Assembly: GCA_965116905.1 (NCBI GenBank)
Contig: OZ220732.1
Span: forward strand, 2,688,001 to 2,752,000
Origin: Longimicrobiales bacterium
Lineage (GTDB): Bacteria; Gemmatimonadota; Gemmatimonadetes; Longimicrobiales; Gaopeijiaceae
DNA: 64,000 nucleotides
Reading direction: 5' to 3'
Shown: piece by piece, positions 1 to 64,000 of the stretch
How positions within the stretch are numbered: the first letter of the stretch is position 1
Layout of the letters: each line of letters begins with the position of its first letter
The notes under the pieces: generated by a model
Told to the model about the DNA's origin: nothing
Databases searched by the model: none
What the model saw: only the letters and a program-made list of their open reading frames with translations
Position numbers and translations under genes: made by a program

Positions 1-507
1 ATTGCCGTCCGCGGTACGCTCCTGCTGCTGGGGCTTCCGGTGGCCGTCGCGGGAGCGGTGATGTGGGCTCCCGTGACCTGGCTTCCCGGGCTCGTGCTCA
101 AGCGGACCCGTCCCGACTACGAGGTCACGGCCACGCACAAGATCCTCGCACTCATCGGAGGCGTTGCCGTGGCCTGGGCGCTGTGGGTGACGATGGCGTT
201 CCTCGCAGGAGGGATCGTGTGGGCGGCGGCGGTCCTGGCGGCGGCGCCCCTCTGCGGCTACCTGGCGCTCCAATGGGTGGAACTGGCGCAGGAGGTGCGG
301 GAGGATGCCGCGCTATTCCTGCGGTTGCAGGGCCGGCCCGACGTGCGCGAGCGCTTCGCCGGGATGCGTGCCGAACTGGCCGAGGCGTTCCGGCGGCTCG
401 AGGAACGGTGGGTGAGCGGGGAGTTGCCGTCGCCGCCGGATACTGACAACGTGTCGGCCCCGGCGTCGGTGTCGCGGGACACGACGCTTGTGCGCCCGGA
501 GGAGTAG
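1..507 (+). CDS. 5'-truncated membrane protein, C-terminal part; possibly acyltransferase family
   Basis: Frame is open from base 1 to TAG 505-507 with several hydrophobic helices. No catalytic motif is visible, so the family call is weak. Confidence 0.5.
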   Translation: MAVRGTLLLLGLPVAVAGAVMWAPVTWLPGLVLKRTRPDYEVTATHKILALIGGVAVAWALWVTMAFLAGGIVWAAAVLAAAPLCGYLALQWVELAQEVREDAALFLRLQGRPDVRERFAGMRAELAEAFRRLEERWVSGELPSPPDTDNVSAPASVSRDTTLVRPEE

Positions 508-603
508 GGGGCGGATCGGGACTGGTGTTCCGTCTGGTCTTCAAAACCAGTGCGCCCGGCTAAGACCCGGGTGGGTGGGTTCGATTCCCACACGCCCCCG
601 CCA
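507..603 (+). tRNA. selC: tRNA-Sec (anticodon TCA)
   Basis: Manual fold: 8-pair acceptor GGGGGCGG/ACGCCCCC (innermost pair G-A), 6-bp D stem CGGGAC/GTTCCG with TGGT loop, anticodon loop CTTCAAA, long variable arm CGCCCGG/CCGGGTG, T arm GTGGG-TTCGATT-CCCAC, G discriminator and encoded CCA. Confidence 0.95.
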
Positions 604-660
604 CCGGGGCGCCCCCGCCACCGAAGCGCCCCCGCCACCTGGCCACCCCCGCCACCGCCA
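593..660 (+). repeat. 4 x 17-bp tandem repeat containing the tRNA-Sec 3' end (CGCCCCCGCCACC)
   Basis: Copies start at 593, 610, 627 and 644; the last has one mismatch in the 13-bp core. Confidence 0.85.
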
Positions 661-680
661 CCGTGGCCTTATCTTCCAAC

Positions 681-1649
681 ATGTCCACCGCGCCGCTCCG
701 TGTCATCGTGAACCCGGCCGCCTCGAGCGGCCGCGGCAGGAGGGCCGCGGAAGCGCTGCTCCAGGAGCTGAACGGCCGAGGATTGCGGTGCGAAACGAGA
801 TTCACCGAAGCGCCCGGACACGCCTCGCGGCTCGCGGCGCGGGCGGCCCGGGACGGAGTCGGCCAGCTGGCCGTCGTCGGCGGCGACGGGACCATCCACG
901 AGGTCGCCGGCGGATTGCTGGACAGCGGCACCGATCACGTGCCGACCGTGGCCATATGCCCCGTGGGAACGGGCAACGACTTCTACCGGATGGTCTCGCC
1001 GCGGCGCGGCGTGAAGGAACTGCCCAGGCTCCTTCAGGAGGGCACGGTCAAGCGCTTCGATGTCGGAAGGGTGCGCTGGGAAGGCGGAGAGCGCGTGTTC
1101 GTCAACCTTCTCGGCGTCGGCGTGGACGTGGAGGTGCTGCGGTGCCGAGCCCGCTACTCGCGTCTGCCAGGCCTTCCGCAGTACCTGATGTCCTTCCTGC
1201 ACGCGCTGGCGCGGTTTCGGCCGCAGGCGGTGCACATCGAGGTGGCGGGACCCGGGCCGGCAGCGGGGTCCGAGGCGGAGGCTCGGCCCGGGCGGCAACA
1301 CATTGGCGGCAAAACGACTCTATCGGTTATTACGGTGGGACCTTCAATCGGGGGCGGCTTCATGATCAACCCGGGCGCGCAAGCCTCGGATGGGCAGCTT
1401 GACCTGTGTCACGTCGCCGCTGGCGGCCTTGTGCCGATCCTGCGGCTTGTGCCGAAGGTGATGCGCGGCAGCCACGAAGGGTCTCCGCTGGTGACCATGC
1501 GGCGTCTGGAGCGCGCGGTCATCCGCGGCCGCGACGGACGGTCGATGTGGTTCGAGCTCGATGGCGAGCTGGCCCCTGAGCCTGCGCCGGAACTCCGGGT
1601 GCAGGTGATTCCGGGAGCATTCCCCGTGCTGGTGTCCGATGACCGATAA
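681..1649 (+). CDS. diacylglycerol/lipid kinase family protein (YegS/BmrU-like)
   Basis: Motifs IVNPAAS, VGGDGTIHEV, PVGTGNDF, DGQLD and ELDGE. ATG 681 preferred over GTG 663. Confidence 0.9.
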   Translation: MSTAPLRVIVNPAASSGRGRRAAEALLQELNGRGLRCETRFTEAPGHASRLAARAARDGVGQLAVVGGDGTIHEVAGGLLDSGTDHVPTVAICPVGTGNDFYRMVSPRRGVKELPRLLQEGTVKRFDVGRVRWEGGERVFVNLLGVGVDVEVLRCRARYSRLPGLPQYLMSFLHALARFRPQAVHIEVAGPGPAAGSEAEARPGRQHIGGKTTLSVITVGPSIGGGFMINPGAQASDGQLDLCHVAAGGLVPILRLVPKVMRGSHEGSPLVTMRRLERAVIRGRDGRSMWFELDGELAPEPAPELRVQVIPGAFPVLVSDDR

Positions 1650-2298
1650 AAAGAGACGCAGAAGCCCCTGCCGGGCGCCACGGCGCTTAATTGTGCAACC
1701 ATGTTGCGCATGTGTGCTTTCGTGGTGCATATCTGCGATCGGAGCCGGCGGCCTTGTCGGCCAGGAAACGGCGGGTGCGGCCGCAGACACCGTCGAAGTG
1801 GCCGACCCCCTGGCGATGCCGGACGCTGCGGCGGGCGGGGTGAGTCCCTCCGGGGCGTTTCTGCGCGGCTCGCTCATCCCCGGGTGGGGCCACGCGGCCT
1901 CGGGTTCGCTTACCCGCGGCGCCTTCTACTTCGGGGCCGAGTCTCTCGCGGGCTGGATGCTCTACAAGACCGCGCGCCGGCTGGGCGTGGCGCGCGAACA
2001 GGCCCGTCTCTGGGAGGAGCGGGTCACGGCCCGGCTGATGATGGACGGCGTAACCGATCCCATGGAGATCGAGACCCTGCTGGGTGAAGACGAGCAGGTG
2101 TCCCGCTTTCGGGGACTGGTCGACGCCCGCGAGGAGCAGCGGGAGGACTGGTTTGCCGTGGCCATATTCACGCTCCTGCTGTCAGGAGTCGATGCTTTCG
2201 TGTCCGCCCACCTCCAGGATTTCCCGGAGCCGCTGACGATCGAGGGCGACCCGGGCGGAGGGGGTGTCGAGGTCGCGATTCGGATCCCGGTTGGATGA
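1639..2298 (+). CDS. hypothetical membrane protein (DUF5683-like)
   Basis: GAFLRGSLIPGWGH and DAFVSAHL motifs with hydrophobic segments. True start is probably downstream. Confidence 0.6.
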   Translation: MTDKKRRRSPCRAPRRLIVQPCCACVLSWCISAIGAGGLVGQETAGAAADTVEVADPLAMPDAAAGGVSPSGAFLRGSLIPGWGHAASGSLTRGAFYFGAESLAGWMLYKTARRLGVAREQARLWEERVTARLMMDGVTDPMEIETLLGEDEQVSRFRGLVDAREEQREDWFAVAIFTLLLSGVDAFVSAHLQDFPEPLTIEGDPGGGGVEVAIRIPVG

Positions 2299-2308
2299 CC
2301 GGTCGGTG

Positions 2309-3115
2309 CTACTCGCGCTCCCATTCGTGCAGTTCGGGTGTTCCGGAGGATCCGATCGTCACATATGAGCGGTGCACCACCCAGTCCCCCGTGTTCACGT
2401 AGAAGCGGCCCGGTGCGACCTCGCGTACCACGGGCTGGTGCGCATGGCCCAGCGCCACGATGTCGATTCCGGCGTCGCGCTCGAGTTGCTCCGCGGCCCA
2501 GTTCGCCAGGAACCTCGCCCTGCCATCGTCGGGCCGCGCCTCCGGGGACCCGAGCTGTTGCCGCGTACCCGAGAACCGGTCCGCGATCGGGATGCCCAGA
2601 TCCGGGTGCAGCCAGCGAAAGAGCCAGCGGGTCAGGCGCCCGCGAAGAAGCAGGCGGAGGGCTCGGTATCCAAGGTCGCCCGACCCCAATCCGTCCCCGT
2701 GGGCGACCAGAAGCGACACCTTGCCGGCCTCGCCAGCCTCGCCAGCCTCGCCAGCCTCGCTGGCCTTGCCGACGTTGCGGGCCTTGTCGATTTCGAGCCG
2801 AACCGGGTCCTGCCGGAATTCGATGCCGATGCGGTGCCGCAGGAAGTCTCCGCCCCACCAGTCGTGGTTGCCGCCCATCGCCAACACCCGCACGCCGGAG
2901 TCGACGAGGTCGGCCAGCAGAGCCAATACGCGCACATGCTCCGCCAGGATGACCCTGCGGTACTCGAACCAGAAATCGAAGAGGTCCCCGTTGATGATCA
3001 GGAAGCTCCCCGCTTCCTTTACATGGAGGAGCCACCGACGGAAGGCTTCCTCGGTCTCCTGCGGAACGGCGCCGAGGTGGATGTCGGATACGAGGAAGAC
3101 GGGCTTTGAGGGCAT
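2309..3115 (-). CDS. lpxH: UDP-2,3-diacylglucosamine diphosphatase (LpxH-like metallophosphoesterase)
   Basis: Motifs SDIHLG, NGDLFDFW, GNHDWW, AHGDG, GHAH and NTGDW. ATG at 3115. Confidence 0.85.
   Translation of the reverse strand: MPSKPVFLVSDIHLGAVPQETEEAFRRWLLHVKEAGSFLIINGDLFDFWFEYRRVILAEHVRVLALLADLVDSGVRVLAMGGNHDWWGGDFLRHRIGIEFRQDPVRLEIDKARNVGKASEAGEAGEAGEAGKVSLLVAHGDGLGSGDLGYRALRLLLRGRLTRWLFRWLHPDLGIPIADRFSGTRQQLGSPEARPDDGRARFLANWAAEQLERDAGIDIVALGHAHQPVVREVAPGRFYVNTGDWVVHRSYVTIGSSGTPELHEWERE
2727..2760. repeat. 9-bp tandem repeat (GCCTCGCCA x ~4) encoding EAG repeats inside lpxH
   Basis: Directly visible; protein reads SEAGEAGEAGEAG. Confidence 0.85.
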
Positions 3116-3152
3116 GACCGCCGAAAGTACGAAGAGACGGAATGGAGCGGTA

Positions 3153-3971
3153 GTGAGCCGGACACCCGGTCGCTGGCCGGGGGGCGGGATCGCCGATCGC
3201 CACCGGCCCTCGCGGCGATGGTGCCGCCGGCCGCCGACGATCCAGTGGCCCGCGGCCGCGCTGGCCCTCGTCCTGACGTCGGCCTGTGCCTCGGGGCGAG
3301 TTCCGGACCTGGGTATCCAACCCCCGGAGCCCACCGCGGCCGTGGCCGACGAAGCCGCCAGAGCCGAGGAGTCGACCCGGATCACCCGGGCGGCCCACCT
3401 GGTCTTCGCCTGGAGGGCGCAGGAGCCCGACTTCCGGGGCGAGGGAACGGGCGTGGCCCGCATCGAGCCACCCGACAAGGCGCGCCTGGACCTGTTTCTC
3501 GACAACGGGGAAGTCGCGGCCATCGCGGCGCTTGTCGGGGACGAACTGCGGATCCCGGCCGAACTCCCCAGCGAACTCGTCCCGCCGCCGGCGCTGTTCT
3601 GGTCCGCGCTGGGCGTCTTCCGGCCGGGCGGTGACGCCACGCTGGCCGCCGGCCGCGCGGACAACGGTACGATGGAGCTGGAGTATCGATTCCCCATGGG
3701 CGAGCGCGTCCGTTTCCGTCTCACCGGACACTCGGTGGCGGATGCGATGGTCCTTGCCGGGGACGCGGTCGTGGAGCATGTCCGCGCCTCCGGCCCCGAA
3801 CCGGGGTCGGCCTACCCGACGGAAGCCACCTACCGTAACCTTCGGGAATACCGTGAACTCAGGCTGCGACTGGAGACCTTCGAACATGTGGATTCGTTTC
3901 CCCCCGACATCTGGAATCCGGGCCTCCGCGACGGCAGCCGCGGTCCTGCTTCTGGCCGGGGCCGGTTGTAA
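3153..3971 (+). CDS. hypothetical lipoprotein
   Basis: Lipobox-like ALALVLTSAC followed by a globular region. Start uncertain (3114, 3153 or later). Confidence 0.6.
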   Translation: MSRTPGRWPGGGIADRHRPSRRWCRRPPTIQWPAAALALVLTSACASGRVPDLGIQPPEPTAAVADEAARAEESTRITRAAHLVFAWRAQEPDFRGEGTGVARIEPPDKARLDLFLDNGEVAAIAALVGDELRIPAELPSELVPPPALFWSALGVFRPGGDATLAAGRADNGTMELEYRFPMGERVRFRLTGHSVADAMVLAGDAVVEHVRASGPEPGSAYPTEATYRNLREYRELRLRLETFEHVDSFPPDIWNPGLRDGSRGPASGRGRL

Positions 3972-4422
3972 CTACTCCTTCATCGCGGGCGCCGGTTTCC
4001 CGGAGCACATTCGCACCATCGCCGTCCTGCCGTTCGAGAACGAAACCGCGCGATTCGAGCTCACGCAGGAGATCCACGAAGCCCTGTTGCGTCAGCTGCC
4101 GCGGGCCCTGGGCCTCAATCCCGCGGGCGAGGGTGCGGCGGACGCGGTCGTGAGCGGGAGCATCCTCAGCTACGAACTCACCGCTCCGCTCTATCGCCGC
4201 GGCCAGGAGACGGAAAGCGTTCAGGTGCTGCAGCGCGAGGTGGTGCTGGTCGTGCACGTCGAGGTGCTCGATCGCGAGGCCTACACGATTCTGTGGGACA
4301 ACACGCGGCTCAGGGTGGTGGGGCAGTATCTGGATGCCAGCGAGACGGAAGAGAACGGCAGGACGGAAGCGATCGAACTGCTCGTGCAGGAAATAGTGGA
4401 CGGAGCGCAGTCCAACTGGTAG
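3886..4422 (+). CDS. lptE: LptE-family LPS-assembly lipoprotein
   Basis: Lipobox LAGAGC-NYSF, HIRTIAVLPFENET and C-terminal IVDGAQSNW. Confidence 0.75.
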   Translation: MWIRFPPTSGIRASATAAAVLLLAGAGCNYSFIAGAGFPEHIRTIAVLPFENETARFELTQEIHEALLRQLPRALGLNPAGEGAADAVVSGSILSYELTAPLYRRGQETESVQVLQREVVLVVHVEVLDREAYTILWDNTRLRVVGQYLDASETEENGRTEAIELLVQEIVDGAQSNW

Positions 4423-4474
4423 ATTCGCCCGCGGTGTTTCCGACGAAGCAGCCGACAGCCGGGAGATCGATGAC

Positions 4475-4954
4475 TTGAACCGCGCGCCGTGGCTCTGGGT
4501 GATCCTGTTCGCCCTCTGGCTCGTTCTGTCGTGGCACTTCACCCCGCTCTTCCTGTTCTTCGGGGTGGTGACCTGCTCGATAGCGGTTCTGGTGGCGGTG
4601 CGCATGGGCATCTTGGATCGCGAATCCATGCCGGTGCACCTGGCCTGGCGCGCCGCAACCTACGTGCCGTGGCTGGTGTGGGAGATCTTCAAGTCCAACG
4701 TGCGGGTGGCGAGGATCATCCTGTCCCCCCGGATCCGCGTCGATCCTTCGATCGTCCACTTCCGGGCGTCCCAGCGCACCGATCTGGGTCGCTTCATCTA
4801 CGCGAATTCGATCACCCTGACGCCCGGCACCGTCACCACGGGAATCGTGGGAGACGACTTCGAGGTGCACGCCATCGTGCAGGAGGAGATCGACGGGTCG
4901 GAGGAGAACATCATGAACCGGCGCGTGGCGCAACTCGAGGGAGAGGACGGGTAG
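4475..4954 (+). CDS. mrpE: Mrp Na+/H+ antiporter subunit E
   Basis: YANSITLTPGT and EIFKSNVRVA motifs; TTG start. Confidence 0.92.
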   Translation: MNRAPWLWVILFALWLVLSWHFTPLFLFFGVVTCSIAVLVAVRMGILDRESMPVHLAWRAATYVPWLVWEIFKSNVRVARIILSPRIRVDPSIVHFRASQRTDLGRFIYANSITLTPGTVTTGIVGDDFEVHAIVQEEIDGSEENIMNRRVAQLEGEDG

Positions 4955-4955
4955 C

Positions 4956-5240
4956 GTGTTCACCGTAGCCGCCGCCGCGGTGCTCGTGAGCATGGTGCTC
5001 GCCATGCTGCGTGCGGTGCTGGGACCGACGGCCTACGACCGGGTCCTCGCGCTCAACAACCTCGGCACCAAGACCGTGCTGCTCATCGCGGTGCTCGGAT
5101 TCGTCAACGGTCGCCCCGACTTTCTGGACCTCGCGCTGGCGTACGCGCTGATCAACTTCATCGGGACCATCGCCGTGCTGAAGTACATCGAGTACGGAGA
5201 TCTGGGCGTGAGCGCGCCGCGGGAGACGGGGGCCGAATGA
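4956..5240 (+). CDS. mrpF: Mrp antiporter subunit F
   Basis: GPTAYDRVLA and DLALAYALINFIGT motifs. Confidence 0.92.
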   Translation: MFTVAAAAVLVSMVLAMLRAVLGPTAYDRVLALNNLGTKTVLLIAVLGFVNGRPDFLDLALAYALINFIGTIAVLKYIEYGDLGVSAPRETGAE

Positions 5241-5653
5241 TGGGCGACGTCGTCTCGGTCCTCGTCTGGCTGCTGATCCTCTCGGGCGCCTTCTTCATGG
5301 TGACCGGATCGCTGGGCATGGTGCGGCTGCCGGACGTCTTCACCCGCATGCACGCGGCCGGAATGGTGGACACGATGGGCGCGGGACTGACCCTGGCCGG
5401 CCTGTGCGTCTACAGCCTCCACGACGGTGCCAATCTCGTGGCGGTTCGCCTGGTGCTCGTGCTTGCGTTCCTGTGGTTCACGAGCCCGATCGCGACCCAC
5501 GCCGTGGCCAAAGCCGCGCTGTCGGGCGGCACGACGCCCTACACGGTGCGGGGCGCGGAGGCCGGGGCCGGAGGAGGCGCGCGCACGGATGCGGGCGCGG
5601 AGGCCGGGAGCGCGCAGGACGACGGCGAGCGCGGGGGAGGGAGCCGGTTATGA
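5237..5653 (+). CDS. mrpG: Mrp antiporter subunit G
   Basis: GMVRLPDVFTRMHAAG and TSPIATHAVAKA motifs; ATGA overlap with mrpF. Confidence 0.92.
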   Translation: MMGDVVSVLVWLLILSGAFFMVTGSLGMVRLPDVFTRMHAAGMVDTMGAGLTLAGLCVYSLHDGANLVAVRLVLVLAFLWFTSPIATHAVAKAALSGGTTPYTVRGAEAGAGGGARTDAGAEAGSAQDDGERGGGSRL

Positions 5654-6225
5654 GCACCGTTGTCGACATCGTCCTGCTCACCCTGCTGGCGGTGGCGGGC
5701 ATCGCGCTACTGAGGATCCGCAACCTGTTCGCGGTGGTCATGCTGGCCGGGATCTACTCACTGCTGTCGGCGGGGCTGTTCACCGTGATGGACGCGGTGG
5801 ACGTGGCCTTTACCGAGGCGGCGGTGGGCGCGGGCATCTCGACCGTACTCTTCCTGGGGGCGCTGGCGCTCGCCGGACACCACGAAAACAGGCCCGGCCA
5901 CACGCCTATGCTGCCGCTGATCGTCGTCAGCGTGACGGGACTGGCGCTGGTGTACGGCACGATCGACATGCCGGGGTTCGGCGGCGCGGACAACCCCGTG
6001 CACCACCATGTGGCTGATCACTACCTGGAGGAGAGTCCGAACGAGATCGACATTCCCAACGTCGTGACGGCAGTGCTCGCCTCGTACCGGGGGTACGACA
6101 CCATGGGCGAAGTGACTGTGGTATTCGCGGCGGCCGTGGGGGTGATGCTGTTGCTCATGGGACGAAGGCGCCCACGGGCCCGGGCGGTTGCTGACGGCCA
6201 GCCGGGGGGGGCGGAGGACCGATGA
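5650..6225 (+). CDS. Mrp subunit B-related protein (DUF4040 / MrpA C-terminal-like)
   Basis: DVAFTEAAVGAG and NVVTAVLASYRGYDTMGE motifs; ATGA overlap. Confidence 0.88.
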   Translation: MSTVVDIVLLTLLAVAGIALLRIRNLFAVVMLAGIYSLLSAGLFTVMDAVDVAFTEAAVGAGISTVLFLGALALAGHHENRPGHTPMLPLIVVSVTGLALVYGTIDMPGFGGADNPVHHHVADHYLEESPNEIDIPNVVTAVLASYRGYDTMGEVTVVFAAAVGVMLLLMGRRRPRARAVADGQPGGAEDR

Positions 6226-6647
6226 GGGAAGAGATCATTATTCGCGTGGGAGCCAAGATACTGACTCCCTTCATCGTCATGTTCGCGCTGTATGTGCATT
6301 TCCACGGCGACTACAGCCCCGGCGGCGGGTTCCAGGCGGGCGTGATCCTGACCGCCGCGTTCGCGTTGCTGGCACTGGTGTACGGCCTTGCCGCAGTGCA
6401 ACGCGTGCTGCCGCCGTGGTTTACGCGCCTGTGCGCCGCGCTCGGCGTTCTGATCTACGGCGGCGTCGGGGTGGTGACGATGCTTTTGGGCCACAACTAC
6501 CTGGGCTACAACGCGCTCGCCGCCGACCCCAAATACGGCCAGCACTACGGCATCCTTCTGGTCGAGCTCGGTGTGCTCGTCACCGTCTTCGGGGTCATGG
6601 CTTCCGTGTTCTACCTCTTCGCGGGACGGGGAAGGAGGGAGCCGTGA
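6222..6647 (+). CDS. mrpB: Mrp antiporter subunit B
   Basis: HGDYSPGGGFQAG motif. Confidence 0.92.
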   Translation: MREEIIIRVGAKILTPFIVMFALYVHFHGDYSPGGGFQAGVILTAAFALLALVYGLAAVQRVLPPWFTRLCAALGVLIYGGVGVVTMLLGHNYLGYNALAADPKYGQHYGILLVELGVLVTVFGVMASVFYLFAGRGRREP

Positions 6648-7066
6648 GCCTCGATTTCTTCGTATCGCACTACAACTACTGGGTCGTGATTTTCCTGATG
6701 ATGGTGGGTTTCTACATCCTCATCTCGCGTGGGAACCTGATCAAGAAAATCGTTGGTCTCAATGTGTTTCAGACCTCTGTATTCATGTTGTACATCAGCA
6801 TGAGCAAGATCACCGGCGGGACTCCCCCCATCCTGATCGGCGACGCACACGGCGAGGCGCATGGTGGTGCGGCCGGCGGCGAAGCGGTGGAACACGTGGT
6901 CTACTCCAACCCGCTGCCGCACGTGCTGATTCTCACCGCCATCGTGGTGGGCATCGCGACCACGTCGGTCGGGCTCGCCCTGGCGGTCCGCATCAAGGAG
7001 GCTTACGGAACGCTGGAGGAGGACGAGATCAACCGTATCGAGGCGCAGGTGGAGGCGGCCGAATGA
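6644..7066 (+). CDS. mrpC: Mrp antiporter subunit C
   Basis: NLIKKIVGL and NPLPHVLILTAIVVG motifs; GTGA overlap. Confidence 0.92.
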   Translation: MSLDFFVSHYNYWVVIFLMMVGFYILISRGNLIKKIVGLNVFQTSVFMLYISMSKITGGTPPILIGDAHGEAHGGAAGGEAVEHVVYSNPLPHVLILTAIVVGIATTSVGLALAVRIKEAYGTLEEDEINRIEAQVEAAE

Positions 7067-7134
7067 GACTCGGGGGCACGGTCGATCGGCGCACGTGCAG
7101 GCGGCCGGCATGGACGGTGGAGGCGGCCGAATGA
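7048..7134 (+). repeat. 19-bp direct repeat duplicating the mrpC stop / mrpD start junction
   Basis: GGTGGAGGCGGCCGAATGA at 7048-7066 and 7116-7134. Confidence 0.85.
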
Positions 7135-8615
7135 CCGCGCACCTCCCCATCCTGCAGGTCGTCGTGCCGCTGTTGGCCGCTCCGATCTGTGCGGTATTGC
7201 GTCACGGCAGGGCGGCGGCGTGGCTGGCCGTGCTGGCGAGCTGGTCGGTGCTCGGCATCGCGCTTGCGCTGCTGGGTCAGGTGATGGCGGGCGGCGTCAT
7301 CTCCTACCATATCGGCGACTGGGTGCCGCCCATCGGGATCGAGTACAGGGTCGACATCGTCAACGCCTGGGTACTGGTGATCGTCGCCTCGATCGGCGCG
7401 GTCGTGGCTCCCTATTCCGTCACCAGTGTCGAACACGAGATCGCGGCCAGGCGGATCCCGCTCTTCTACGCCGCCTATCTCCTCTGTCTCTCGGGACTCC
7501 TGGGCATCGCGATCACGGGCGACGTCTTCAACGTCTTCGTCTTCCTCGAGATCTCGTCGCTTTCGGCCTACGCCCTGATCTCGCTCGGCAGACCGCGCCG
7601 GGCGCTGACGGCGGCCTTCCGGTACCTGATCATGGGGTCGGTGGGGGCCACGTTCATCGTGATTGGCATCGGGCTGCTGTATGTCATGACCGGGTCCCTG
7701 AACATGGTGGACCTGGCGGAGCTTCTGCCCGGCGTGTGGGACTCGCGAACCGTCAAGGTGGCGTACGGATTTCTGGGCGTGGGGATCTGTCTCAAGCTGG
7801 CGCTCTTCCCCCTCCACCTCTGGCTGCCCAACGCCTACGCCTTCGCGCCGTCGCCCGTCACGGCCTTCATGGCGTCGACCGCCACCAAGGTCGCGGTCTA
7901 CATGCTGCTCCGGTTCTTCCTCTCCATCTTCGGCGCGGCATTCTCGTTCGACATCATGGCGCTCGACCGGATCCTGCTGCCCCTGGCGCTGGTCGCGGTG
8001 GTCAGCATGTCGCTCGTGGCGATCTTCCAGGTCGACGTCAAGCGGCTGCTCGCCTATTCGTCGGTCGCGCAGATCGGGTACATGATCCTCGGCCTCTCCT
8101 TCGCATCGGTGACTGGACTCACGGCGACGCTTCTGCACCTGTTCAACCACGCGCTCATGAAGGGCGCGCTGTTCATGGCGCTCGGATGCGTCGTCTACCG
8201 GATCGGGTCGGTGCACATCGACGCCATGGCCGGGCTGGGGAAGCGAATGCCGTGGACCATGGCCGCCTTCGTGGTCGGAGGACTGAGCCTGGTGGGCGTG
8301 CCGCTCACGGTGGGCTTCATCAGCAAGTGGTACCTGATCCTGGGGGCTCTCGAGAAGGGCGGGCCATGGATCGCGGTGGCCGTCCTCGTGCTGGTGACCT
8401 CGGTCATGGCGCTGGTGTACGTGTGGCGCGTGGTCGAGGCCGCCTATCTGCGGGAGTTTTCGGGTGACGAGGCGACGGGCGAGGCGCCGCTGAGTCTTCT
8501 GGCGCCGACCTGGGTGCTGGTGGCCGCCAACCTGTACTTCGGGATCGACGCCGTGCGGACCGCCGCGGTGGCGCGACAGGCCGCCGAGGCGCTGATGGCC
8601 GGGTTCGGATCATGA
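7131..8615 (+). CDS. mrpD: Mrp antiporter subunit D (paralogue 1)
   Basis: GDVFNVFVFLEI, KLALFPLHLWLPNAY, KRLLAYSSVAQIGY and HALMKGALF motifs. ATG 7131. Confidence 0.92.
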   Translation: MTAHLPILQVVVPLLAAPICAVLRHGRAAAWLAVLASWSVLGIALALLGQVMAGGVISYHIGDWVPPIGIEYRVDIVNAWVLVIVASIGAVVAPYSVTSVEHEIAARRIPLFYAAYLLCLSGLLGIAITGDVFNVFVFLEISSLSAYALISLGRPRRALTAAFRYLIMGSVGATFIVIGIGLLYVMTGSLNMVDLAELLPGVWDSRTVKVAYGFLGVGICLKLALFPLHLWLPNAYAFAPSPVTAFMASTATKVAVYMLLRFFLSIFGAAFSFDIMALDRILLPLALVAVVSMSLVAIFQVDVKRLLAYSSVAQIGYMILGLSFASVTGLTATLLHLFNHALMKGALFMALGCVVYRIGSVHIDAMAGLGKRMPWTMAAFVVGGLSLVGVPLTVGFISKWYLILGALEKGGPWIAVAVLVLVTSVMALVYVWRVVEAAYLREFSGDEATGEAPLSLLAPTWVLVAANLYFGIDAVRTAAVARQAAEALMAGFGS

Positions 8616-8634
8616 GCGGGGACCGGGACCGGCG

Positions 8635-10098
8635 ATGAGCATCGAACTGCTGTTGGCGCTGTCGCTGGCCGTTCCCGCGGCGGGCACGTTCCTGATCCTG
8701 CTCCTGCGCAGGAACCCCAACGCCCGCGAGGCGGCAAGCCTGGTCACGGCCGGCGCCCTCTTCGCGATCGTGCTGCGCATTTACGGCACCGTGAGTGCCG
8801 GCGAGCGTCCCGAGCTGGTGATTGCCGAGCCGATCCGGGGCATCCCGATCGCGCTCGAAGCCGAGCCGCTCGGCGTGCTCTTCGCGCTGATCGCCTCGTT
8901 CCTGTGGATCGTGACCACGATGTACTCGATCGGGTACATGCGGGGGCACCACGAGAAGAACCAGACCCGCTTCTACGTGTTCTTCGCGTTCGCGATCGCC
9001 TCGGTGATGGGGGTGGCCTTCGCGGGCAACCTGTTCACCCTCTTCGTCTTCTACGAGATCCTGTCGCTCACGACCTTCCCCCTGGTCACGCACGCGGGCA
9101 CCGATGCCGCGAGGCGCGCCGGACGGGTCTACCTGGGCATCCTCTTCGGCACGTCCATCGCGTTCCAGCTTCTGGCCATCGTGTGGACGTACGCGGCCGC
9201 GGGCACCCTCGACTTCCGCGTCGGGGGCATCCTGGACGGGCGGCTGGCCGGCTTTGCGGTGCCCGTACTTCTCGGTCTGTTCGTCTTCGGGATCGGGAAG
9301 GCCGCGGTGATGCCCTTCCACCGCTGGCTCCCGGCCGCCATGGTGGCGCCCACGCCCGTGAGCGCGCTGCTGCACGCGGTCGCGGTGGTCAAGGCGGGGG
9401 TCTTCTCGGTGCTGAAGATCTCGGTCTACGTATTCGGGATCGACTTCCTGGCGGGCGCGGGGGCGTCGGTCTGGTTGATGTGGGCGGCGGCGGCCACGAT
9501 CATCCTCGGATCCCTGGTCGCGTTCACCAAGGACAATCTGAAGGCGCGCCTCGCCTACTCGACGGTGAGCCAGCTGTCGTACGTCGTGCTGGGCGCCATG
9601 CTGGCCAACAGCTGGGGCGTCATCGGCAGCGGCCTGCACATCCTCATGCACGCGTTCGGCAAGATCACCCTGTTCTTCTGCGCGGGCGCGATCATGGTGG
9701 CCGCCCACAAGTCCGAAGTCAGCCAGCTCAAAGGCCTGGGCCGCACGATGCCCGTGACCTTCGGCGCCTTCTTCATCGGGACGCTCTCGATCGTGGGACT
9801 GCCGCCCACCGGAGGGTCCTGGAGCAAGTGGTTCCTGGGCGTGGGCTCGCTGGAGGCGGGCCAGGTCGGCCTGATGGCGGTGCTGATGGTCAGCTCGCTG
9901 CTCTCGCTGGCGTACCTGATGGAGATTCCGCTCAAGGGCTTCTTCCACAAGCCGGACGAGCCGCCTCACCACGAGGGAATCCACGAGGGGCCCAAATGGT
10001 CGCTGGTCGCGATTGTGACGACGGCGGTGGCGTGTCTGGCCCTCTTCCTGTACCCGGAGCCCTTCTACCGGCTCATGACGATGGTGGCGGGACCATGA
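8635..10098 (+). CDS. Mrp antiporter subunit D-like (paralogue 2)
   Basis: NLFTLFVFYE, KAAVMPFHRWLPAAMVAPTPVSALLHA and KARLAYST motifs. Confidence 0.9.
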   Translation: MSIELLLALSLAVPAAGTFLILLLRRNPNAREAASLVTAGALFAIVLRIYGTVSAGERPELVIAEPIRGIPIALEAEPLGVLFALIASFLWIVTTMYSIGYMRGHHEKNQTRFYVFFAFAIASVMGVAFAGNLFTLFVFYEILSLTTFPLVTHAGTDAARRAGRVYLGILFGTSIAFQLLAIVWTYAAAGTLDFRVGGILDGRLAGFAVPVLLGLFVFGIGKAAVMPFHRWLPAAMVAPTPVSALLHAVAVVKAGVFSVLKISVYVFGIDFLAGAGASVWLMWAAAATIILGSLVAFTKDNLKARLAYSTVSQLSYVVLGAMLANSWGVIGSGLHILMHAFGKITLFFCAGAIMVAAHKSEVSQLKGLGRTMPVTFGAFFIGTLSIVGLPPTGGSWSKWFLGVGSLEAGQVGLMAVLMVSSLLSLAYLMEIPLKGFFHKPDEPPHHEGIHEGPKWSLVAIVTTAVACLALFLYPEPFYRLMTMVAGP

Positions 10099-10343
10099 GC
10101 GACCACAAGCCGAACAGTGTGCCTTCGCCGTGGGCGGGGATCATCCTCATCGCGTTCGCGGTCGTGTGCGCGGTGCTCGTGGTGCTCGACTTCGTCGTCG
10201 ACCGCTACGTGGAACACCCGCTGGAGGCCTGGTCGGTCTTCTATCCGCTGTTCGGGTTCGTCGGGATTTCCTTTCTGATCCTGCTGTCGAAGGTGCTGCG
10301 CCGGCTCGTGATGAGGAGGGAGGACTACTACGATGCCGAGTAG
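10095..10343 (+). CDS. small two-TM protein within the Mrp operon
   Basis: 82 aa, overlaps both neighbours, two hydrophobic helices, ends VMRREDYYDAE. Confidence 0.8.
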   Translation: MSDHKPNSVPSPWAGIILIAFAVVCAVLVVLDFVVDRYVEHPLEAWSVFYPLFGFVGISFLILLSKVLRRLVMRREDYYDAE

Positions 10344-12042
10344 CCTCCCCCCGTTCCTGATCTTCTTCATCGGGGCGCTGGTGGTCCCGCTGCTGAGCCG
10401 CGTGCCCCGCGTGCGCATGCTGTGGCTCGTGCTGATCCCCATCGTGGGGGCGCTGAACGCGATGGGGATCCAGGAGGGGTACCAGCTGCAGTACGAGCTG
10501 CTCGGCTACACGCTCACGCTGGTGCGGGCCGACAGGCTCGCGATCATGTTCGGCCACCTGTTCCACCTGGGTGCGTTCATTGCGATCGTCTACTCGCTGC
10601 ACCTGAAGAAGGGCGATCACGCGACCGTGCAGCACACCTCGGCGGTGGTGTACGCGGGGAGCGCGCTCGGCGCGGTGTTCGCGGGCGACTTCATCACGCT
10701 GTTCGTGTTCTGGGAGCTGCTCGCCGTCAGCTCCGTCTTCCTGATCTGGACCCGGAAGTCGCCGCGCGCGGTGTCGTCCGGCATGCGCTACCTGCTGGTC
10801 CACATCGTGTCGGGGGTCACGCTGCTCGCCGGGGCGATGGTGCACGCCCACAACACGGGGAGCCTCGAATTCGGACCCATGGGACTGGAGGGCCTCGCGG
10901 GCTGGCTCGTGCTGCTCGGCTTCGGCATCAAGGCCGCGTTCCCGCTGCTGCACAGCTGGCTGATCGACGCGTATCCGGAGGGCACCCCCACGGGCACCGT
11001 CTTCCTCAGCGCCTTCACCACCAAGGTGGCCGTGTACGCGCTGGCGCGCGGCTACGCGGGGACGGACGCCCTCATCTATATCGGCGCCGTCATGGCGTGC
11101 TTCCCCATCTTCTACGCGGTCATCGAGAACGACCTGCGCCGCACGCTCGGCTACTCGATGATCAACCAGATCGGGTTCATGGTGTGCGGGATCGGGGTCG
11201 GGACGCACCTGGCGATCAACGGCGCGGTGTCTCACGCGTTCAACGACGTGCTCTTCAAGGGGCTCCTCTTCATGTCGATGGGGGCGGTCATGCACATGAC
11301 CGGCAAGACGAAGGCGTCCGATCTCGGGGGGCTCTACAAGACGATGCCGTTCACGGCCACGCTCTGCATCATCGGCGCGCTGTCGATCTCGGCCGTGCCC
11401 CTGTTCAACGCCTTCGTGTCCAAGAGCATGATCATGTCGGCGCTGCTGGAGGAGCACTTCAACTGGATCTGGCCGGTGATGCTCTTCGCGTCCGCCGGGG
11501 TGGTGGAGCACGCGGGCATCAAGATCCCCTTCTTCGCCTTCTTCGCCCACGATTCGGGGATACGCACCCGCGAGCCGCCGTGGAACATGCTGGCGGCGAT
11601 GGGGGTCGGCGCGGCCGCGTGCATCCTGATCGGCTGGCGGCCCGAGCTGCTGTACGGCATCCTGCCCCACGCGGTCGACTACGAGCCGTATACCGCGACG
11701 CACATCCTGACCCAGTTGCAGCTGCTGGCCTTCGCGATCGGTGCGGTCGCGGCCTTCCACCTCTGGAAGATCTACCCTGCGGAGATCCCCTCGGTGAATC
11801 TCGACGCGGACTGGCTGTATCGCCGTGCCGCGGCCCGCGTGGTGCGGTTCACGGGCGGTGCGGTGGGCGCTGCCGACGCGGCGGTCCGGACCGCGGTGGT
11901 CGGCACGGTGCACGGTGTGCTGCGCGGCGCGTTCCGAGCGCACGGACCGCGGGGGATTCTCGCGCGAACCTGGCCCGCCGGGAGCATGGTGCTGTGGGTC
12001 TCGATCATTCTGGCCGCGTTCCTGCTCCTGGAGTTCCTCTGA
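10333..12042 (+). CDS. Mrp antiporter subunit D/A-like (paralogue 3)
   Basis: AGDFITLFVFWE, KAAFPLLHSWLIDAYPE, SAFTTKVAVY and LFKGLLFM motifs. Confidence 0.9.
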   Translation: MPSSLPPFLIFFIGALVVPLLSRVPRVRMLWLVLIPIVGALNAMGIQEGYQLQYELLGYTLTLVRADRLAIMFGHLFHLGAFIAIVYSLHLKKGDHATVQHTSAVVYAGSALGAVFAGDFITLFVFWELLAVSSVFLIWTRKSPRAVSSGMRYLLVHIVSGVTLLAGAMVHAHNTGSLEFGPMGLEGLAGWLVLLGFGIKAAFPLLHSWLIDAYPEGTPTGTVFLSAFTTKVAVYALARGYAGTDALIYIGAVMACFPIFYAVIENDLRRTLGYSMINQIGFMVCGIGVGTHLAINGAVSHAFNDVLFKGLLFMSMGAVMHMTGKTKASDLGGLYKTMPFTATLCIIGALSISAVPLFNAFVSKSMIMSALLEEHFNWIWPVMLFASAGVVEHAGIKIPFFAFFAHDSGIRTREPPWNMLAAMGVGAAACILIGWRPELLYGILPHAVDYEPYTATHILTQLQLLAFAIGAVAAFHLWKIYPAEIPSVNLDADWLYRRAAARVVRFTGGAVGAADAAVRTAVVGTVHGVLRGAFRAHGPRGILARTWPAGSMVLWVSIILAAFLLLEFL

Positions 12043-12086
12043 CCGGGGCTGGGCGCAGGGGTGAGGCGGCCGCGAGGGTGCCCGAG

Positions 12087-12169
12087 GGTGCCCGGTCCCC
12101 GAAGGTCGCCGTGACGGTGCCTGGTCCTCGCAGGTTGCCGTGACGGTGCCTGGCCCCCGCAGGTCGCCG
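12087..12169 (+). repeat. ~3 x 29-bp degenerate tandem repeat spanning the rfaE2 start
   Basis: Units start at 12087, 12116 and 12145 (GGTGCCYGGYCCYCGMAGGTYGCCG). Confidence 0.75.
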
Positions 12170-12649
12170 GCGGCGAAGGTCGTCAGCCGTGCCGAGGCTG
12201 TGCGGCGGGCGGGTCCCGGACGATCATTCCGGCTCGTGTTCACGAACGGCTGCTTCGACCTCCTGCACCGTGGCCACGTCGAGTGCCTGGTCCAGGCGCG
12301 GGCGCTGGGTGACGCGCTGCTGGTGGCCATCAACACGGACGAGTCGGTCAGGAGGCTGGGCAAGGGTCCCGGCCGGCCCCTGGTGGCCGAGGAGGATCGC
12401 GCCATGGTGCTGGCGGCGCTGGAGTGCGTGGATTGGGTCACCTCCTTTCACGAGGACACCCCCGAAGCGCTCGTCGCCGAACTCGAACCCGATGTGCTCG
12501 TCAAGGGGGGCGACTACACCGAGGACGAGGTGGCAGGAGCCGCGGCCGTGAGGGGTAGCGGAGGACAGGTGGTGATCGTGCCGCGTGTGGCGGGCTACTC
12601 GACCAGCGGCCTCGTGGGGCGGCTCCGGCGCCTTCGGAAGCGGCCGTGA
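12140..12649 (+). CDS. rfaE2: D-glycero-beta-D-manno-heptose 1-phosphate adenylyltransferase (HldE domain II)
   Basis: VFTNGCFDLLHRGH, KGPGRP, LVKGGDY and GYSTS motifs. Confidence 0.93.
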   Translation: MTVPGPRRSPAAKVVSRAEAVRRAGPGRSFRLVFTNGCFDLLHRGHVECLVQARALGDALLVAINTDESVRRLGKGPGRPLVAEEDRAMVLAALECVDWVTSFHEDTPEALVAELEPDVLVKGGDYTEDEVAGAAAVRGSGGQVVIVPRVAGYSTSGLVGRLRRLRKRP

Positions 12650-13269
12650 AGCTCCTGCTCGCCACGCGGAGCGTTCACAAGGCCGTGGAGGTGGCCCGCA
12701 TCCTCGAGACCGCACCCGCCAGTACGCATCGCCTCGTCACGCTGGAGGACGAGTCCGTTCCGTGGGCGGCTGCGGAAGAGTCCCTGGAACCCTTCGAGAC
12801 CTTCGAGGAAAACGCCGCATCCAAGGCGCGGTACTTTGCCGACCTCACGGGATTGCCAACGGTGGCGGACGACTCCGGCCTGGAAGTCGCGGCGCTGGAC
12901 GGACGCCCCGGTGTCAGAACCAAGCGCTTCGCGCCGCTCGAACGCTACCCGGGTCTTGAACGCGACGACGCCAACAACAGCCACCTGCTGGAATGCCTTC
13001 GCGGACTGCCGCCGGCGGAGCGCGGGGCGCGGTACGTTTGCGTGGCCTGCTACATCGATCCGCGATCCGGAGTCACGGCCCACTTCCGGGGCGAGGCCCC
13101 CGGACGCATCGTCGCCCGGCCGCGCGGGAAGGGTGGGTTCGGGTACGACCCCCTCTTCCTGGACGTGGAGACCGGTCGCACGTACGCGCAACTCACGTCG
13201 GACGAAAAGCACGGGCGCAGCCATCGGGGGCGAGCGTTCCGTGCGCTGGCGGCGTATCTGCAGTCCTGA
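12646..13269 (+). CDS. rdgB: non-canonical purine NTP pyrophosphatase (RdgB/HAM1)
   Basis: TFEENAASKA, ADDSGL, GFGYDPLF and SHRGRA motifs. Confidence 0.93.
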   Translation: MKLLLATRSVHKAVEVARILETAPASTHRLVTLEDESVPWAAAEESLEPFETFEENAASKARYFADLTGLPTVADDSGLEVAALDGRPGVRTKRFAPLERYPGLERDDANNSHLLECLRGLPPAERGARYVCVACYIDPRSGVTAHFRGEAPGRIVARPRGKGGFGYDPLFLDVETGRTYAQLTSDEKHGRSHRGRAFRALAAYLQS

Positions 13270-13319
13270 CGCGCTCCCGCTCCCTGCGGGGACGGCCAGA
13301 TCGGGCCCTACACGCCCCC

Positions 13320-14756
13320 CTACACGCCGTACCGGGTGTTCCCCGGGCCCCCGCCGTGACCGTACAGGAGCGCGCGGTCCATCGGGTACACGCGCAGCAT
13401 GATCCAGCACACGGCCAGGTGGATCGGCACGGTCAACACGACCAGTTCACGGTTCCCCGTCGTCAGGGCCGGGATCAGGTTCAGCAGCAGCGCAACGCCG
13501 GCCAGCCCGAGCGCTGCAAGCGCAAACCTGCGTCCCCATGCGCTCGCGCGTCCTCGCACGGACACGCGGCCGAGGCCGTAGGCGACCCCGGCTCCCAGCG
13601 GACTGAAGAGCAGGACGTTCTGGTTCCAGTACATGAACTCGTGGTCGGTCCAGTGGACGGCGATCAGGATGGAGCCCGCGACAAGACAGAAGATCCCCCA
13701 CAGTCCGCCGAAGAGGCCAAGTCCCACCCGGGCGGGAAACGACCCATGCGAAGCCGCGCGCCCGACGAGCAGCAGAAGCAGTCCTGCCAACAGGCCGCAT
13801 AGCAGGAACAGAAGGACGACGGATGGCGCGGCGGCGGCCTCGTGACTCCGATCCGACGTCACCAATAACACCTCGACACCCACCAGCCTGACCCGGCTCC
13901 CGTCGCTCCGGTTTACCCAAAGAGCTCCGACGGTGTCCCGGAGCTTCATCGGAATCCACATCTCCTGCCAGCGGTTCGTCGGTTCGTCTCCCCTCGGGCC
14001 CAGGAGGAGGTCGATGCCGACATGCCCCAAGGGGTCGGCCGCCGTCAGCCGGCGAGTCTGCTCCCGCCAGTTCGTGCCCGTGGGCGATCCGTCGGTCGCC
14101 TGCCGTAGCTGGCCGTCCAGCACGGTATCGAGGACATCCCGAAGTTTCGTCGAGCAGTTGTTGAGGTAGTACTCATATCGGTACCGCATGTTTTCCGGGA
14201 GCACCGCGGTCTGCAGCAGCCTGAGCATCTCCGCCTTCTGGCGGGGCTCCAGGTCGAGTTCCTGGGCCCACACCCGCCGATTCTGCGCCCGGTAGGCCGC
14301 GATCAGCAGGTCCGGAGGCACCGCATCGGTTCCGTACATCATTCGACCCTGCAGGAATCGGAAGTAGAACCTCTCCGAGTACCGGTCGAAGAGTCCGTAG
14401 TGGAACGCCTGTGCGTACCCCGTGGCCCGGTCGCTGACCACCAGCGCATTGTGCCCGAACAGCTCCCAGATGGCGTCTCCCGGTTCCATGGTGAGCAGGT
14501 GCACCGACAGAGAGGATCCCGGTATGGCGGCGGCCGCAGCGGTGTCGGCCTCGGTCGGGTCTTGCCGGCCTGCCGCCAGGGAGGGGGGGACGAAGAGTGT
14601 GGCGGACGCCAGGAATATGGCGGATGCAACGAGTTTGGCGGACGCGAAGAGTGTGGCGGTTGCAACGAGTTTGGCGGATGCGCCGAGCGCCGGGGCGACA
14701 GTCGCCGCGAAACGAGGAGATACCGTCCAGCCTGCCCACGTGTGCGTCCTCTTCAC
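13320..14756 (-). CDS. DUF4105 / Lnb N-terminal-domain membrane protein
   Basis: WELFGHNAL and YRYEYYLNNCSTKLRD motifs (His/Cys), C-terminal TM helices, GTG 14756 with upstream GGAGG. 18-bp repeats in the N-terminus encode ASAKLV/ATATLF-type units. Confidence 0.8.
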   Translation of the reverse strand: MKRTHTWAGWTVSPRFAATVAPALGASAKLVATATLFASAKLVASAIFLASATLFVPPSLAAGRQDPTEADTAAAAAIPGSSLSVHLLTMEPGDAIWELFGHNALVVSDRATGYAQAFHYGLFDRYSERFYFRFLQGRMMYGTDAVPPDLLIAAYRAQNRRVWAQELDLEPRQKAEMLRLLQTAVLPENMRYRYEYYLNNCSTKLRDVLDTVLDGQLRQATDGSPTGTNWREQTRRLTAADPLGHVGIDLLLGPRGDEPTNRWQEMWIPMKLRDTVGALWVNRSDGSRVRLVGVEVLLVTSDRSHEAAAAPSVVLLFLLCGLLAGLLLLLVGRAASHGSFPARVGLGLFGGLWGIFCLVAGSILIAVHWTDHEFMYWNQNVLLFSPLGAGVAYGLGRVSVRGRASAWGRRFALAALGLAGVALLLNLIPALTTGNRELVVLTVPIHLAVCWIMLRVYPMDRALLYGHGGGPGNTRYGV

Positions 14757-14795
14757 CTGAGCCCGCTTCCTCCGCTCGTCGCACAAAAGGTGACC

Positions 14796-14825
14796 ATGTT
14801 CCCAAGGGAAATGTTCCCAAGGGAA
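14796..14825. repeat. perfect 15-bp tandem repeat ATGTTCCCAAGGGAA x2 (each unit contains inverted TTCCC-AA-GGGAA)
   Basis: Directly visible, between the divergent Lnb-like gene and tRNA-Pro. Confidence 0.8.
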
Positions 14826-14995
14826 AATCGTTCAGAGGCGGCGAGGGGGTCAAGCGGCGGTTTGCGACGGGGCGCCGACGCGGTCACGGGGTGGAGGATT
14901 CTGCGGGCAGCCGCCTGTCAATGGCCGCCCGGGCCGGGGCTTCATCTACCCCGGACGCGCCCATTACGCCATCTTCCGAAATCGACCGCTGGACG

Positions 14996-15069
14996 CGGGG
15001 CGTGGCGCAGCTCGGTAGCGCGCCTGCTTTGGGAGCAGGAGGTCGCCGGTTCGAATCCGGCCGCCCCGA
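14996..15069 (+). tRNA. tRNA-Pro (TGG)
   Basis: Acceptor CGGGGCG/CGCCCCG, anticodon arm CCTGC-TTTGGGA-GCAGG, T arm GCCGG-TTCGAAT-CCGGC. CCA not encoded. Confidence 0.97.
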
Positions 15070-15089
15070 CTACGGGTACGCCCGGCAGA

Positions 15090-15716
15090 TCAAAGACTAG
15101 CGTCAGCAGCCGCAGGCCCCCCCGCCGCTGTGATCGATCCCGCGAACTCCTCCACCTCACCGGCCGACCGCAGCCGCACGAACCGAATGTGGGCCCAGCG
15201 CGGATCGGACACGTACGCGAGCATGTCGCGCCGCTTCCGCCCGTGCTGGCTAATGATCCAGACGAGCAGTGAGTCGTGCCCTCGCCAGATCATGAAATGG
15301 TGCCAGAACCGCTCGCGGTTGGTCCCCCAGATGAGTTCCCTCGATCGCCAGCGCTTCCACGAGCGGTGGAGGAAGCGCGAGACGACGAGCGGCAGCGGCA
15401 GATCGAGCCAGACGACGGTATCGAGGCGCGGCCAGAAGATCTCCTGAGAGAACTTCGTGTAGGAGCCAGCGACTACCCATCGCTCACCTTGTGTCGCCTC
15501 GCGGATTCGGCGCTCGAACTCCTCGGGATCCGTCGCGTTGAGGCCCACCCATCCCGGTTGCCAATTGATGGCGTCGAGTTCGACGAGGGGCGCATCGAGT
15601 GCACCCGCCAGCAGCGCCGCGAGCGTGCTCTTGCCCGATGAGCTGTTGCCGATGACGTGGATGCGGTTGCCAACCAGGGAGGCGAATCCACGTGCGCTGG
15701 CAACTGTCATCTTCAT
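15090..15716 (-). CDS. P-loop adenylate-kinase-like protein (FlaR / topology-modulation family)
   Basis: RIHVIGNSSSGKST, ELDAINWQPGW and DTVVWLDLP motifs. Start at 15716 or 15710. Confidence 0.8.
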   Translation of the reverse strand: MKMTVASARGFASLVGNRIHVIGNSSSGKSTLAALLAGALDAPLVELDAINWQPGWVGLNATDPEEFERRIREATQGERWVVAGSYTKFSQEIFWPRLDTVVWLDLPLPLVVSRFLHRSWKRWRSRELIWGTNRERFWHHFMIWRGHDSLLVWIISQHGRKRRDMLAYVSDPRWAHIRFVRLRSAGEVEEFAGSITAAGGPAAADASL

Positions 15717-15887
15717 CGCTTTTGCGCGGGCGATTGGGTTGTCGAGTACCCTTCGATTCAAGGGAGATACCGAAAGCAGGTTCCCGTCAAGGAGTAAGCA
15801 ACCGTCGGCGCCGACGGCGCGGCCACCCAGGCTGCAGGCGATACCCATTGCGTGGCGACCTGCGTTCAGCCGCCCAGTTAGATCCCC

Positions 15888-16064
15888 TCAAGCACCGTCG
15901 TGCTGCTTGATCCAGTCCCGCAGGGCGTGGTCGATCCGCGTCTGCCAGCCCCGGCCTCCAGCGCGAAAATGGTCGATGACCTCTTGGGACAACCGAATGG
16001 TGGTCGAAACCTTCGGCCGCGCCTTGGGGGGACGCCCGCGACGGACTCCGCGTCCCTCCAACAC
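15888..16064 (-). pseudogene. brnA antitoxin C-terminal half; open 58-codon frame from GTG 16064
   Basis: 15888-16046 closely matches 18573-18731 and translates VRRGRPPKARPKVSTTIRLSQEVIDHFRAGGRGWQTRIDHALRDWIKQHDGA. Confidence 0.8.
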
Positions 16065-16065
16065 G

Positions 16066-17349
16066 CTACCTACCGGTGGACGACCGTCGCGGTCCAGTAA
16101 CCCGCTGCTCGTCGATCAATTCGTACACCACCGCGGTTACCACATCCATTTCATCCATCTCCGCACCGAGGACCAGTCCACCGGACACATCGAGAATACG
16201 GAACCCGGGCGGAGCCTGTACTAGGCCCAGCCATTTCCCGTCGGGCGCAATAACCATGTAGGGCGGCACGCTATGGAGCTCGCCGCCCGGATTGTAGGAA
16301 GGCAGCCATACCCTGCCCTCGTCGTCGGCGAGCAGGGCACCGAAGAGCGGCATCGGCCGGCCGACACTGGCGTAATAGGCGGCCATATTGCGTCGGTTTC
16401 TCTCTAAGATCTGGGTATCGGAAAGGCTTGGGTTGTGCATGCGAAGCTCCATCCGCTCCTCGGTCTCGATGTGTCCCAGGGCCTCGTCGGTCAGGAGAGC
16501 CGGCTCGGCCTGCCACCTGACGATCTGTGTTACAGTGGCGTCGGGGAGACGCCAGGTGACCTCTGCCCTGTCGGACCTGGTCTGGACGAAAGACCCGTCG
16601 GCGACCGCTACCTCGCCGAGAGCTCTGATTGGGTTCCACCGCAGCCCCGGCGGGATTCGCGGCATGAAATCGAAGGTCGCGACCGTGTCGAAGGCACCGG
16701 TTGCCATCTCGAAGCGGACCATATGCCCGGGGCGCCACTCCTCTTCGAATCGCGGCGGCCCCGACGAAGTGGCCAGCAGCAACGCGCCGGATGAACCGAT
16801 GCCCCTCACGGCGAGGCCGCCAGAGCGCGGGAGGTTGATGGTGCGAGCGACCGTACCGCCGACGAAAAGAGTCACCCGGCCCAGGTTGGTGTCAGCCACC
16901 ATGATACTGTCTCGCCCCAGTGCGAATACTCCGCTGACGTAACGCACGTCTCCTGGTCCGTCGCCCTCTGCGGCGAGCACCTCGTGCGTTAGGCCGTCGG
17001 GGCTGAACGCGATCAGTTCGCCGTTCCACATGTCGTAGACGACCGCGCTGCCATCCGGCAACAGGCGACCGACGCTGGCCCCTTGGAAGGCGTAGTCGCC
17101 CGGGTTGGCGCCGTGTCGGTAGCGGGGTCGGGTGCCGAGCCGGAAGGGGGCGGTCCGGGTTGGGGTGTCGTCGTAGCTGACGATGCGGATGCCGAGGCTG
17201 TCGCCGATGTGGGGTGCGGTGTCGGTGGTGGTGGAGTCGGGGCCGCAGGCGATGAGCAATGCCAGGAGCGCAAGCGGGAGGTGGGGGCGGGGTGGCAGGC
17301 TCACGAAAGAAGCGACAGCGCTGCCGACCGAATCGAATGGCCTTCGCAT
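16066..17349 (-). CDS. secreted lipoprotein, 6-bladed beta-propeller-like
   Basis: Lipobox LLALLIAC; DSLGIRIV, EGDGPGD and DDEGRVW motifs; similar layout to 25015-26262. Confidence 0.7.
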   Translation of the reverse strand: MRRPFDSVGSAVASFVSLPPRPHLPLALLALLIACGPDSTTTDTAPHIGDSLGIRIVSYDDTPTRTAPFRLGTRPRYRHGANPGDYAFQGASVGRLLPDGSAVVYDMWNGELIAFSPDGLTHEVLAAEGDGPGDVRYVSGVFALGRDSIMVADTNLGRVTLFVGGTVARTINLPRSGGLAVRGIGSSGALLLATSSGPPRFEEEWRPGHMVRFEMATGAFDTVATFDFMPRIPPGLRWNPIRALGEVAVADGSFVQTRSDRAEVTWRLPDATVTQIVRWQAEPALLTDEALGHIETEERMELRMHNPSLSDTQILERNRRNMAAYYASVGRPMPLFGALLADDEGRVWLPSYNPGGELHSVPPYMVIAPDGKWLGLVQAPPGFRILDVSGGLVLGAEMDEMDVVTAVVYELIDEQRVTGPRRSSTGR

Positions 17350-17550
17350 TGTGGGTTTCTCCGCCGGTCGAATACCTCGCCAACAGCCAGGCGATGAGAA
17401 CTAGACACTACGTGACGACAACCTGTCGCCCAAAACAAGGCATCCGGTCTTGTTGTGTCTATACCGGTCCCGGTTTTCTGGGATGGAGCGCAGGCGCCCC
17501 CCGCCAACTCGCGGCCCGGGGGGGAGCACACAGGTGCAGTCCATTGCACC

Positions 17551-18567
17551 TCAGCCCCCTCGGCCGTAACGATCGAAGAACGCTTCCGTTCCGGCGGGCA
17601 GGAGTAGGTTGTCCGAAATCGCAGCGATCTCTTCCGCTTCCTTCCACGCCTGCTCCAGGATCCAGAGTTCGCCTTCAAAGGCCCGCCGTTCCTGCTCTTC
17701 GTGGAGGGACATTTCGAGGGCAAGTCGGGTCGGTCCGGGCATGCTGCCGACCACGCCCATGCTGCCCGTCCAGTGCCGGTGCTCCCGGCTCGCCACTTCG
17801 GTGAGGAAGCGATCGGGATGACCGGCCGACTCGATCTCCTGGACAGCCAGCCGAATCGAGCGCCGCGATCCACCCTGTTCGTTCATTCGCGGAACCAGGG
17901 CGGCAGCCACGCGACGGGCGTCCTCTCCCCGGAACCCGGCCCTGCGCCTGCCCTTTTTGACCTCGACCACGAATCCCGATTCATCCTCATCGGGTAGCAG
18001 CCGCATGGAGCGCAGTGCGCGGTACCTGAAGACGGCAACATCTTCGGGGGTGACCGGCCCACCATCGGAGCCTCCGGCACCAAGACGAACCTTGGCCAGA
18101 GGGCGCAAACGGCTCCAGGCGATCCACGCCCAGGTGCCACCGATGAGGAGACCGGTGGGGATGGCAATGGGCGACGTAACCATCGCAAGACTGAATCCGA
18201 ACGCACCTACGCTGCCGAGCGCTGTCATGCGGTACCTTCTCTTGATCTGATCCCCATAGCGCCAGGCTGCGAACTCTCCACGTGGCGGCTTGCCAATGCG
18301 GACCAGGTCGAGACCCCCGCGGTGGCGTGCGATCCCGATATTCTCGGTCGAAGACCGCATCGGCGTTTCCCGGAAGAGGCGCTCACAGTCCTCGACCGCC
18401 TCCCAGCGCTCTTCCAGCGGCGTGAGGTTCCAGCGCTGGCAGCTGCGACAAACCACCCACAGCCGACCCTTCGCGGCATCAAAGGCGAGTCGACGACCGA
18501 TCGCGAAGCTCTCCAGCACCTCGTTCGAGCCGAGCGGCTTCTTGCAGAACATGCAGGTCTTGAACAT
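17551..18567 (-). CDS. hypothetical protein with N-terminal Zn-ribbon (CxxC...CxxC) and central TM segment
   Basis: MFKTCMFC...VVCRSCQRWNL; ATG 18567 lies 5 nt after the brnA stop. Confidence 0.75.
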   Translation of the reverse strand: MFKTCMFCKKPLGSNEVLESFAIGRRLAFDAAKGRLWVVCRSCQRWNLTPLEERWEAVEDCERLFRETPMRSSTENIGIARHRGGLDLVRIGKPPRGEFAAWRYGDQIKRRYRMTALGSVGAFGFSLAMVTSPIAIPTGLLIGGTWAWIAWSRLRPLAKVRLGAGGSDGGPVTPEDVAVFRYRALRSMRLLPDEDESGFVVEVKKGRRRAGFRGEDARRVAAALVPRMNEQGGSRRSIRLAVQEIESAGHPDRFLTEVASREHRHWTGSMGVVGSMPGPTRLALEMSLHEEQERRAFEGELWILEQAWKEAEEIAAISDNLLLPAGTEAFFDRYGRGG

Positions 18568-18572
18568 ACCAC

Positions 18573-18830
18573 TCAGGCACCGTCGTGCTGCTTGATCCAA
18601 TCCCGCAGGGCGTGGTCGATCCGCGTCTGCCAGCCCCGGCCTCCGGCGCGAAAATGGTCGATGACCCCTTGGGACAACCGGATGGTGGTCGATACCTTCG
18701 GCCGCGCCTTTGGGGGACGGCCCCGGCGTACAGGCGCCTTGGCGAACTTCTCCGGCCAGCCGTCCTTCGAGAGATCGGGAGCGGTGTCGGGGTCAAAACC
18801 TCGGGCCGTAGAGGCGTCGTTCTCGTTCAT
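18573..18830 (-). CDS. brnA: BrnA family antitoxin
   Basis: RRGRPP, TIRLS...F...GRGWQTRID motifs; overlaps the toxin gene. Confidence 0.9.
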   Translation of the reverse strand: MNENDASTARGFDPDTAPDLSKDGWPEKFAKAPVRRGRPPKARPKVSTTIRLSQGVIDHFRAGGRGWQTRIDHALRDWIKQHDGA

Positions 18831-19062
18831 TGGCCCTCCTCATGCTGATGATCCTGTGTGCGTCGTCGCGGCGTGTCCAGACGAGTACCACCATCGCTTC
18901 GTCCAGAAAGCCGATGGTGATGTAGCGAACCTCGCCGTAGTCCTGTCGGTCGTCTTCAACGGTCAGCGTAGCGCCGGCGAACACCTCCTCCGCGTGGGCC
19001 ATGTCCAGCCCTCGGGCCTTGATCGTCTCCCCGCGCTTCGCCTCGTTGAATTCGACCCGCAT
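18793..19062 (-). CDS. brnT: BrnT family ribonuclease toxin
   Basis: EFNEAK, DDRQDYGEVRYITIG and RIISMRRANERE motifs. Confidence 0.92.
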   Translation of the reverse strand: MRVEFNEAKRGETIKARGLDMAHAEEVFAGATLTVEDDRQDYGEVRYITIGFLDEAMVVLVWTRRDDAHRIISMRRANERERRLYGPRF

Positions 19063-19067
19063 GATTA

Positions 19068-19094
19068 ATGTTACTACAGAAAATGGGCTGTCAA
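19068..19094 (-). promoter_or_regulatory. brnTA promoter/operator, probably leaderless
   Basis: Minus strand reads TTGACA-15 nt-TAACAT-5 nt-ATG, with near-palindrome TGTAGTAACA overlapping the -10. Confidence 0.6.
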
Positions 19095-19221
19095 GGACGG
19101 CGGGCGTCTGGTGTGGACGGCGGGAATGGACATATTCCCGGCTGGGCGGTGAAGTTGAGGAGGTGACCGACAGGAACGTCTCGACTCGCGGAGAGCCGTA
19201 TCTCGAAGGAATGGAGCGAAT

Positions 19222-19446
19222 ATGGCCAGCAGGATCGCAGCATGGACATTGGCGATGTCGGTAGTGTTCGGATGCACATCCTCGGAAGACCGAGCACGGG
19301 AGGAGCAGATTCGCGCTGCGGCAGACTCTGTGATTGCCGCGCGCGCAGAGCGGGAAGCGGCGGAGCGAGAGATGGCTGACGCGCGGAAGCGTGAAGCGCT
19401 AGCAACACGGGCGATGGAACCGGACGTGGAGTATGGCGGCGGCTAA
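19222..19446 (+). CDS. small putative lipoprotein or gene fragment
   Basis: Signal-like LAMSVVFGC followed by a coiled Ala/Glu/Arg stretch. Confidence 0.45.
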   Translation: MASRIAAWTLAMSVVFGCTSSEDRAREEQIRAAADSVIAARAEREAAEREMADARKREALATRAMEPDVEYGGG

Positions 19447-19585
19447 GTCGAACGCAGAGCCCGCGTCCGAGCAACCTGCGGATCCCGTCGACCAACTGGA
19501 AAGGCTCGGAAAGCTGCATGCGGCCGGTGTCCTTACTGAGGCGGAATTCTCGGCAAAAAAGGCCGAGATCCTAGCGCGCCTCTAA
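19433..19585 (+). CDS. SHOCT-domain micro-protein (50 aa), possibly a remnant
   Basis: Manual translation MAAAKSNAEPASEQPADPVDQLERLGKLHAAGVLTEAEFSAKKAEILARL; too short to appear in the ORF track. Confidence 0.7.
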   Translation: MAAAKSNAEPASEQPADPVDQLERLGKLHAAGVLTEAEFSAKKAEILARL

Positions 19586-19826
19586 CCCGTCCACACGGCT
19601 GGCGTGGATCGTGGGTACCAGAACAACTGAGGTGCTAGGTGCCAAAGCCACGCGAAGGACATGGCGTCGCCGATCCCAACACCCAAATGCCCTCCATTTG
19701 ACCCGGTTTTCCGGCTTTTTCAGCCCCGCAGACCCAGACACGCCCCAACAGCAAGAAGCGCAGATCGTGCAGTCCTGTATGAACTTGCGTGATTTCTTGC
19801 CGTGATTTCGCGTCCCGCGTGGAGGA

Positions 19827-19868
19827 TTTGGGAGCAGGAGGTCGCCGGTTCGAATCCGGCCGCCCCGA
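19827..19868 (+). repeat. attR-like copy of the tRNA-Pro 3' half
   Basis: Identical to 15028-15069 and begins at the first base of the anticodon loop. Confidence 0.93.
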
Positions 19869-19891
19869 TTGGAGTTACGCCGGGGCAGGCG

Positions 19892-20000
19892 CCTTCGGCC
19901 GTGCCTTGGGGGGACGCCCCCGACGGACGGGTGCCTTGGCGAACTTCTCCGGCCAGCCGTCCTTCGAAAGATCGGGAGCGGTGTCGGGGTCAAAACCCCG
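19892..20000 (-). pseudogene. brnA antitoxin N-terminal/middle fragment
   Basis: Translates RGFDPDTAPDLSKDGWPEKFAKAPVRRGRPPKARPK, matching the intact BrnA. Confidence 0.8.
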
Positions 20001-20162
20001 CAAGACCGATTGGGCCGAGTTCGTTCGGGCACGTGCGGCCAGCAGCCGCGATTCTCAAGCAGCTCACTTGCTTGGCGCGCGACGGGCGACCCAGATTGAC
20101 CTTCACAACCCTGTTCGGCGCTGAGCGAGCCCGAATCGAACTGAACTCCTGATGACGCGGGA

Positions 20163-23100
20163 GTGTTGATCATGCGGGGGTCCAGAAGATCGAGACCCGC
20201 GGCGAGACTTCTCGATCTCCAGATCCTCGCATGTGCGGCGTCGCTATCCTGCGGCGACGCTGCCACCGAACCACAGCCACCCATCGATCCGCCAAGGCCG
20301 ACAACGGTGACCGTTGCCCCGGCGACTGCCGAACTCACTGCGTTCGAGGCGACAGTTCAGTTGACGGCGGTGGTTTTCGACCAGAACATGCAGCCGATCG
20401 CCGGCGCCGCCGTGACCTGGGCGAGTAGCGATGCTGCGATAGCGGCTGTGGCCGGGGCAGGGCTCGTGACGGCGGTGGGCAACGGCTCGGCCATCGTCAC
20501 GGCGACATCCGGCGCGGCGTCCGGGAACGCAGCGGTGACGGTGGCCCAGGAGGTCGCGGAGGTGGACCTGCAGCCCGCCGCCGACACCCTTGTCGCCGGT
20601 GACACGCTACGGTTGGGGGCTTCGGCCACTGATGCGAATGGCTATGCGGTGGAAGGGGCAGCGTTCGCGTGGGCGTCGGGCGACACTGCGGTAGCGCGGG
20701 TCGATGGCTCGGGCCTGGTGACGGGGATCGCGCCTGGCAGGGCGGCCCTGACCGCTGCGTCGGGTCGGGTGACGGGGGAGGCGCAGCTGACGGTCCTGGC
20801 GCGTGTTGCGTCTGTGATCGTAACCCCGGAACAGGTGTCGCTCACGGCGCTGGGCGACACGGTCCGGCTGTCGGTCGAGTTGCGGGACCGGAGCGGGCGT
20901 GTGTTGCCGGGTGCGGACGTTGCTTGGGCAAGCGCGGACACGATGGTGGCGACGGTCGATTCGGCGGGGTTGGTCACGGCGGCCGGGGTGGGAGAAACGA
21001 GGGTGACGGTGGCCGCGGGCGGGGTCTCAGGCGAAGCCCACGTGTCGGTGACCCAGTCGACGCACTCGGTGGCCGTGTCGCCGGCGGCCGACACGATCGT
21101 CCACGGGGACACGCTTCGGTTGTCGGCACAGGTGTCGGACGCCAACGGGTACCCGGTGGCGGGGCCGGAGTTCAGCTGGTCGTCGAGCGACATCTCGGTG
21201 GCGACGGTGGACGCGTCGGGACTTGTCCGGGGCGTCTCCGAGGGCAGGACGACGATCACCGTCATGGCGGGAGATGCCCGCGGAACCTCGGAAATCCTGG
21301 TGGCGAGCCCGGACTGGGTTGGGCTTGCGGCTTTTTACAACGCGACGAACGGTCCGGACTGGGCCGACAACGAGAACTGGCTGACCGACACTCCAGTGGG
21401 ACGATGGCACGGAGTGGAAACAAATGACGACGGACGCATCACCCGACTGGTCCTTCCAGGGAACCTTCTGCAGGGCACTCTCCCCACTGAACTCGAATAC
21501 CTGACCCACCTGGAGACACTGAATCTCCGGGAGAACCGGCTCACAGGCACTCTGCCGGCGGAGATCGGCAACGCTACCCGTCTTCGAGAAATCGATCTGG
21601 GCCATACCCAACTCGACGGTACGATTCCGGCCACTCTGGGTCGGCTTGTGGATCTGCGCCGCCTGAACTTCGAGTACGCGGAGTTCAGCGGACCGATTCC
21701 CCCCGAACTGGGGGCGCTCACCGAACTTGGTTTCCTGAACCTCTACCAGAACCAGCTGAGCGGTCAGCTGCCCGCGGCACTCGCCGGTCTCCGCAGCCTT
21801 CGAACCGTCTACATCGACGAGAATCGACTCACCGGGTCCATCCCCTCGACGTTCACGCAATTGGAAGACGTAGAGACCTTCTACTGGGGCAGCAACGAGG
21901 GGCTTTGCGCTCCGGGAACGACGGACTTCGAAACATGGCGCAGCACGCGAGACATGCAGGGACCGCGCTGCAACGAAGGAGACGCGGACGCCCTCAAGCG
22001 CTTCTACCTTGCCACCAACGGGGCGAACTGGACCCGCTCCAAGGGCTGGCTGGAGGCCGCGGCGCTTGACCAGTGGCACGGGATCGACACCGACTCGCTC
22101 GGGCATGTCACGGTCCTTGATCTGTCGAACAACGGGTTGCAGGGCCCCCTGCCGCCGCAGGTCGCGGAACTGGGCCGGCTATCAGTGCTTCGAGTTGGCG
22201 ACAACGCCCTTGCAGGTCGCATCCCGCAGGTCCTCGCCAACCTCTCACTGGAAGAGTTCCGCTACGGTGACACGGAGCTGTGTGTCCCCCAATCCGTGAC
22301 CTTCCAGCGGTGGCTGGCCGCGATTGCCTTCCGGGAGGGTACGGATGAGGAATGTGCGCCGCTCTCCGTCCGTGAGATTCTCGAGCTTCTGTACCACGCG
22401 ACGGGTGGAGAGGAATGGTGGCAACGCGACAAATGGCTGACGGACGCTCCGCTCGCACACTGGTACGGCGTGACGACGGACAGCGACGGAACTGTCGTCG
22501 AACTGGCACTCTACGGGAACAACCTGCGGGGCCCGGTGCCGCCCGAGCTCGCAGGCCTCACTACCCTGCGCTTGCTGGATCTCTCCAACAACTGGCTGAG
22601 CGGACGGGTTCCTCCCGACCTGGGTTATGTGGACACCCTCGAAGAGATCTACCTGGAGAGCAATCTGCTCACCGGGCCGATCCCCGCCGAGTTGGGTGCC
22701 CTCTCGGCTCTGACGAGCCTGTATCTGCACGACAACAGCCTGGAGGGAGCCATACCCCCGGAACTGGGTCGCCTGTCGACTCTCCAGGATCTGCGCATCA
22801 GCCAGAACAGGCTGACGGGCCGGATTCCTCCGGAACTGGGCAATCTGTCCGCCGTGCGAATCATCTGGATGGATGAGAATGAGCTTGAGGGTGAAATACC
22901 GCCGGAGCTGGCCAACCTCTCCTCGGTACGCTTCCTCTACGCAGGATTCAACGAACTGTCCGGGGCGATCCCGCCCGAGCTTGGCAACCTGAGGTCCATC
23001 ACCGACCTCGCTTTTGACGGCAACGACCTGAGCGGGCCGATCCCCGGCGAACTGGGCGACATCGCAAGCTTGACCGGAGAACTCAACCTGCGGGAGAACA

Positions 23101-24914
23101 ACCTGTCCGGAGAGATCCCGGACGAATTGGGCAACCTTGTGGCCCTGCGGAAGTTGAGGCTCGGTTCCAACCACTTGTCCGGGCCCGTCCCTCCCGAACT
23201 GGGGCGCATGCGCCGCCTCGAGTGGCTGGACCTGTCGGACAATCTGACACTGGCCGGCCCGCTGCCCTCGACCTTCGCAAACCTGCGTGAACTCACACGC
23301 TTCGAGGGAAAGGGTACCAAGCTCTGCCTGGCGAACGATTCGCCCCTTGCCGATCCGTCTGCGGCTCGGCGTTTCCGAATGCCTCTCTGCGATCCGCCTG
23401 CGGCGCGTTCCAGTGCGTACCTTGTGCAGAGCATTCAGTCGGCGTCGTACCCGGTCTCGCTAGTGGCCGGCGAGGATGCGCTGCTGCGGGTGTTCCCGAT
23501 TTCCCCGCACAGCACGGAAGCTCACATCCCGCCAGCACGGGCAACCTTCTTCGTCGGGGGGGCGGAGGTGCACGCGGTCGATATTCCCGGCAAGTCCATG
23601 CCCATTCCGACCGAACTCGGCGAGGCGGAAGCCTCTCTTGATCGATCCGCCAACGTCCGCGTCCCCGCGTCCGTGGTGCGTCCGGGTCTCGAGATGGTTG
23701 TCGACATCGACCCGGCCGGGGTGCTGGATCCAGGTCTGGGCGTGGCGCGCCGCATTCCCGAGTCGGGTCGCATGCCGGTGCTTGTCGAGGCGATGCCGAC
23801 ACTCGATCTGACCCTGGTTCCCTTCATCTGGGACAGCCGGCCCGATTCCACAGCCGTGCACCTCGTCGCCGAAATGGCACAGGACCCGGGAGGGCACCGG
23901 CTGCTGTCGGACACCCGGACCATGCTGCCTGTCGGAGACATCGCCGTTACTGCCCACTCACCGGTTCGCACGTCGGCCAACGACTCGGACGCTCTCCTCG
24001 ACGAGGTCACTGTGATCCGCGCGCTCGAAGGCGGAACAGGCTATTTCATGGCCGCCCTTTCGGGCGAGGCTGCAGGGGCGTGGGGCGTTGCCTGGATCGA
24101 CGGATGGACCAGCTACGTGCGGCTCGGGATCGTGGACCAGGCGGAGGAGGCGCTCACCATCGCGCACGAACTCGGCCACAGCATGAGCCTCTACCACGCC
24201 CCGTGCGGAGTGAGTGCGGTGGTGGACAGGGCATACCCTTATCCGGACGGACAGACTGGAAGTTGGGGCCTCGACGTTCGTTCGGGTAGCGGTGTCCTGG
24301 TGCCCCCAACGTGGACGGACCTGATGTCCTACTGCACGCCGGCGTGGGTGAGCGAATACAATTTCCATCTCGCGATGAACCACCGCTTGAAACGGGAGGC
24401 GTCGGCGGCTCTCGCCGTGGCGTCCGGTCCCGCCCTTCTGGTCTGGGGCGGCGTCGATGACGAAGGCGCGCCCTACCTGAATCCGGCGTTCGCAGTGGAT
24501 GCCCCACCCTCGCTGCCCGCGCGGGGCGGCGAACATCAAGTGCTGGGCCGCGCTGCCGATGGGGAGGTGCTGTTTTCCTTCAGCTTCGACATGAGGCCGA
24601 TGGCCGACACACAAGGGCGAGCCGGGTTCGCCTACACCATACCTTCCAGTCCCGAATGGCTCGGCACGCTGGCGGAAATCGAGCTGACCGGTCCCGCGGG
24701 ATCAGCCACCATCGACGAAACGACGAATCGCCCCGCGGTGATCGTTCGGGACCCGACCACGGGCAGTATACAGGCGATTCTCCGGGGTGAATCCGCCATC
24801 GATACCGCCGCGGTCGCCGACGGCGCGCCCGGCTCCTGGGTGACGGGACCGGATCTGGAGGTTCTCTTCAGTCGCGGTCTGCCATATGTCGTAGGGCGGT
24901 CAGCGCGAAGATGA
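20163..24914 (+). CDS. large surface lipoprotein: Ig-like (BIG2) repeats + LRR blocks + zinc metalloprotease domain
   Basis: Signal ending SLSC; four VTVxP...W[AS]SxD...VD..GLV repeats; three FYxATxG..W LRR caps with LxxNxLxGxIPxELG repeats; HELGHSMSLYHAPC and DLMSYC (Met-turn). Start may be ATG 20172. Confidence 0.88.
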   Translation: MLIMRGSRRSRPAARLLDLQILACAASLSCGDAATEPQPPIDPPRPTTVTVAPATAELTAFEATVQLTAVVFDQNMQPIAGAAVTWASSDAAIAAVAGAGLVTAVGNGSAIVTATSGAASGNAAVTVAQEVAEVDLQPAADTLVAGDTLRLGASATDANGYAVEGAAFAWASGDTAVARVDGSGLVTGIAPGRAALTAASGRVTGEAQLTVLARVASVIVTPEQVSLTALGDTVRLSVELRDRSGRVLPGADVAWASADTMVATVDSAGLVTAAGVGETRVTVAAGGVSGEAHVSVTQSTHSVAVSPAADTIVHGDTLRLSAQVSDANGYPVAGPEFSWSSSDISVATVDASGLVRGVSEGRTTITVMAGDARGTSEILVASPDWVGLAAFYNATNGPDWADNENWLTDTPVGRWHGVETNDDGRITRLVLPGNLLQGTLPTELEYLTHLETLNLRENRLTGTLPAEIGNATRLREIDLGHTQLDGTIPATLGRLVDLRRLNFEYAEFSGPIPPELGALTELGFLNLYQNQLSGQLPAALAGLRSLRTVYIDENRLTGSIPSTFTQLEDVETFYWGSNEGLCAPGTTDFETWRSTRDMQGPRCNEGDADALKRFYLATNGANWTRSKGWLEAAALDQWHGIDTDSLGHVTVLDLSNNGLQGPLPPQVAELGRLSVLRVGDNALAGRIPQVLANLSLEEFRYGDTELCVPQSVTFQRWLAAIAFREGTDEECAPLSVREILELLYHATGGEEWWQRDKWLTDAPLAHWYGVTTDSDGTVVELALYGNNLRGPVPPELAGLTTLRLLDLSNNWLSGRVPPDLGYVDTLEEIYLESNLLTGPIPAELGALSALTSLYLHDNSLEGAIPPELGRLSTLQDLRISQNRLTGRIPPELGNLSAVRIIWMDENELEGEIPPELANLSSVRFLYAGFNELSGAIPPELGNLRSITDLAFDGNDLSGPIPGELGDIASLTGELNLRENNLSGEIPDELGNLVALRKLRLGSNHLSGPVPPELGRMRRLEWLDLSDNLTLAGPLPSTFANLRELTRFEGKGTKLCLANDSPLADPSAARRFRMPLCDPPAARSSAYLVQSIQSASYPVSLVAGEDALLRVFPISPHSTEAHIPPARATFFVGGAEVHAVDIPGKSMPIPTELGEAEASLDRSANVRVPASVVRPGLEMVVDIDPAGVLDPGLGVARRIPESGRMPVLVEAMPTLDLTLVPFIWDSRPDSTAVHLVAEMAQDPGGHRLLSDTRTMLPVGDIAVTAHSPVRTSANDSDALLDEVTVIRALEGGTGYFMAALSGEAAGAWGVAWIDGWTSYVRLGIVDQAEEALTIAHELGHSMSLYHAPCGVSAVVDRAYPYPDGQTGSWGLDVRSGSGVLVPPTWTDLMSYCTPAWVSEYNFHLAMNHRLKREASAALAVASGPALLVWGGVDDEGAPYLNPAFAVDAPPSLPARGGEHQVLGRAADGEVLFSFSFDMRPMADTQGRAGFAYTIPSSPEWLGTLAEIELTGPAGSATIDETTNRPAVIVRDPTTGSIQAILRGESAIDTAAVADGAPGSWVTGPDLEVLFSRGLPYVVGRSARR

Positions 24915-24969
24915 AGAAGCGCGGATCGTGCAGTCCCCGTTAATGTTGCTACAGGAGCTCGACCGTCAG
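24914..24969. repeat. remnant of the islet end and brnTA promoter
   Basis: 24914-24936 matches 19753-19775 at 22/23; 24940-24954 matches 19065-19079 at 14/15. Confidence 0.7.
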
Positions 24970-25014
24970 GGGCGGTCACGCCCGCACTCCGCAACTTGAG
25001 ACATCCAGGACAAG

Positions 25015-26262
25015 ATGCCCGAGCACCGCCAAGCCATCCGGACGCTGACCCTCTTCACGCTCACCGCCTGGGGCGCGCTGGGCGCCCTGGGCTGCGAATC
25101 CTCCGCGCCGGCTGCAACCGCAACCGTCTTCGACAGCGCCGGCGTAACGGTCGCCGATCTCGGCCCCGAGCCGCTGGAATGGGCGGAGCGCCGCGCCCTG
25201 GCCAACGAGCCCGACCTGATCATACAAAGTGACGAGGACGACGGCGGCTCCGTGTTCTCCGACGTACGAGATGTGGAAGTGCTGTCGGGCGGCCGCGTTG
25301 CGGTGATCAACGGCAGCGGCAACGATATCCTGGTGTTCGACGTAGCCGGGAAGCACGTCGCCACGTGGGGCGGGACCGGGGACGGGCCCGGAGAGTTCCG
25401 GTACCTCGAATGGCTGGCCTTGTTGCCCCCCGATTCCCTTGCGGCGGGTGACGCGGGCCTGCGGCGCGTCACCATCTTCGACTCCGAGGGTGAATTCGCG
25501 CGCAGCTTCGCGACCGCGAGCGCCTTCGATCCGGCCTTCCGGCCCATTCCTCCGCGACCTCTGGGGTTGCTTGCGGACGGCTCCGTGATCGCCGCGTTCT
25601 TCGACCGGCCCCCTGCGGCGGAGGGTACCGCGCGCCCGGCGGTCGAGATCGTTGCAGCATCCGCCACCGGCGACACGGTGCACGCGTTGGGGACCTGGCC
25701 CGGTGAGGAACTTTCCCTCTTCAGCCAGGACGGGCTGCTGCAGGTCACTCAGCCCCCGTTCGGCCGACGCCTTCATATTGCGTCCGCGCCGGAGGGCGTC
25801 TGGATCGCCGACGACGATCGGTGGCAGCTGCGCATGTACTCTGCCCACGGCGTGCTACGAATGATTGTCCGGTCGTCCGCCGATCCCATGGCGGTGACCG
25901 ACCAGCTCCTCGAGGCGTGGATCAGCGCGCGGTATCGGCATGCCGCCCAGGTTCCCACCCTGGAGGACCTGAAGCGCGACCAGCGGGAGATCGCCCGGCA
26001 CACAACGACTCCGAGCTTCGGCGTGATCCGAGGCACGACCGGGGGTGGCGTGGCCATCGGCGAGTTCATGCTCGACACGACGTCGCCGCGGGTGTGGATC
26101 ACGGTGGATTCCGACGGGGCCGTCAGCGCGATCGAACTCCCGGCCGGTTTCGACGTGAAGCGGTGGGGACCGGACTGGGTCATCGGCGTCGTGCGCGACG
26201 CGCTCGACCGCGAGGAGATCCGTCGCTATCGGATCCTGGCCAACGCGGCGGTGGAGGACTGA
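25015..26262 (+). CDS. secreted lipoprotein, 6-bladed beta-propeller-like
   Basis: Lipobox LGALGC; DSAGVTV, GTGDGPGEFR and DSLAAGD motifs; ends RDALDREEIRRY. Confidence 0.75.
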   Translation: MPEHRQAIRTLTLFTLTAWGALGALGCESSAPAATATVFDSAGVTVADLGPEPLEWAERRALANEPDLIIQSDEDDGGSVFSDVRDVEVLSGGRVAVINGSGNDILVFDVAGKHVATWGGTGDGPGEFRYLEWLALLPPDSLAAGDAGLRRVTIFDSEGEFARSFATASAFDPAFRPIPPRPLGLLADGSVIAAFFDRPPAAEGTARPAVEIVAASATGDTVHALGTWPGEELSLFSQDGLLQVTQPPFGRRLHIASAPEGVWIADDDRWQLRMYSAHGVLRMIVRSSADPMAVTDQLLEAWISARYRHAAQVPTLEDLKRDQREIARHTTTPSFGVIRGTTGGGVAIGEFMLDTTSPRVWITVDSDGAVSAIELPAGFDVKRWGPDWVIGVVRDALDREEIRRYRILANAAVED

Positions 26263-26293
26263 CCCACGGGCACCACGTCGGCGTGGCCGGTGC

Positions 26294-26938
26294 TCACCCG
26301 GGACCGGGATCGCTGACGGCCAGCTGACCGTTCTCGTGGGGGGATACCAGAATCACATCCCCGGGATCGGCGGATATCCGGGTGCGCAGCGTCGTGGCGA
26401 GGTCCCGGGGGGCATCCGCGGCATCCGGGGCATCCGGGGCATCCGGGGCATCCGGGGCATCCGGGGCATCCGGGGCATCCGCGGCATCGGGGGGCGAGTC
26501 CCGCGCCGGCGCGTCCGCGACCGCGCGTTCGGGATCCGGCGGCGGTTCGGGGAGGAATGCAACCTCCAGCGCGTAGCTGCCGGAGGGTATCCGGAAGCTG
26601 CTGAAAATCGTGATCGTGCGGGCCCGGGGGCCGGACCTCACAATCGGTTCGGAGAGCAGCGTATCTCCGTCCAGCCCGATCGTGAGCCGGAAGGGAATCG
26701 CCTCGTCCGTGCAAACCTCGGTGGGGCGCATGTGCGGGAGCACACCCCTCAACTCCGCTTCGGTGGGCGGTCGGCATTCCTGCCGCGCAGGGGCGGGGAA
26801 GCGCCACGACAGTCGCAGTTCGGCAATGTCCGGATCCGCGCTCTGCCAGGCGACGCGGGACAGGACGACCGTTCCCAACACGATGCCGACGGCGCACAAC
26901 GCGCCCACGACGTGGCGGCCGAGGGTTCTCGTCGTCAT
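26294..26938 (-). CDS. membrane-anchored hypothetical protein coupled to the cytochrome b fusion
   Basis: ATGA overlap at 26935-26938, N-terminal TM helix, LRLSWR...ECR...HMR..EVC segment and a (PDA)n linker. Confidence 0.75.
   Translation of the reverse strand: MTTRTLGRHVVGALCAVGIVLGTVVLSRVAWQSADPDIAELRLSWRFPAPARQECRPPTEAELRGVLPHMRPTEVCTDEAIPFRLTIGLDGDTLLSEPIVRSGPRARTITIFSSFRIPSGSYALEVAFLPEPPPDPERAVADAPARDSPPDAADAPDAPDAPDAPDAPDAPDAADAPRDLATTLRTRISADPGDVILVSPHENGQLAVSDPGPG
26411..26491. repeat. 9 x 9-bp tandem repeat GGCATCCGS encoding PDA/ADA
   Basis: Units every 9 bp from 26411 to 26483. Confidence 0.9.
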
Positions 26939-28473
26939 TGGGCCGCCCCTTCCACGGTCTCGCACTCGGTGTCGACTTCGATGCGCTTCTCCCCGGACGG
27001 GGCGTCGAGGCGCGCGAGCGCCCGCGAGAAGTCATCCAGCGCGGCTGCCAACGCACGCCGGTCGAAAGCGGACGCATGCACCACTCGGACACGCCGCCGG
27101 TCTACGCGCTCCTTCAGTTCCGCTTCCCGCTGATTGAACAGCCGCTCGACAAGCCACCGGGGCCCCTCCCGGCCCCAGCAGTCTCGCGGCGGGCAGGCGA
27201 CGACCAGCACGCCCCGGACACCGGCCCGCACCAGGTACTCCACGACCGAACTGTGCAGGTTCCCAGCGCACGACACGGGAAAGCGCGGCGCGTCGTCGTC
27301 TGCCGGTGCGCTCGCGGCGGACCGGCCGCACGCGACCAGCACGATGTCCCCCGGCCCGCAACTGCCGTGCGCCACGTACTCTCTGACCCGGGCCAGCTGG
27401 TCGCGCCCGGTGCGGCCGGGCGGTCCCACGCCCATGGGCGCGCAGGAGCCCGCGCAGATCCCGCAGCTGACACACGAGGCGGGATTCACCTGCGCGACAA
27501 GTCCGTCGCGTCCGTCGGTGCGCTCCACCATCCGGATGGCGTCGTACGGGCAGTCCACGTAGCACTGCTCGCACGAGGTGCAGAGCCGGCTCGACACCGA
27601 CGAAGGCTCTGGCCGCCGGTCCTCTCGGGGGCGGGTCAGAACGGGAACGGCCAGGAGCGCGAGCACGGCGGTGGCACCGGCGGCCCACACCAGTACGGCA
27701 GGTGCCGGGGCGACTGCCGGGAGCCAGAACGAATAGAAGATGTTCAGGGCCACCTCGCCCGGCACGCGAAGGAGGTCGGCGCCCGGCCCGAGCCGGACGG
27801 GCAAGAGGACGGCCGCTGCGGTCAGCAGTCCCACGGCCGTCCAGAGCAGCGGCCGCGGCGGAAGGAGGACCGGACGGGCAACCCGCGAGACGTGCAGCCA
27901 AAGGAACATCACCACGCCGACCGGGATGGCGATGTGGAGGAACAGGTTCATGAAGAAGAACGCCGACGGCAGCGGGTCCGTGCCGGCGAAGGTCCGCGAT
28001 ATCGGCTCGGAGAAGAGGGGCAGGGCGTCGAGCAGCCGGGCGCCCTCGGTCGCGAGAAGCTGCGCGTGACCGTCCCACACCATCACGTAGCCGGTCCAGC
28101 CGCATACATACAGGAGGAAGACCAGGAAAACGCCCGAGATCCATGCCAGCGCCCGCGGTCCCCAGCTCCGGCCCTGACAGAACATCCGGAGCGCGTGGAC
28201 CACGACGGCCACCACGGTGGCGTCGGCGGCGTACCTGTGAAGCGAGCGGATCCAGCGTCCGCCCCAGAACTGCGCGTCGATGCGGACCATCGACTCGTAG
28301 GGCGTGCCGATGCGGTAGAAGAAGATGAGGTAGAGCCCCGTGACGAGCAGCACCGCAAGGCACACAAGGGCCAGCGCGCCGGACTGGTAGAGGGGATTCC
28401 ACTTCCACCCGTACAGCCGGTCGGCCCAGCCATCCAGCCGCTTCAGGACATGGCCGAGGGCCTGTTTGAGCAT
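26935..28473 (-). CDS. cytochrome b N-terminal domain + 2x[4Fe-4S] ferredoxin + MvhD/FlpD-like domain fusion
   Basis: Heme His pairs in RSLHRY...VHALR and FLHIAI...WLHVSR; GWTGYVMVWD; CTSCEQCYVDCP and CVSCGICAGSC; LVAC...VSCAG...VACPPRDC..REG. Confidence 0.85.
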   Translation of the reverse strand: MLKQALGHVLKRLDGWADRLYGWKWNPLYQSGALALVCLAVLLVTGLYLIFFYRIGTPYESMVRIDAQFWGGRWIRSLHRYAADATVVAVVVHALRMFCQGRSWGPRALAWISGVFLVFLLYVCGWTGYVMVWDGHAQLLATEGARLLDALPLFSEPISRTFAGTDPLPSAFFFMNLFLHIAIPVGVVMFLWLHVSRVARPVLLPPRPLLWTAVGLLTAAAVLLPVRLGPGADLLRVPGEVALNIFYSFWLPAVAPAPAVLVWAAGATAVLALLAVPVLTRPREDRRPEPSSVSSRLCTSCEQCYVDCPYDAIRMVERTDGRDGLVAQVNPASCVSCGICAGSCAPMGVGPPGRTGRDQLARVREYVAHGSCGPGDIVLVACGRSAASAPADDDAPRFPVSCAGNLHSSVVEYLVRAGVRGVLVVACPPRDCWGREGPRWLVERLFNQREAELKERVDRRRVRVVHASAFDRRALAAALDDFSRALARLDAPSGEKRIEVDTECETVEGAAQ

Positions 28474-28541
28474 TGGCGATCCTGCCGAAGGGTTCGAAGA
28501 GGGTCGGGGTTGGCGACCGGGACCGGAGAGGCCCTGGCCGC

Positions 28542-28577
28542 TTGCATCACGAAATAAATCATATCATCATGTTGATG
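28542..28577 (+). promoter_or_regulatory. candidate promoter/operator between the divergent genes
   Basis: AT-rich patch with TTGCAT-17-CATCAT and inverted repeat CATCA-TGT-TGATG at 28565-28577. Confidence 0.4.
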
Positions 28578-28613
28578 TCCGGAATAGAGGAAGCCGAGCA
28601 TGAAGAGGTCGGG

Positions 28614-29273
28614 ATGATCTCCAAGACGGCCCGTAACGCCCTCCGTGCGGTCCTTTCGGTCGCCGAACGGGAGGCGTCCGGACCGGTCTCCGCACGAACG
28701 CTGGCCCGGGAGCTCGATCTGCCGCACAACTACCTGTCGAAGACGCTGTACCGGCTGGTGCAGCACGGCGTCCTTGCCGCGACGCGTGGCCGCGGCGGCG
28801 GGTATCTGCTGACCGGGCCCGCGACCGAGTTGACCCTGGGTCGGATCGTGGAAGCCATCGACCCGGACGGAGGCGAGAGGCGCTGCCTCCTGGGGCGCCC
28901 GCAGTGCTCCGAGGTCAATCCCTGCGCCATGCACGGCCGTTGGTGCGAGGTACGCGAGGCCATCGACCGCTTCTTTGCCGAAACGACCGTCGGCGACCTG
29001 CTCGCCCCGGCGGCCCCCATGGTTCGGGGGCGATCCCCACTCCCCCTATTGAAGGAAGGCGACGCCATGTCCGATACGTCATCCCCCTCCTCCCAGCCAC
29101 CACCCGTGGAGCCGGACGCCCCCGTGCCGCAGGACACCCCCGTGCCGCTCATGCAGCGCCTCTACGACAGCCCGTTCCTGCTGCTCGTGGCGTGCATCGT
29201 GGTGATGTTCGTCTTCTTCACGGCCTGGGGCATGCTCGAGATCATGTCCCTGGAACCCGCACCCCTGCCATAG
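28614..29273 (+). CDS. Rrf2-family regulator reading in frame into a small single-TM oxidoreductase-associated subunit (internal ATG 29067)
   Basis: MISKTARNALRA, YLSKTL, RGRGGGY and CLLGRPQCSEVNPC motifs. No stop before AAGGAAGG-N6-ATG 29067, which encodes PLMQRLYDSPFLLL...WGMLEI. Confidence 0.85.
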   Translation: MISKTARNALRAVLSVAEREASGPVSARTLARELDLPHNYLSKTLYRLVQHGVLAATRGRGGGYLLTGPATELTLGRIVEAIDPDGGERRCLLGRPQCSEVNPCAMHGRWCEVREAIDRFFAETTVGDLLAPAAPMVRGRSPLPLLKEGDAMSDTSSPSSQPPPVEPDAPVPQDTPVPLMQRLYDSPFLLLVACIVVMFVFFTAWGMLEIMSLEPAPLP

Positions 29274-29288
29274 GGAAGGACACGTCCG

Positions 29289-29852
29289 ATGTACCGAACA
29301 GGAATCGAGGCGCCGGAGCGCGTCTGGTGGAAAAAGGTGGGACGGCACGAGAAGATATGGGTCTGGATCGCCTTCGCCTGGTGCATGGTCCTCTTCGCGA
29401 TGATGCCGATCTGGCACCTCCGCGGCGGCCAGAACCCGTCGGGAATCCGGCACCGGGTGGACCCGGCCGACTACCAGGCCCGCGTCCTGGAGTTCGTGCA
29501 GGAGTACCAGGTCGGCACCGATAACGGACTCCCCGTCGTGGAGCCGCCCCCTGGCAGCGACGTGTACCTGCAGGCGTCCCAGTACGCCTGGCTCCCCGTG
29601 GTGCGGCTGCGCCAGGGGGCGGAGTACACGCTCCATCTCTCCTCGCTGGACGTGAACCACGGCTTCAGCCTGTATCCGCTCAACATCAACTTCCAGGTCG
29701 TACCGGGCTACGACTACGGCCTGCGCATCGTGCCCAACCAGCCCGGCGAGTTCCACGTGATGTGCAACGAGTTCTGCGGGATCGGACACCATCTCATGGT
29801 CGGCAAGATCATCGTGGAGCCGGCCGACGCCACGGCGGGAGGTGACCGATGA
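29289..29852 (+). CDS. heme-copper oxidoreductase subunit II (CuA, single TM, B-family type)
   Basis: SLDVNHGF and CNEFCGIGHHLM motifs. Confidence 0.93.
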   Translation: MYRTGIEAPERVWWKKVGRHEKIWVWIAFAWCMVLFAMMPIWHLRGGQNPSGIRHRVDPADYQARVLEFVQEYQVGTDNGLPVVEPPPGSDVYLQASQYAWLPVVRLRQGAEYTLHLSSLDVNHGFSLYPLNINFQVVPGYDYGLRIVPNQPGEFHVMCNEFCGIGHHLMVGKIIVEPADATAGGDR

Positions 29853-31570
29853 ACCCCTTCCGCAGCTGCCCCACGACCGGCCTGCAGGTGCACCGAACGG
29901 CCGACAACCTGATCAAGGCCAACGCGGTGGCCGCCACCGTCGCTCTTCTCCTCGGGGGAATCGCTGCCGTGCTGGTCCTGCTGACCCGCTGGGAGGCGGT
30001 CCTTCTGCTCGAAGCCGAGATGTTCTACCGCATGCTGACCGTGCACGGCATGAACATGCTCATCTTCTTCATCATCTTCTTCGAGATGGCGGTGCTGTAC
30101 TTCGCGTCCGCCGTGCTCCTCAACTGCAGGGTGCCCGCGCCGAAGACCGGGTGGATCGCCTTCCTGCTCATGGTGGTGGGCACGCTGATGGTCGAGTGGA
30201 CGATGTGGACGGGCCGCGCCGACGTGCTGTTCACGTCGTACGTGCCGCTCCGGGCGCATCCGCTCTTCTACCTGGGCGTCATCCTGTTCGCGGTCGGTGC
30301 CCTGACGGTGGTCGGACACTTCTTCGCCATCCTCGTGGTGGCCAGACGCGAGAAGACGTACGAGGGGTCGGTGCCGCTGGTCACCTACGGAGCGCTGACG
30401 GCGGCGGCGATCGCCGCGGTCACGCTGCTGCACGGGGCGATCATCTACATCCCCACCTTCTTCTGGTCGCTCGACATGATGAATGTGGACCCCCAGGTGT
30501 ACCGGCTGATCTGGTGGGGACTCGGCCATTCGTCGCAGCAGATCAACGTGGCGGCCATGGTCTCGATATGGTATCTGCTTGGCGCGCTTACGGTAGGCGC
30601 GGTCGTGCTCAACGAAAAGGTGAGCCGCACGGCCTTCGTCCTCTACGTCCTGTTCATCTCGATGGCGTCGGCGCATCATCTGCTGGTGGACCCCGGCATG
30701 GGACCGTCCTGGAAGGTCTGGAACACCAGCTACTTCATGTACATGGCCGTGCTGGCCTCGATGATTCACGGCTTCACGGTGCCCGCCGGAACGGAGCTGG
30801 GCATGCGGCTGCGGGGGGCCACGCAGGGGCTCTTCGGGTGGTTGAAGCGGGCTCCCTGGGGCGATCCCGGATTCAGCTCGCTGGCGTTCTCGATCGTGGT
30901 GTTCGGGTTCGTGGGCGGGATCACGGGGGTGACCTTCGGGACCGAGCAGATCAACATAATCGCGCACAACACGCTGCGGATCCCCGGGCACTTCCACGCC
31001 ACCGTGGTTTCGGGGACCGCGATGGCCTTCATGGGGATCACCTACTACGTAATCCCGCTCATCTTCCGGCGGGAGATCGCCTTCTACCGGCTCGCGAAGA
31101 TCCAGCCGTATCTCTTCGCGATCGGCATGCTCGTCTTCTCGATGGCGATGACTTTTGCCGGCACCTTCGGCGTGCCGCGCCGCCACTGGGACATCGGCTT
31201 CAACCAGGCGCTCTTCCAGCCCGAGTTCTCGCCGGCCGTCAACCTCATCATCGGGGTGATGGCGGTGGGCGGGCTGATCGCGATCCTGGGCGGCGCGATC
31301 TACATCGTGGTGACGGTGGTGTCGGTCTTCTTCGGCCGGAAGATGGCGGCGGACGACTCGGGGCTGGGCGCGACCGGACGCGGGCTTCCACCGGGCATTA
31401 CGAATCCGCCGCGAGCACTCAAACCCGAGGACAGGGAGGCGCTGAAGCCTTCGGGCCGCCTGGGACCGGTCCCGGGCACGATGGTCCTGGTGTTCATCTT
31501 CCTGGCGGCGTTCATCCTCTACTATTTCGTGAACTGGATGCTGCTGTCGTTCCTGTGGGAGGTGGGATGA
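29849..31570 (+). CDS. heme-copper oxidoreductase subunit I, probable eNOR-type nitric oxide reductase
   Basis: All six His present (LTVHG, GHSSQQ, SAHHL, GHFH), but GHSSQQ replaces GHPxVY. Confidence 0.85.
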   Translation: MNPFRSCPTTGLQVHRTADNLIKANAVAATVALLLGGIAAVLVLLTRWEAVLLLEAEMFYRMLTVHGMNMLIFFIIFFEMAVLYFASAVLLNCRVPAPKTGWIAFLLMVVGTLMVEWTMWTGRADVLFTSYVPLRAHPLFYLGVILFAVGALTVVGHFFAILVVARREKTYEGSVPLVTYGALTAAAIAAVTLLHGAIIYIPTFFWSLDMMNVDPQVYRLIWWGLGHSSQQINVAAMVSIWYLLGALTVGAVVLNEKVSRTAFVLYVLFISMASAHHLLVDPGMGPSWKVWNTSYFMYMAVLASMIHGFTVPAGTELGMRLRGATQGLFGWLKRAPWGDPGFSSLAFSIVVFGFVGGITGVTFGTEQINIIAHNTLRIPGHFHATVVSGTAMAFMGITYYVIPLIFRREIAFYRLAKIQPYLFAIGMLVFSMAMTFAGTFGVPRRHWDIGFNQALFQPEFSPAVNLIIGVMAVGGLIAILGGAIYIVVTVVSVFFGRKMAADDSGLGATGRGLPPGITNPPRALKPEDREALKPSGRLGPVPGTMVLVFIFLAAFILYYFVNWMLLSFLWEVG

Positions 31571-32622
31571 GTTTGGAGCCGATTGTGAAGCCGCCGACGC
31601 CCGAGGACGCGCACGCGCCCTCGCCGGCTGCCGTGCGCGGAGCCATGATCGGGCTGGTGGCGCTGCTGGGGATCACCGTCGCATGGTGGGCCCTGGCCCT
31701 GTGGCCGGTCGAGGGGGTTCCCCCGGCGTGGCTGGAGCGTGCCCGCGCGGTGTGCTTCAACGCGGGTCCGTCGGGGCTTCCCGATGCGTCCGGATGGCTG
31801 TTGCTGGTGGGGCAGCCGATCGGGATGCTGGCGGTGCTGATGGTGATCGCGGGCGATGCGGTGCGGACCGGGGTCGGACGGGCCTTCGCTTCGCCGGCGG
31901 GGCTGCTCGGGATCGCGGGCGCGGCCGGGGTGGTGGTGACGGGGGTCGTGCTGGCGGCGGTCCGCGTCGTGGATGCGCCCCGCGACGCGGCCTGGCTGGA
32001 AGCGGCCAGCGCCCGGGTGCCCGCCTCCTACCCCCGGCTGGACCGGCCCTTGCCCGAGGTCGCGGGGCTGCTGGACCAGCATGGCGATGCGTTCGGCTGG
32101 GAGCGCGTCGCCGGCCGGCCCGCGCTCCTCACCTTCGGCTTCGGACACTGCGCGACCGTATGTCCCATGACGGTCATGAACGCGCGGCAGGCCCGGGACC
32201 GGTTGCGGGCCGAGGGCCACGAGATGGACCTCGTGGTGATCACGCTGGACCCCTGGCGGGACACCCCTGCGCGGCTTCCCTCGCTGGCGCGGCAATTCCA
32301 CCTTGGCGGAGACGGTGCCAGCGCGAACGATGGGGCGAGCGCGAACGATGGGGCGAGCGCGAACGATGGGGCGAGCGCGGGCCCCGCGGCGGGAGGTGGG
32401 CGCGCGGCAGAAGGTGGCCCCGGCCGATCATACCTGCTGTCCGGCCCGGTCGAGGCGGTCAACGCCGCGCTCGATGCCCTCCAGGTGGCGCGGGAGCGGG
32501 TCGTGGACACGGGCGACATCGTCCACCCCGCGCTGGTCTACCTGCTAGGCGCGGACGGGACGATCGTCTACGCTGCGAGCGGGCACGCCGACCTCATTGA
32601 GGAACTGGCGCGGCGGATGTGA
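31567..32622 (+). CDS. SCO-family copper chaperone with N-terminal membrane extension
   Basis: FGFGHCATVCP, ITLDPWRDTP and IVHPALVYL motifs; about three N-terminal TM helices; ATGA overlap. Confidence 0.88.
   Translation: MSLEPIVKPPTPEDAHAPSPAAVRGAMIGLVALLGITVAWWALALWPVEGVPPAWLERARAVCFNAGPSGLPDASGWLLLVGQPIGMLAVLMVIAGDAVRTGVGRAFASPAGLLGIAGAAGVVVTGVVLAAVRVVDAPRDAAWLEAASARVPASYPRLDRPLPEVAGLLDQHGDAFGWERVAGRPALLTFGFGHCATVCPMTVMNARQARDRLRAEGHEMDLVVITLDPWRDTPARLPSLARQFHLGGDGASANDGASANDGASANDGASAGPAAGGGRAAEGGPGRSYLLSGPVEAVNAALDALQVARERVVDTGDIVHPALVYLLGADGTIVYAASGHADLIEELARRM
32320..32379. repeat. 3+ x 18-bp tandem repeat encoding SANDGA inside SCO
   Basis: AGCGCGAACGATGGGGCG at 32320, 32338 and 32356. 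Confidence 0.9.
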
Positions 32623-32623
32623 G

Positions 32624-33340
32624 CTACGGCGCCAGACTGATCCCGAACACCAGAAACGCGCGGTCCTGGTCGGGATTGAAGATGTACGAGACGTTCATCG
32701 GAAGCGCGAACGAATCGGTGATCTGCAAGTCCTTGCCGGCCGTGATTCCAAGGTTCACGATGGCAGCCCCTTCGGTCCCGTAGAAGCCGCTCTCGGCGGT
32801 GACCATGCCCGCGTGCAGGCCGAGTTCCACGCCTTCGCCCGCCGGCAGCGGCAGGCCCGCCTCCACGTACATGGGCTTGTCGTCGTCGTTGATGAGGCCG
32901 GCAAAGAGCGACAGCGGGAACGACTCGGGTCCTGCGAAGGCCAGGGAGAACTCCCATGTGTGGGCGCTCTCGTAGCTGAACCCGTCGGCCCCCGGGCCGG
33001 GGAAGTAGTAGTCGGTGGCGCCGATCGCGAAGGAAGCTCCCGAGGAGGTCGTGACCGTGTACGTGAACCAGAGGTCGTTCTCGTTTGCGGACGCGCCGTC
33101 GGCGGAGATCGAGTAGGAGCCCCAGGCCCCGAATTCGAGGCCGCCGGCACCAATGGTCAGCGCGGGCTGCACCGACATCGACTCCCCGAAATCGAGTCCA
33201 CGCCAGACGTAGCGGCTGACGACGTCGGCGCCGATGGAGACGGATTGTGCGGCGGCGGGAGAAGGAACGGGCGCGAGGGCGGCAAGCGTGCCCAGTGCGG
33301 CGACGATGAGAACGCGACGGCGGTTGGTTGGCCAATGCAT
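32624..33340 (-). CDS. TorF-family putative outer-membrane porin
   Basis: Signal peptide; VVSRYVWRG, SVQP, GAWGS and ENDLWFTY motifs; C-terminal beta strand. Confidence 0.78.
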   Translation of the reverse strand: MHWPTNRRRVLIVAALGTLAALAPVPSPAAAQSVSIGADVVSRYVWRGLDFGESMSVQPALTIGAGGLEFGAWGSYSISADGASANENDLWFTYTVTTSSGASFAIGATDYYFPGPGADGFSYESAHTWEFSLAFAGPESFPLSLFAGLINDDDKPMYVEAGLPLPAGEGVELGLHAGMVTAESGFYGTEGAAIVNLGITAGKDLQITDSFALPMNVSYIFNPDQDRAFLVFGISLAP

Positions 33341-33383
33341 GTGACAGCTTCCTTTCCAGTATGGAGCAAAATCCCCTTGCACT

Positions 33384-34253
33384 TCAGGCGGTCCCGGCGG
33401 CTTCCCGGTGGCGGGTCACCATGACCTGTGTTGTCAGCTTCGAGTCGGCCGCACCCCTGTAGACTCCGCGGGTCGGGGGTACATCCGCATAGTCTCTTCC
33501 GACCGCCACGCGCACGTGTCGGTGGTCGCTCCGGCTGTCGTTGGCCGGATCCAGTCCGATCCATCCCACTCCGGGGTACCAGCACTCCACCCAGGCGTGG
33601 CTCTCGCCGGGAGTCGCGAAGTCGTCGTCGGGACCGAGGTAGCCGGACACGTAACGGCAGGGCACCCCCCACCCCCGGAGTATGGACGCCATGACGTGCG
33701 CGTAGTCCTGACACACGCCGCGTCCGGTCTCCAGTATCCGGTCGATGGGCGAGTCCACCGCGGTACTCCCGGGCGCGTACTCGAAAATGTCGTGGAGTCT
33801 CGTGCCGAGGTCGACCGCGCTGCGCAGCGGATCGTCACCCGGCTTGATCCCGTGCTTGTCGAGGAACCGATCCAGGGCCTCGGAGGGGCCCACGTAGTGA
33901 CTCGGCTGCAGCATCAGCCACAGCTCCGGGCTTCGGATCGCCCCGCCGAGCTCCTGCCACGCATCGGGCCCCAGACGCGTCGGAAGTTGTGACATGGGAC
34001 CCACTTCGACGGTCGAACGGCTCCGTATCGCAAGCCGCTCGTGTGCGCCGGGGCGATCGAGGAAGTGCCCGAGGTTTCCGAACGGACCGACGAAATCGAA
34101 CAGCGTACCCGGCGGATCGGTCCGGATGCCGAAGTCCAGCACCACCTGGCACCGGTCCTGGATGGGCCGCAGGTACAGCGTCATGACCGAGGAGTGCACG
34201 GGAGCATCGTAGGCGAAGTCGACCGAGTGCTCTATGGTGTACCTGGCAATCAC
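33384..34253 (-). CDS. transglutaminase-like protein with N-terminal Bact_transglu_N domain
   Basis: GVCQDYAH, RYVSGY, SHAWVE, LDPAN and GRDYADVPP motifs; GTGA overlap with alpha-E gene. Confidence 0.92.
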   Translation of the reverse strand: MIARYTIEHSVDFAYDAPVHSSVMTLYLRPIQDRCQVVLDFGIRTDPPGTLFDFVGPFGNLGHFLDRPGAHERLAIRSRSTVEVGPMSQLPTRLGPDAWQELGGAIRSPELWLMLQPSHYVGPSEALDRFLDKHGIKPGDDPLRSAVDLGTRLHDIFEYAPGSTAVDSPIDRILETGRGVCQDYAHVMASILRGWGVPCRYVSGYLGPDDDFATPGESHAWVECWYPGVGWIGLDPANDSRSDHRHVRVAVGRDYADVPPTRGVYRGAADSKLTTQVMVTRHREAAGTA

Positions 34254-35248
34254 GACGGCAGCCCTTCCGAGACGGGGTAGTCGACGTACTCGGTGATCAG
34301 CAGATCGTGGAGCCTCCTGCCATCGCCGGCGAGGTGCTCGAAGAGCCGGTCGGTGATACCGCTGCCGTCCGCCGCCCGCTCTTCGTCGGTCACGGTTCCG
34401 GTCGCGGCCTCGACCGTGGCCGCCAGCCTCAGCGCGACCCTCCTCGGTGGAATGAGGGGGTGACGGCTCCCGAGCGGGTCGATGCCGACGAGCATCTGCT
34501 CGATCCGCTGCAGGGCAAAACAGAGGGAACGTGGCACCTCCGGGTCGCGGATCAGGAATTCGAGTACGGCGTCGCGTTCGGCCGCCATGCCGTGCCGGCG
34601 GCAGTAGAGCTCGAACGCCACGCACACGCGGAGGAGGTCGCTCCACGAAAGGGAAGGGTCCGCCCCCGCCGGCGCACCGAGCTGGTCCCACGTGCACAGC
34701 AGGTTCGTCTGGTGCTGGAAACGCTCGACGAATCGGCCCAGCTGCAGAAAACGCCACACGTCGTCCCTCGACATCGTCGCTTCCACTACCCCGGCAAGCA
34801 GCCGAAGCCGGTCGATTCCCTCGGAAACGAGGGTGGCCGGGCGTTTCTTCCAGGCGGCCGGAAAGTCGCAATCCCGGATCCAGAGGAACCCGCGGTTGAG
34901 CGTGGTCCAGACCTCGAGCGGAAGTTGCGGGCGCAGCTGCGTGGCGTTCTCGCGCGCCATGCCCCAGCACGTGACCATGGAGTCGGGGTTGGTGTGATCT
35001 TCGACCAGACTGCCGGCCAGCGTGTAGGCGTCGGCCATCATGAACGCCTCGGCCTCGTCGACATCGGCCGGCGCGATCGGAGGCGACTGTCCCAGCGCGC
35101 GATAGATCACCTGCCAACCCAGCGCCAGTTCGTCGGCGGGGGAATCGACCAGGCCGGTCAGCTGGTACTTCAGAAGACGTGCGGTGTGCTCGGTGCGTTC
35201 GATGTACCGTCCCATCCAGTACAAATCCGCCGCTACCCGCGCCAGCAT
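34250..35248 (-). CDS. alpha-E domain protein
   Basis: MLARVAADLYWMGRYIERTEHTAR, ARENA, FLQLGRFVER and PRSL motifs. Confidence 0.92.
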   Translation of the reverse strand: MLARVAADLYWMGRYIERTEHTARLLKYQLTGLVDSPADELALGWQVIYRALGQSPPIAPADVDEAEAFMMADAYTLAGSLVEDHTNPDSMVTCWGMARENATQLRPQLPLEVWTTLNRGFLWIRDCDFPAAWKKRPATLVSEGIDRLRLLAGVVEATMSRDDVWRFLQLGRFVERFQHQTNLLCTWDQLGAPAGADPSLSWSDLLRVCVAFELYCRRHGMAAERDAVLEFLIRDPEVPRSLCFALQRIEQMLVGIDPLGSRHPLIPPRRVALRLAATVEAATGTVTDEERAADGSGITDRLFEHLAGDGRRLHDLLITEYVDYPVSEGLPS

Positions 35249-35276
35249 CAGCCGACCGTCGCCTCTCGCATCGTCG

Positions 35277-36818
35277 TCAGGACCGCAACACCCAGAGGTC
35301 CTTGCAGCCGCCGCCCTGGCTCGAGTTCACCACAAGGCTGCCCTCGCGCAACGCCACACGGCACAGGCCGCCGGGGACCACGTTCTGACCATCCGCACCA
35401 TGCAACGTGAACGGCCTCAGGTCCACATGGCGAGGCTGCAGCGCGCCGTCGACGAAGCAGCCCGCCCTCGAGAGCGGGAGGACCGGCTGCGATATGTAGT
35501 TCGTGGGGTTCTCCCGGAGCCTGGCCGCAAACGCCTCGCGCTCGCGGCTGCTGGCGTGGGGTCCGACCAGCATGCCATAGCCCCCGGAACCGCCGACCTC
35601 CTTGACGACGAGGTCCCGGAGGTTGTCCAGCGTGAATTCAAGGCCCTCGGGTTCGCGGCACAGGTGCGTGTCCACGTTCGCCAGAATGGGCTCCTCGCCC
35701 AGGAAATAGCGGATGATCTGCGGCAGGAAGGCATACACGGCCTTGTCGTCCGCGACCCCCGTACCGGGGGCGTTCGCCAGCACCACATTCCCTGCGCGGT
35801 ATGCGTGAAACAGCCCGGGTGCGCCGAGCACCGAGTCCCTTCGGAAGGTGACGGGATCGACGAAATCGTCGTCGATGCGCCGATACAGAACGTCGATCCG
35901 GCGCAACCCCGAGGCCATCCGCGCGTACAAGGTGGCGTTGTGGACGACGAGGTCGCGTCCTTCTACCAGGTCGATGCCCATTTCGCCCGCGAGGAAAGCG
36001 TGCTCATAGTACGCCGAGTTGTATCGGCCGGGCGTGAGAATGGCCACGCGCGGCCGGGTGGTCGACGAACTCAGCGAGGCGAGCGCCGAATACAGTCGCT
36101 GCGGATATCCGGCCACCTCGCGAACCCCGTGTTCCCGATACAGGCCGGGTACCGAACGCTTGGTGGCCGCGCGACAAGCGAGCATGTAGGAGACGCCCGA
36201 GGGCACGCGTACGTTGTCCTCCAACACCGCGAATCCGGTGTCGGTGCGCACGATGTCCGTGCCGCCGACCGCGACGTAGACATCGTGGGGGACTTCCACG
36301 CCCCGCATCTCGACGCGGTACTGGGGGCACCCCAACACCAGGTCGGGCGGAACCACGCCGTCACGGAGCGACCGGCCCTCGTGGTAGATGTCCCGGAGGA
36401 AGAGGTTGATGGCGGTCAGGCGCTGCTTCAGCCCGGATTCGATGTGGTCCCACTCCGCGGCGGTGATGACGCGCGGTACGCAATCGATCGGGATGATGTG
36501 CTCCGAGACCTCGTCCGCCCCCAGCACGGTGAACGTGATCCCCTCGTGGAGGAAACGGCGGTAGACGCCTTCCTGCAGCTTGACCAGCTCTTCCGCGGGG
36601 AATCGGCCCAGGGCTTCGCTCAGCCGTCGGCAGGCGTCGCGGGGCCTGCCGTCGCCGCCGAACATCTCATCGTGGAAGCGGGGGTCGAGCGCGTATTCGG
36701 CAAACGCGCCCGACCCGGCGACGACCGTGCCGCTACTGCCTGCACCGCCGTCGCCGGACCGGGATCGCGGATCTCCCATTGTCGTATCAGTCGGGGTCCC
36801 TGTAGTCGCCGCCGTCAT
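35277..36818 (-). CDS. circularly permuted type 2 ATP-grasp protein
   Basis: VLEDNVRVPSGVSY, NSAYYEH, YRRIDDDF, GVADDKAVY, HVDLRPF and VVNSSQGGGCKD motifs. Alternative start 36779. Confidence 0.94.
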   Translation of the reverse strand: MTAATTGTPTDTTMGDPRSRSGDGGAGSSGTVVAGSGAFAEYALDPRFHDEMFGGDGRPRDACRRLSEALGRFPAEELVKLQEGVYRRFLHEGITFTVLGADEVSEHIIPIDCVPRVITAAEWDHIESGLKQRLTAINLFLRDIYHEGRSLRDGVVPPDLVLGCPQYRVEMRGVEVPHDVYVAVGGTDIVRTDTGFAVLEDNVRVPSGVSYMLACRAATKRSVPGLYREHGVREVAGYPQRLYSALASLSSSTTRPRVAILTPGRYNSAYYEHAFLAGEMGIDLVEGRDLVVHNATLYARMASGLRRIDVLYRRIDDDFVDPVTFRRDSVLGAPGLFHAYRAGNVVLANAPGTGVADDKAVYAFLPQIIRYFLGEEPILANVDTHLCREPEGLEFTLDNLRDLVVKEVGGSGGYGMLVGPHASSREREAFAARLRENPTNYISQPVLPLSRAGCFVDGALQPRHVDLRPFTLHGADGQNVVPGGLCRVALREGSLVVNSSQGGGCKDLWVLRS

Positions 36819-38205
36819 CGGGATCCGTCATCAGCACGAACTCGGGGTACGCATCGATCCCGAGCTCGGCAGCATCCTGTCCGATCTCCTCGACGCTGCG
36901 GGAGACCCGGACGCCGATCGTCTTATCGAGGACCGTCCACAACACGTACGAAACCGTGAAGACGAAAGCTCCGACCGCGACGATGCCGGTGAGCTGAACC
37001 ACGATGTCGCCGCCTGCGGCGATGGCGGTGGCCAGTGTTCCCCAGATGCCCGCGAACAGGTGAGCCGGCACCGCGCCGACCACGTCGTCGATTCTCCGCT
37101 GTTCCAGCAGCTTCAGGCCGGCGGTGCACACCAGGGCACCGATCGCCCCGATGAAGATGGCCCAGCGAGCGTCCACGAGATTGGGTCCGGCCGTGATCGC
37201 CACGAGTCCGGCGATCGCCCCATTGAGCCCGGCGAACAGATCCAGGCGTCCCAGGATCGGTTTCGACACGATGATTGCGGTCACCACGCCCGCGGCTGCC
37301 GCGAGGTTGGTGTTGACGAGCACATTGCTCATGGCAACCGCGTCGGCGGCGCTTCCGAGCGCCAGCTGGGAGCCGCCGTTGAACCCGAACCATCCCAGCC
37401 ACAGGATGAAGACGCCGAGTGTGACCGCGGGGATGTTCGATGGAGCGGTGATCTTGACCGACCCGTCCTTGCGGAACTTGCCCCAGCGCGGACCGACGAC
37501 GATGGCGCCGGCCAGAGCGGCCCAGCCTCCCGTGGAGTGCACGATGGTCGACCCGGCGAAGTCCGTGAAGCCAGCCGCATAGAGCCAGCCGCCGCCCCAG
37601 GTCCAGGCCCCGATGACCGGGTAGATGAAGGCGGTGAGCACCGCGGTGAACGCGAAGAACGCCCACAGGTTGACCCGCTCGGCCAGGGCTCCCGAGACAA
37701 TCGACGCGGTGGTCGCCACGAAGACCATCTGGAAGAACCAGTCCGACGTCACGGCATAGCCGTTCTCGATCACCGCGGCTGCGACGCTCTCGTCGCCACC
37801 CAGCAAGGCGATTTCATCGGCGGAAGGCCCGTAGAACCAGTCCAGCGAACCGACGAATCTGCCCACGTCGGTATACATCAGGCCGTAGCCGATGATGTAG
37901 TACGCGAGCCCGGCGATCGCGTAGAGCCCGATGTTCTTCAGGCAGATCACGGAGGCGTTCTTCGACCGAACCGAGCCGGACTCCAGCATGGTGAAGCCCG
38001 CGCACATCCACATCACCAGCGCACCCCAGACGAGGAACGAGAAGGTGTTGAGGACGAAGGCCGTATCCTGGCCCGCCGCTTCCTGGGCCGAGGCGACGGC
38101 GGGCCCCAACAGCTCGGCGAGAAGGAGGATTCCAAACGTCACGGCGATTCCGGGGACTCTGGAGGAGCAGCCGAGCATGCTCGGCGCGAACGTACGGAGG
38201 GTCAT
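36787..38205 (-). CDS. amtB: ammonium transporter
   Basis: FFQMVF, SGALAER, DFAGSTIVH, WFGFNGGS and DDVVGAVPAH (twin His) motifs. Start approximate. Confidence 0.95.
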   Translation of the reverse strand: MTLRTFAPSMLGCSSRVPGIAVTFGILLLAELLGPAVASAQEAAGQDTAFVLNTFSFLVWGALVMWMCAGFTMLESGSVRSKNASVICLKNIGLYAIAGLAYYIIGYGLMYTDVGRFVGSLDWFYGPSADEIALLGGDESVAAAVIENGYAVTSDWFFQMVFVATTASIVSGALAERVNLWAFFAFTAVLTAFIYPVIGAWTWGGGWLYAAGFTDFAGSTIVHSTGGWAALAGAIVVGPRWGKFRKDGSVKITAPSNIPAVTLGVFILWLGWFGFNGGSQLALGSAADAVAMSNVLVNTNLAAAAGVVTAIIVSKPILGRLDLFAGLNGAIAGLVAITAGPNLVDARWAIFIGAIGALVCTAGLKLLEQRRIDDVVGAVPAHLFAGIWGTLATAIAAGGDIVVQLTGIVAVGAFVFTVSYVLWTVLDKTIGVRVSRSVEEIGQDAAELGIDAYPEFVLMTDPDDGGDYRDPD

Positions 38206-38256
38206 GGTCTGTCCATTCGTCGGGAGGGAGCGGTGGGTCCTCGAAAGCACGGATCG

Positions 38257-38285
38257 ATCATGGGAGTGACTCAATCATGGGAGTG
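38257..38285. repeat. 12-bp direct repeat ATCATGGGAGTG (period 17) upstream of amtB
   Basis: Copies at 38257-38268 and 38274-38285. Confidence 0.7.
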
Positions 38286-38517
38286 CGGTCAAGGTATCGC
38301 CGGAAAACCGTCGCGCAAGGGGTTGAAACGAGGCCTGAGCGCAGGGTACGCTGTCCTTTTCTGACGTACCTGCGTTCCGGTTCTGTCCTGGGGTGTGCGG
38401 GTACACGGACAGAAATGAGGGCCACCGGGATCGAGGCTCGCGGATGGCCCTCGATCAACTCCCCACAACCGCGGATCCATGGGGATGCGTGTGGCCTCCG
38501 AATGTCGGGTAGAATCG

Positions 38518-38856
38518 CTACCCGGAGAAGCTCGCGCGCGCCTCGTCGGCCGTAGCGAAGACCTTGGTGAGCCGCACGAAGCCGCTGACCTCCAGTACCT
38601 CGCGGATGTGGTCCGGCACGGCGCATAGCGCCAGGCCGCCGCCGGCTTCGTTGGTCTTCCTGATCGCGATCAGCAAGACGCGCAGCCCGGCACTGCTGAT
38701 GTAGTTGAGCCCGCCGCAATCGACCACCAGGCTGCTCACCCCGCGGTCGATAATCGCGCTCAACTCCTCGTCGAAGTCCTTGGCATTCGCGGAATCGACT
38801 CGTCCGTCCACCACGGCGACGGCGGTGCTTCCGGAATAGCTGGTCTCCACATTCAT
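38518..38856 (-). CDS. STAS-domain anti-sigma-factor antagonist (RsbV-like)
   Basis: GRVDSANA, YISSAGLRVLL (phosphoacceptor Ser) and EVSGF motifs. Confidence 0.92.
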   Translation of the reverse strand: MNVETSYSGSTAVAVVDGRVDSANAKDFDEELSAIIDRGVSSLVVDCGGLNYISSAGLRVLLIAIRKTNEAGGGLALCAVPDHIREVLEVSGFVRLTKVFATADEARASFSG

Positions 38857-38875
38857 GTTTGGTTCCTCCCGGCGC

Positions 38876-39295
38876 CTACAGTGGCTGCACGAGGTTCAGG
38901 CGATTCCATCCGTCCACACGCTCGTAGCGGAGTCCATGGACGAACGCCTTGGTGAGGTGGATGCCGAGGCCGCCCACGCGGCGATCTTCGGCGGAAAGTC
39001 CCAGATCGGGCTCCGGTGCGTCAAGCAACGGGTTGAAGGGCCGTCCGTTGTCCTGAAGTACTGCTTCCAGCTGCGCGTCCGTAAGGCGCAGCCCCACGGT
39101 GATGATGGGATTGGACTCATCTTCGTCGAACGCATACGAAACCACATTGGTCAGAAGCTCGTCAAGGGCCAGCTGAAACTTGAATACCAGCCCCATCGGC
39201 AGTTCGTGGGCATTGGCGAAGCGCTCGAAACGCTCCACGGCACGCCGCGGCTCATCCTGGCCGAGCCCCACTTCCATCTCGAGCTTGACGTCCAC
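38876..39295 (-). CDS. anti-sigma factor / Ser kinase (RsbW-like)
   Basis: LALDELLTNVVSY, DNGRPFNP and GGLGIHL motifs. Confidence 0.9.
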   Translation of the reverse strand: MDVKLEMEVGLGQDEPRRAVERFERFANAHELPMGLVFKFQLALDELLTNVVSYAFDEDESNPIITVGLRLTDAQLEAVLQDNGRPFNPLLDAPEPDLGLSAEDRRVGGLGIHLTKAFVHGLRYERVDGWNRLNLVQPL

Positions 39296-39321
39296 TTAGC
39301 GGTCCCCTCGCGAGAGATGCT

Positions 39322-42225
39322 TCATCCGGACTTCAATTCAACACGATCCTGAAAGATACCGAAAACCCGCTCGCGCGCACTACCATACCCCTCTTCGAGG
39401 GTCTCGGGGCTGTCGTACTGGAGTGCGACCGCCAGTTTTTCGCGTAGCACGCCCGGTGCTTCATGAATCGTGATGCCTCCTTCGGAAGCCAGTCTCAACA
39501 TGTCTCCGATGGCGCGCTGCATGCGCGTGGCGTCGGCCAGTACCCGCGCCTCTTCGGTGCTGATCGCGTCGGCGGCAGCCAGGGTTTCGAAACAGTCGAG
39601 GGTCTCTCCAGAGGTGGTTCGGGGAATCTCGTGAGCATACCGCACGACAAGATACTGGGCAAGCAACCGCAGGTCCAGCAATCCCCCCGGCCCGTGAAGG
39701 AGGCCGAACGGATCGCGCTGAGGATCCGCCGAGCGGCGCTCGCGCATCTCGGCGACGTCTTCGGCGAGCTGTCCGGGATCGACCGGGCGGGAGAAGGCTT
39801 CACGAATACTCCGTTCGATGGCCTGCCGGAGCGGTTCGTCTCCACAGATCACCCGTGACCTGACGAGCGCCATCAGGTCGCGCCCCATCCGCGTCCTCCC
39901 GGTGCCGGAGAGCCGCGTCCGGAGCTCGGCGAGCGTGATCATCCGGGACGGACCGACGACGCTCCGGCGGCTCCGCTCCCGGATACGGTACAGCGAGCCA
40001 TGCTCGGCGTGGCGTTCCAGGGTGGAGAAGAGGCGGCCGGCGATTCTGTCGTAGTAGCGCGCGCCGTCCACATGATCGCGGGTGTCCGCGGAATCTCCGG
40101 CGGACGGAAAGTCCACGACCAGGACGAGATCGAGTGCCGAATCCCGTGTGAGTTCCCGGGCGCCCAGGTCACCCAGGGCCAGGACCGCGCAACGTCCTCC
40201 GGCGACCGTGCCGAGGCGTTGTCCGGTCTCCGCAATCGCCATCTGCAGGACCGTACTCGCGGCGATGTCCGCCAGATCGGAGCGGCACCTCAGGGCGTCC
40301 TCCGCGGTGACCAGATTCTGGAGCGTCTGAACGCCTGCCTGGAACCGGTGTTCACGCGTCCACGTCTCCAATACGCCCACGCGCTCGCGAAAGTCGTCCA
40401 AGCCATCCAGCCTCTCGGCAAGTGCCCTGTCCAGCGCCTCCCTGCCGGGCAGCGGGAGAAAGAAGGCGGGATCCAGAACGGCTTCAAGGATGCGAGGGTT
40501 GCGGCGCAGCGAATCCGCCAGCCGCGGTGCGCTTCCCATGACCACGGCGACCAGATTGAGCAGCCACGTGTTCGCCCTGACCATTGCGAAAAACGACATG
40601 TCGGCGGGCAGGGCGTGAAAGAACCGGTCGATCCGCGCCAGCGTGCGGTCGGGTTCGGGAGTGCGTCCCAGGGCGGCAATCAGCTCCGGAAGGACCGCTC
40701 GAACCGTGGCGCGCGCGCGGGTCGACGAGGTGGATGCGTGCCCTCCCTCGGCCCAGCTTCTGAAGATTTCCACGGCTTCCTGCGGCTTCCGGAATCCCTC
40801 TTCCCTCAACACAGGCTCCGGGCCGGAATCTCCGGCGGCCCCGTCGAGGACGAGTTCCGCGAGGCCTCGCTTCTTTTCGGGTGCCGTGAAGCGGGTTCGG
40901 AACAGCTGATGGACGCGCTCCATCGCTCGCTCGGCAATGACGGTCAGTTCGTCCGCCGATTCGATTCCGGCCAGGCAGGCCACGTTTTCGAGACCGCTTC
41001 TGGACGCGGGCAGCGCGCGGGTTGGCTGGTCGTTCACCATCTGAACGCGGTGCTCGAGGCGCCGCAGCGTCAGGTACGCGTCGCGCAGGTCGGCCGCTTC
41101 GCGGGGGAGGACGAGGTGCTCCCGTTCGATCGTGTCGAGCATGGACAGCACACCGGACCCCCTGAGGTGGCTGCTCCTCCCGCCGTAGGCCAACTGGTGC
41201 ATCAGGACGAAGAACTCGATCTCGCGGATGCCCCCGGGGCTAAGCGCCAGATCGAGTCCGCTGGCCCGGGGCGGACCGCGGCGCCGGAACCGGTGAATCT
41301 GCCGGCTTATCGAGTGAATGTCCTCGACGGAGTCGAAATCGAGTCCCTGTTCCCAGATGAAAGGACGGAGTTCACCCAGGAAACCGCTTCCCGCGGTGAC
41401 GTCGCCGGCCACCGGGCGCGCGTTGATCAGCGTCCCGCGCTCCCAAGTGCGCCCGGACCGCTGATAGTACTCGAGGGCGAATCGCCGACTGACCGCGAGC
41501 GGCGACGCCGGGGCGTCCGGCCGCAGGCGAAGGTCGGTCCTGAAGACGTATCCGTCCCGGGTCCGGGCCTGGAGGATGCGCGCCATGTCGCGGGTGACGC
41601 GGGCGAAGCAGTCCTCGGGAGACTTCGTTCCCGTGTATTCCACGACGTCCGGGTCGTACAGGGCGATCAGGGCAAGGTCCGGCGTGTAGCCCAGCTCCCT
41701 GGCACCGTGGCGGCCGGCCGCCAGCAGGAAGTATCCCCATCGGAATCTGCCCGGGGCTCCGTCCGGTTGTGCGAGTTCCCCACGCCGGACGCGATCGAGA
41801 AGCAGATGCTCCGTGGCGAGGTGCACGGCCCGGTCGGCCGTCTCGGACAGCGTCGCGGCGCACTGCGTGACGTCCCAGATCCCGTAGCAGTCACAGGCGG
41901 CGACGAGGGTCGCGATGCGGCTTCTCTGTCGCCTCAGCAGCCGCATCAACCGGTCGCGATTCATCGTCGGGTCGGCGGCGGCGAGCTCGCCCAGGACTTC
42001 GGCCGCGAGCGCCTGGGCGCCCTGCTCGGTGAGTGACTCGGCGAACTCCGTGTCCCGGTGCAACACGCGCGTCAGGTAGGGACTGTTGCCGAAGAGCAGG
42101 GAAAAGAAGGACCGGCCTGTTTCCTCTTCAAGGACCTCCAGCAATCGGTTCCGGTTGTCCCGGATGGCCAGGTCCCGCAATGCGGCGAGGCCGGAGGCGG
42201 CGGCTTTCGGCCGGTACTCCCGCAT
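39322..42225 (-). CDS. glnE: GlnE (GS adenylyltransferase/removase) homologue with degenerate catalytic motifs
   Basis: Full two-domain length (967 aa); DGYVFRTDLRLRP, YYQRSGRTWER, GGIREIEF and LRRLEHRVQM retained. DxD motifs read TPDLAL and DSALDL. Confidence 0.88.
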   Translation of the reverse strand: MREYRPKAAASGLAALRDLAIRDNRNRLLEVLEEETGRSFFSLLFGNSPYLTRVLHRDTEFAESLTEQGAQALAAEVLGELAAADPTMNRDRLMRLLRRQRSRIATLVAACDCYGIWDVTQCAATLSETADRAVHLATEHLLLDRVRRGELAQPDGAPGRFRWGYFLLAAGRHGARELGYTPDLALIALYDPDVVEYTGTKSPEDCFARVTRDMARILQARTRDGYVFRTDLRLRPDAPASPLAVSRRFALEYYQRSGRTWERGTLINARPVAGDVTAGSGFLGELRPFIWEQGLDFDSVEDIHSISRQIHRFRRRGPPRASGLDLALSPGGIREIEFFVLMHQLAYGGRSSHLRGSGVLSMLDTIEREHLVLPREAADLRDAYLTLRRLEHRVQMVNDQPTRALPASRSGLENVACLAGIESADELTVIAERAMERVHQLFRTRFTAPEKKRGLAELVLDGAAGDSGPEPVLREEGFRKPQEAVEIFRSWAEGGHASTSSTRARATVRAVLPELIAALGRTPEPDRTLARIDRFFHALPADMSFFAMVRANTWLLNLVAVVMGSAPRLADSLRRNPRILEAVLDPAFFLPLPGREALDRALAERLDGLDDFRERVGVLETWTREHRFQAGVQTLQNLVTAEDALRCRSDLADIAASTVLQMAIAETGQRLGTVAGGRCAVLALGDLGARELTRDSALDLVLVVDFPSAGDSADTRDHVDGARYYDRIAGRLFSTLERHAEHGSLYRIRERSRRSVVGPSRMITLAELRTRLSGTGRTRMGRDLMALVRSRVICGDEPLRQAIERSIREAFSRPVDPGQLAEDVAEMRERRSADPQRDPFGLLHGPGGLLDLRLLAQYLVVRYAHEIPRTTSGETLDCFETLAAADAISTEEARVLADATRMQRAIGDMLRLASEGGITIHEAPGVLREKLAVALQYDSPETLEEGYGSARERVFGIFQDRVELKSG

Positions 42226-42322
42226 CGCCGCGAACTCGGCGGTTCGGGCTGCTTCGGCAACGATGGTGACGTCTTGCGGGTCCAGGATGGCCCTCCGAGC
42301 GTGTCGAGCGTGTGCGGAAAGC

Positions 42323-42351
42323 TTGACGGGGCGTGATGGGCCGGGAACAAT
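42323..42351 (+). promoter_or_regulatory. candidate sigma70-type promoter in the glnE / PP2C divergent gap
   Basis: TTGACG-17 nt-AACAAT. Confidence 0.4.
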
Positions 42352-42553
42352 ACTGCCCTGCGGAAAACCCCCGGCCGAAACGTTCAGCCCAATCTACCTG
42401 CCCTGCCGTATGGGGTCCATCCGCACGGCGGACGCGGTAGGCAGACCGGTTCGCAGGGGTTAGACTATCGGAAAGGTTATTGCGACCGTGCGGGACGGCT
42501 CGCGCATACACTATGGACCGGCTGCTCCCGCCAGCCCACCCGGACCCGAGCCG

Positions 42554-43711
42554 ATGGCAAAGATCCTGGTCGTTGATGACGAGCCCGATCTGGAATTGCT
42601 GCTCCGTCAGAAATTTCGCCGCAAGGTGCGCAGCGGTGAGCTGACTCTGGTATTCGCCCAGAACGGCGTCGAAGCGCTCGAAAAGCTGGAGGCCCACCGG
42701 GATGTCGACATGGTCCTGTCCGACATCAACATGCCCCAGATGGACGGGCTCACGCTCCTGCATCAACTCAACCAGTTGAACTACGACCTCCGGGCGGTCA
42801 TCGTAACCGCTTACGGAGACATGAAGAACATCCGGACCGCGATGAACCGCGGGGCGTTCGACTTCGTCACGAAGCCCCTCGATTTCAAGGATCTGGAGAC
42901 GACGATCTCCAAGACGCTCGCGCACCTCGAGGTCATGCGGGACGCGTTGCGGTCCAGGGACGAACTGGTCGCTCTGCGGCAGGAACTGGGTGTGGCGGCC
43001 CGGATGCAGGAGTCGATTCTGCCGACCCGATTCCCCGAAGACCCCCGCTACGAGATCCATGCCTGGATGACGCCGGCCAAGGAGGTCGGGGGAGATTTCT
43101 ACGACTTCTTCAAGCTGGAGGACGGGCGCATCGGGATGGTCATGGCCGACGTATCGGGCAAGGGAGTGCCCGCAGCCCTTTTCATGATGGTTAGCCGCAC
43201 CCTGATGAAGGGGACGGCCATCGGCGAGAATGATCCGGCCAAGTGCCTTGCCGAAGTGAACCAGCTATTGGTGGAGTCGAACGAAGAGTCCATGTTCGTC
43301 ACCGTCTTCTACGCCAGCTTCGATCCCGTGACGGGCCGTCTCGACTTTGCCAACGCGGGCCACAATCTTCCGTACATCATGAAGGCCGGCGGGGAAGTCC
43401 AGCCGATCGACTGTGATTCGGGGCTGGTGCTTGCCGTGATGCCCGGCTTCGAGTTTCCCGGCGGATCCGTTCAGCTGGAGCCGGGTGATGCGGTCTTCTT
43501 CTACACGGACGGAATCACCGAGGCGATGGACAAGGACGGTGTGGAGTTCGGTGACGACGAACTCGCCAGGGTGCTGCACACGGTCACGGGACGGGACGCG
43601 GTGACGATCAATCGGGAGACCGTTCAAGCGGTTCAGGAACATGCGGGAGGCGCCGCCCAATCCGATGACATCACATGCCTGACTCTCCGTTACCTGAAGG
43701 ATCCGCAATAG
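42554..43711 (+). CDS. response-regulator receiver + PP2C/SpoIIE phosphatase (RsbU-like)
   Basis: KILVVDDE, LSDINMP and FVTKP in REC; VGGDFYD, ADVSGKG, YTDGITEA and DDIT in PP2C. Confidence 0.93.
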   Translation: MAKILVVDDEPDLELLLRQKFRRKVRSGELTLVFAQNGVEALEKLEAHRDVDMVLSDINMPQMDGLTLLHQLNQLNYDLRAVIVTAYGDMKNIRTAMNRGAFDFVTKPLDFKDLETTISKTLAHLEVMRDALRSRDELVALRQELGVAARMQESILPTRFPEDPRYEIHAWMTPAKEVGGDFYDFFKLEDGRIGMVMADVSGKGVPAALFMMVSRTLMKGTAIGENDPAKCLAEVNQLLVESNEESMFVTVFYASFDPVTGRLDFANAGHNLPYIMKAGGEVQPIDCDSGLVLAVMPGFEFPGGSVQLEPGDAVFFYTDGITEAMDKDGVEFGDDELARVLHTVTGRDAVTINRETVQAVQEHAGGAAQSDDITCLTLRYLKDPQ

Positions 43712-44931
43712 CCCCCAGGGGCGGTCCACCGGCCCCGGCCCCGGTCCCACCCCCGGTCCGGGCACTGGCGCGGGCGTGCGCACTGTTGCTGTGCGTGGTG
43801 GCGGGGGCTTCCGCGCAGCAGCCCGGCACCGGTGGCGACGGAGTCTTCGCCGATTCGATCGTGTTCGGCCAATCCGCTGCGCTGCGGGGTCCCGCGGGAG
43901 AACTCGGCAGGAACATGAATCTGGGGGTTCGTGTCGCGTTCGAGGAGGCGAATCGCGAGGGCGGCGTGCACGGGCGGTTGCTGAAGCTCATGCTCCGGGA
44001 CGACCGCTATGAGCCCGAGGCGGCCATCGCGAACACCAGGGAGCTCATCGCTCACGGGGTCTTCGCGCTGATCGGCGCGGTGGGCACGCCGACGTCCAGC
44101 CGGGCCGCGCCCATCGCCGAAGAGGCCAGGGTGCCGTATATCGGCGCCTTTACGGGTGCGGAACTGCTCAGGGGTGCGGACCAGCGCTACGTGGTCAACG
44201 TGCGCGCGTCGTACTACCAGGAAACGGATCAGATGGTCGAGCGTCTCACCCGGGACCTCGGATTCGAGCGGATTGCCATTCTCTACCAGGACGACAGCTA
44301 CGGCCTGGCCGGCTACACCGGTGTCCGCCAGGCCCTGAACAAGCGTCAGATGGCCCTCGTGGGTGAGGGCACCTACGTCCGCAACACGATGGCGGTCAAG
44401 CGCGCGCTCCTGGACATCCGCGAGGACAACCCGCAGGCCGTCATCATCATCGGAGCCTACCGCCCGGCGGCGCAGTTCATCATGTGGGCCCGCAAGATCG
44501 GGATGCGCGCCGTCTTCGTGAACATCTCGTTTGTTGGCAGCAACGCGCTCCTCAACGAACTCGGGCGGTCCGGAGACGGCGTGGTGGTGACCCAGGTGGT
44601 CCCCTTCCCGCGCGACACGTCGATTCCGGTCGTGGCGCAGTATCAGGCCGCCCTCCGCGAACTCGATCCGTCGGCCGAACCGGGGTTCGTGTCACTCGAG
44701 GGCTACCTGGCAGGACGGCTCGTGGTGCAGGTCCTGCGCGAAATCGGCGAGTCCGGCGAGGGTCCTCCGACCCGCGAGGACTTTCTGAGACGGCTCGAAG
44801 AGGCCGGCGCGATCGATCTGGGCGGCTTCACCGTTCAATACGCTCCGGGAGACAATCAGGGGTCCGACGCGGTCTTCCTGACGGTGATCCGGGAGGGCAG
44901 GTTCGTCTCCGTGAACCGACTGGCGCGATGA
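43675..44931 (+). CDS. periplasmic ligand-binding protein (Leu/Ile/Val-binding fold), no adjacent permease
   Basis: FGQSAALRGP, GGVHGR, DDRYEP, GAVGTPT and NVRASYYQE motifs; signal peptide. Confidence 0.85.
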   Translation: MPDSPLPEGSAIAPRGGPPAPAPVPPPVRALARACALLLCVVAGASAQQPGTGGDGVFADSIVFGQSAALRGPAGELGRNMNLGVRVAFEEANREGGVHGRLLKLMLRDDRYEPEAAIANTRELIAHGVFALIGAVGTPTSSRAAPIAEEARVPYIGAFTGAELLRGADQRYVVNVRASYYQETDQMVERLTRDLGFERIAILYQDDSYGLAGYTGVRQALNKRQMALVGEGTYVRNTMAVKRALLDIREDNPQAVIIIGAYRPAAQFIMWARKIGMRAVFVNISFVGSNALLNELGRSGDGVVVTQVVPFPRDTSIPVVAQYQAALRELDPSAEPGFVSLEGYLAGRLVVQVLREIGESGEGPPTREDFLRRLEEAGAIDLGGFTVQYAPGDNQGSDAVFLTVIREGRFVSVNRLAR

Positions 44932-47159
44932 GTTCCTCCGGGATGAAGACGCTCGACCATCGAGTGCATTCGGCATTCGAGTGGATTCTGGAGCGATTGC
45001 CCAGCCGCCTCGGCGACCGGGTTCGCGAGGCGAGCGGGGGCCGCTTCGGCATCGGCAGCCAGGTGGTTGTGGGGCTGGGAGGCGGGGTTGTGATGACCAT
45101 CGGCGCCATCGTGCTCGCGCTGATCCTGATGAGCGTCGTGAATTCCCAGCAGAGCCAGGTGACGCAGGCGCACATGCCCGCGCTCGTGGCGGCATTCGAG
45201 GTGGCGCAGCAGAGCACCGAGCTGGTGCGGGCGTCCCCCCGTCTTCTCGCGGCCACGAGTCCTGAAGTCCTCGACGATGTGATGGTCGAAGTTCGCCGGC
45301 AGGAGGATCAGATGCTCAGCCGGGTCACACAGATCGCCGCGGCTGAGGGGGGAGAGGGGAATCAGGGGGAGATGGAGGGCATGGTCGTGCCCGTCGTCGA
45401 CAGCCTCGTGGAGAGCATCAACCAGATCCACACGTCGGTGCTTCGCCGGTTGACGGCGCGTGAGCGGCTGGAGGAGCTCGAAACCCAGTTGGCCGACGCG
45501 GGGCAGGCGCTGCAACTCCTGCTCGAGGAGGAGATCGACGACCAGGAGTTCTTCATGTACACCGGTCTGCGAGAGCTCAACGAGACGCCGGCTCCGGTGG
45601 CGCGGCGCAGGACGGAGGCGGAACTGGACCACTACCGTGGCCTTCTGAACTTCAAGGCGTACCAGAACGAGGCCGGCGCGCTGATCGCCCAGGCCATGAC
45701 CGAGGACGATCCGGAGGTGCTGCTGGCAAACCGCGAAAGGGTCGAGACCGCGATCGGGGACGTCGAAGGCGCGCTCCCCAGAATCAGGCCCGGTGTGCGC
45801 GCCGAGTTGCAGGAACAGGTGGACGAGTTGAAGGACCTCTACCAGTCCTCCGACGGCGTCTTCGAGACTCGCGGCCTCGAGCTCGCGGAAGATGCGCGGG
45901 CGGCCCAGCTGGTAACGCGCAACCAGCAGACCACCGCCGAGCTCGTCAACCGAGTTCAGAATCTCGTGGGCGACGCCGAATCCTCGGCACGGGACGCTGC
46001 GAACCGGTCGGGCACGCTGGTTCAGCTGGGTGTCTGGTTCCTGCTGATCGTCACCTTCCTCACGATTGCCGCGGCGTTCGTCGCATGGAAATTCTTCGGC
46101 GAGCGGCTGCTCGTGCGCATGGGCGCGCTGTCGAGCGCCACCCGCCGGATGTCCAAGGGCGACCTGGAGGTGCAGGTGGAGATCGAGGGCAACGACGAAC
46201 TCACGGACATGGCGGGCGCCCTGGAGGTGTTCCGGCAGCACGCGGTCGAGGTGCAACGGCTCAACCTGGTCGAAAAGCTGGCCGACGAGGTTCAGGCCAA
46301 GAACGCGGAGCTTGAGGATACGCTCGCCAACCTGCGGCGCACCCAGCAGCAGGTGGTCAAGCAGGAAAAGCTCGCTTCGCTGGGGGCATTGACCGCGGGC
46401 ATCGCCCACGAGATCCGAAACCCGTTGAACTTCGTGAACAACTTCGCGGCGCTGTCCTCAGAACTCATCGAGGAGTTGCGGGAGGAGTTGAAGGTGGAAG
46501 ACAACGGGGGCGGGGAGCTGGACCGCGAGTTCATCTCCGAGATTCTCGACGACCTGGATACCAACGTCGTCAAGGTGAACGAACACGGCACCCGTGCCAA
46601 CAGGATCGTCGAGGGGATGCTGGCCCATTCCAGGGACGAGGCGGGTGAGCTGGAATCGGTCGAGATCAACGTCCTGGTTCAGGAGTACGCGAAGCTGGCG
46701 TACCACGGCATTCGCGGGACCGACTCCTCCTTCAATGTGGACATGGTGTACGAGTTCGATGCCAATGCGGGTGAGGTGGAGGCGATCGCCCGCGACCTCA
46801 GCCGGGTGTTCCTCAACATCGTCACGAACGCCTGCCACGCGACGCACGCGCGCAGGACCGGGGACGAAGAGGAGGACTACCACCCCGTCGTCACGGTCAG
46901 GACGGAGGGGCGGAAGAACGACGTATGCATCACGGTGCACGACAACGGCACCGGCATTCCGCAGCATGTGCTCGACAGGATCTTCGACCCGTTCTTCACG
47001 ACGAAGTCCGGGACCCAGGGCACCGGCCTGGGACTCTCGATATCCCATGAAATCGTCCAGGAGCACGGCGGCAAGATCGAGGTGGATACCGTGCCCGGGG
47101 ACTTCACGGAGTTCAGGATAACGCTGCCGCGGAGCTACGCTTCCGTGACTGCTTCCTGA
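44928..47159 (+). CDS. membrane sensor histidine kinase (TorS-like helical periplasmic domain, HAMP, HisKA, HATPase)
   Basis: Two TM helices, HAMP (GNDELTDMA), GIAHEIRNPLNF, NIVTNA, DNGTGI, DPFFTTK and GTGLGL; ATGA overlap with the binding-protein gene. Confidence 0.9.
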   Translation: MSSSGMKTLDHRVHSAFEWILERLPSRLGDRVREASGGRFGIGSQVVVGLGGGVVMTIGAIVLALILMSVVNSQQSQVTQAHMPALVAAFEVAQQSTELVRASPRLLAATSPEVLDDVMVEVRRQEDQMLSRVTQIAAAEGGEGNQGEMEGMVVPVVDSLVESINQIHTSVLRRLTARERLEELETQLADAGQALQLLLEEEIDDQEFFMYTGLRELNETPAPVARRRTEAELDHYRGLLNFKAYQNEAGALIAQAMTEDDPEVLLANRERVETAIGDVEGALPRIRPGVRAELQEQVDELKDLYQSSDGVFETRGLELAEDARAAQLVTRNQQTTAELVNRVQNLVGDAESSARDAANRSGTLVQLGVWFLLIVTFLTIAAAFVAWKFFGERLLVRMGALSSATRRMSKGDLEVQVEIEGNDELTDMAGALEVFRQHAVEVQRLNLVEKLADEVQAKNAELEDTLANLRRTQQQVVKQEKLASLGALTAGIAHEIRNPLNFVNNFAALSSELIEELREELKVEDNGGGELDREFISEILDDLDTNVVKVNEHGTRANRIVEGMLAHSRDEAGELESVEINVLVQEYAKLAYHGIRGTDSSFNVDMVYEFDANAGEVEAIARDLSRVFLNIVTNACHATHARRTGDEEEDYHPVVTVRTEGRKNDVCITVHDNGTGIPQHVLDRIFDPFFTTKSGTQGTGLGLSISHEIVQEHGGKIEVDTVPGDFTEFRITLPRSYASVTAS

Positions 47160-47169
47160 CGGTCCGCAT

Positions 47170-48576
47170 TTGACCGCCGCCGCGCGGGCCAGTCTGTCCG
47201 CCTTTCGTCCCGGGAGGGGGGAGTTTCGCGATCTCGTCATGCTCGCGACGCCCGTTGCGGTCGTTCAGATGGGCCTTCTGTCCCAGGGGTTGGTGGACAC
47301 CGCGATGGTCGGCAGGGTAACGGCAGTCGAACTGGGCGCCGTGACCCTTGGCAACGTCTATTTCTTTACCGTGGCGGTGTTCGGCATGGGGCTTCTCTTC
47401 GCGCTGGATCCCCTCGTCGCACAGGCATTCGGGGCGGAGGACCACGACGAGATATCGGCATCCATACAGCGAGGACTCCTCCTGAGCGTCGGGCTCGCCG
47501 CGGTGACCTCGGCCATGCTCGCTCTCGCGGAACCGGTCTTCGTGCTTCTCAGGCAGCCGCCGGAGGTGATTCCCGTGGCGGCCGGGTACACGCATGCTCT
47601 GATTCCCGGCATGCTGCCCTTCTACGGGTTCATCGTCTTTCGCCAGACGCTGCAGGCGGTGGGCCGGGTGGCGCCGGTCGTCTGGACGATCGTCCTGGCG
47701 AATCTGCTCAACGCGGGCGCCAACTGGGTTCTGATCTACGGCAACCTCGGGGCGCCTGCCATGGGTGCGGTGGGCTCGGGGTGGGCCACCGCCATTTCGA
47801 GGTGGTTCATGTGGCTGTGCGCGCTCTGCCTCGGGTGGCGCCTGCTGGTGCCGTACTTGCGGCATGTGCGGCGCGACGTGTTTCAGTTGGGGCCGCTACG
47901 GCGGATCCTGCGGCTCGGTTCGCCCATCGGGCTCCAGCTGTTCATGGAGTTCGGCGCCTTCGGGGCGATTGGCATCGCCATGGGCTGGCTGGGGACGCAC
48001 GCGATCGCGGGCCACCAGATTGCGCTCAACCTCGCGGCCTTCGCGTTCATGATTCCCCTGGGGATATCCCAGGCCGCGGCCGTGCTCGTCGGCAGGGCGG
48101 TGGGCAACGAGAGGCCGGACAGGGCGCGGCGATCCGCTGGCGGTGCGGTCCTGCTGTGCTGCCTGGCCATGTCGGTGACCGCCGCGGTTTTCCTTGCCAT
48201 CCCGGGTTTTCTGGCCGAACAGTTCACCACGGATGCGACCGTGGCCGCCGTGGCCGCGGCTCTCATACCCGTCGCGGGCATGTTCCAGCTGTTTGACGGC
48301 CTGCAGGTCGTGTGTACCGGCGCCCTCCGTGGAGTCGCCGATACGCTGCGCCCGATGGTCTACAACGTGCTGGGGTTCTGGCTCTTCGGCATTCCGTTGA
48401 GCCTGTGGCTCGGGTTCGGACGCGACCAGGGGCCGGTGGGCCTGTGGTGGGGTCTTGCCGCCGGTCTCGGGGCGGTGGCCGTCCTGCTCCTATGGCGGCT
48501 GTGGATCCGGTTCCACGGACCGCTCGTCCGCTTCCGCGTTGCCCACGGGGCGTCTTCCCCGTCCGATCCAATCTAG
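47170..48576 (+). CDS. MATE family efflux transporter (NorM-like)
   Basis: VDTAMVGR, PLVAQAFGA, AGHQIALN and FQLFDGLQVV motifs; multi-TM. Confidence 0.92.
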   Translation: MTAAARASLSAFRPGRGEFRDLVMLATPVAVVQMGLLSQGLVDTAMVGRVTAVELGAVTLGNVYFFTVAVFGMGLLFALDPLVAQAFGAEDHDEISASIQRGLLLSVGLAAVTSAMLALAEPVFVLLRQPPEVIPVAAGYTHALIPGMLPFYGFIVFRQTLQAVGRVAPVVWTIVLANLLNAGANWVLIYGNLGAPAMGAVGSGWATAISRWFMWLCALCLGWRLLVPYLRHVRRDVFQLGPLRRILRLGSPIGLQLFMEFGAFGAIGIAMGWLGTHAIAGHQIALNLAAFAFMIPLGISQAAAVLVGRAVGNERPDRARRSAGGAVLLCCLAMSVTAAVFLAIPGFLAEQFTTDATVAAVAAALIPVAGMFQLFDGLQVVCTGALRGVADTLRPMVYNVLGFWLFGIPLSLWLGFGRDQGPVGLWWGLAAGLGAVAVLLLWRLWIRFHGPLVRFRVAHGASSPSDPI

Positions 48577-49526
48577 AATTCGCCCACGAATCCGATCTCC
48601 GTTTCGAGTTCGTAGCCGGTCTCGCGGAGGACTGTCGAGCGGGCAAGTTCAATCAGGGTCAACACCTCGGTCGCTTTGGCGCCCCCGAGATTCACGATGA
48701 TGTTTGCGTGCTTGTGGAAGATCTCGGCCGCCCCGTGAACGTGGCCCTTGAGCCCGCACTCGTCGATAAGGCGGCCCGCTCCGATCCCGTCGATCTTCTT
48801 GAAAATGGATCCCACGCAGGGATACAGCCACAGGTCCGGGTGCCGCTCGTCCCGCCACGCGAGGTTCTCCCGCATCACGCGCCGCAGTTCGCTGGCGGGA
48901 GTCGGCTCAAGCTTGAGCGATACGTCAAGCACGAGGTCCCCGGTGTCGTGGATGATGCTGTAGTCGTATCCGAACCGGAAATACTCGGTTCCCACGGTGC
49001 GTATCTCGTTCCGGGGCGTGAAAATGGTCGCGCCCTCCATGACCTCGTCCCAGAAGACCGTGCGCTCGCGCTCCGGGGCGGGCGAGAGGAAATGCAGGTT
49101 CTGCCATACCGCGCCCCCGACCGTGCTGGGAATGCCCACGAAATGGTGTATCCCGCCCAGCCCCCTCGCGACGGTCGCGTTGATCAGGTCGGGGAAGGTA
49201 TCGAGCCCGGCGCCGGCGGTGACCCTGCCATCGGTGTCGAACTCCACGGTCGAGATGTCGCACCTGACGACCAGCCCGCGAAATCCGTGGTCACCCACCA
49301 GGATGTTTGCGCCACGCCCCAGAACGAAACATGGGACCCCCATTTCGCGCGCCGTTGAAACCGCGAGGCACAGTTCGTCGGCCGAACGGGCCCGGTAGAA
49401 GAGGTCCGCGGGGCCCCCGATTCCGAACGTGGTGAGGGGCCCCAGGGGCACGTTGCGTCGAACCCGATCGGGGTCGACAGCGAGCCTGAGCCGGTCGAGA
49501 GTCGGCGAATCCGTGAGCAGTGCCAA
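48573..49526 (-). CDS. murB: UDP-N-acetylenolpyruvoylglucosamine reductase
   Basis: TTFGIGGPAD, LGRGANILV, GIPSTVGGA, GSIFK, KHANIIVN and LETEI motifs. Confidence 0.93.
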   Translation of the reverse strand: MALLTDSPTLDRLRLAVDPDRVRRNVPLGPLTTFGIGGPADLFYRARSADELCLAVSTAREMGVPCFVLGRGANILVGDHGFRGLVVRCDISTVEFDTDGRVTAGAGLDTFPDLINATVARGLGGIHHFVGIPSTVGGAVWQNLHFLSPAPERERTVFWDEVMEGATIFTPRNEIRTVGTEYFRFGYDYSIIHDTGDLVLDVSLKLEPTPASELRRVMRENLAWRDERHPDLWLYPCVGSIFKKIDGIGAGRLIDECGLKGHVHGAAEIFHKHANIIVNLGGAKATEVLTLIELARSTVLRETGYELETEIGFVGEF

Positions 49527-49723
49527 GTCAATGGCCCGGTTGCGAAGTGATCACTGGGCGACGAATAAGTCTCGCGTCCACGCGCCCGGGGGGCAACGTC
49601 GGCTGCGTGTTCGATTCCGCACACCATCGTCCCGTTTCCGATCGCCCGCGAAACGAGTCCCGGAGGACCTATGGGCACTCTAAGCGATTTTTTGACAAAT
49701 ACATACGGAATCAGCCCGATGAC

Positions 49724-49739
49724 TGGCACGCTTCTTCCA
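49724..49739 (+). promoter_or_regulatory. degenerate sigma54-like promoter
   Basis: TGGCACG-CTTC-TTCCA (the -12 GC reads CC), preceded by an AT-rich tract at 49681-49713. Confidence 0.3.
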
Positions 49740-49987
49740 GTAAGGAGGCTCGGATCGGTGGTGTGGCTCCGGCCGGGCTTTCCGGGTGGTGAGGCGGTGT
49801 GGTAGGGTGAAGGCATCCGGTCGGAGCCCGACCCGCCCGGGCGATGCCGGGAACAGGGCCGGCGAAAGAAACCGTGCACCGGCCCACAGCGTATGATGTT
49901 GCAGACAGGGAATGCTACAGACAGGGAGCCTGCCGTCGTTTTCTGCATGGCAGACCGGTTCGGGGAAACCGACTTCATTCGATACAC

Positions 49988-50743
49988 ATGATCCACGAGC
50001 GTCGCGAAGGAAAGTCGCCGACGACGCCCCTGATAAGCCTGGCGTCGCTCAGCAAGGTCTTCCACACGGATGAGGTCGAGACCCACGCACTCTCCAACGT
50101 CACCCTGGGTATCGAACGCGCCGAGTTCGTATCGATCGCCGGGCCTTCCGGTTGCGGCAAGACCACGCTCCTGTCGATCCTCGGCCTGCTCGACTCTCCC
50201 ACCGGGGGCACCTACCTGCTTGACGGCAAACCGGTGGAGCGACTGTCGGCCGCGCAGAGGGCGAGAATCCGCAACCAGTCCATCGGCTTCATCTTCCAGG
50301 CGTTCAACCTGATCGGCGACCTCACCGTTTTCGAGAACGTCGAACTTCCCCTGAGCTATCGGGGAATGCCGGGTCCGGAACGGAGGCACAGGATTCGGAG
50401 GTCCCTGGAGCGAGTGGGCATGGCGCACAGAATCAACCACTACCCCTCACAGCTCTCGGGCGGTCAGCAACAGCGGGTCGCGGTTGCCCGTGCCATTGTG
50501 GGCAAGCCCCTGATCCTGCTTGCCGATGAGCCCACCGGCAACCTGGACTCCAGGAACGGACACGCGGTCATGGCCCTCCTTCATGAACTTCACAACGAAG
50601 GAGCGACGATCTGCATGGTCACGCATGATCCGCGCTATGCCCACTCGGCCGACCGGACGATCCATCTGTTCGACGGTCAGGTCGTGGACGAAGGGGACAG
50701 CCGGAGCGCCCATCAGCTGGAGCAAAGCGGCTTCGACATCTGA
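49988..50743 (+). CDS. ABC transporter ATP-binding protein (MacB/LolD type), orphan
   Basis: GPSGCGKTT, FIFQAFNL, LSGGQQQR, ADEPTGNLD and MVTHD motifs. Confidence 0.93.
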   Translation: MIHERREGKSPTTPLISLASLSKVFHTDEVETHALSNVTLGIERAEFVSIAGPSGCGKTTLLSILGLLDSPTGGTYLLDGKPVERLSAAQRARIRNQSIGFIFQAFNLIGDLTVFENVELPLSYRGMPGPERRHRIRRSLERVGMAHRINHYPSQLSGGQQQRVAVARAIVGKPLILLADEPTGNLDSRNGHAVMALLHELHNEGATICMVTHDPRYAHSADRTIHLFDGQVVDEGDSRSAHQLEQSGFDI

Positions 50744-50883
50744 ACGGGAAGGGTGGCCGCCCGACAGGCTCGCAACTGCTCCGCTCCCACCCCGTCGGTG
50801 CAAACAGGGGACACTCCGGCTTAACTTGTTACGGCAGCCGATTCCCGGCTGCATTGCCGACCGCCCAGAGAATTGTGTAGCGA

Positions 50884-51303
50884 ATGCCTGTTGCAGAGAG
50901 GAAGATCCGGGTGCTGGTAGCAAAACCCGGCCTGGATGGACACGACCGCGGGGCGAAGGTCATCGCCGCCGCATTCCGCGATGCGGGCTTCGAGGTCATC
51001 TACACGGGATTGCATCAGACGCCCGAGATGGTCGTTGCGGCCGCGGTCCAGGAAGACGTGGACGTAGTGGCGATGTCGGTGCTCTCGGGGGCGCATATGA
51101 CGCTCTTCCCCAGGGTTCGTGAGCTGCTCGACCGAGAGGGACTGCAGCGTGTCCTTCTGACGGGTGGTGGTATCATCTCGCGCGAAGACGCGGTCTCACT
51201 CGGAGAAAAGGGCGTGGGGCGCGTATTCGGGCCCGGGACGGCCACCGTCGAGGCGATCGACTATATCCGTCAGTGGTTCGCCGAAAATGTGGATCCCTAT
51301 TAG
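50884..51303 (+). CDS. cobalamin-binding subunit of an acyl-CoA mutase (methylmalonyl-CoA mutase C-terminal-like)
   Basis: [24 protein letters not shown] and FGPGT motifs. Confidence 0.93.
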
Positions 51304-51347
51304 TGTCGTGCACCGGGACCCGATGCTAGCCTGCCGGGGTTGAATCC

Positions 51348-52973
51348 GTGGACACGGGCCGCCTTGCACGCCTGGGCGCGGAGCTCGAGGAACTCCGGCG
51401 CCATCTGCGGCTCGGAGGCGGCACCGACAAGATCCGCCGGCAACGCGAGAAGGGGAAGCTGACGGCGAGGGATCGACTGCATCTCCTGCTGGACCCCGAC
51501 ACGACGTGGTTCGAGGTGGGACTGCTTGTCGCGCACGACCGTTACGACGGCAACGCGCCCGGCGCCGGGGTGGTCACGGGGGTAGGTGTGGTGGAGGGCA
51601 GAGAGGTGGTGGTGGTCGCCAACGACGCAACGGTGAAGGCGGGCTCGTGGTGGCCGGAGACCATCCGGAAGATGCTGCGGGCGCAGGAAATCGCCATGCG
51701 CTGCCGCATCCCCATCATCTACCTGGTCGATTCCGCCGGCGTCAATCTGCCGTACCAGGGAGGGGTGTTTCCCGGGCAATACGGAGCGGCGAGGATCTTC
51801 TACTACAACTCGATCATGCGCCGGTACCTGAAGATCCCGCAGTTCGCGGCGGTGATGGGCCCCTGCATTGCGGGGGGTGCGTATCTGCCGGCCCTGTCCG
51901 ATGTCATGCTGATGGTCGAAGGTACCAGCTTCATGGGGCTCGGGGGACCGAACCTGGTCATGGGAGCGACCGGTCAGTCCGTCGGCAGGGAGGAGCTGGG
52001 TGGCGCATCCGTCCATACCGGTGTCAGCGGCGTGGCGCATTATCGCGTGGAAGATGACGAAGCGTGCATCGCGCGGCTCAGGGAACTCGTGGCGGAACTG
52101 CCGGACGGCGACACGCACCGGCGTGCCGCGGCAACCTTGCCGGCCCCGGTTCGTCCGGCCAACGACCTCTACCAGCTGCTGCCCGACGACCACCGGCAAC
52201 CCTATGACATGGGCGCCTTCCTGGAGGTGTTGCTCGACGAGGGGGGACTGTCGGAATTCCAGCCCGAACACGCGGCCGAACTGATCTGTGGCACGGGTTC
52301 CGTGTCGGGGTGCCGGGTCGGCGTCATCGCCAATCGCCGCGGCATGATCCGGGACGGCCGCAAAGGACCGGCGCGTTTCGGCGGGATCGTCTATTCCGAG
52401 TCGGCAGAGAAGGCCGCCTACTTCATCGACACGATGAGCCGCCACGGCACGCCCATCATCTTTGTCCAGGATGTTTCCGGGTTCATGGTGGGCGTCGACG
52501 CCGAGCACAGCGGGATCATCCGGGCCGGCGCCCGCTTCGTGGAGGCCATGGCTACCGCGTTGGTGCCCAAGATCGTGCTGACACTCAATCACGCCTCGGG
52601 TGCCGGCTACTACGCGATGGCGGGGCAGGGGTTCGACCCCGACTTCATCCTCACGCTCCCGACCGGACGCATGGGGGTCATGGAGGGAGAGAGCGCGGTC
52701 GTCGCGCTCTTCGGGGCGGAGCTGGAGCGCCTCAGGGCAGAGGGGAAGACGCCCGACGAGGACCTGACCGGGCGCATGGACGCCGTGCGGGCCGAGTACG
52801 ACCGTCAGCTGGACGCGACGTACGCAGCCGCGAGGGGCTTTGTGGACGCGGTCGTGCTCCCCGAGGAGATCCGGGAGGTCGTTGCACTGCTGTTGCGGGC
52901 GGCGCGCGGCAACCCGGGACCGCACCTCGGGCCGTTCGTGCTGCCGCCGGGACTGGACGGCAGATACCCGTGA
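51348..52973 (+). CDS. acyl-CoA carboxylase carboxyltransferase (beta) subunit, MCC-like
   Basis: GKLTARDR, ANDATVKAG, VDSAG, CIAGGAY, DVSGFMVG and GAGYYAM motifs. Confidence 0.92.
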   Translation: MDTGRLARLGAELEELRRHLRLGGGTDKIRRQREKGKLTARDRLHLLLDPDTTWFEVGLLVAHDRYDGNAPGAGVVTGVGVVEGREVVVVANDATVKAGSWWPETIRKMLRAQEIAMRCRIPIIYLVDSAGVNLPYQGGVFPGQYGAARIFYYNSIMRRYLKIPQFAAVMGPCIAGGAYLPALSDVMLMVEGTSFMGLGGPNLVMGATGQSVGREELGGASVHTGVSGVAHYRVEDDEACIARLRELVAELPDGDTHRRAAATLPAPVRPANDLYQLLPDDHRQPYDMGAFLEVLLDEGGLSEFQPEHAAELICGTGSVSGCRVGVIANRRGMIRDGRKGPARFGGIVYSESAEKAAYFIDTMSRHGTPIIFVQDVSGFMVGVDAEHSGIIRAGARFVEAMATALVPKIVLTLNHASGAGYYAMAGQGFDPDFILTLPTGRMGVMEGESAVVALFGAELERLRAEGKTPDEDLTGRMDAVRAEYDRQLDATYAAARGFVDAVVLPEEIREVVALLLRAARGNPGPHLGPFVLPPGLDGRYP

Positions 52974-54376
52974 GCACTGCGCGTGGCGGGCGACCGGCCT
53001 CATCCCCCCGGACCGTGCGGATCGCCAGCGGTCAGGGCTTCTGGGGAGACGACCTGGAGGCGCCGGTCCGTCAGGTCCAGGGTGGCCGGATCGACTACCT
53101 GATGCTGGACTACCTTGCCGAAGTGACGATGTCGATCATGCGGAGGCAGCAGTTGCGCGATCCTGCCGCGGGGTACGCCCGCGACTTCGTACCCCTGATG
53201 GAGAGGATCTTCAACGACTGCGTGGAACGCGACATCCGGGTCGTGACCAACGCCGGCGGCGTCAACCCGGCCGAATGCGCGAGGGCGGTGGCGGAGGCGG
53301 GGCGCCGGGCAGGTGTCGAGGGGCGGGCCCGCATCGGCGTCGTGACCGGTGACGACCTCATGGACCGGCTCGACGACCTCATCGCGGCCGGGCACCCCCT
53401 GGCGCACATGGAGAACGGGGAGCCGCTGGAGTCGGTCCGCCACCGGGTCCGCAGCGCAAACGTCTATCTGGGCGCGCGGCCGATCGTGGAGGCGTTGGGG
53501 CGGGGAGCCCTCATCGTCGTCACCGGCCGGTCGACCGACACGGCACTCACCTACGCCCCCATGGCCTGGGAGTTCGGCTGGCCCTGGGACGCGTACGACC
53601 TTCTCGCCAGCGGCGTTGTGGCGGGACACATCAACGAATGCGGGGCCCAGGCCAGCGGCGGCAATTGCTCGGCCGAGTGGTGGACAATCCCGGATCTCGC
53701 CCGCGTCGGCTTCCCGATCATCGAGGCGGGTGCCGACGGCGGCTTCGTGGTCACCAGGCACCCCGAATCGGGGGGTGTCGTGAGCCTGCGCACCGTCAAG
53801 GAGCAGCTTCTCTACGAAATGGGTGACCCCGCGAGCTACATTACCCCTGACGTCATTGCGGATTTTACCACAATACGCCTCGCGCCTGCAGGTGCCGACC
53901 GCGTCCGCGTGGACGGGGTTCGCGGCGGACCGCCCACCCCGTCTCTCAAGGTGTCGGTCGCCTACTCCGCGGGGTACAAGGCGGTCGGAACCCTGGTCTA
54001 CGCGTGGCCCGACGCAGCCGCCAAGGCAAGGGCCGCGGCCCGGATCCTGCGGGAGCGCCTGGACCGGCTGGGTCTCGTTTTCGCTAGAGTATTGGTAGAA
54101 CTTGTCGGCTGGGATGCCACCCACGGACACCTGGCGGGGGAACCACCGCCGGATCTGCCCGAGGTCCAGCTGCGTGTCGGCGTCAGAGGCCGGGACCGCA
54201 GTGCGGTCGAGCGCTTCAGCCGCGAGATCGCCCCGCTGGTCCTGACGGGACCTCCTTCGGTTACGGGCTTCGCGGGCGGGAGGCCCAGGGTTCAGGAGAT
54301 CGTCGCCTTTTGGCCCGCGCTCATTGAGCGGACCGCTGTGGAGCCGCATCTCGCCGTGGACGTCGTCGAGGTATGA
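52970..54376 (+). CDS. acyclic terpene utilisation AtuA-family protein
   Basis: RIASGQGFWGD, DYLAEVTM, TNAGGVNP, ANVYLGA, GHINECG and EQLLYE motifs. Confidence 0.9.
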   Translation: MSTARGGRPASSPRTVRIASGQGFWGDDLEAPVRQVQGGRIDYLMLDYLAEVTMSIMRRQQLRDPAAGYARDFVPLMERIFNDCVERDIRVVTNAGGVNPAECARAVAEAGRRAGVEGRARIGVVTGDDLMDRLDDLIAAGHPLAHMENGEPLESVRHRVRSANVYLGARPIVEALGRGALIVVTGRSTDTALTYAPMAWEFGWPWDAYDLLASGVVAGHINECGAQASGGNCSAEWWTIPDLARVGFPIIEAGADGGFVVTRHPESGGVVSLRTVKEQLLYEMGDPASYITPDVIADFTTIRLAPAGADRVRVDGVRGGPPTPSLKVSVAYSAGYKAVGTLVYAWPDAAAKARAAARILRERLDRLGLVFARVLVELVGWDATHGHLAGEPPPDLPEVQLRVGVRGRDRSAVERFSREIAPLVLTGPPSVTGFAGGRPRVQEIVAFWPALIERTAVEPHLAVDVVEV

Positions 54377-54441
54377 AGGGGAGCATGACGTGACCGCTGG
54401 CGGAAGAGCATTCGGGATCGACTTCCAGAGGAGTGCGGGCC

Positions 54442-54825
54442 TTGCCTAGGATACCGTTACTGGAGCTGGCCCACGCCCGGTCTGGAGACAAGGGCGATAC
54501 GGCCAATATCGGACTGATCGCATACGATCAGATAGACTATCCACTTATTTTGAAACAAGTTACGGCAGAACGTGTAAAGCAGCACTTCGGGTCTCTGGTG
54601 CGTGGGCCGGTGGAGCGTTTCGAGCTCGCCAATCTCTGCGCGGTGAACTTCCTCCTCCATGGCGCCCTGGACGGGGGCGGCACCGTCTCCCTGATGACCG
54701 ACGCGCAGGGAAAGGTGTTCAGCACGGCCCTGCTTCGCATGGAGATCGAGGTCCCCGAAGAGGTGGCGATCCGCGTGAGCGGCCGTGGCCGCCATCCGGT
54801 ACGGGGAAAGGCGGACGCGCCGTGA
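54442..54825 (+). CDS. AtuA C-terminal-like small protein
   Basis: AHARSGDKGDTANIG, LDGGG and DAQGK motifs. Start at 54433 or 54442. Confidence 0.88.
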   Translation: MPRIPLLELAHARSGDKGDTANIGLIAYDQIDYPLILKQVTAERVKQHFGSLVRGPVERFELANLCAVNFLLHGALDGGGTVSLMTDAQGKVFSTALLRMEIEVPEEVAIRVSGRGRHPVRGKADAP

Positions 54826-55604
54826 GCCGGGCCATGGATGTCCCGTCGGTGTCGCGGCAATTCGCCGCGGGCGTAGCCATATTGACGCTACAACGTGAGC
54901 ACAAGAGGAACGCCCTGAACGCGGCGCTGGTCGGTGAGCTCCGCGAGGCGCTCGCGGCGGCCGACGGAGACGAGTCGGTCCGCGTGATCGCGATCCGGGG
55001 TGCCGGGAGGGACTTCTGCGCCGGTGCCGACCTCGAGGAGATCGCCGCGTCACAGGCAGGGGGACTCGAGGCGGCGCGGACCGATGCCCAGCACCTCGGA
55101 GCGCTGTTCCGGGAGATGCGGCAGGCCTCCAGGCCGGTGGTTGCGGTCGTGCGGGGGCGGGCGCTGGGCGGCGGATGCGGCCTGGCGACGGCCTGCGATC
55201 TGGTCCTGGCAAGCGAGACGGCGGCGTTCGGGTATCCAGAGGTGCATCTTGGTTTCGTGCCGGCGCTCGTGATGGCCATGCTGAGAAGGAAGGTCGGGGA
55301 ATCGGCTGCGTTCGAGCTGGCCGTGCGGGGCCACCGGATCGATGCGGCGGAGGCGGCGTCCATCGGCCTGGTCACCCGCGTGTTCCCCGAGGCGGGATTT
55401 CAGACAGCGGTGGACGACTACTTGCGTGATCTCGCGAGCCGCCCCCCCGGAGCGGTTTCTCTGACCAAGCGTCTCTTCTACGGCATCGAGGGCGCCGGCT
55501 TCGGCGACGCCATCGCACGGGGAGCCGAGGTGAATGCCGCCGCTCGGTTGACCGACGAGTGCCGCGAAGGCGTCCGCCGTTTCCTGCGAAAGAAGGGCGG
55601 CTGA
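54822..55604 (+). CDS. enoyl-CoA hydratase/isomerase (methylglutaconyl-CoA hydratase-like)
   Basis: KRNAL, FCAGADL, ALGGGCGL, PEVHLG and REGVRRFL motifs. Confidence 0.9.
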   Translation: MSRAMDVPSVSRQFAAGVAILTLQREHKRNALNAALVGELREALAAADGDESVRVIAIRGAGRDFCAGADLEEIAASQAGGLEAARTDAQHLGALFREMRQASRPVVAVVRGRALGGGCGLATACDLVLASETAAFGYPEVHLGFVPALVMAMLRRKVGESAAFELAVRGHRIDAAEAASIGLVTRVFPEAGFQTAVDDYLRDLASRPPGAVSLTKRLFYGIEGAGFGDAIARGAEVNAAARLTDECREGVRRFLRKKGG

Positions 55605-55615
55605 GGGCTCACAAG

Positions 55616-55810
55616 ATGTTTCGTCCGTCCAGCTACAAGTCCGGGGAGCCGGACCGATTCCTGACGTGGAAAGTCCGCGCGTTCGTGATCGGGGCCGCGC
55701 TGGCCCTTGCGGGGATGGCGTTCGCGGTCGACTGGCTCGTGTGGTCCGGGATCGGGGTTCTGGCCCTTGGGCTGTTGCTTCGCTTCCTGCCCGCACGAGA
55801 CGACTCCTGA
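55616..55810 (+). CDS. small two-TM hypothetical protein
   Basis: 64 aa, two hydrophobic helices, fills the gap between operon genes. Confidence 0.6.
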   Translation: MFRPSSYKSGEPDRFLTWKVRAFVIGAALALAGMAFAVDWLVWSGIGVLALGLLLRFLPARDDS

Positions 55811-55879
55811 CCCGGGCCACCTGGACGCCGTCCCACCAGACCATTCCCGTGTCCCGTGATTCTCGCTTCGTTGCCGGGC

Positions 55880-57400
55880 ATGGCAACGAGGGACGACCGC
55901 TCTCTGGCGCGTGACGCCCGCGCAATCCTGAGGGCGAAATTCGGATTCGACGGTTTCAGGCCGGGGCAGGAACGCCTGATCGTCAGCGTTCTGTCGGGCA
56001 GGGACACGCTGGGCGTACTCCCGACGGGCGGAGGCAAGACCCTGTGCTACCAGCTTCCCGCGTTCATGTTGACGGGCGTCGTGCTGGTGGTCAGCCCGCT
56101 CATTTCGCTGATGAAGGATCAGGTCGACCGCGCGCGCCGCATCGGGCTGCGGGCGGCCTCGCTCACGTCCCAGGATCCGCGCGACGCGCAACTGCGGTAC
56201 GAACGCCTGCTCCGACAGGGGCAGCTCGATCTCCTCTTCTGCTCGCCGGAGCGCCTGGAAGCGCCGCGGCTCCGGGATATCCTGCGCCGCACGGGGGTCT
56301 CGCTGATCACCGTCGACGAAGCCCACTGCATTTCTGAATGGGGTCACGAGTTTCGCCCGGCGTTCCGCCGCATGCTGCCGCTCCGCGAGATCGTCGCCGC
56401 ACCGGTGCTGGCTGTGACCGCCACCGCCACGCCGGCGGTCCGGGACGACATCGTACGGGTGCTGGGAATGAACGACCCGGCGAGGGTCGTCACCTCCTTC
56501 GACCGCCCCAACATCCGCTGGATGGTGGCGAGGCGGAGATCCGGTCCCGAGCGCATCCGCGCCATGGTCCGCCTGGTCCGGCGAGCCCCTCCGGAGTGTG
56601 CCGCGCGGGCGCTGATCGTCTATGCACCTACGCGGCGCCTCGTCGTGAGCGTGCGCAGGGCTCTGGCCAGCCGGGGCGTGGTTGGCGACGCCTATCACGC
56701 GGCTCTCCCCGGCGAGGAACGTCAGGCGGTCCAGGAGCGTTTCATGTCGGGAGCCTCGAACGTGGTTGTGGCGACGTGCGCTTTCGGCATGGGGATCGAC
56801 CGCGGCGACGTATGGGCCGTCTTCCACTACGCCTTCCCCGGTTCGCTGGAGAGCTATTACCAGGAGGCCGGGCGAGCCGGACGCGACGGTACCGACTCAC
56901 TGGCGCTGGGCTTCGTGCACCGGGACGACTGGCGTGTTCCGGAGGGTTTTCTGGCGCGCGCCTACCCCAGGCCACGAGACGTGCTGGCCCTGCTGCGGAA
57001 ACTCCGGGCATCCGGGCGGGCGTGGCCGGGCGCCTCGGGGCGACGGGCCCCGGTCCCGGACGACGGCAACGCGCCTCATTTCAAGTGGCTCATGCGCTCC
57101 GGTGCCCTTCGGCTCGATCCGGCGCTGGCCGAGTGGGTGGCCAACTGGCCCGATGGTGAGTCGGAGGGCCCGCCCCGCGTCGGGGGACGCGCCATCGTCG
57201 TCACGGGTGAGGCCCCCGATCTCGGTCCGCTCGTGGCCGCGCGCGGCCAGGCCGTGGACCGTTTGAAGGCCATGAGACACTACTGCGGCCGCCGGGGATG
57301 CCGGAGATTGGCGCTTTTGCGTTACCTTGGAGAAGTGCCCGGCTGGCGGTCATGCGGCTCGTGCGACAGGTGCGAGCGTCGCTGGGGCTTCAGGCGCTGA
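55880..57400 (+). CDS. RecQ-family DNA helicase (short, no HRDC domain)
   Basis: PTGGGKT, VDEAHCISEWGHEFRP, TATAT, AFGMGID, YYQEAGRAGRDG and Zn site CRR...CGSCDRC. Confidence 0.92.
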   Translation: MATRDDRSLARDARAILRAKFGFDGFRPGQERLIVSVLSGRDTLGVLPTGGGKTLCYQLPAFMLTGVVLVVSPLISLMKDQVDRARRIGLRAASLTSQDPRDAQLRYERLLRQGQLDLLFCSPERLEAPRLRDILRRTGVSLITVDEAHCISEWGHEFRPAFRRMLPLREIVAAPVLAVTATATPAVRDDIVRVLGMNDPARVVTSFDRPNIRWMVARRRSGPERIRAMVRLVRRAPPECAARALIVYAPTRRLVVSVRRALASRGVVGDAYHAALPGEERQAVQERFMSGASNVVVATCAFGMGIDRGDVWAVFHYAFPGSLESYYQEAGRAGRDGTDSLALGFVHRDDWRVPEGFLARAYPRPRDVLALLRKLRASGRAWPGASGRRAPVPDDGNAPHFKWLMRSGALRLDPALAEWVANWPDGESEGPPRVGGRAIVVTGEAPDLGPLVAARGQAVDRLKAMRHYCGRRGCRRLALLRYLGEVPGWRSCGSCDRCERRWGFRR

Positions 57401-57439
57401 ACACCGGCCGGCCGAGAATCATCCCTTTTTCGCTGCTCG

Positions 57440-58651
57440 ATGTTCCCATACCTGGACCGCGGTCACATAGATCTCCAGGCCGATGTGCGCCGTTTTGCGC
57501 TCGAGGCCGTCGCTCCCGTGGCGCGGGAGCTCGACGAGACCGGCCGTTTTCCGTGGGACAATGTCAAGGCAATGGCCGAACGCGGCTGGCTCGGCGTCCC
57601 CGTGCCCTGCGAGCTGTCCGGAATGGGACTCGACTATCTCAGCTACGTCCTTGTCGTCGAGGAGCTTGCCCGACACGACGCCAGTCACGCGATCACGGTC
57701 TCCGCGCACACGACCCTGGGCACGGCGCCCATTCTCGCATTCGGATCGGATGCCCAGAAGGAGCGGTTCATACCGCTGCTGGCCTCCGGACAGGTGCTGG
57801 GCGGATTCGGGCTGACCGAACCCGGTGCCGGCTCGGACGCTTCCGGCACGCGCACGAGAGCCGTGGCCGCGGACGGTGGCTACAGCATCACCGGCAGCAA
57901 GATCTTCATCACGCACTCGGGCGTGGGCGAGATCTTCGTGGTCACCGCCGTGACGACACCGGATCGGGGCCATCGCGGGATCACCAGCTTCATCGTGTGC
58001 AAGCCGACGTGCGACCTGGAAGAGTCGGCGCGAGTCGGCGTGGGGCACCGTCCCGAGCTTCCGTATTCGGCCGGTGTCACTCCGGGAGCCCGCGAAGACA
58101 AGCTCGGCTGGCGGGCTTCGGACACCCGCGAACTCCACCTGCAGGACGCCTGGGTCTGCCAGGACCAGCGGCTGGGGCCCGAGGGCGAAGGGTTCACGAA
58201 CTTCATGCGTACGCTCGATGCCGGCCGTATCGGCATTGCAGCGCTCTCGCTCGGAATCGCACAGGGGGCTCTGGACGAGGCGGTCCGATACACAGGTCGG
58301 AGGCGCCAGTTCAAGCGACCCGTCTGGGATTTCCAGGACATCCGGTTTTCGCTGGCCGAAGTTGCCGCGGCGATCCAGGGCGCTCGGCATCTGACCTATC
58401 ACGCGGCCTGGCTCAAGGACAGGGACCTCCCCTTCGCGAAGGAAGCGGCCATGGCGAAACTCACCGCGTCGGAGCTGGCGGCAAGGTCGGCTCGCGTGGC
58501 GGTGCAGGCGCTTGGCGGCGCGGGCTACACCACCGATCACCCCGTCGAGCGGATGATGCGGGACGCGAAGGCCTGCGAGATCGGAGAGGGCACCAGCGAA
58601 ATCCAGAAAACCGTAATTGCCCGGCACCTTGCACGGGAATACGCCTCATGA
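57440..58651 (+). CDS. acyl-CoA dehydrogenase
   Basis: GLTEPGAGSD, GSKIFIT, KLGWRASDT, GRIGIAA, GGAGY and EIGEGTSEIQ motifs. Confidence 0.94.
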   Translation: MFPYLDRGHIDLQADVRRFALEAVAPVARELDETGRFPWDNVKAMAERGWLGVPVPCELSGMGLDYLSYVLVVEELARHDASHAITVSAHTTLGTAPILAFGSDAQKERFIPLLASGQVLGGFGLTEPGAGSDASGTRTRAVAADGGYSITGSKIFITHSGVGEIFVVTAVTTPDRGHRGITSFIVCKPTCDLEESARVGVGHRPELPYSAGVTPGAREDKLGWRASDTRELHLQDAWVCQDQRLGPEGEGFTNFMRTLDAGRIGIAALSLGIAQGALDEAVRYTGRRRQFKRPVWDFQDIRFSLAEVAAAIQGARHLTYHAAWLKDRDLPFAKEAAMAKLTASELAARSARVAVQALGGAGYTTDHPVERMMRDAKACEIGEGTSEIQKTVIARHLAREYAS

Positions 58652-58840
58652 TTCGTCCAGTCGGTTCGGGTCATGCGGCGCTCTCCGAGGTGCCGAGACG
58701 AATTCATGATCCAAGGTTCGGAGGCGTTGTCGCCGAGCCCGGTCGCCGGCTTGCGTACCACGCCCGACTGTGGCGGTTGCGTGGCCGGGGCGGGCGGCAC
58801 AGGCGCCGACCGATCACGGATCCACAGTGGGAGAGACGAA

Positions 58841-60376
58841 TTGAAGAGAGAAATCCTGATCAGCACCTCGGACGAAGAGTCCTGGGTGGCGATCACAGAA
58901 GACGGCACACTTGCCGAACTCATGTTCGACCGGCCGGATCAGGGCCGGCTTGTCGGTGACATATTCCTCGGCCGTGTCGAGTCGGTACTGCCCGGCATTC
59001 AGGCCGCGTTTGTAGACATCGGCGAAGGAAAGGCGGGGTTTCTGCACGCGGCAGACCTCGCAAGACGCTCCGAAAACGGCGAATCCGATGACGGAGGGGG
59101 GCGCCGGCCACGCGGGCGCGACCGCAGTGCACCTCCGATCCAGGAGGTCCTGAAGAGGGGCCAGAAGATCCTGGTGAAGGTGACCAAGGAGGCGATCTCG
59201 ACGAAGGGGCCAAGGGTCACGACCGAGATATCGCTCCCCGGCCGTTTCCTTGTATACATGCCCGATACCGACCATGTGGGAGTGAGCCGGAAGATCGGAC
59301 ACCGACGTGAACGCGCCCGACTGCGCAGCATGGCCAAGGCGGTTGTGGAGGACGGTTCCGGCGGCGTGATCGTGCGTACCGCGGGCGAAGAACTGACGCC
59401 CGGGCGCCTGGAGAGCGAGTATCGCCATCTGCGCAAGCAGTGGCGCTCGATCCGCAAGAAGGCGGACAGGTCCGAGGCCCCCGCGCTGGTCCACGCCGAG
59501 GCGAAGCTGATCTCCGGAGTGATCCGGGACCTCTTCACCAACCGCTTCGACGGCGTCACGGTCGATGACCGGGACGTCCACCGGCAGATCGTCCAATACG
59601 TCCGGACCTTCGATCCCGATCTGCTCGATCGGGTCCACTACTATGCCGAGGAAGAGCCCCTGTTCGATCACGCCGGGATAGAGACGGACATTCAACGAGC
59701 CTTCGAGAGCAAGGTCGATCTCCCGTCCGGCGGGCACGTGATCATCGAACAGACCGAAGCGCTGGTGTCCGTGGACGTCAATACCGGGCGTTTCACCGGC
59801 AAGAAGAAGGACCCCGAGCAGACGATTCTGAAGACCAACCTGGACGCCGCCCGCGAGATCGCGGCGCAGCTCCGGCTGCGCGACATCGGCGGCATCATCG
59901 TCATCGACTTCATCGACATGGAGTCGCAGGAGAACCGGGACAGAGTCCTGCACGAACTGCGAACCTGTCTGGGCCGGGATCGGGCGCGCACGCGCACATG
60001 GGAGGTATCGGACCTCGGGTTGATCGAGATGACCCGGCAGCGCGTCCGTCCTTCGCTGCTGCAGTCGCTCACCGAACCCTGCGCCGCGTGCGACGGTAGC
60101 GGGCACGTGTGGACACCCACAACGATCGTCAGGGAGATCGAGCGCTGCGTGAGAAGGGCCGCTGCGGCCGGGGAGACGCAGGACATCCTGGTGCGGGTCC
60201 ATCCGGAGGTCGCGCTGCAGGTCATGGAATCCGAACCGCAGTTCCTGCGCAAGCTCAAGCGTCGGACCCGGCTGCGCCTGGATCTGCGGGACGATCCGCT
60301 CATGCGCCATGACGAGTTCCGGCTTCTGGCGGGGCGTGCCCGATCGGATGTGACGGCCAAGTACCGGGCGGCCTAG
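58841..60376 (+). CDS. Rne/Rng family ribonuclease
   Basis: QAAFVDIG, VDVNTG, LRLRDIGGIIVIDFIDM and CAACDG motifs; TTG start. Confidence 0.94.
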   Translation: MKREILISTSDEESWVAITEDGTLAELMFDRPDQGRLVGDIFLGRVESVLPGIQAAFVDIGEGKAGFLHAADLARRSENGESDDGGGRRPRGRDRSAPPIQEVLKRGQKILVKVTKEAISTKGPRVTTEISLPGRFLVYMPDTDHVGVSRKIGHRRERARLRSMAKAVVEDGSGGVIVRTAGEELTPGRLESEYRHLRKQWRSIRKKADRSEAPALVHAEAKLISGVIRDLFTNRFDGVTVDDRDVHRQIVQYVRTFDPDLLDRVHYYAEEEPLFDHAGIETDIQRAFESKVDLPSGGHVIIEQTEALVSVDVNTGRFTGKKKDPEQTILKTNLDAAREIAAQLRLRDIGGIIVIDFIDMESQENRDRVLHELRTCLGRDRARTRTWEVSDLGLIEMTRQRVRPSLLQSLTEPCAACDGSGHVWTPTTIVREIERCVRRAAAAGETQDILVRVHPEVALQVMESEPQFLRKLKRRTRLRLDLRDDPLMRHDEFRLLAGRARSDVTAKYRAA

Positions 60377-60472
60377 GCCGGTTTCCCGGAGGTTGACCTT
60401 GGGCTCCGTGTAGATGACCTTTACAGGCTGCCCAGCGTCTGCCGGGCAGCGACTCGTCAGTAGACACCAACG

Positions 60473-60805
60473 ATGGACGCGCAAATGTTCGCTGTATTCA
60501 GGACGGGCGGGAAGCAGTTTCGTGCCGAGCCGGGTGCGACCCTGCTGATCCCCACGCTGGACGCGGAGCCGGGGACCACCGTCACCTTCGAGGAGGTGCT
60601 GTTGGCGTCCGAGGGGGGCGAGGGCGGAGAGGTCTCGGTGGGGGCGCCCGTGCTGGAAGGCGCCAAGGTAACGGCAGAGGTGGTGGCGCACGACCGGACG
60701 AAGAAGATCACGGTGTTCAAGCGCAAGCGGCGCAAGGGCTACCGGCGCAAGCAGGGACACCGGCAGGGCTTCACCGTGGTACGCGTCGCCGATATCGCCG
60801 TCTAG
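60473..60805 (+). CDS. rplU: 50S ribosomal protein L21
   Basis: [10 protein letters not shown] and [17 protein letters not shown] motifs. Start at 60473 or 60485. Confidence 0.97.
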
Positions 60806-60816
60806 GAGGGATCCAA

Positions 60817-61074
60817 ATGGCTCATAAGAAAGGTGTCGGGTCGTCCCGGAACGGACGCGACAGCAACCCAAAACGTTTGGGCGTAAAGCGTTATGCAGGT
60901 GAGCGCGTGTTGGCCGGCAACATCCTGGTTCGCCAGCGCGGGACGCGTTTCCACCCGGGCAACAACGTGGGGAGAGGTCGGGACGATACCCTGTTCGCCA
61001 AGGCCGACGGTGTCGTGAAGTTCGAGAATCTCCGTCGGCGCCGGGTCGTTTCGGTCTACGACCAGGCCGGCTAG
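60817..61074 (+). CDS. rpmA: 50S ribosomal protein L27
   Basis: [16 protein letters not shown] and [10 protein letters not shown] motifs. Confidence 0.98.
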
Positions 61075-61150
61075 GGGGCGATCGGCGGGCCCGTTTCGGG
61101 CTGTCGCGCGCAGGAGTATTCCGCTCGCGGAAGTGCCGATTCTCCACCCC

Positions 61151-61192
61151 GAAAAGAAAAAGCTTGCGCTTTTCCAATTCATGTATTAAAGT
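61151..61192 (+). promoter_or_regulatory. strong sigma70-type promoter with UP-like A tract
   Basis: GAAAAGAAAAA at 61151-61161, TTGCGC 61164-61169, 17-nt spacer, TAAAGT 61187-61192. Confidence 0.75.
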
Positions 61193-61196
61193 GGTT

Positions 61197-61569
61197 TCCC
61201 CGAGGCGGAAGAGACGGACCGCAAGGAACGGAGCTGAAGCACCGGGGAGGGCCTCGAAAAGGCCGTCGCAGGGGGGAAACCCCCGGCAGATGGAACCGGG
61301 CGAGGTCCTAGGCGCCGAGAACGCCGGTGACGGGGTTCGAGGCGAGCGCGGTCTCTGGTTCGGCGGAGATTGCGACGGCTGCAGGGTCGCTGGAAGCAGC
61401 CGAAGTCCCTGGGAACGGGGGACGGCCTGGACGGCGGGAACGCCGGAAGGGTGAAGAGACGGAGAACCGGCCGTCGCACATGACGGCGCCGGAACGGAAC
61501 TCTCTGGACTCGCCAGCGAACGAAGCCCCCGAGCGGGTAGTGTGCTGCCCGCCGGGGGCTTCCTTTATT
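61197..61569 (+). ncRNA. candidate ~370-nt structured non-coding RNA of unknown family
   Basis: Lies between a promoter and a terminator; multiple GNRA-capped hairpins, a 10-bp long-range helix, duplicated motifs and 18 GGA. No credible ORF. Confidence 0.65.
61522..61569 (+). terminator. intrinsic terminator-like hairpin, possibly bidirectional
   Basis: GAAGCCCCCG-A-GCGGGTAG-TGTG-CTGCCCGC-CGGGGGCTTC followed by CTTTATT. Confidence 0.75.
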
Positions 61570-61586
61570 CGGCTGGGTCGTCCCGT

Positions 61587-61976
61587 TTATTCGCCAGGGT
61601 CGTCCGAAGCAGGGTCGTCCGAAGCAGGGTCGTCCAGGGCAGCGTCCTCCGAGGTGAACTGCCGGGTTCGCGCCGATGCGATGACCTTCCAGATCAGATC
61701 GCGCACCAGTTCCTCGTCCAGGCCCGAGTCACGCGCCAGAACGGCGGCCCTCCTCACCACCGCCGCCTCTCGTTGCGGATCGGTGACGGGTAGCCCCAGG
61801 CGCTTCTTGAACTCTCCGATCCGGATCACGAGATCACGGCGCCGGGCCAGGATCTCGACCAGCCGTTGATCACATTCGAGTACGGCATCGCGCAACCGCG
61901 CCATGTCGTCGCTCCAGGCCCGGGCACGCTCACCGCGGGCAGCGCCCTGCTCCGAACGGGCGTCTTCGCTAGGCAT
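61587..61976 (-). CDS. chorismate mutase (AroQ type)
   Basis: LRDAVLECDQRLVEILARR..V.RIGEFK and PVTDPQRE motifs; 15-bp repeats at 61595-61654 encode a DDPAS tail. Confidence 0.88.
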   Translation of the reverse strand: MPSEDARSEQGAARGERARAWSDDMARLRDAVLECDQRLVEILARRRDLVIRIGEFKKRLGLPVTDPQREAAVVRRAAVLARDSGLDEELVRDLIWKVIASARTRQFTSEDAALDDPASDDPASDDPGE

Positions 61977-63432
61977 TCACATACCGATCGACGTGATCCG
62001 CGTCCTGTGCCTTGCCGAGCAAACTCACGACCAGGAGGACGGGTACGTGGACCACCAGCCCCAGGATGCCCTCGTGCATCCCGAACGGCTTGAGTTCCGG
62101 GAACCGGAAGAAGAACACCGAAACGGCCGAGCCGGCCACCAGCCCCCATACGACACCGGCGGTGGTGGCTCTTCTCCAATACATCGCTGACAGCAGCGCG
62201 GGCATGAACTGCCCGATGATCCCGTAGGAAGCGAGCAGGAGGTCCACGAGCGAGAACCTCTCCACCAGCGCGAAGAGGTAGGCCAGGGCTCCGACCGCCA
62301 CGACCAGCACTCGCATCAGCAGTCGCTGCGCCCGATCCGTGAGCCGTGTGAAGGGCTGTACGCCGTCCTGGACGGCGACCGACGCGGCGCCGTGAAGCAG
62401 GGCGTCGCCGGTGGACATGGAGGCGGACAGCGCCCCCGCGCAGAACAGGCCGACCACCAATGCCGGCAGATCGGAGCGCAGGATCAGGAAGGGCAGGATG
62501 AAGTCGGACTGCTCGGGAGACTCCGGGAACATCACGCCGGCGAACCCGATCAGGAAGACGGGAATGAGGAACAGCTGAAACGTGGGAAACAGGATCACGG
62601 TGCGCCGAATCGTCGCATCGCTCCGGGCCGTGAAGGCCTTCATGAACAGGTGCGGCCACATGGTCAGCCCGATCGCGCTCGCGAGGATCGCGGTGGAGTA
62701 CGCTCCCCAGCTCCATGGCTCGCCGCTGCCGTCCAACCCGGGCAGGGACAGCAGCTCCGGGCGGTTGGCGAGGATCTGTTCGAACATCGGACCCACGCCG
62801 CCGTAGAGCCGGTTCGGGAGATAGATGCCGAGTGCCCAGGCGATGCCAACCATGAAGACGCCCTGGAAGGTGTTCGTCCACCCGACCGCGGACACGCCGC
62901 TGGTCAGCACGTAGAGGAGGACGATTCCGTAGGCTACGGCGGCGCCCGCCGCGAGAGGCACCCTGCCGTCGGTCACCGCCTCGATCACAATTCCGGCGCC
63001 GCGCATCTGGATGGTGACGTACGGAATGAACGCCGCCAGGGTGAGGAGCGCCATGACCGCCGACAGGGCGCGCGACGGAAAGCGGCCCACGAGCAGCTGC
63101 GCCTGGGTGACGAATCCGAAGCGCCGTCCCAGCGCGGCGGCCTTGGGGCCCATCGCGTACCAGGGGGCCATGCCCAGCACGCCGTAGGTCAGGATGTAGA
63201 ACGCGGCCGCGCCACGAGAGTAGGCCCACCCCGGGCCTCCCAGAAAGGCGAAGGCGGAGAAGACGGTGGCGCCCGTGATGAAGTACATGACGAGGAGGCC
63301 GAAGTCCCGGTCGCCGGCGACAAAGCCCTGGACGCTCCGGGACGCCCGCCTGCCCGCGACGACCCCCACACCAAGCGTCACCGCCAGGTACGCAAAGATG
63401 ATGAAGGTGATGATGCTCGACTTGTCCATCAC
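61969..63432 (-). CDS. sodium:solute symporter family protein
   Basis: GATVFSAFAFLGGPGWAYSRG, IQMRGAG, WTNTFQG and SASMSTGD motifs. Confidence 0.92.
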   Translation of the reverse strand: MMDKSSIITFIIFAYLAVTLGVGVVAGRRASRSVQGFVAGDRDFGLLVMYFITGATVFSAFAFLGGPGWAYSRGAAAFYILTYGVLGMAPWYAMGPKAAALGRRFGFVTQAQLLVGRFPSRALSAVMALLTLAAFIPYVTIQMRGAGIVIEAVTDGRVPLAAGAAVAYGIVLLYVLTSGVSAVGWTNTFQGVFMVGIAWALGIYLPNRLYGGVGPMFEQILANRPELLSLPGLDGSGEPWSWGAYSTAILASAIGLTMWPHLFMKAFTARSDATIRRTVILFPTFQLFLIPVFLIGFAGVMFPESPEQSDFILPFLILRSDLPALVVGLFCAGALSASMSTGDALLHGAASVAVQDGVQPFTRLTDRAQRLLMRVLVVAVGALAYLFALVERFSLVDLLLASYGIIGQFMPALLSAMYWRRATTAGVVWGLVAGSAVSVFFFRFPELKPFGMHEGILGLVVHVPVLLVVSLLGKAQDADHVDRYVNA

Positions 63433-63641
63433 GCGTCATCCGTCCGCGCTCGCGCCGCGTCGAGCCGCCAGAGCACGAAGAGGCTTCCGAGCACCCACAA
63501 TGCGGCCCAGGCCATCTGGCGCGGCAGGCCCAGCACGAACGGATCGGGAGTGTTGACGAGTGCCTGCACCGGCCAGGTGACGGCGCCAGCGAAGGCGATG
63601 TGGTAGATCCAGACGATGCGTTGCCAGTGGCGCAGGGTCAT
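63429..63641 (-). CDS. small SSS-associated membrane protein (DUF3311-like)
   Basis: WPVQALVNTPDPFVLGLP..MAW motif; ATGA overlap with the symporter. Confidence 0.75.
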   Translation of the reverse strand: MTLRHWQRIVWIYHIAFAGAVTWPVQALVNTPDPFVLGLPRQMAWAALWVLGSLFVLWRLDAARARTDDA

Positions 63642-63661
63642 TTGAGGAAGCGTCTCCGGCT

Positions 63662-63765
63662 GATGCGGTCGTGCTCGCAAAGCGATGCGATCGGGCTCGC
63701 GAAGCGATGCGGTCGGGCTCGCGAGCTGATGTGGTCGGGCTCGAGCCGGTGCGGTCGGGCTCGCG
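63662..63765. repeat. ~5 x 22-bp degenerate intergenic tandem repeat (GATGCGGTCGGGCTCGC...)
   Basis: Units start at 63662, 63684, 63706, 63728 and 63748; no unique spacers. Confidence 0.85.
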
Positions 63766-63820
63766 TGCCCAGCCACCGATTCTATCGCGGCGGTGACGCC
63801 GGGGCGAGGGGCCACGCGGT

Positions 63821-64000
63821 CTATCCGGAGAATCTGGCCCGGCGCTTTTCCACGAAGGCCTTGACTCCCTCGCGTCCGTCCGCCGACCCGAAAGCCTCGA
63901 GGAACAGCTCCTTCTCGGCCGCGAGGCCATCCGACAGGTGACGCTCACCGGCTTCGCGCACCGCCTTCTTGACCAGCTGGAGCGTTACCGGGCTCCAGCG
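63821..64000 (-). CDS. enoyl-CoA hydratase/isomerase, C-terminal part (gene starts beyond the window)
   Basis: Manual translation ...SPVTLQLVKKAVREAG...GLAAEKELF...SADGREGVKAFVEKRRARFSG*. Confidence 0.85.
   Translation of the reverse strand, partial: RWSPVTLQLVKKAVREAGERHLSDGLAAEKELFLEAFGSADGREGVKAFVEKRRARFSG

Follow-up and report, generated by a model that had tools for sequence, protein, structure and literature searches.

Few bacterial RNAs are both large and intricately folded, and those that are understood, namely RNase P RNA, tmRNA, and the group I and group II introns, do fundamental chemistry. GOLLD and OLE RNAs have 600 nt or more, and Ms1 RNA about 300 nt. Bacterial Y RNAs occur in hosts with a Ro60 gene, usually adjacent to their own.

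The raiA motif RNA is described, in those parts of PMC12968392 drawn on here, as an abundant orphan of about 250 nt and unknown function, with two pseudoknots around a compact core and variable peripheral stems; the protein KhpB has been reported to be enriched with it. In ROOL (659 nt) and GOLLD, some of the covarying kissing loops are intermolecular bridges of RNA-only cages, according to the corresponding parts of PMC12286853.

The locus and its boundaries

The window (the whole stretch of DNA analysed, 64,000 nt) contains a gene for a noncoding RNA at 61198-61569 on the + strand, flanked by rplU-rpmA and a convergent chorismate-mutase-like gene, and single-copy in the source genome (97% complete). 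The features around it are:

60485-61074, + strand: rplU (L21) and rpmA (L27), the upstream neighbours, outside the RNA and a landmark at genus level
61152-61192, + strand: predicted sigma70-type promoter, with an A-tract (61152-61161), a -35 element TTGCGC (61164-61169), a 17-nt spacer, and a -10 element TAAAGT (61187-61192)
61587-61976, - strand: chorismate-mutase-like gene, convergent, with all family matches below curated cut-offs

The promoter had been seen in the initial annotation, and would start transcription at about 61198-61199. All 32 aligned copies from the genus keep its TTG and TAnnnT, 17 nt apart; in the wider family 58 of 72 members are preceded by the pattern, while the control, the opposite strand, has it in 5 of 72. 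At the other end, what had been called an 18-bp terminator hairpin was found as 10 + 8 bp with one bulge, followed by a U-rich tail. A simple consensus scan of the window listed neither this promoter nor the terminator. Across the family, members bring with them promoter-like and terminator-like signals of their own. Reckoned from the promoter, the RNA is about 365 nt long here, 351-363 nt in the genus and two related loci, and about 266-314 nt in other family members.

The absence of a credible ORF was also borne out: none is conserved across 26 homologs, where 109 one-base and 20 two-base indels relative to the window copy, and the missing codon periodicity, exclude a conserved peptide. Since the mutase-like gene is convergent, there is no gene downstream on the RNA's own strand. 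The 3′ end of that gene has a tandem repeat with a unit of ~15 nt (61598-61650), to which run X1 adds one unit. Elsewhere in the window are imperfect ~24-nt tandem repeats (63680-63770), upstream of sodium/solute symporter genes, and a tRNA-Sec gene (507-603), the host being a likely selenocysteine user; outside it, 17 tRNA genes are arrayed in about 2 kb (G000:C1:1296478-1298432).

A search of the locus against Rfam 15 at E <= 10 gave two chance matches, neither on the RNA, and for 17 loci, including distant members, no family came near its gathering score on the RNA (best ribozyme: Twister-sister, E 0.52); a scan of the whole window likewise yielded no family relevant to the RNA. The view that this is not RNase P RNA or tmRNA holds: both are encoded elsewhere in the source genome, as is a probable SRP RNA (E 1.3e-5, below cut-off). 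No published description of the family was found in listings of openly accessible literature and the openings of abstracts; the main text of PMC11109978 does not contain "Gemmat." With no match to a known family and a conserved, covarying fold (below), sequence comparison supports a stand-alone gene for a structured noncoding RNA of a new class, as had been proposed for the interval downstream of rplU-rpmA.

Expression is weakly hinted at. Contigs wholly within the RNA come from three runs of three studies (61209-61514, 61269-61511, and 61294-61462, with 5-6 differences each); they were assembled from relatives with 95-99% likeness, two of the three runs are RNA by guess only, and the contigs reveal neither strand, ends, nor level. 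In two of the studies the contig stops just short of the last hairpin, at 61514 and 61511 and without overhang, which hints no more than weakly at a discrete transcript; run X1 has a contig that covers the region from end to end. Runs X2, X4, and X5 have no cover on rplU/rpmA, and X2-X5 no contig of the organism itself at the RNase P locus; missing cover here proves nothing.

Fold and long-range pairings

The region 61190-61570 has a predicted folding energy of -209.8 kcal/mol (z -6.7), matched by none of 100 dinucleotide shuffles. The initial annotation had proposed gathering homologues and looking for covariation, and these do have a conserved structure with compensatory changes. Nine helices are backed by comparison: in 27 MAFFT-aligned copies from the genus, 94.2% of cells are paired, versus 38-47% in slid controls. 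In 77 model-aligned members the figure is 90.5%, with two-sided changes in 57 of 60 pairs; nested helices in this alignment were fitted by the model and hence lean towards it, while the pseudoknot (PK) columns were not so fitted. The elements of the fold are:

61197-61248, + strand: P1, a long, purine-rich, irregular hairpin with a GNRA cap (GCAA); two-sided changes at 6 of the 7 pairs tested
61249-61308, + strand: P2, a long irregular hairpin with a GNRA cap (GAAA), belonging to the enlarged 5′ domain of the genus
61313-61344, + strand: P3, a hairpin with a GNRA cap (GUGA)
61347-61374, + strand: P4, with a T-loop-like pentaloop, UUCGG, at 61359-61363
61376-61402, + strand: P5, its loop holding a near-invariant GGU (61385-61387) and the 5′ strand of PK1 (61387-61393)
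61405-61423, + strand: P6, a variable hairpin
61426-61451, + strand: P7, with a GNRA cap in this copy; the loop forms PK3 with that of P1 in distant members
61456-61511, + strand: P8, a long hairpin with a conserved internal-loop motif (A61492, A61493); its apical loop GCACAU (61476-61481) is the 5′ strand of PK2
61513-61519, + strand: 3′ strand of PK1, CCAGCGA, its pairing conserved across 77 sequences
61522-61569, + strand: P9, a terminator-like hairpin (61522-61562) with a U-rich tail; its loop UGUGC (61541-61545) supplies the 3′ strand for PK2

The fixed core consists of the P4 pentaloop (UUCGG or UUCGA in 59 of 77 members, and presumably a T-loop), the P5 loop with its GGU (conserved in 76-77 of 77), PK1, and the two P8 adenosines. 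Of some 217 core positions, 30 reach a conservation of 90% or more, and these cluster around PK1. An RNAalifold nested fold from the untrimmed alignment was partly wrong, pairing the PK1 strands into P4.

The motifs quoted in the initial annotation are all in place, though some are strain-specific or due to chance. Its repeated motifs, each found twice in the window copy, are doubled in no more than 2, 5, and 5 of 27 homologs; the two sequences of its 10-bp helix (61261/61371) are present, but pair in just 68% of cells, a value as high in 196 of 500 shuffles. It had missed the long-range pairings, and the part of the terminator loop in the fold.

Three such pairings have compensatory changes: PK1 (a nearly invariant pseudoknot), PK2 (a kiss between the P8 and terminator loops), and PK3 (a kiss between the P1 and P7 loops). 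PK1 joins the P5 loop to the CCAGCG preceding the last hairpin; over 77 sequences 97.8% of its cells are paired and 4 of its 6 pairs change on both sides, examples being CACUGG/CCAGUG in locus L349 and CGCCGG/CCGGCG in L315. PK2 is GCACA/UGUGC here, and elsewhere ACACAC/GUGUGU, GUGUGU/ACACGC, or AAACGC/GCGUUU. PK3, between the P7 loop and that of the first hairpin, is found outside the window's genus in several distinct sequence classes; in the rows tested (genus-type rows and rows without a promoter match being left out), 50 of 52 have at least five Watson-Crick pairs in a run, at +10 to +18 in 43 of 52, and pairing is 92% with a row's own partner versus 27.5% across classes. When loops were set against their own partners and those of other members, none of 5000 permutations did as well, for PK1, PK2, or PK3; these tests ignore relatedness, and that for PK2 used 81 rows (12 long-loop rows dropped) of 52 distinct types. 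Several members (L319, L321, and L213) pair poorly at PK2. A chance origin of the pairings is unlikely because of the number of distinct compensatory classes.

PK2 is not universal: in one subtype (L338-L351) it is replaced by UUCG-like loops, PK1 and PK3 being retained. In the window's genus PK3 is gone, and the 5′ domain measures about 150 nt, versus 55-100 nt elsewhere; a GNRA cap is shared by P1, P2, and P3 in 25 of 27 genus copies, and P7 has one as well in most. The loops are not conserved palindromes. Some members (L163, L199, L210, L281, L117, L314, and L316) have insertions of 20-80 nt in P7 or P8; in those of the L163 type, PK2 has apparently shifted to the inserted hairpin.

Distribution, synteny, and loss

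By BLAST, the RNA is present in 30 of 36 genomes of the genus. It lies beside rpmA at 27 of 29 fetched genus loci, the other two being cut by contig ends, and near homologs in public records are all assigned to Gemmatimonadota, Gemmatimonadetes, or Longimicrobiales. A covariance model of the 216-nt core finds matches in at least four families of the class in other genera; outside the genus, the neighbours differ. Across a sample of the phylum, 22 of 151 genomes were positive with this model, counting the source genome and one weak match: 9 of 16 in family f1, 1 of 1 in f3, 9 of 31 in f5, 2 of 74 in f4, and none of 28 in other families. A more sensitive run over 40 genomes, most of them negatives, brought in five further genomes of f3 with strong matches and one of f2; this tally leaves out the unpublished G056 and the weak G052, whose match (E 0.002) looks coding. 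G123 has a weak match (E 0.006). Among metagenome loci, 55 of 98 tested match at E <= 2e-8. As 15-150 candidates were scored per genome, with the 216-nt-core model alone, this distribution is a lower bound, and negatives stand for "not found" rather than "absent."

A motif scan of 13 of the 64 parts of GTDB gave 120 loci, of which 14 are true members, all Gemmatimonadota. Beyond the phylum, 85 genomes yielded no credible member (40 from around a Fibrobacteres record, another 40 from around an Acidobacteriota one, and 5 taken singly); of four weak matches in other phyla, two look coding, and two are short and partial. Viral contigs gave two motif matches, both by chance, and phage and plasmid collections none. 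The flanks of 28 distant loci vary and are often convergent, with one recurring site, between lipB and convergent rnhA/carA (7 loci in two families); there was no reverse transcriptase (RT), nuclease, or transposase among their 142 flanking frames (about 1-1.5 kb per side). G010 and G035 carry duplications of the whole unit, promoter included; in G060 there are five copies.

Nine genomes of the genus, of 2.1-4.1 Mb, are without the RNA. Five non-carrier genomes have a clean deletion, with the gap from rpmA to the mutase gene down to 87-213 nt. An L21-L27 tree of 33 loci needs three to four changes, its starred branches forcing only one. On this comparison, the RNA has been deleted three to four times within the genus, and hence is taken to be dispensable. 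In two non-carriers, G240 and G019 (L359 and L362), repeated palindromic elements lie downstream of rpmA, replacing both the RNA and the mutase gene.

Possible roles and likeness to known RNAs

The reading we tentatively favour, at a probability somewhat short of even, would have the RNA fold into a compact, stable particle and work in trans and in large amounts, providing a structural scaffold or a binding sink, a role also proposed for raiA, ROOL, and OLE RNAs. Transcription would run from about 61198 through to the U-tail; the fold would be built around a core of the P4 T-loop, P5, and PK1, and the terminator loop would dock onto P8, sealing the 3′ end. Here the GNRA-capped arms would stand in for the P1-P7 kiss, as tertiary or intermolecular contacts. 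The RNA would be highly abundant, and its role dependent on dosage, not essential, and probably, by analogy, tied to stress or slow growth. Action in trans is suggested because the flanks of the 28 distant loci vary, often converge, and lack RT, nuclease, or transposase; dependence on dosage, because duplicated units keep their promoter and one genome has five copies; and a non-essential role, because of the clean deletion and the three to four changes on the tree. The near-invariant unpaired residues would fit an active site or a ligand site equally well.

An active site would imply a new large ribozyme, in which the GGU, PK1, the T-loop, and the P8 adenosines act on RNA or a small substrate. 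The clustering of conserved positions at PK1 speaks for it, as do a size and tertiary complexity like those of known large ribozymes; it is nonetheless unlikely, there being no intron-like insertion, no conserved substrate gene near 28 loci, and no ribozyme family matched at significance, while the duplications fit a stoichiometric role better. T-loops stack on the tRNA elbow in RNase P and T-box RNAs, and the same could be imagined here for a tRNA- or ribosome-binding RNA, with the GGU pairing to the RCCA end: the T-loop-like loop lies directly beside that well-kept GGU. We think this improbable too, in that no other conserved T-loop turned up, PK1 can be lengthened by the U of the GGU, and the genome already has an ordinary RNase P RNA and tmRNA. 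To a bolder version, in which a new large-ribozyme class or tRNA-gripping RNA machine would have the T-loop, GGU, and PK1 as its working site and would build an RNA-only multimer by kissing loops or GNRA arms, we likewise give little credence. Binding to RNA polymerase, in the manner of Ms1 or 6S RNA, was among the roles initially suggested, and the size close to that of Ms1, the strong-looking promoter, the stand-alone gene, and the lack of a significant Rfam 6S match in the source genome would suit it. One argument against it is a separate 6S-like gene outside the window (G000:C1:4142677-4142834, - strand; locus L355), with promoter- and terminator-like flanks, found with nhmmer (E 4e-10) by a profile made from G322, G185, and G050 only; these three genomes carry both the present RNA family and a 6S-like gene. 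To judge by sequence, the gene in the source genome is a probable divergent Gemmatimonadota 6S RNA. It is below the Rfam 6S cut-off in all genomes tested; weak Rfam 6S matches in relatives (L330, L331, and L354) align as a long-hairpin family. A weak 6S match at G000:2324186 lies inside an ORF, the zapA-rny interval has no 6S, and no paper on Gemmatimonad 6S RNA was found. A second argument is the fold itself, which is multi-hairpin and pseudoknotted rather than a bubble-bearing long hairpin, with no 6S or Ms1 match at the locus. A polymerase-binding role is thus quite doubtful.

An RNA that serves a mobile element as guide, template, or end (an orphan omega-RNA or RT-associated RNA) might explain the patchy distribution, the up to five copies, and the several chromosomal sites, but we hold it to be very unlikely: synteny with rpmA is stable within the genus, the lipB to rnhA/carA site recurs in two families, there is no variable single-stranded guide end, phages, plasmids, and viral contigs gave no match, and no IscB, TnpB, or RT gene was found within about 1-1.5 kb on each side of 28 loci. 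The part of the terminator loop in a tertiary pairing brings to mind a riboswitch-like or other cis-regulatory leader, with PK2 competing with the terminator; a T-loop and kissing hairpin occur in the FMN and cobalamin aptamers, of which the present combination is reminiscent. However, what lies downstream varies from member to member and in many, as here, is a convergent gene, PK2 uses the loop of the terminator and not its stem, and no riboswitch family matched, making such a role highly improbable. Finally, a CsrA sponge like CsrB or RsmZ, also initially proposed, shares with this RNA a similar length, many GGA, purine richness, and a terminator. The count behind it is correct (18 GGA, six of them ANGGA, and two TCC in 61198-61521), but is not above chance by dinucleotide shuffles (P 0.27, and 0.12 for ANGGA; by mononucleotide shuffles P is 0.03 and 0.04). 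Just 2 of the 18 GGA are kept in at least 26 of 27 homologs, neither in an ANGGA hairpin loop, the loops being GNRA instead, and the core is a conserved tertiary one. A search for csrA, recommended at the outset, found it in neither the source genome nor 33 of 40 carriers (7 of 40 have it), and in none of 13 genus genomes tested; together these leave the sponge a next to negligible probability.

We return to the favoured reading, an abundant scaffold or sink acting in trans. The RNA class and its fold are new; its way of working may yet prove to be a familiar one. The class has a well-supported fold and comes from a common but little-studied phylum, and its natural variants exchange one tertiary contact for another (PK3 for GNRA arms, PK2 for UUCG caps), making it a target for cryo-EM in asking what orphan RNAs do. 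The repeated losses within one genus offer a route to a partner via phylogenetic profiling. Ro60 (TROVE) was found in none of 53 genus genomes, which argues against a bacterial Y RNA; KhpB (as a Jag_N match) was likewise found in none of the 53, a point against the favoured reading.

With 6S and Ms1 RNA, the present RNA shares a stand-alone gene for a stable RNA behind a housekeeping-type promoter, but it is not the long hairpin with central bubble of 6S. With ROOL, GOLLD, and OLE, it shares covarying kissing loops. Covariation gives the same signal for intra- and intermolecular pairing, and PK2 and PK3 may also be intermolecular. Its length is about half that of ROOL, it lies on the chromosome, and neither phage and plasmid collections nor Rfam gave a match. 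Like raiA, it is an orphan bacterial RNA with pseudoknots around a compact core and with peripheral stems that vary. In raiA, P1 joins the 5′ and 3′ ends and both pseudoknots lie on one linker (PMC12968392, in the parts drawn on here), whereas in the present RNA hairpins follow one another in a chain as far as the terminator, long-range pairings number as many as three, and the host belongs to another phylum.
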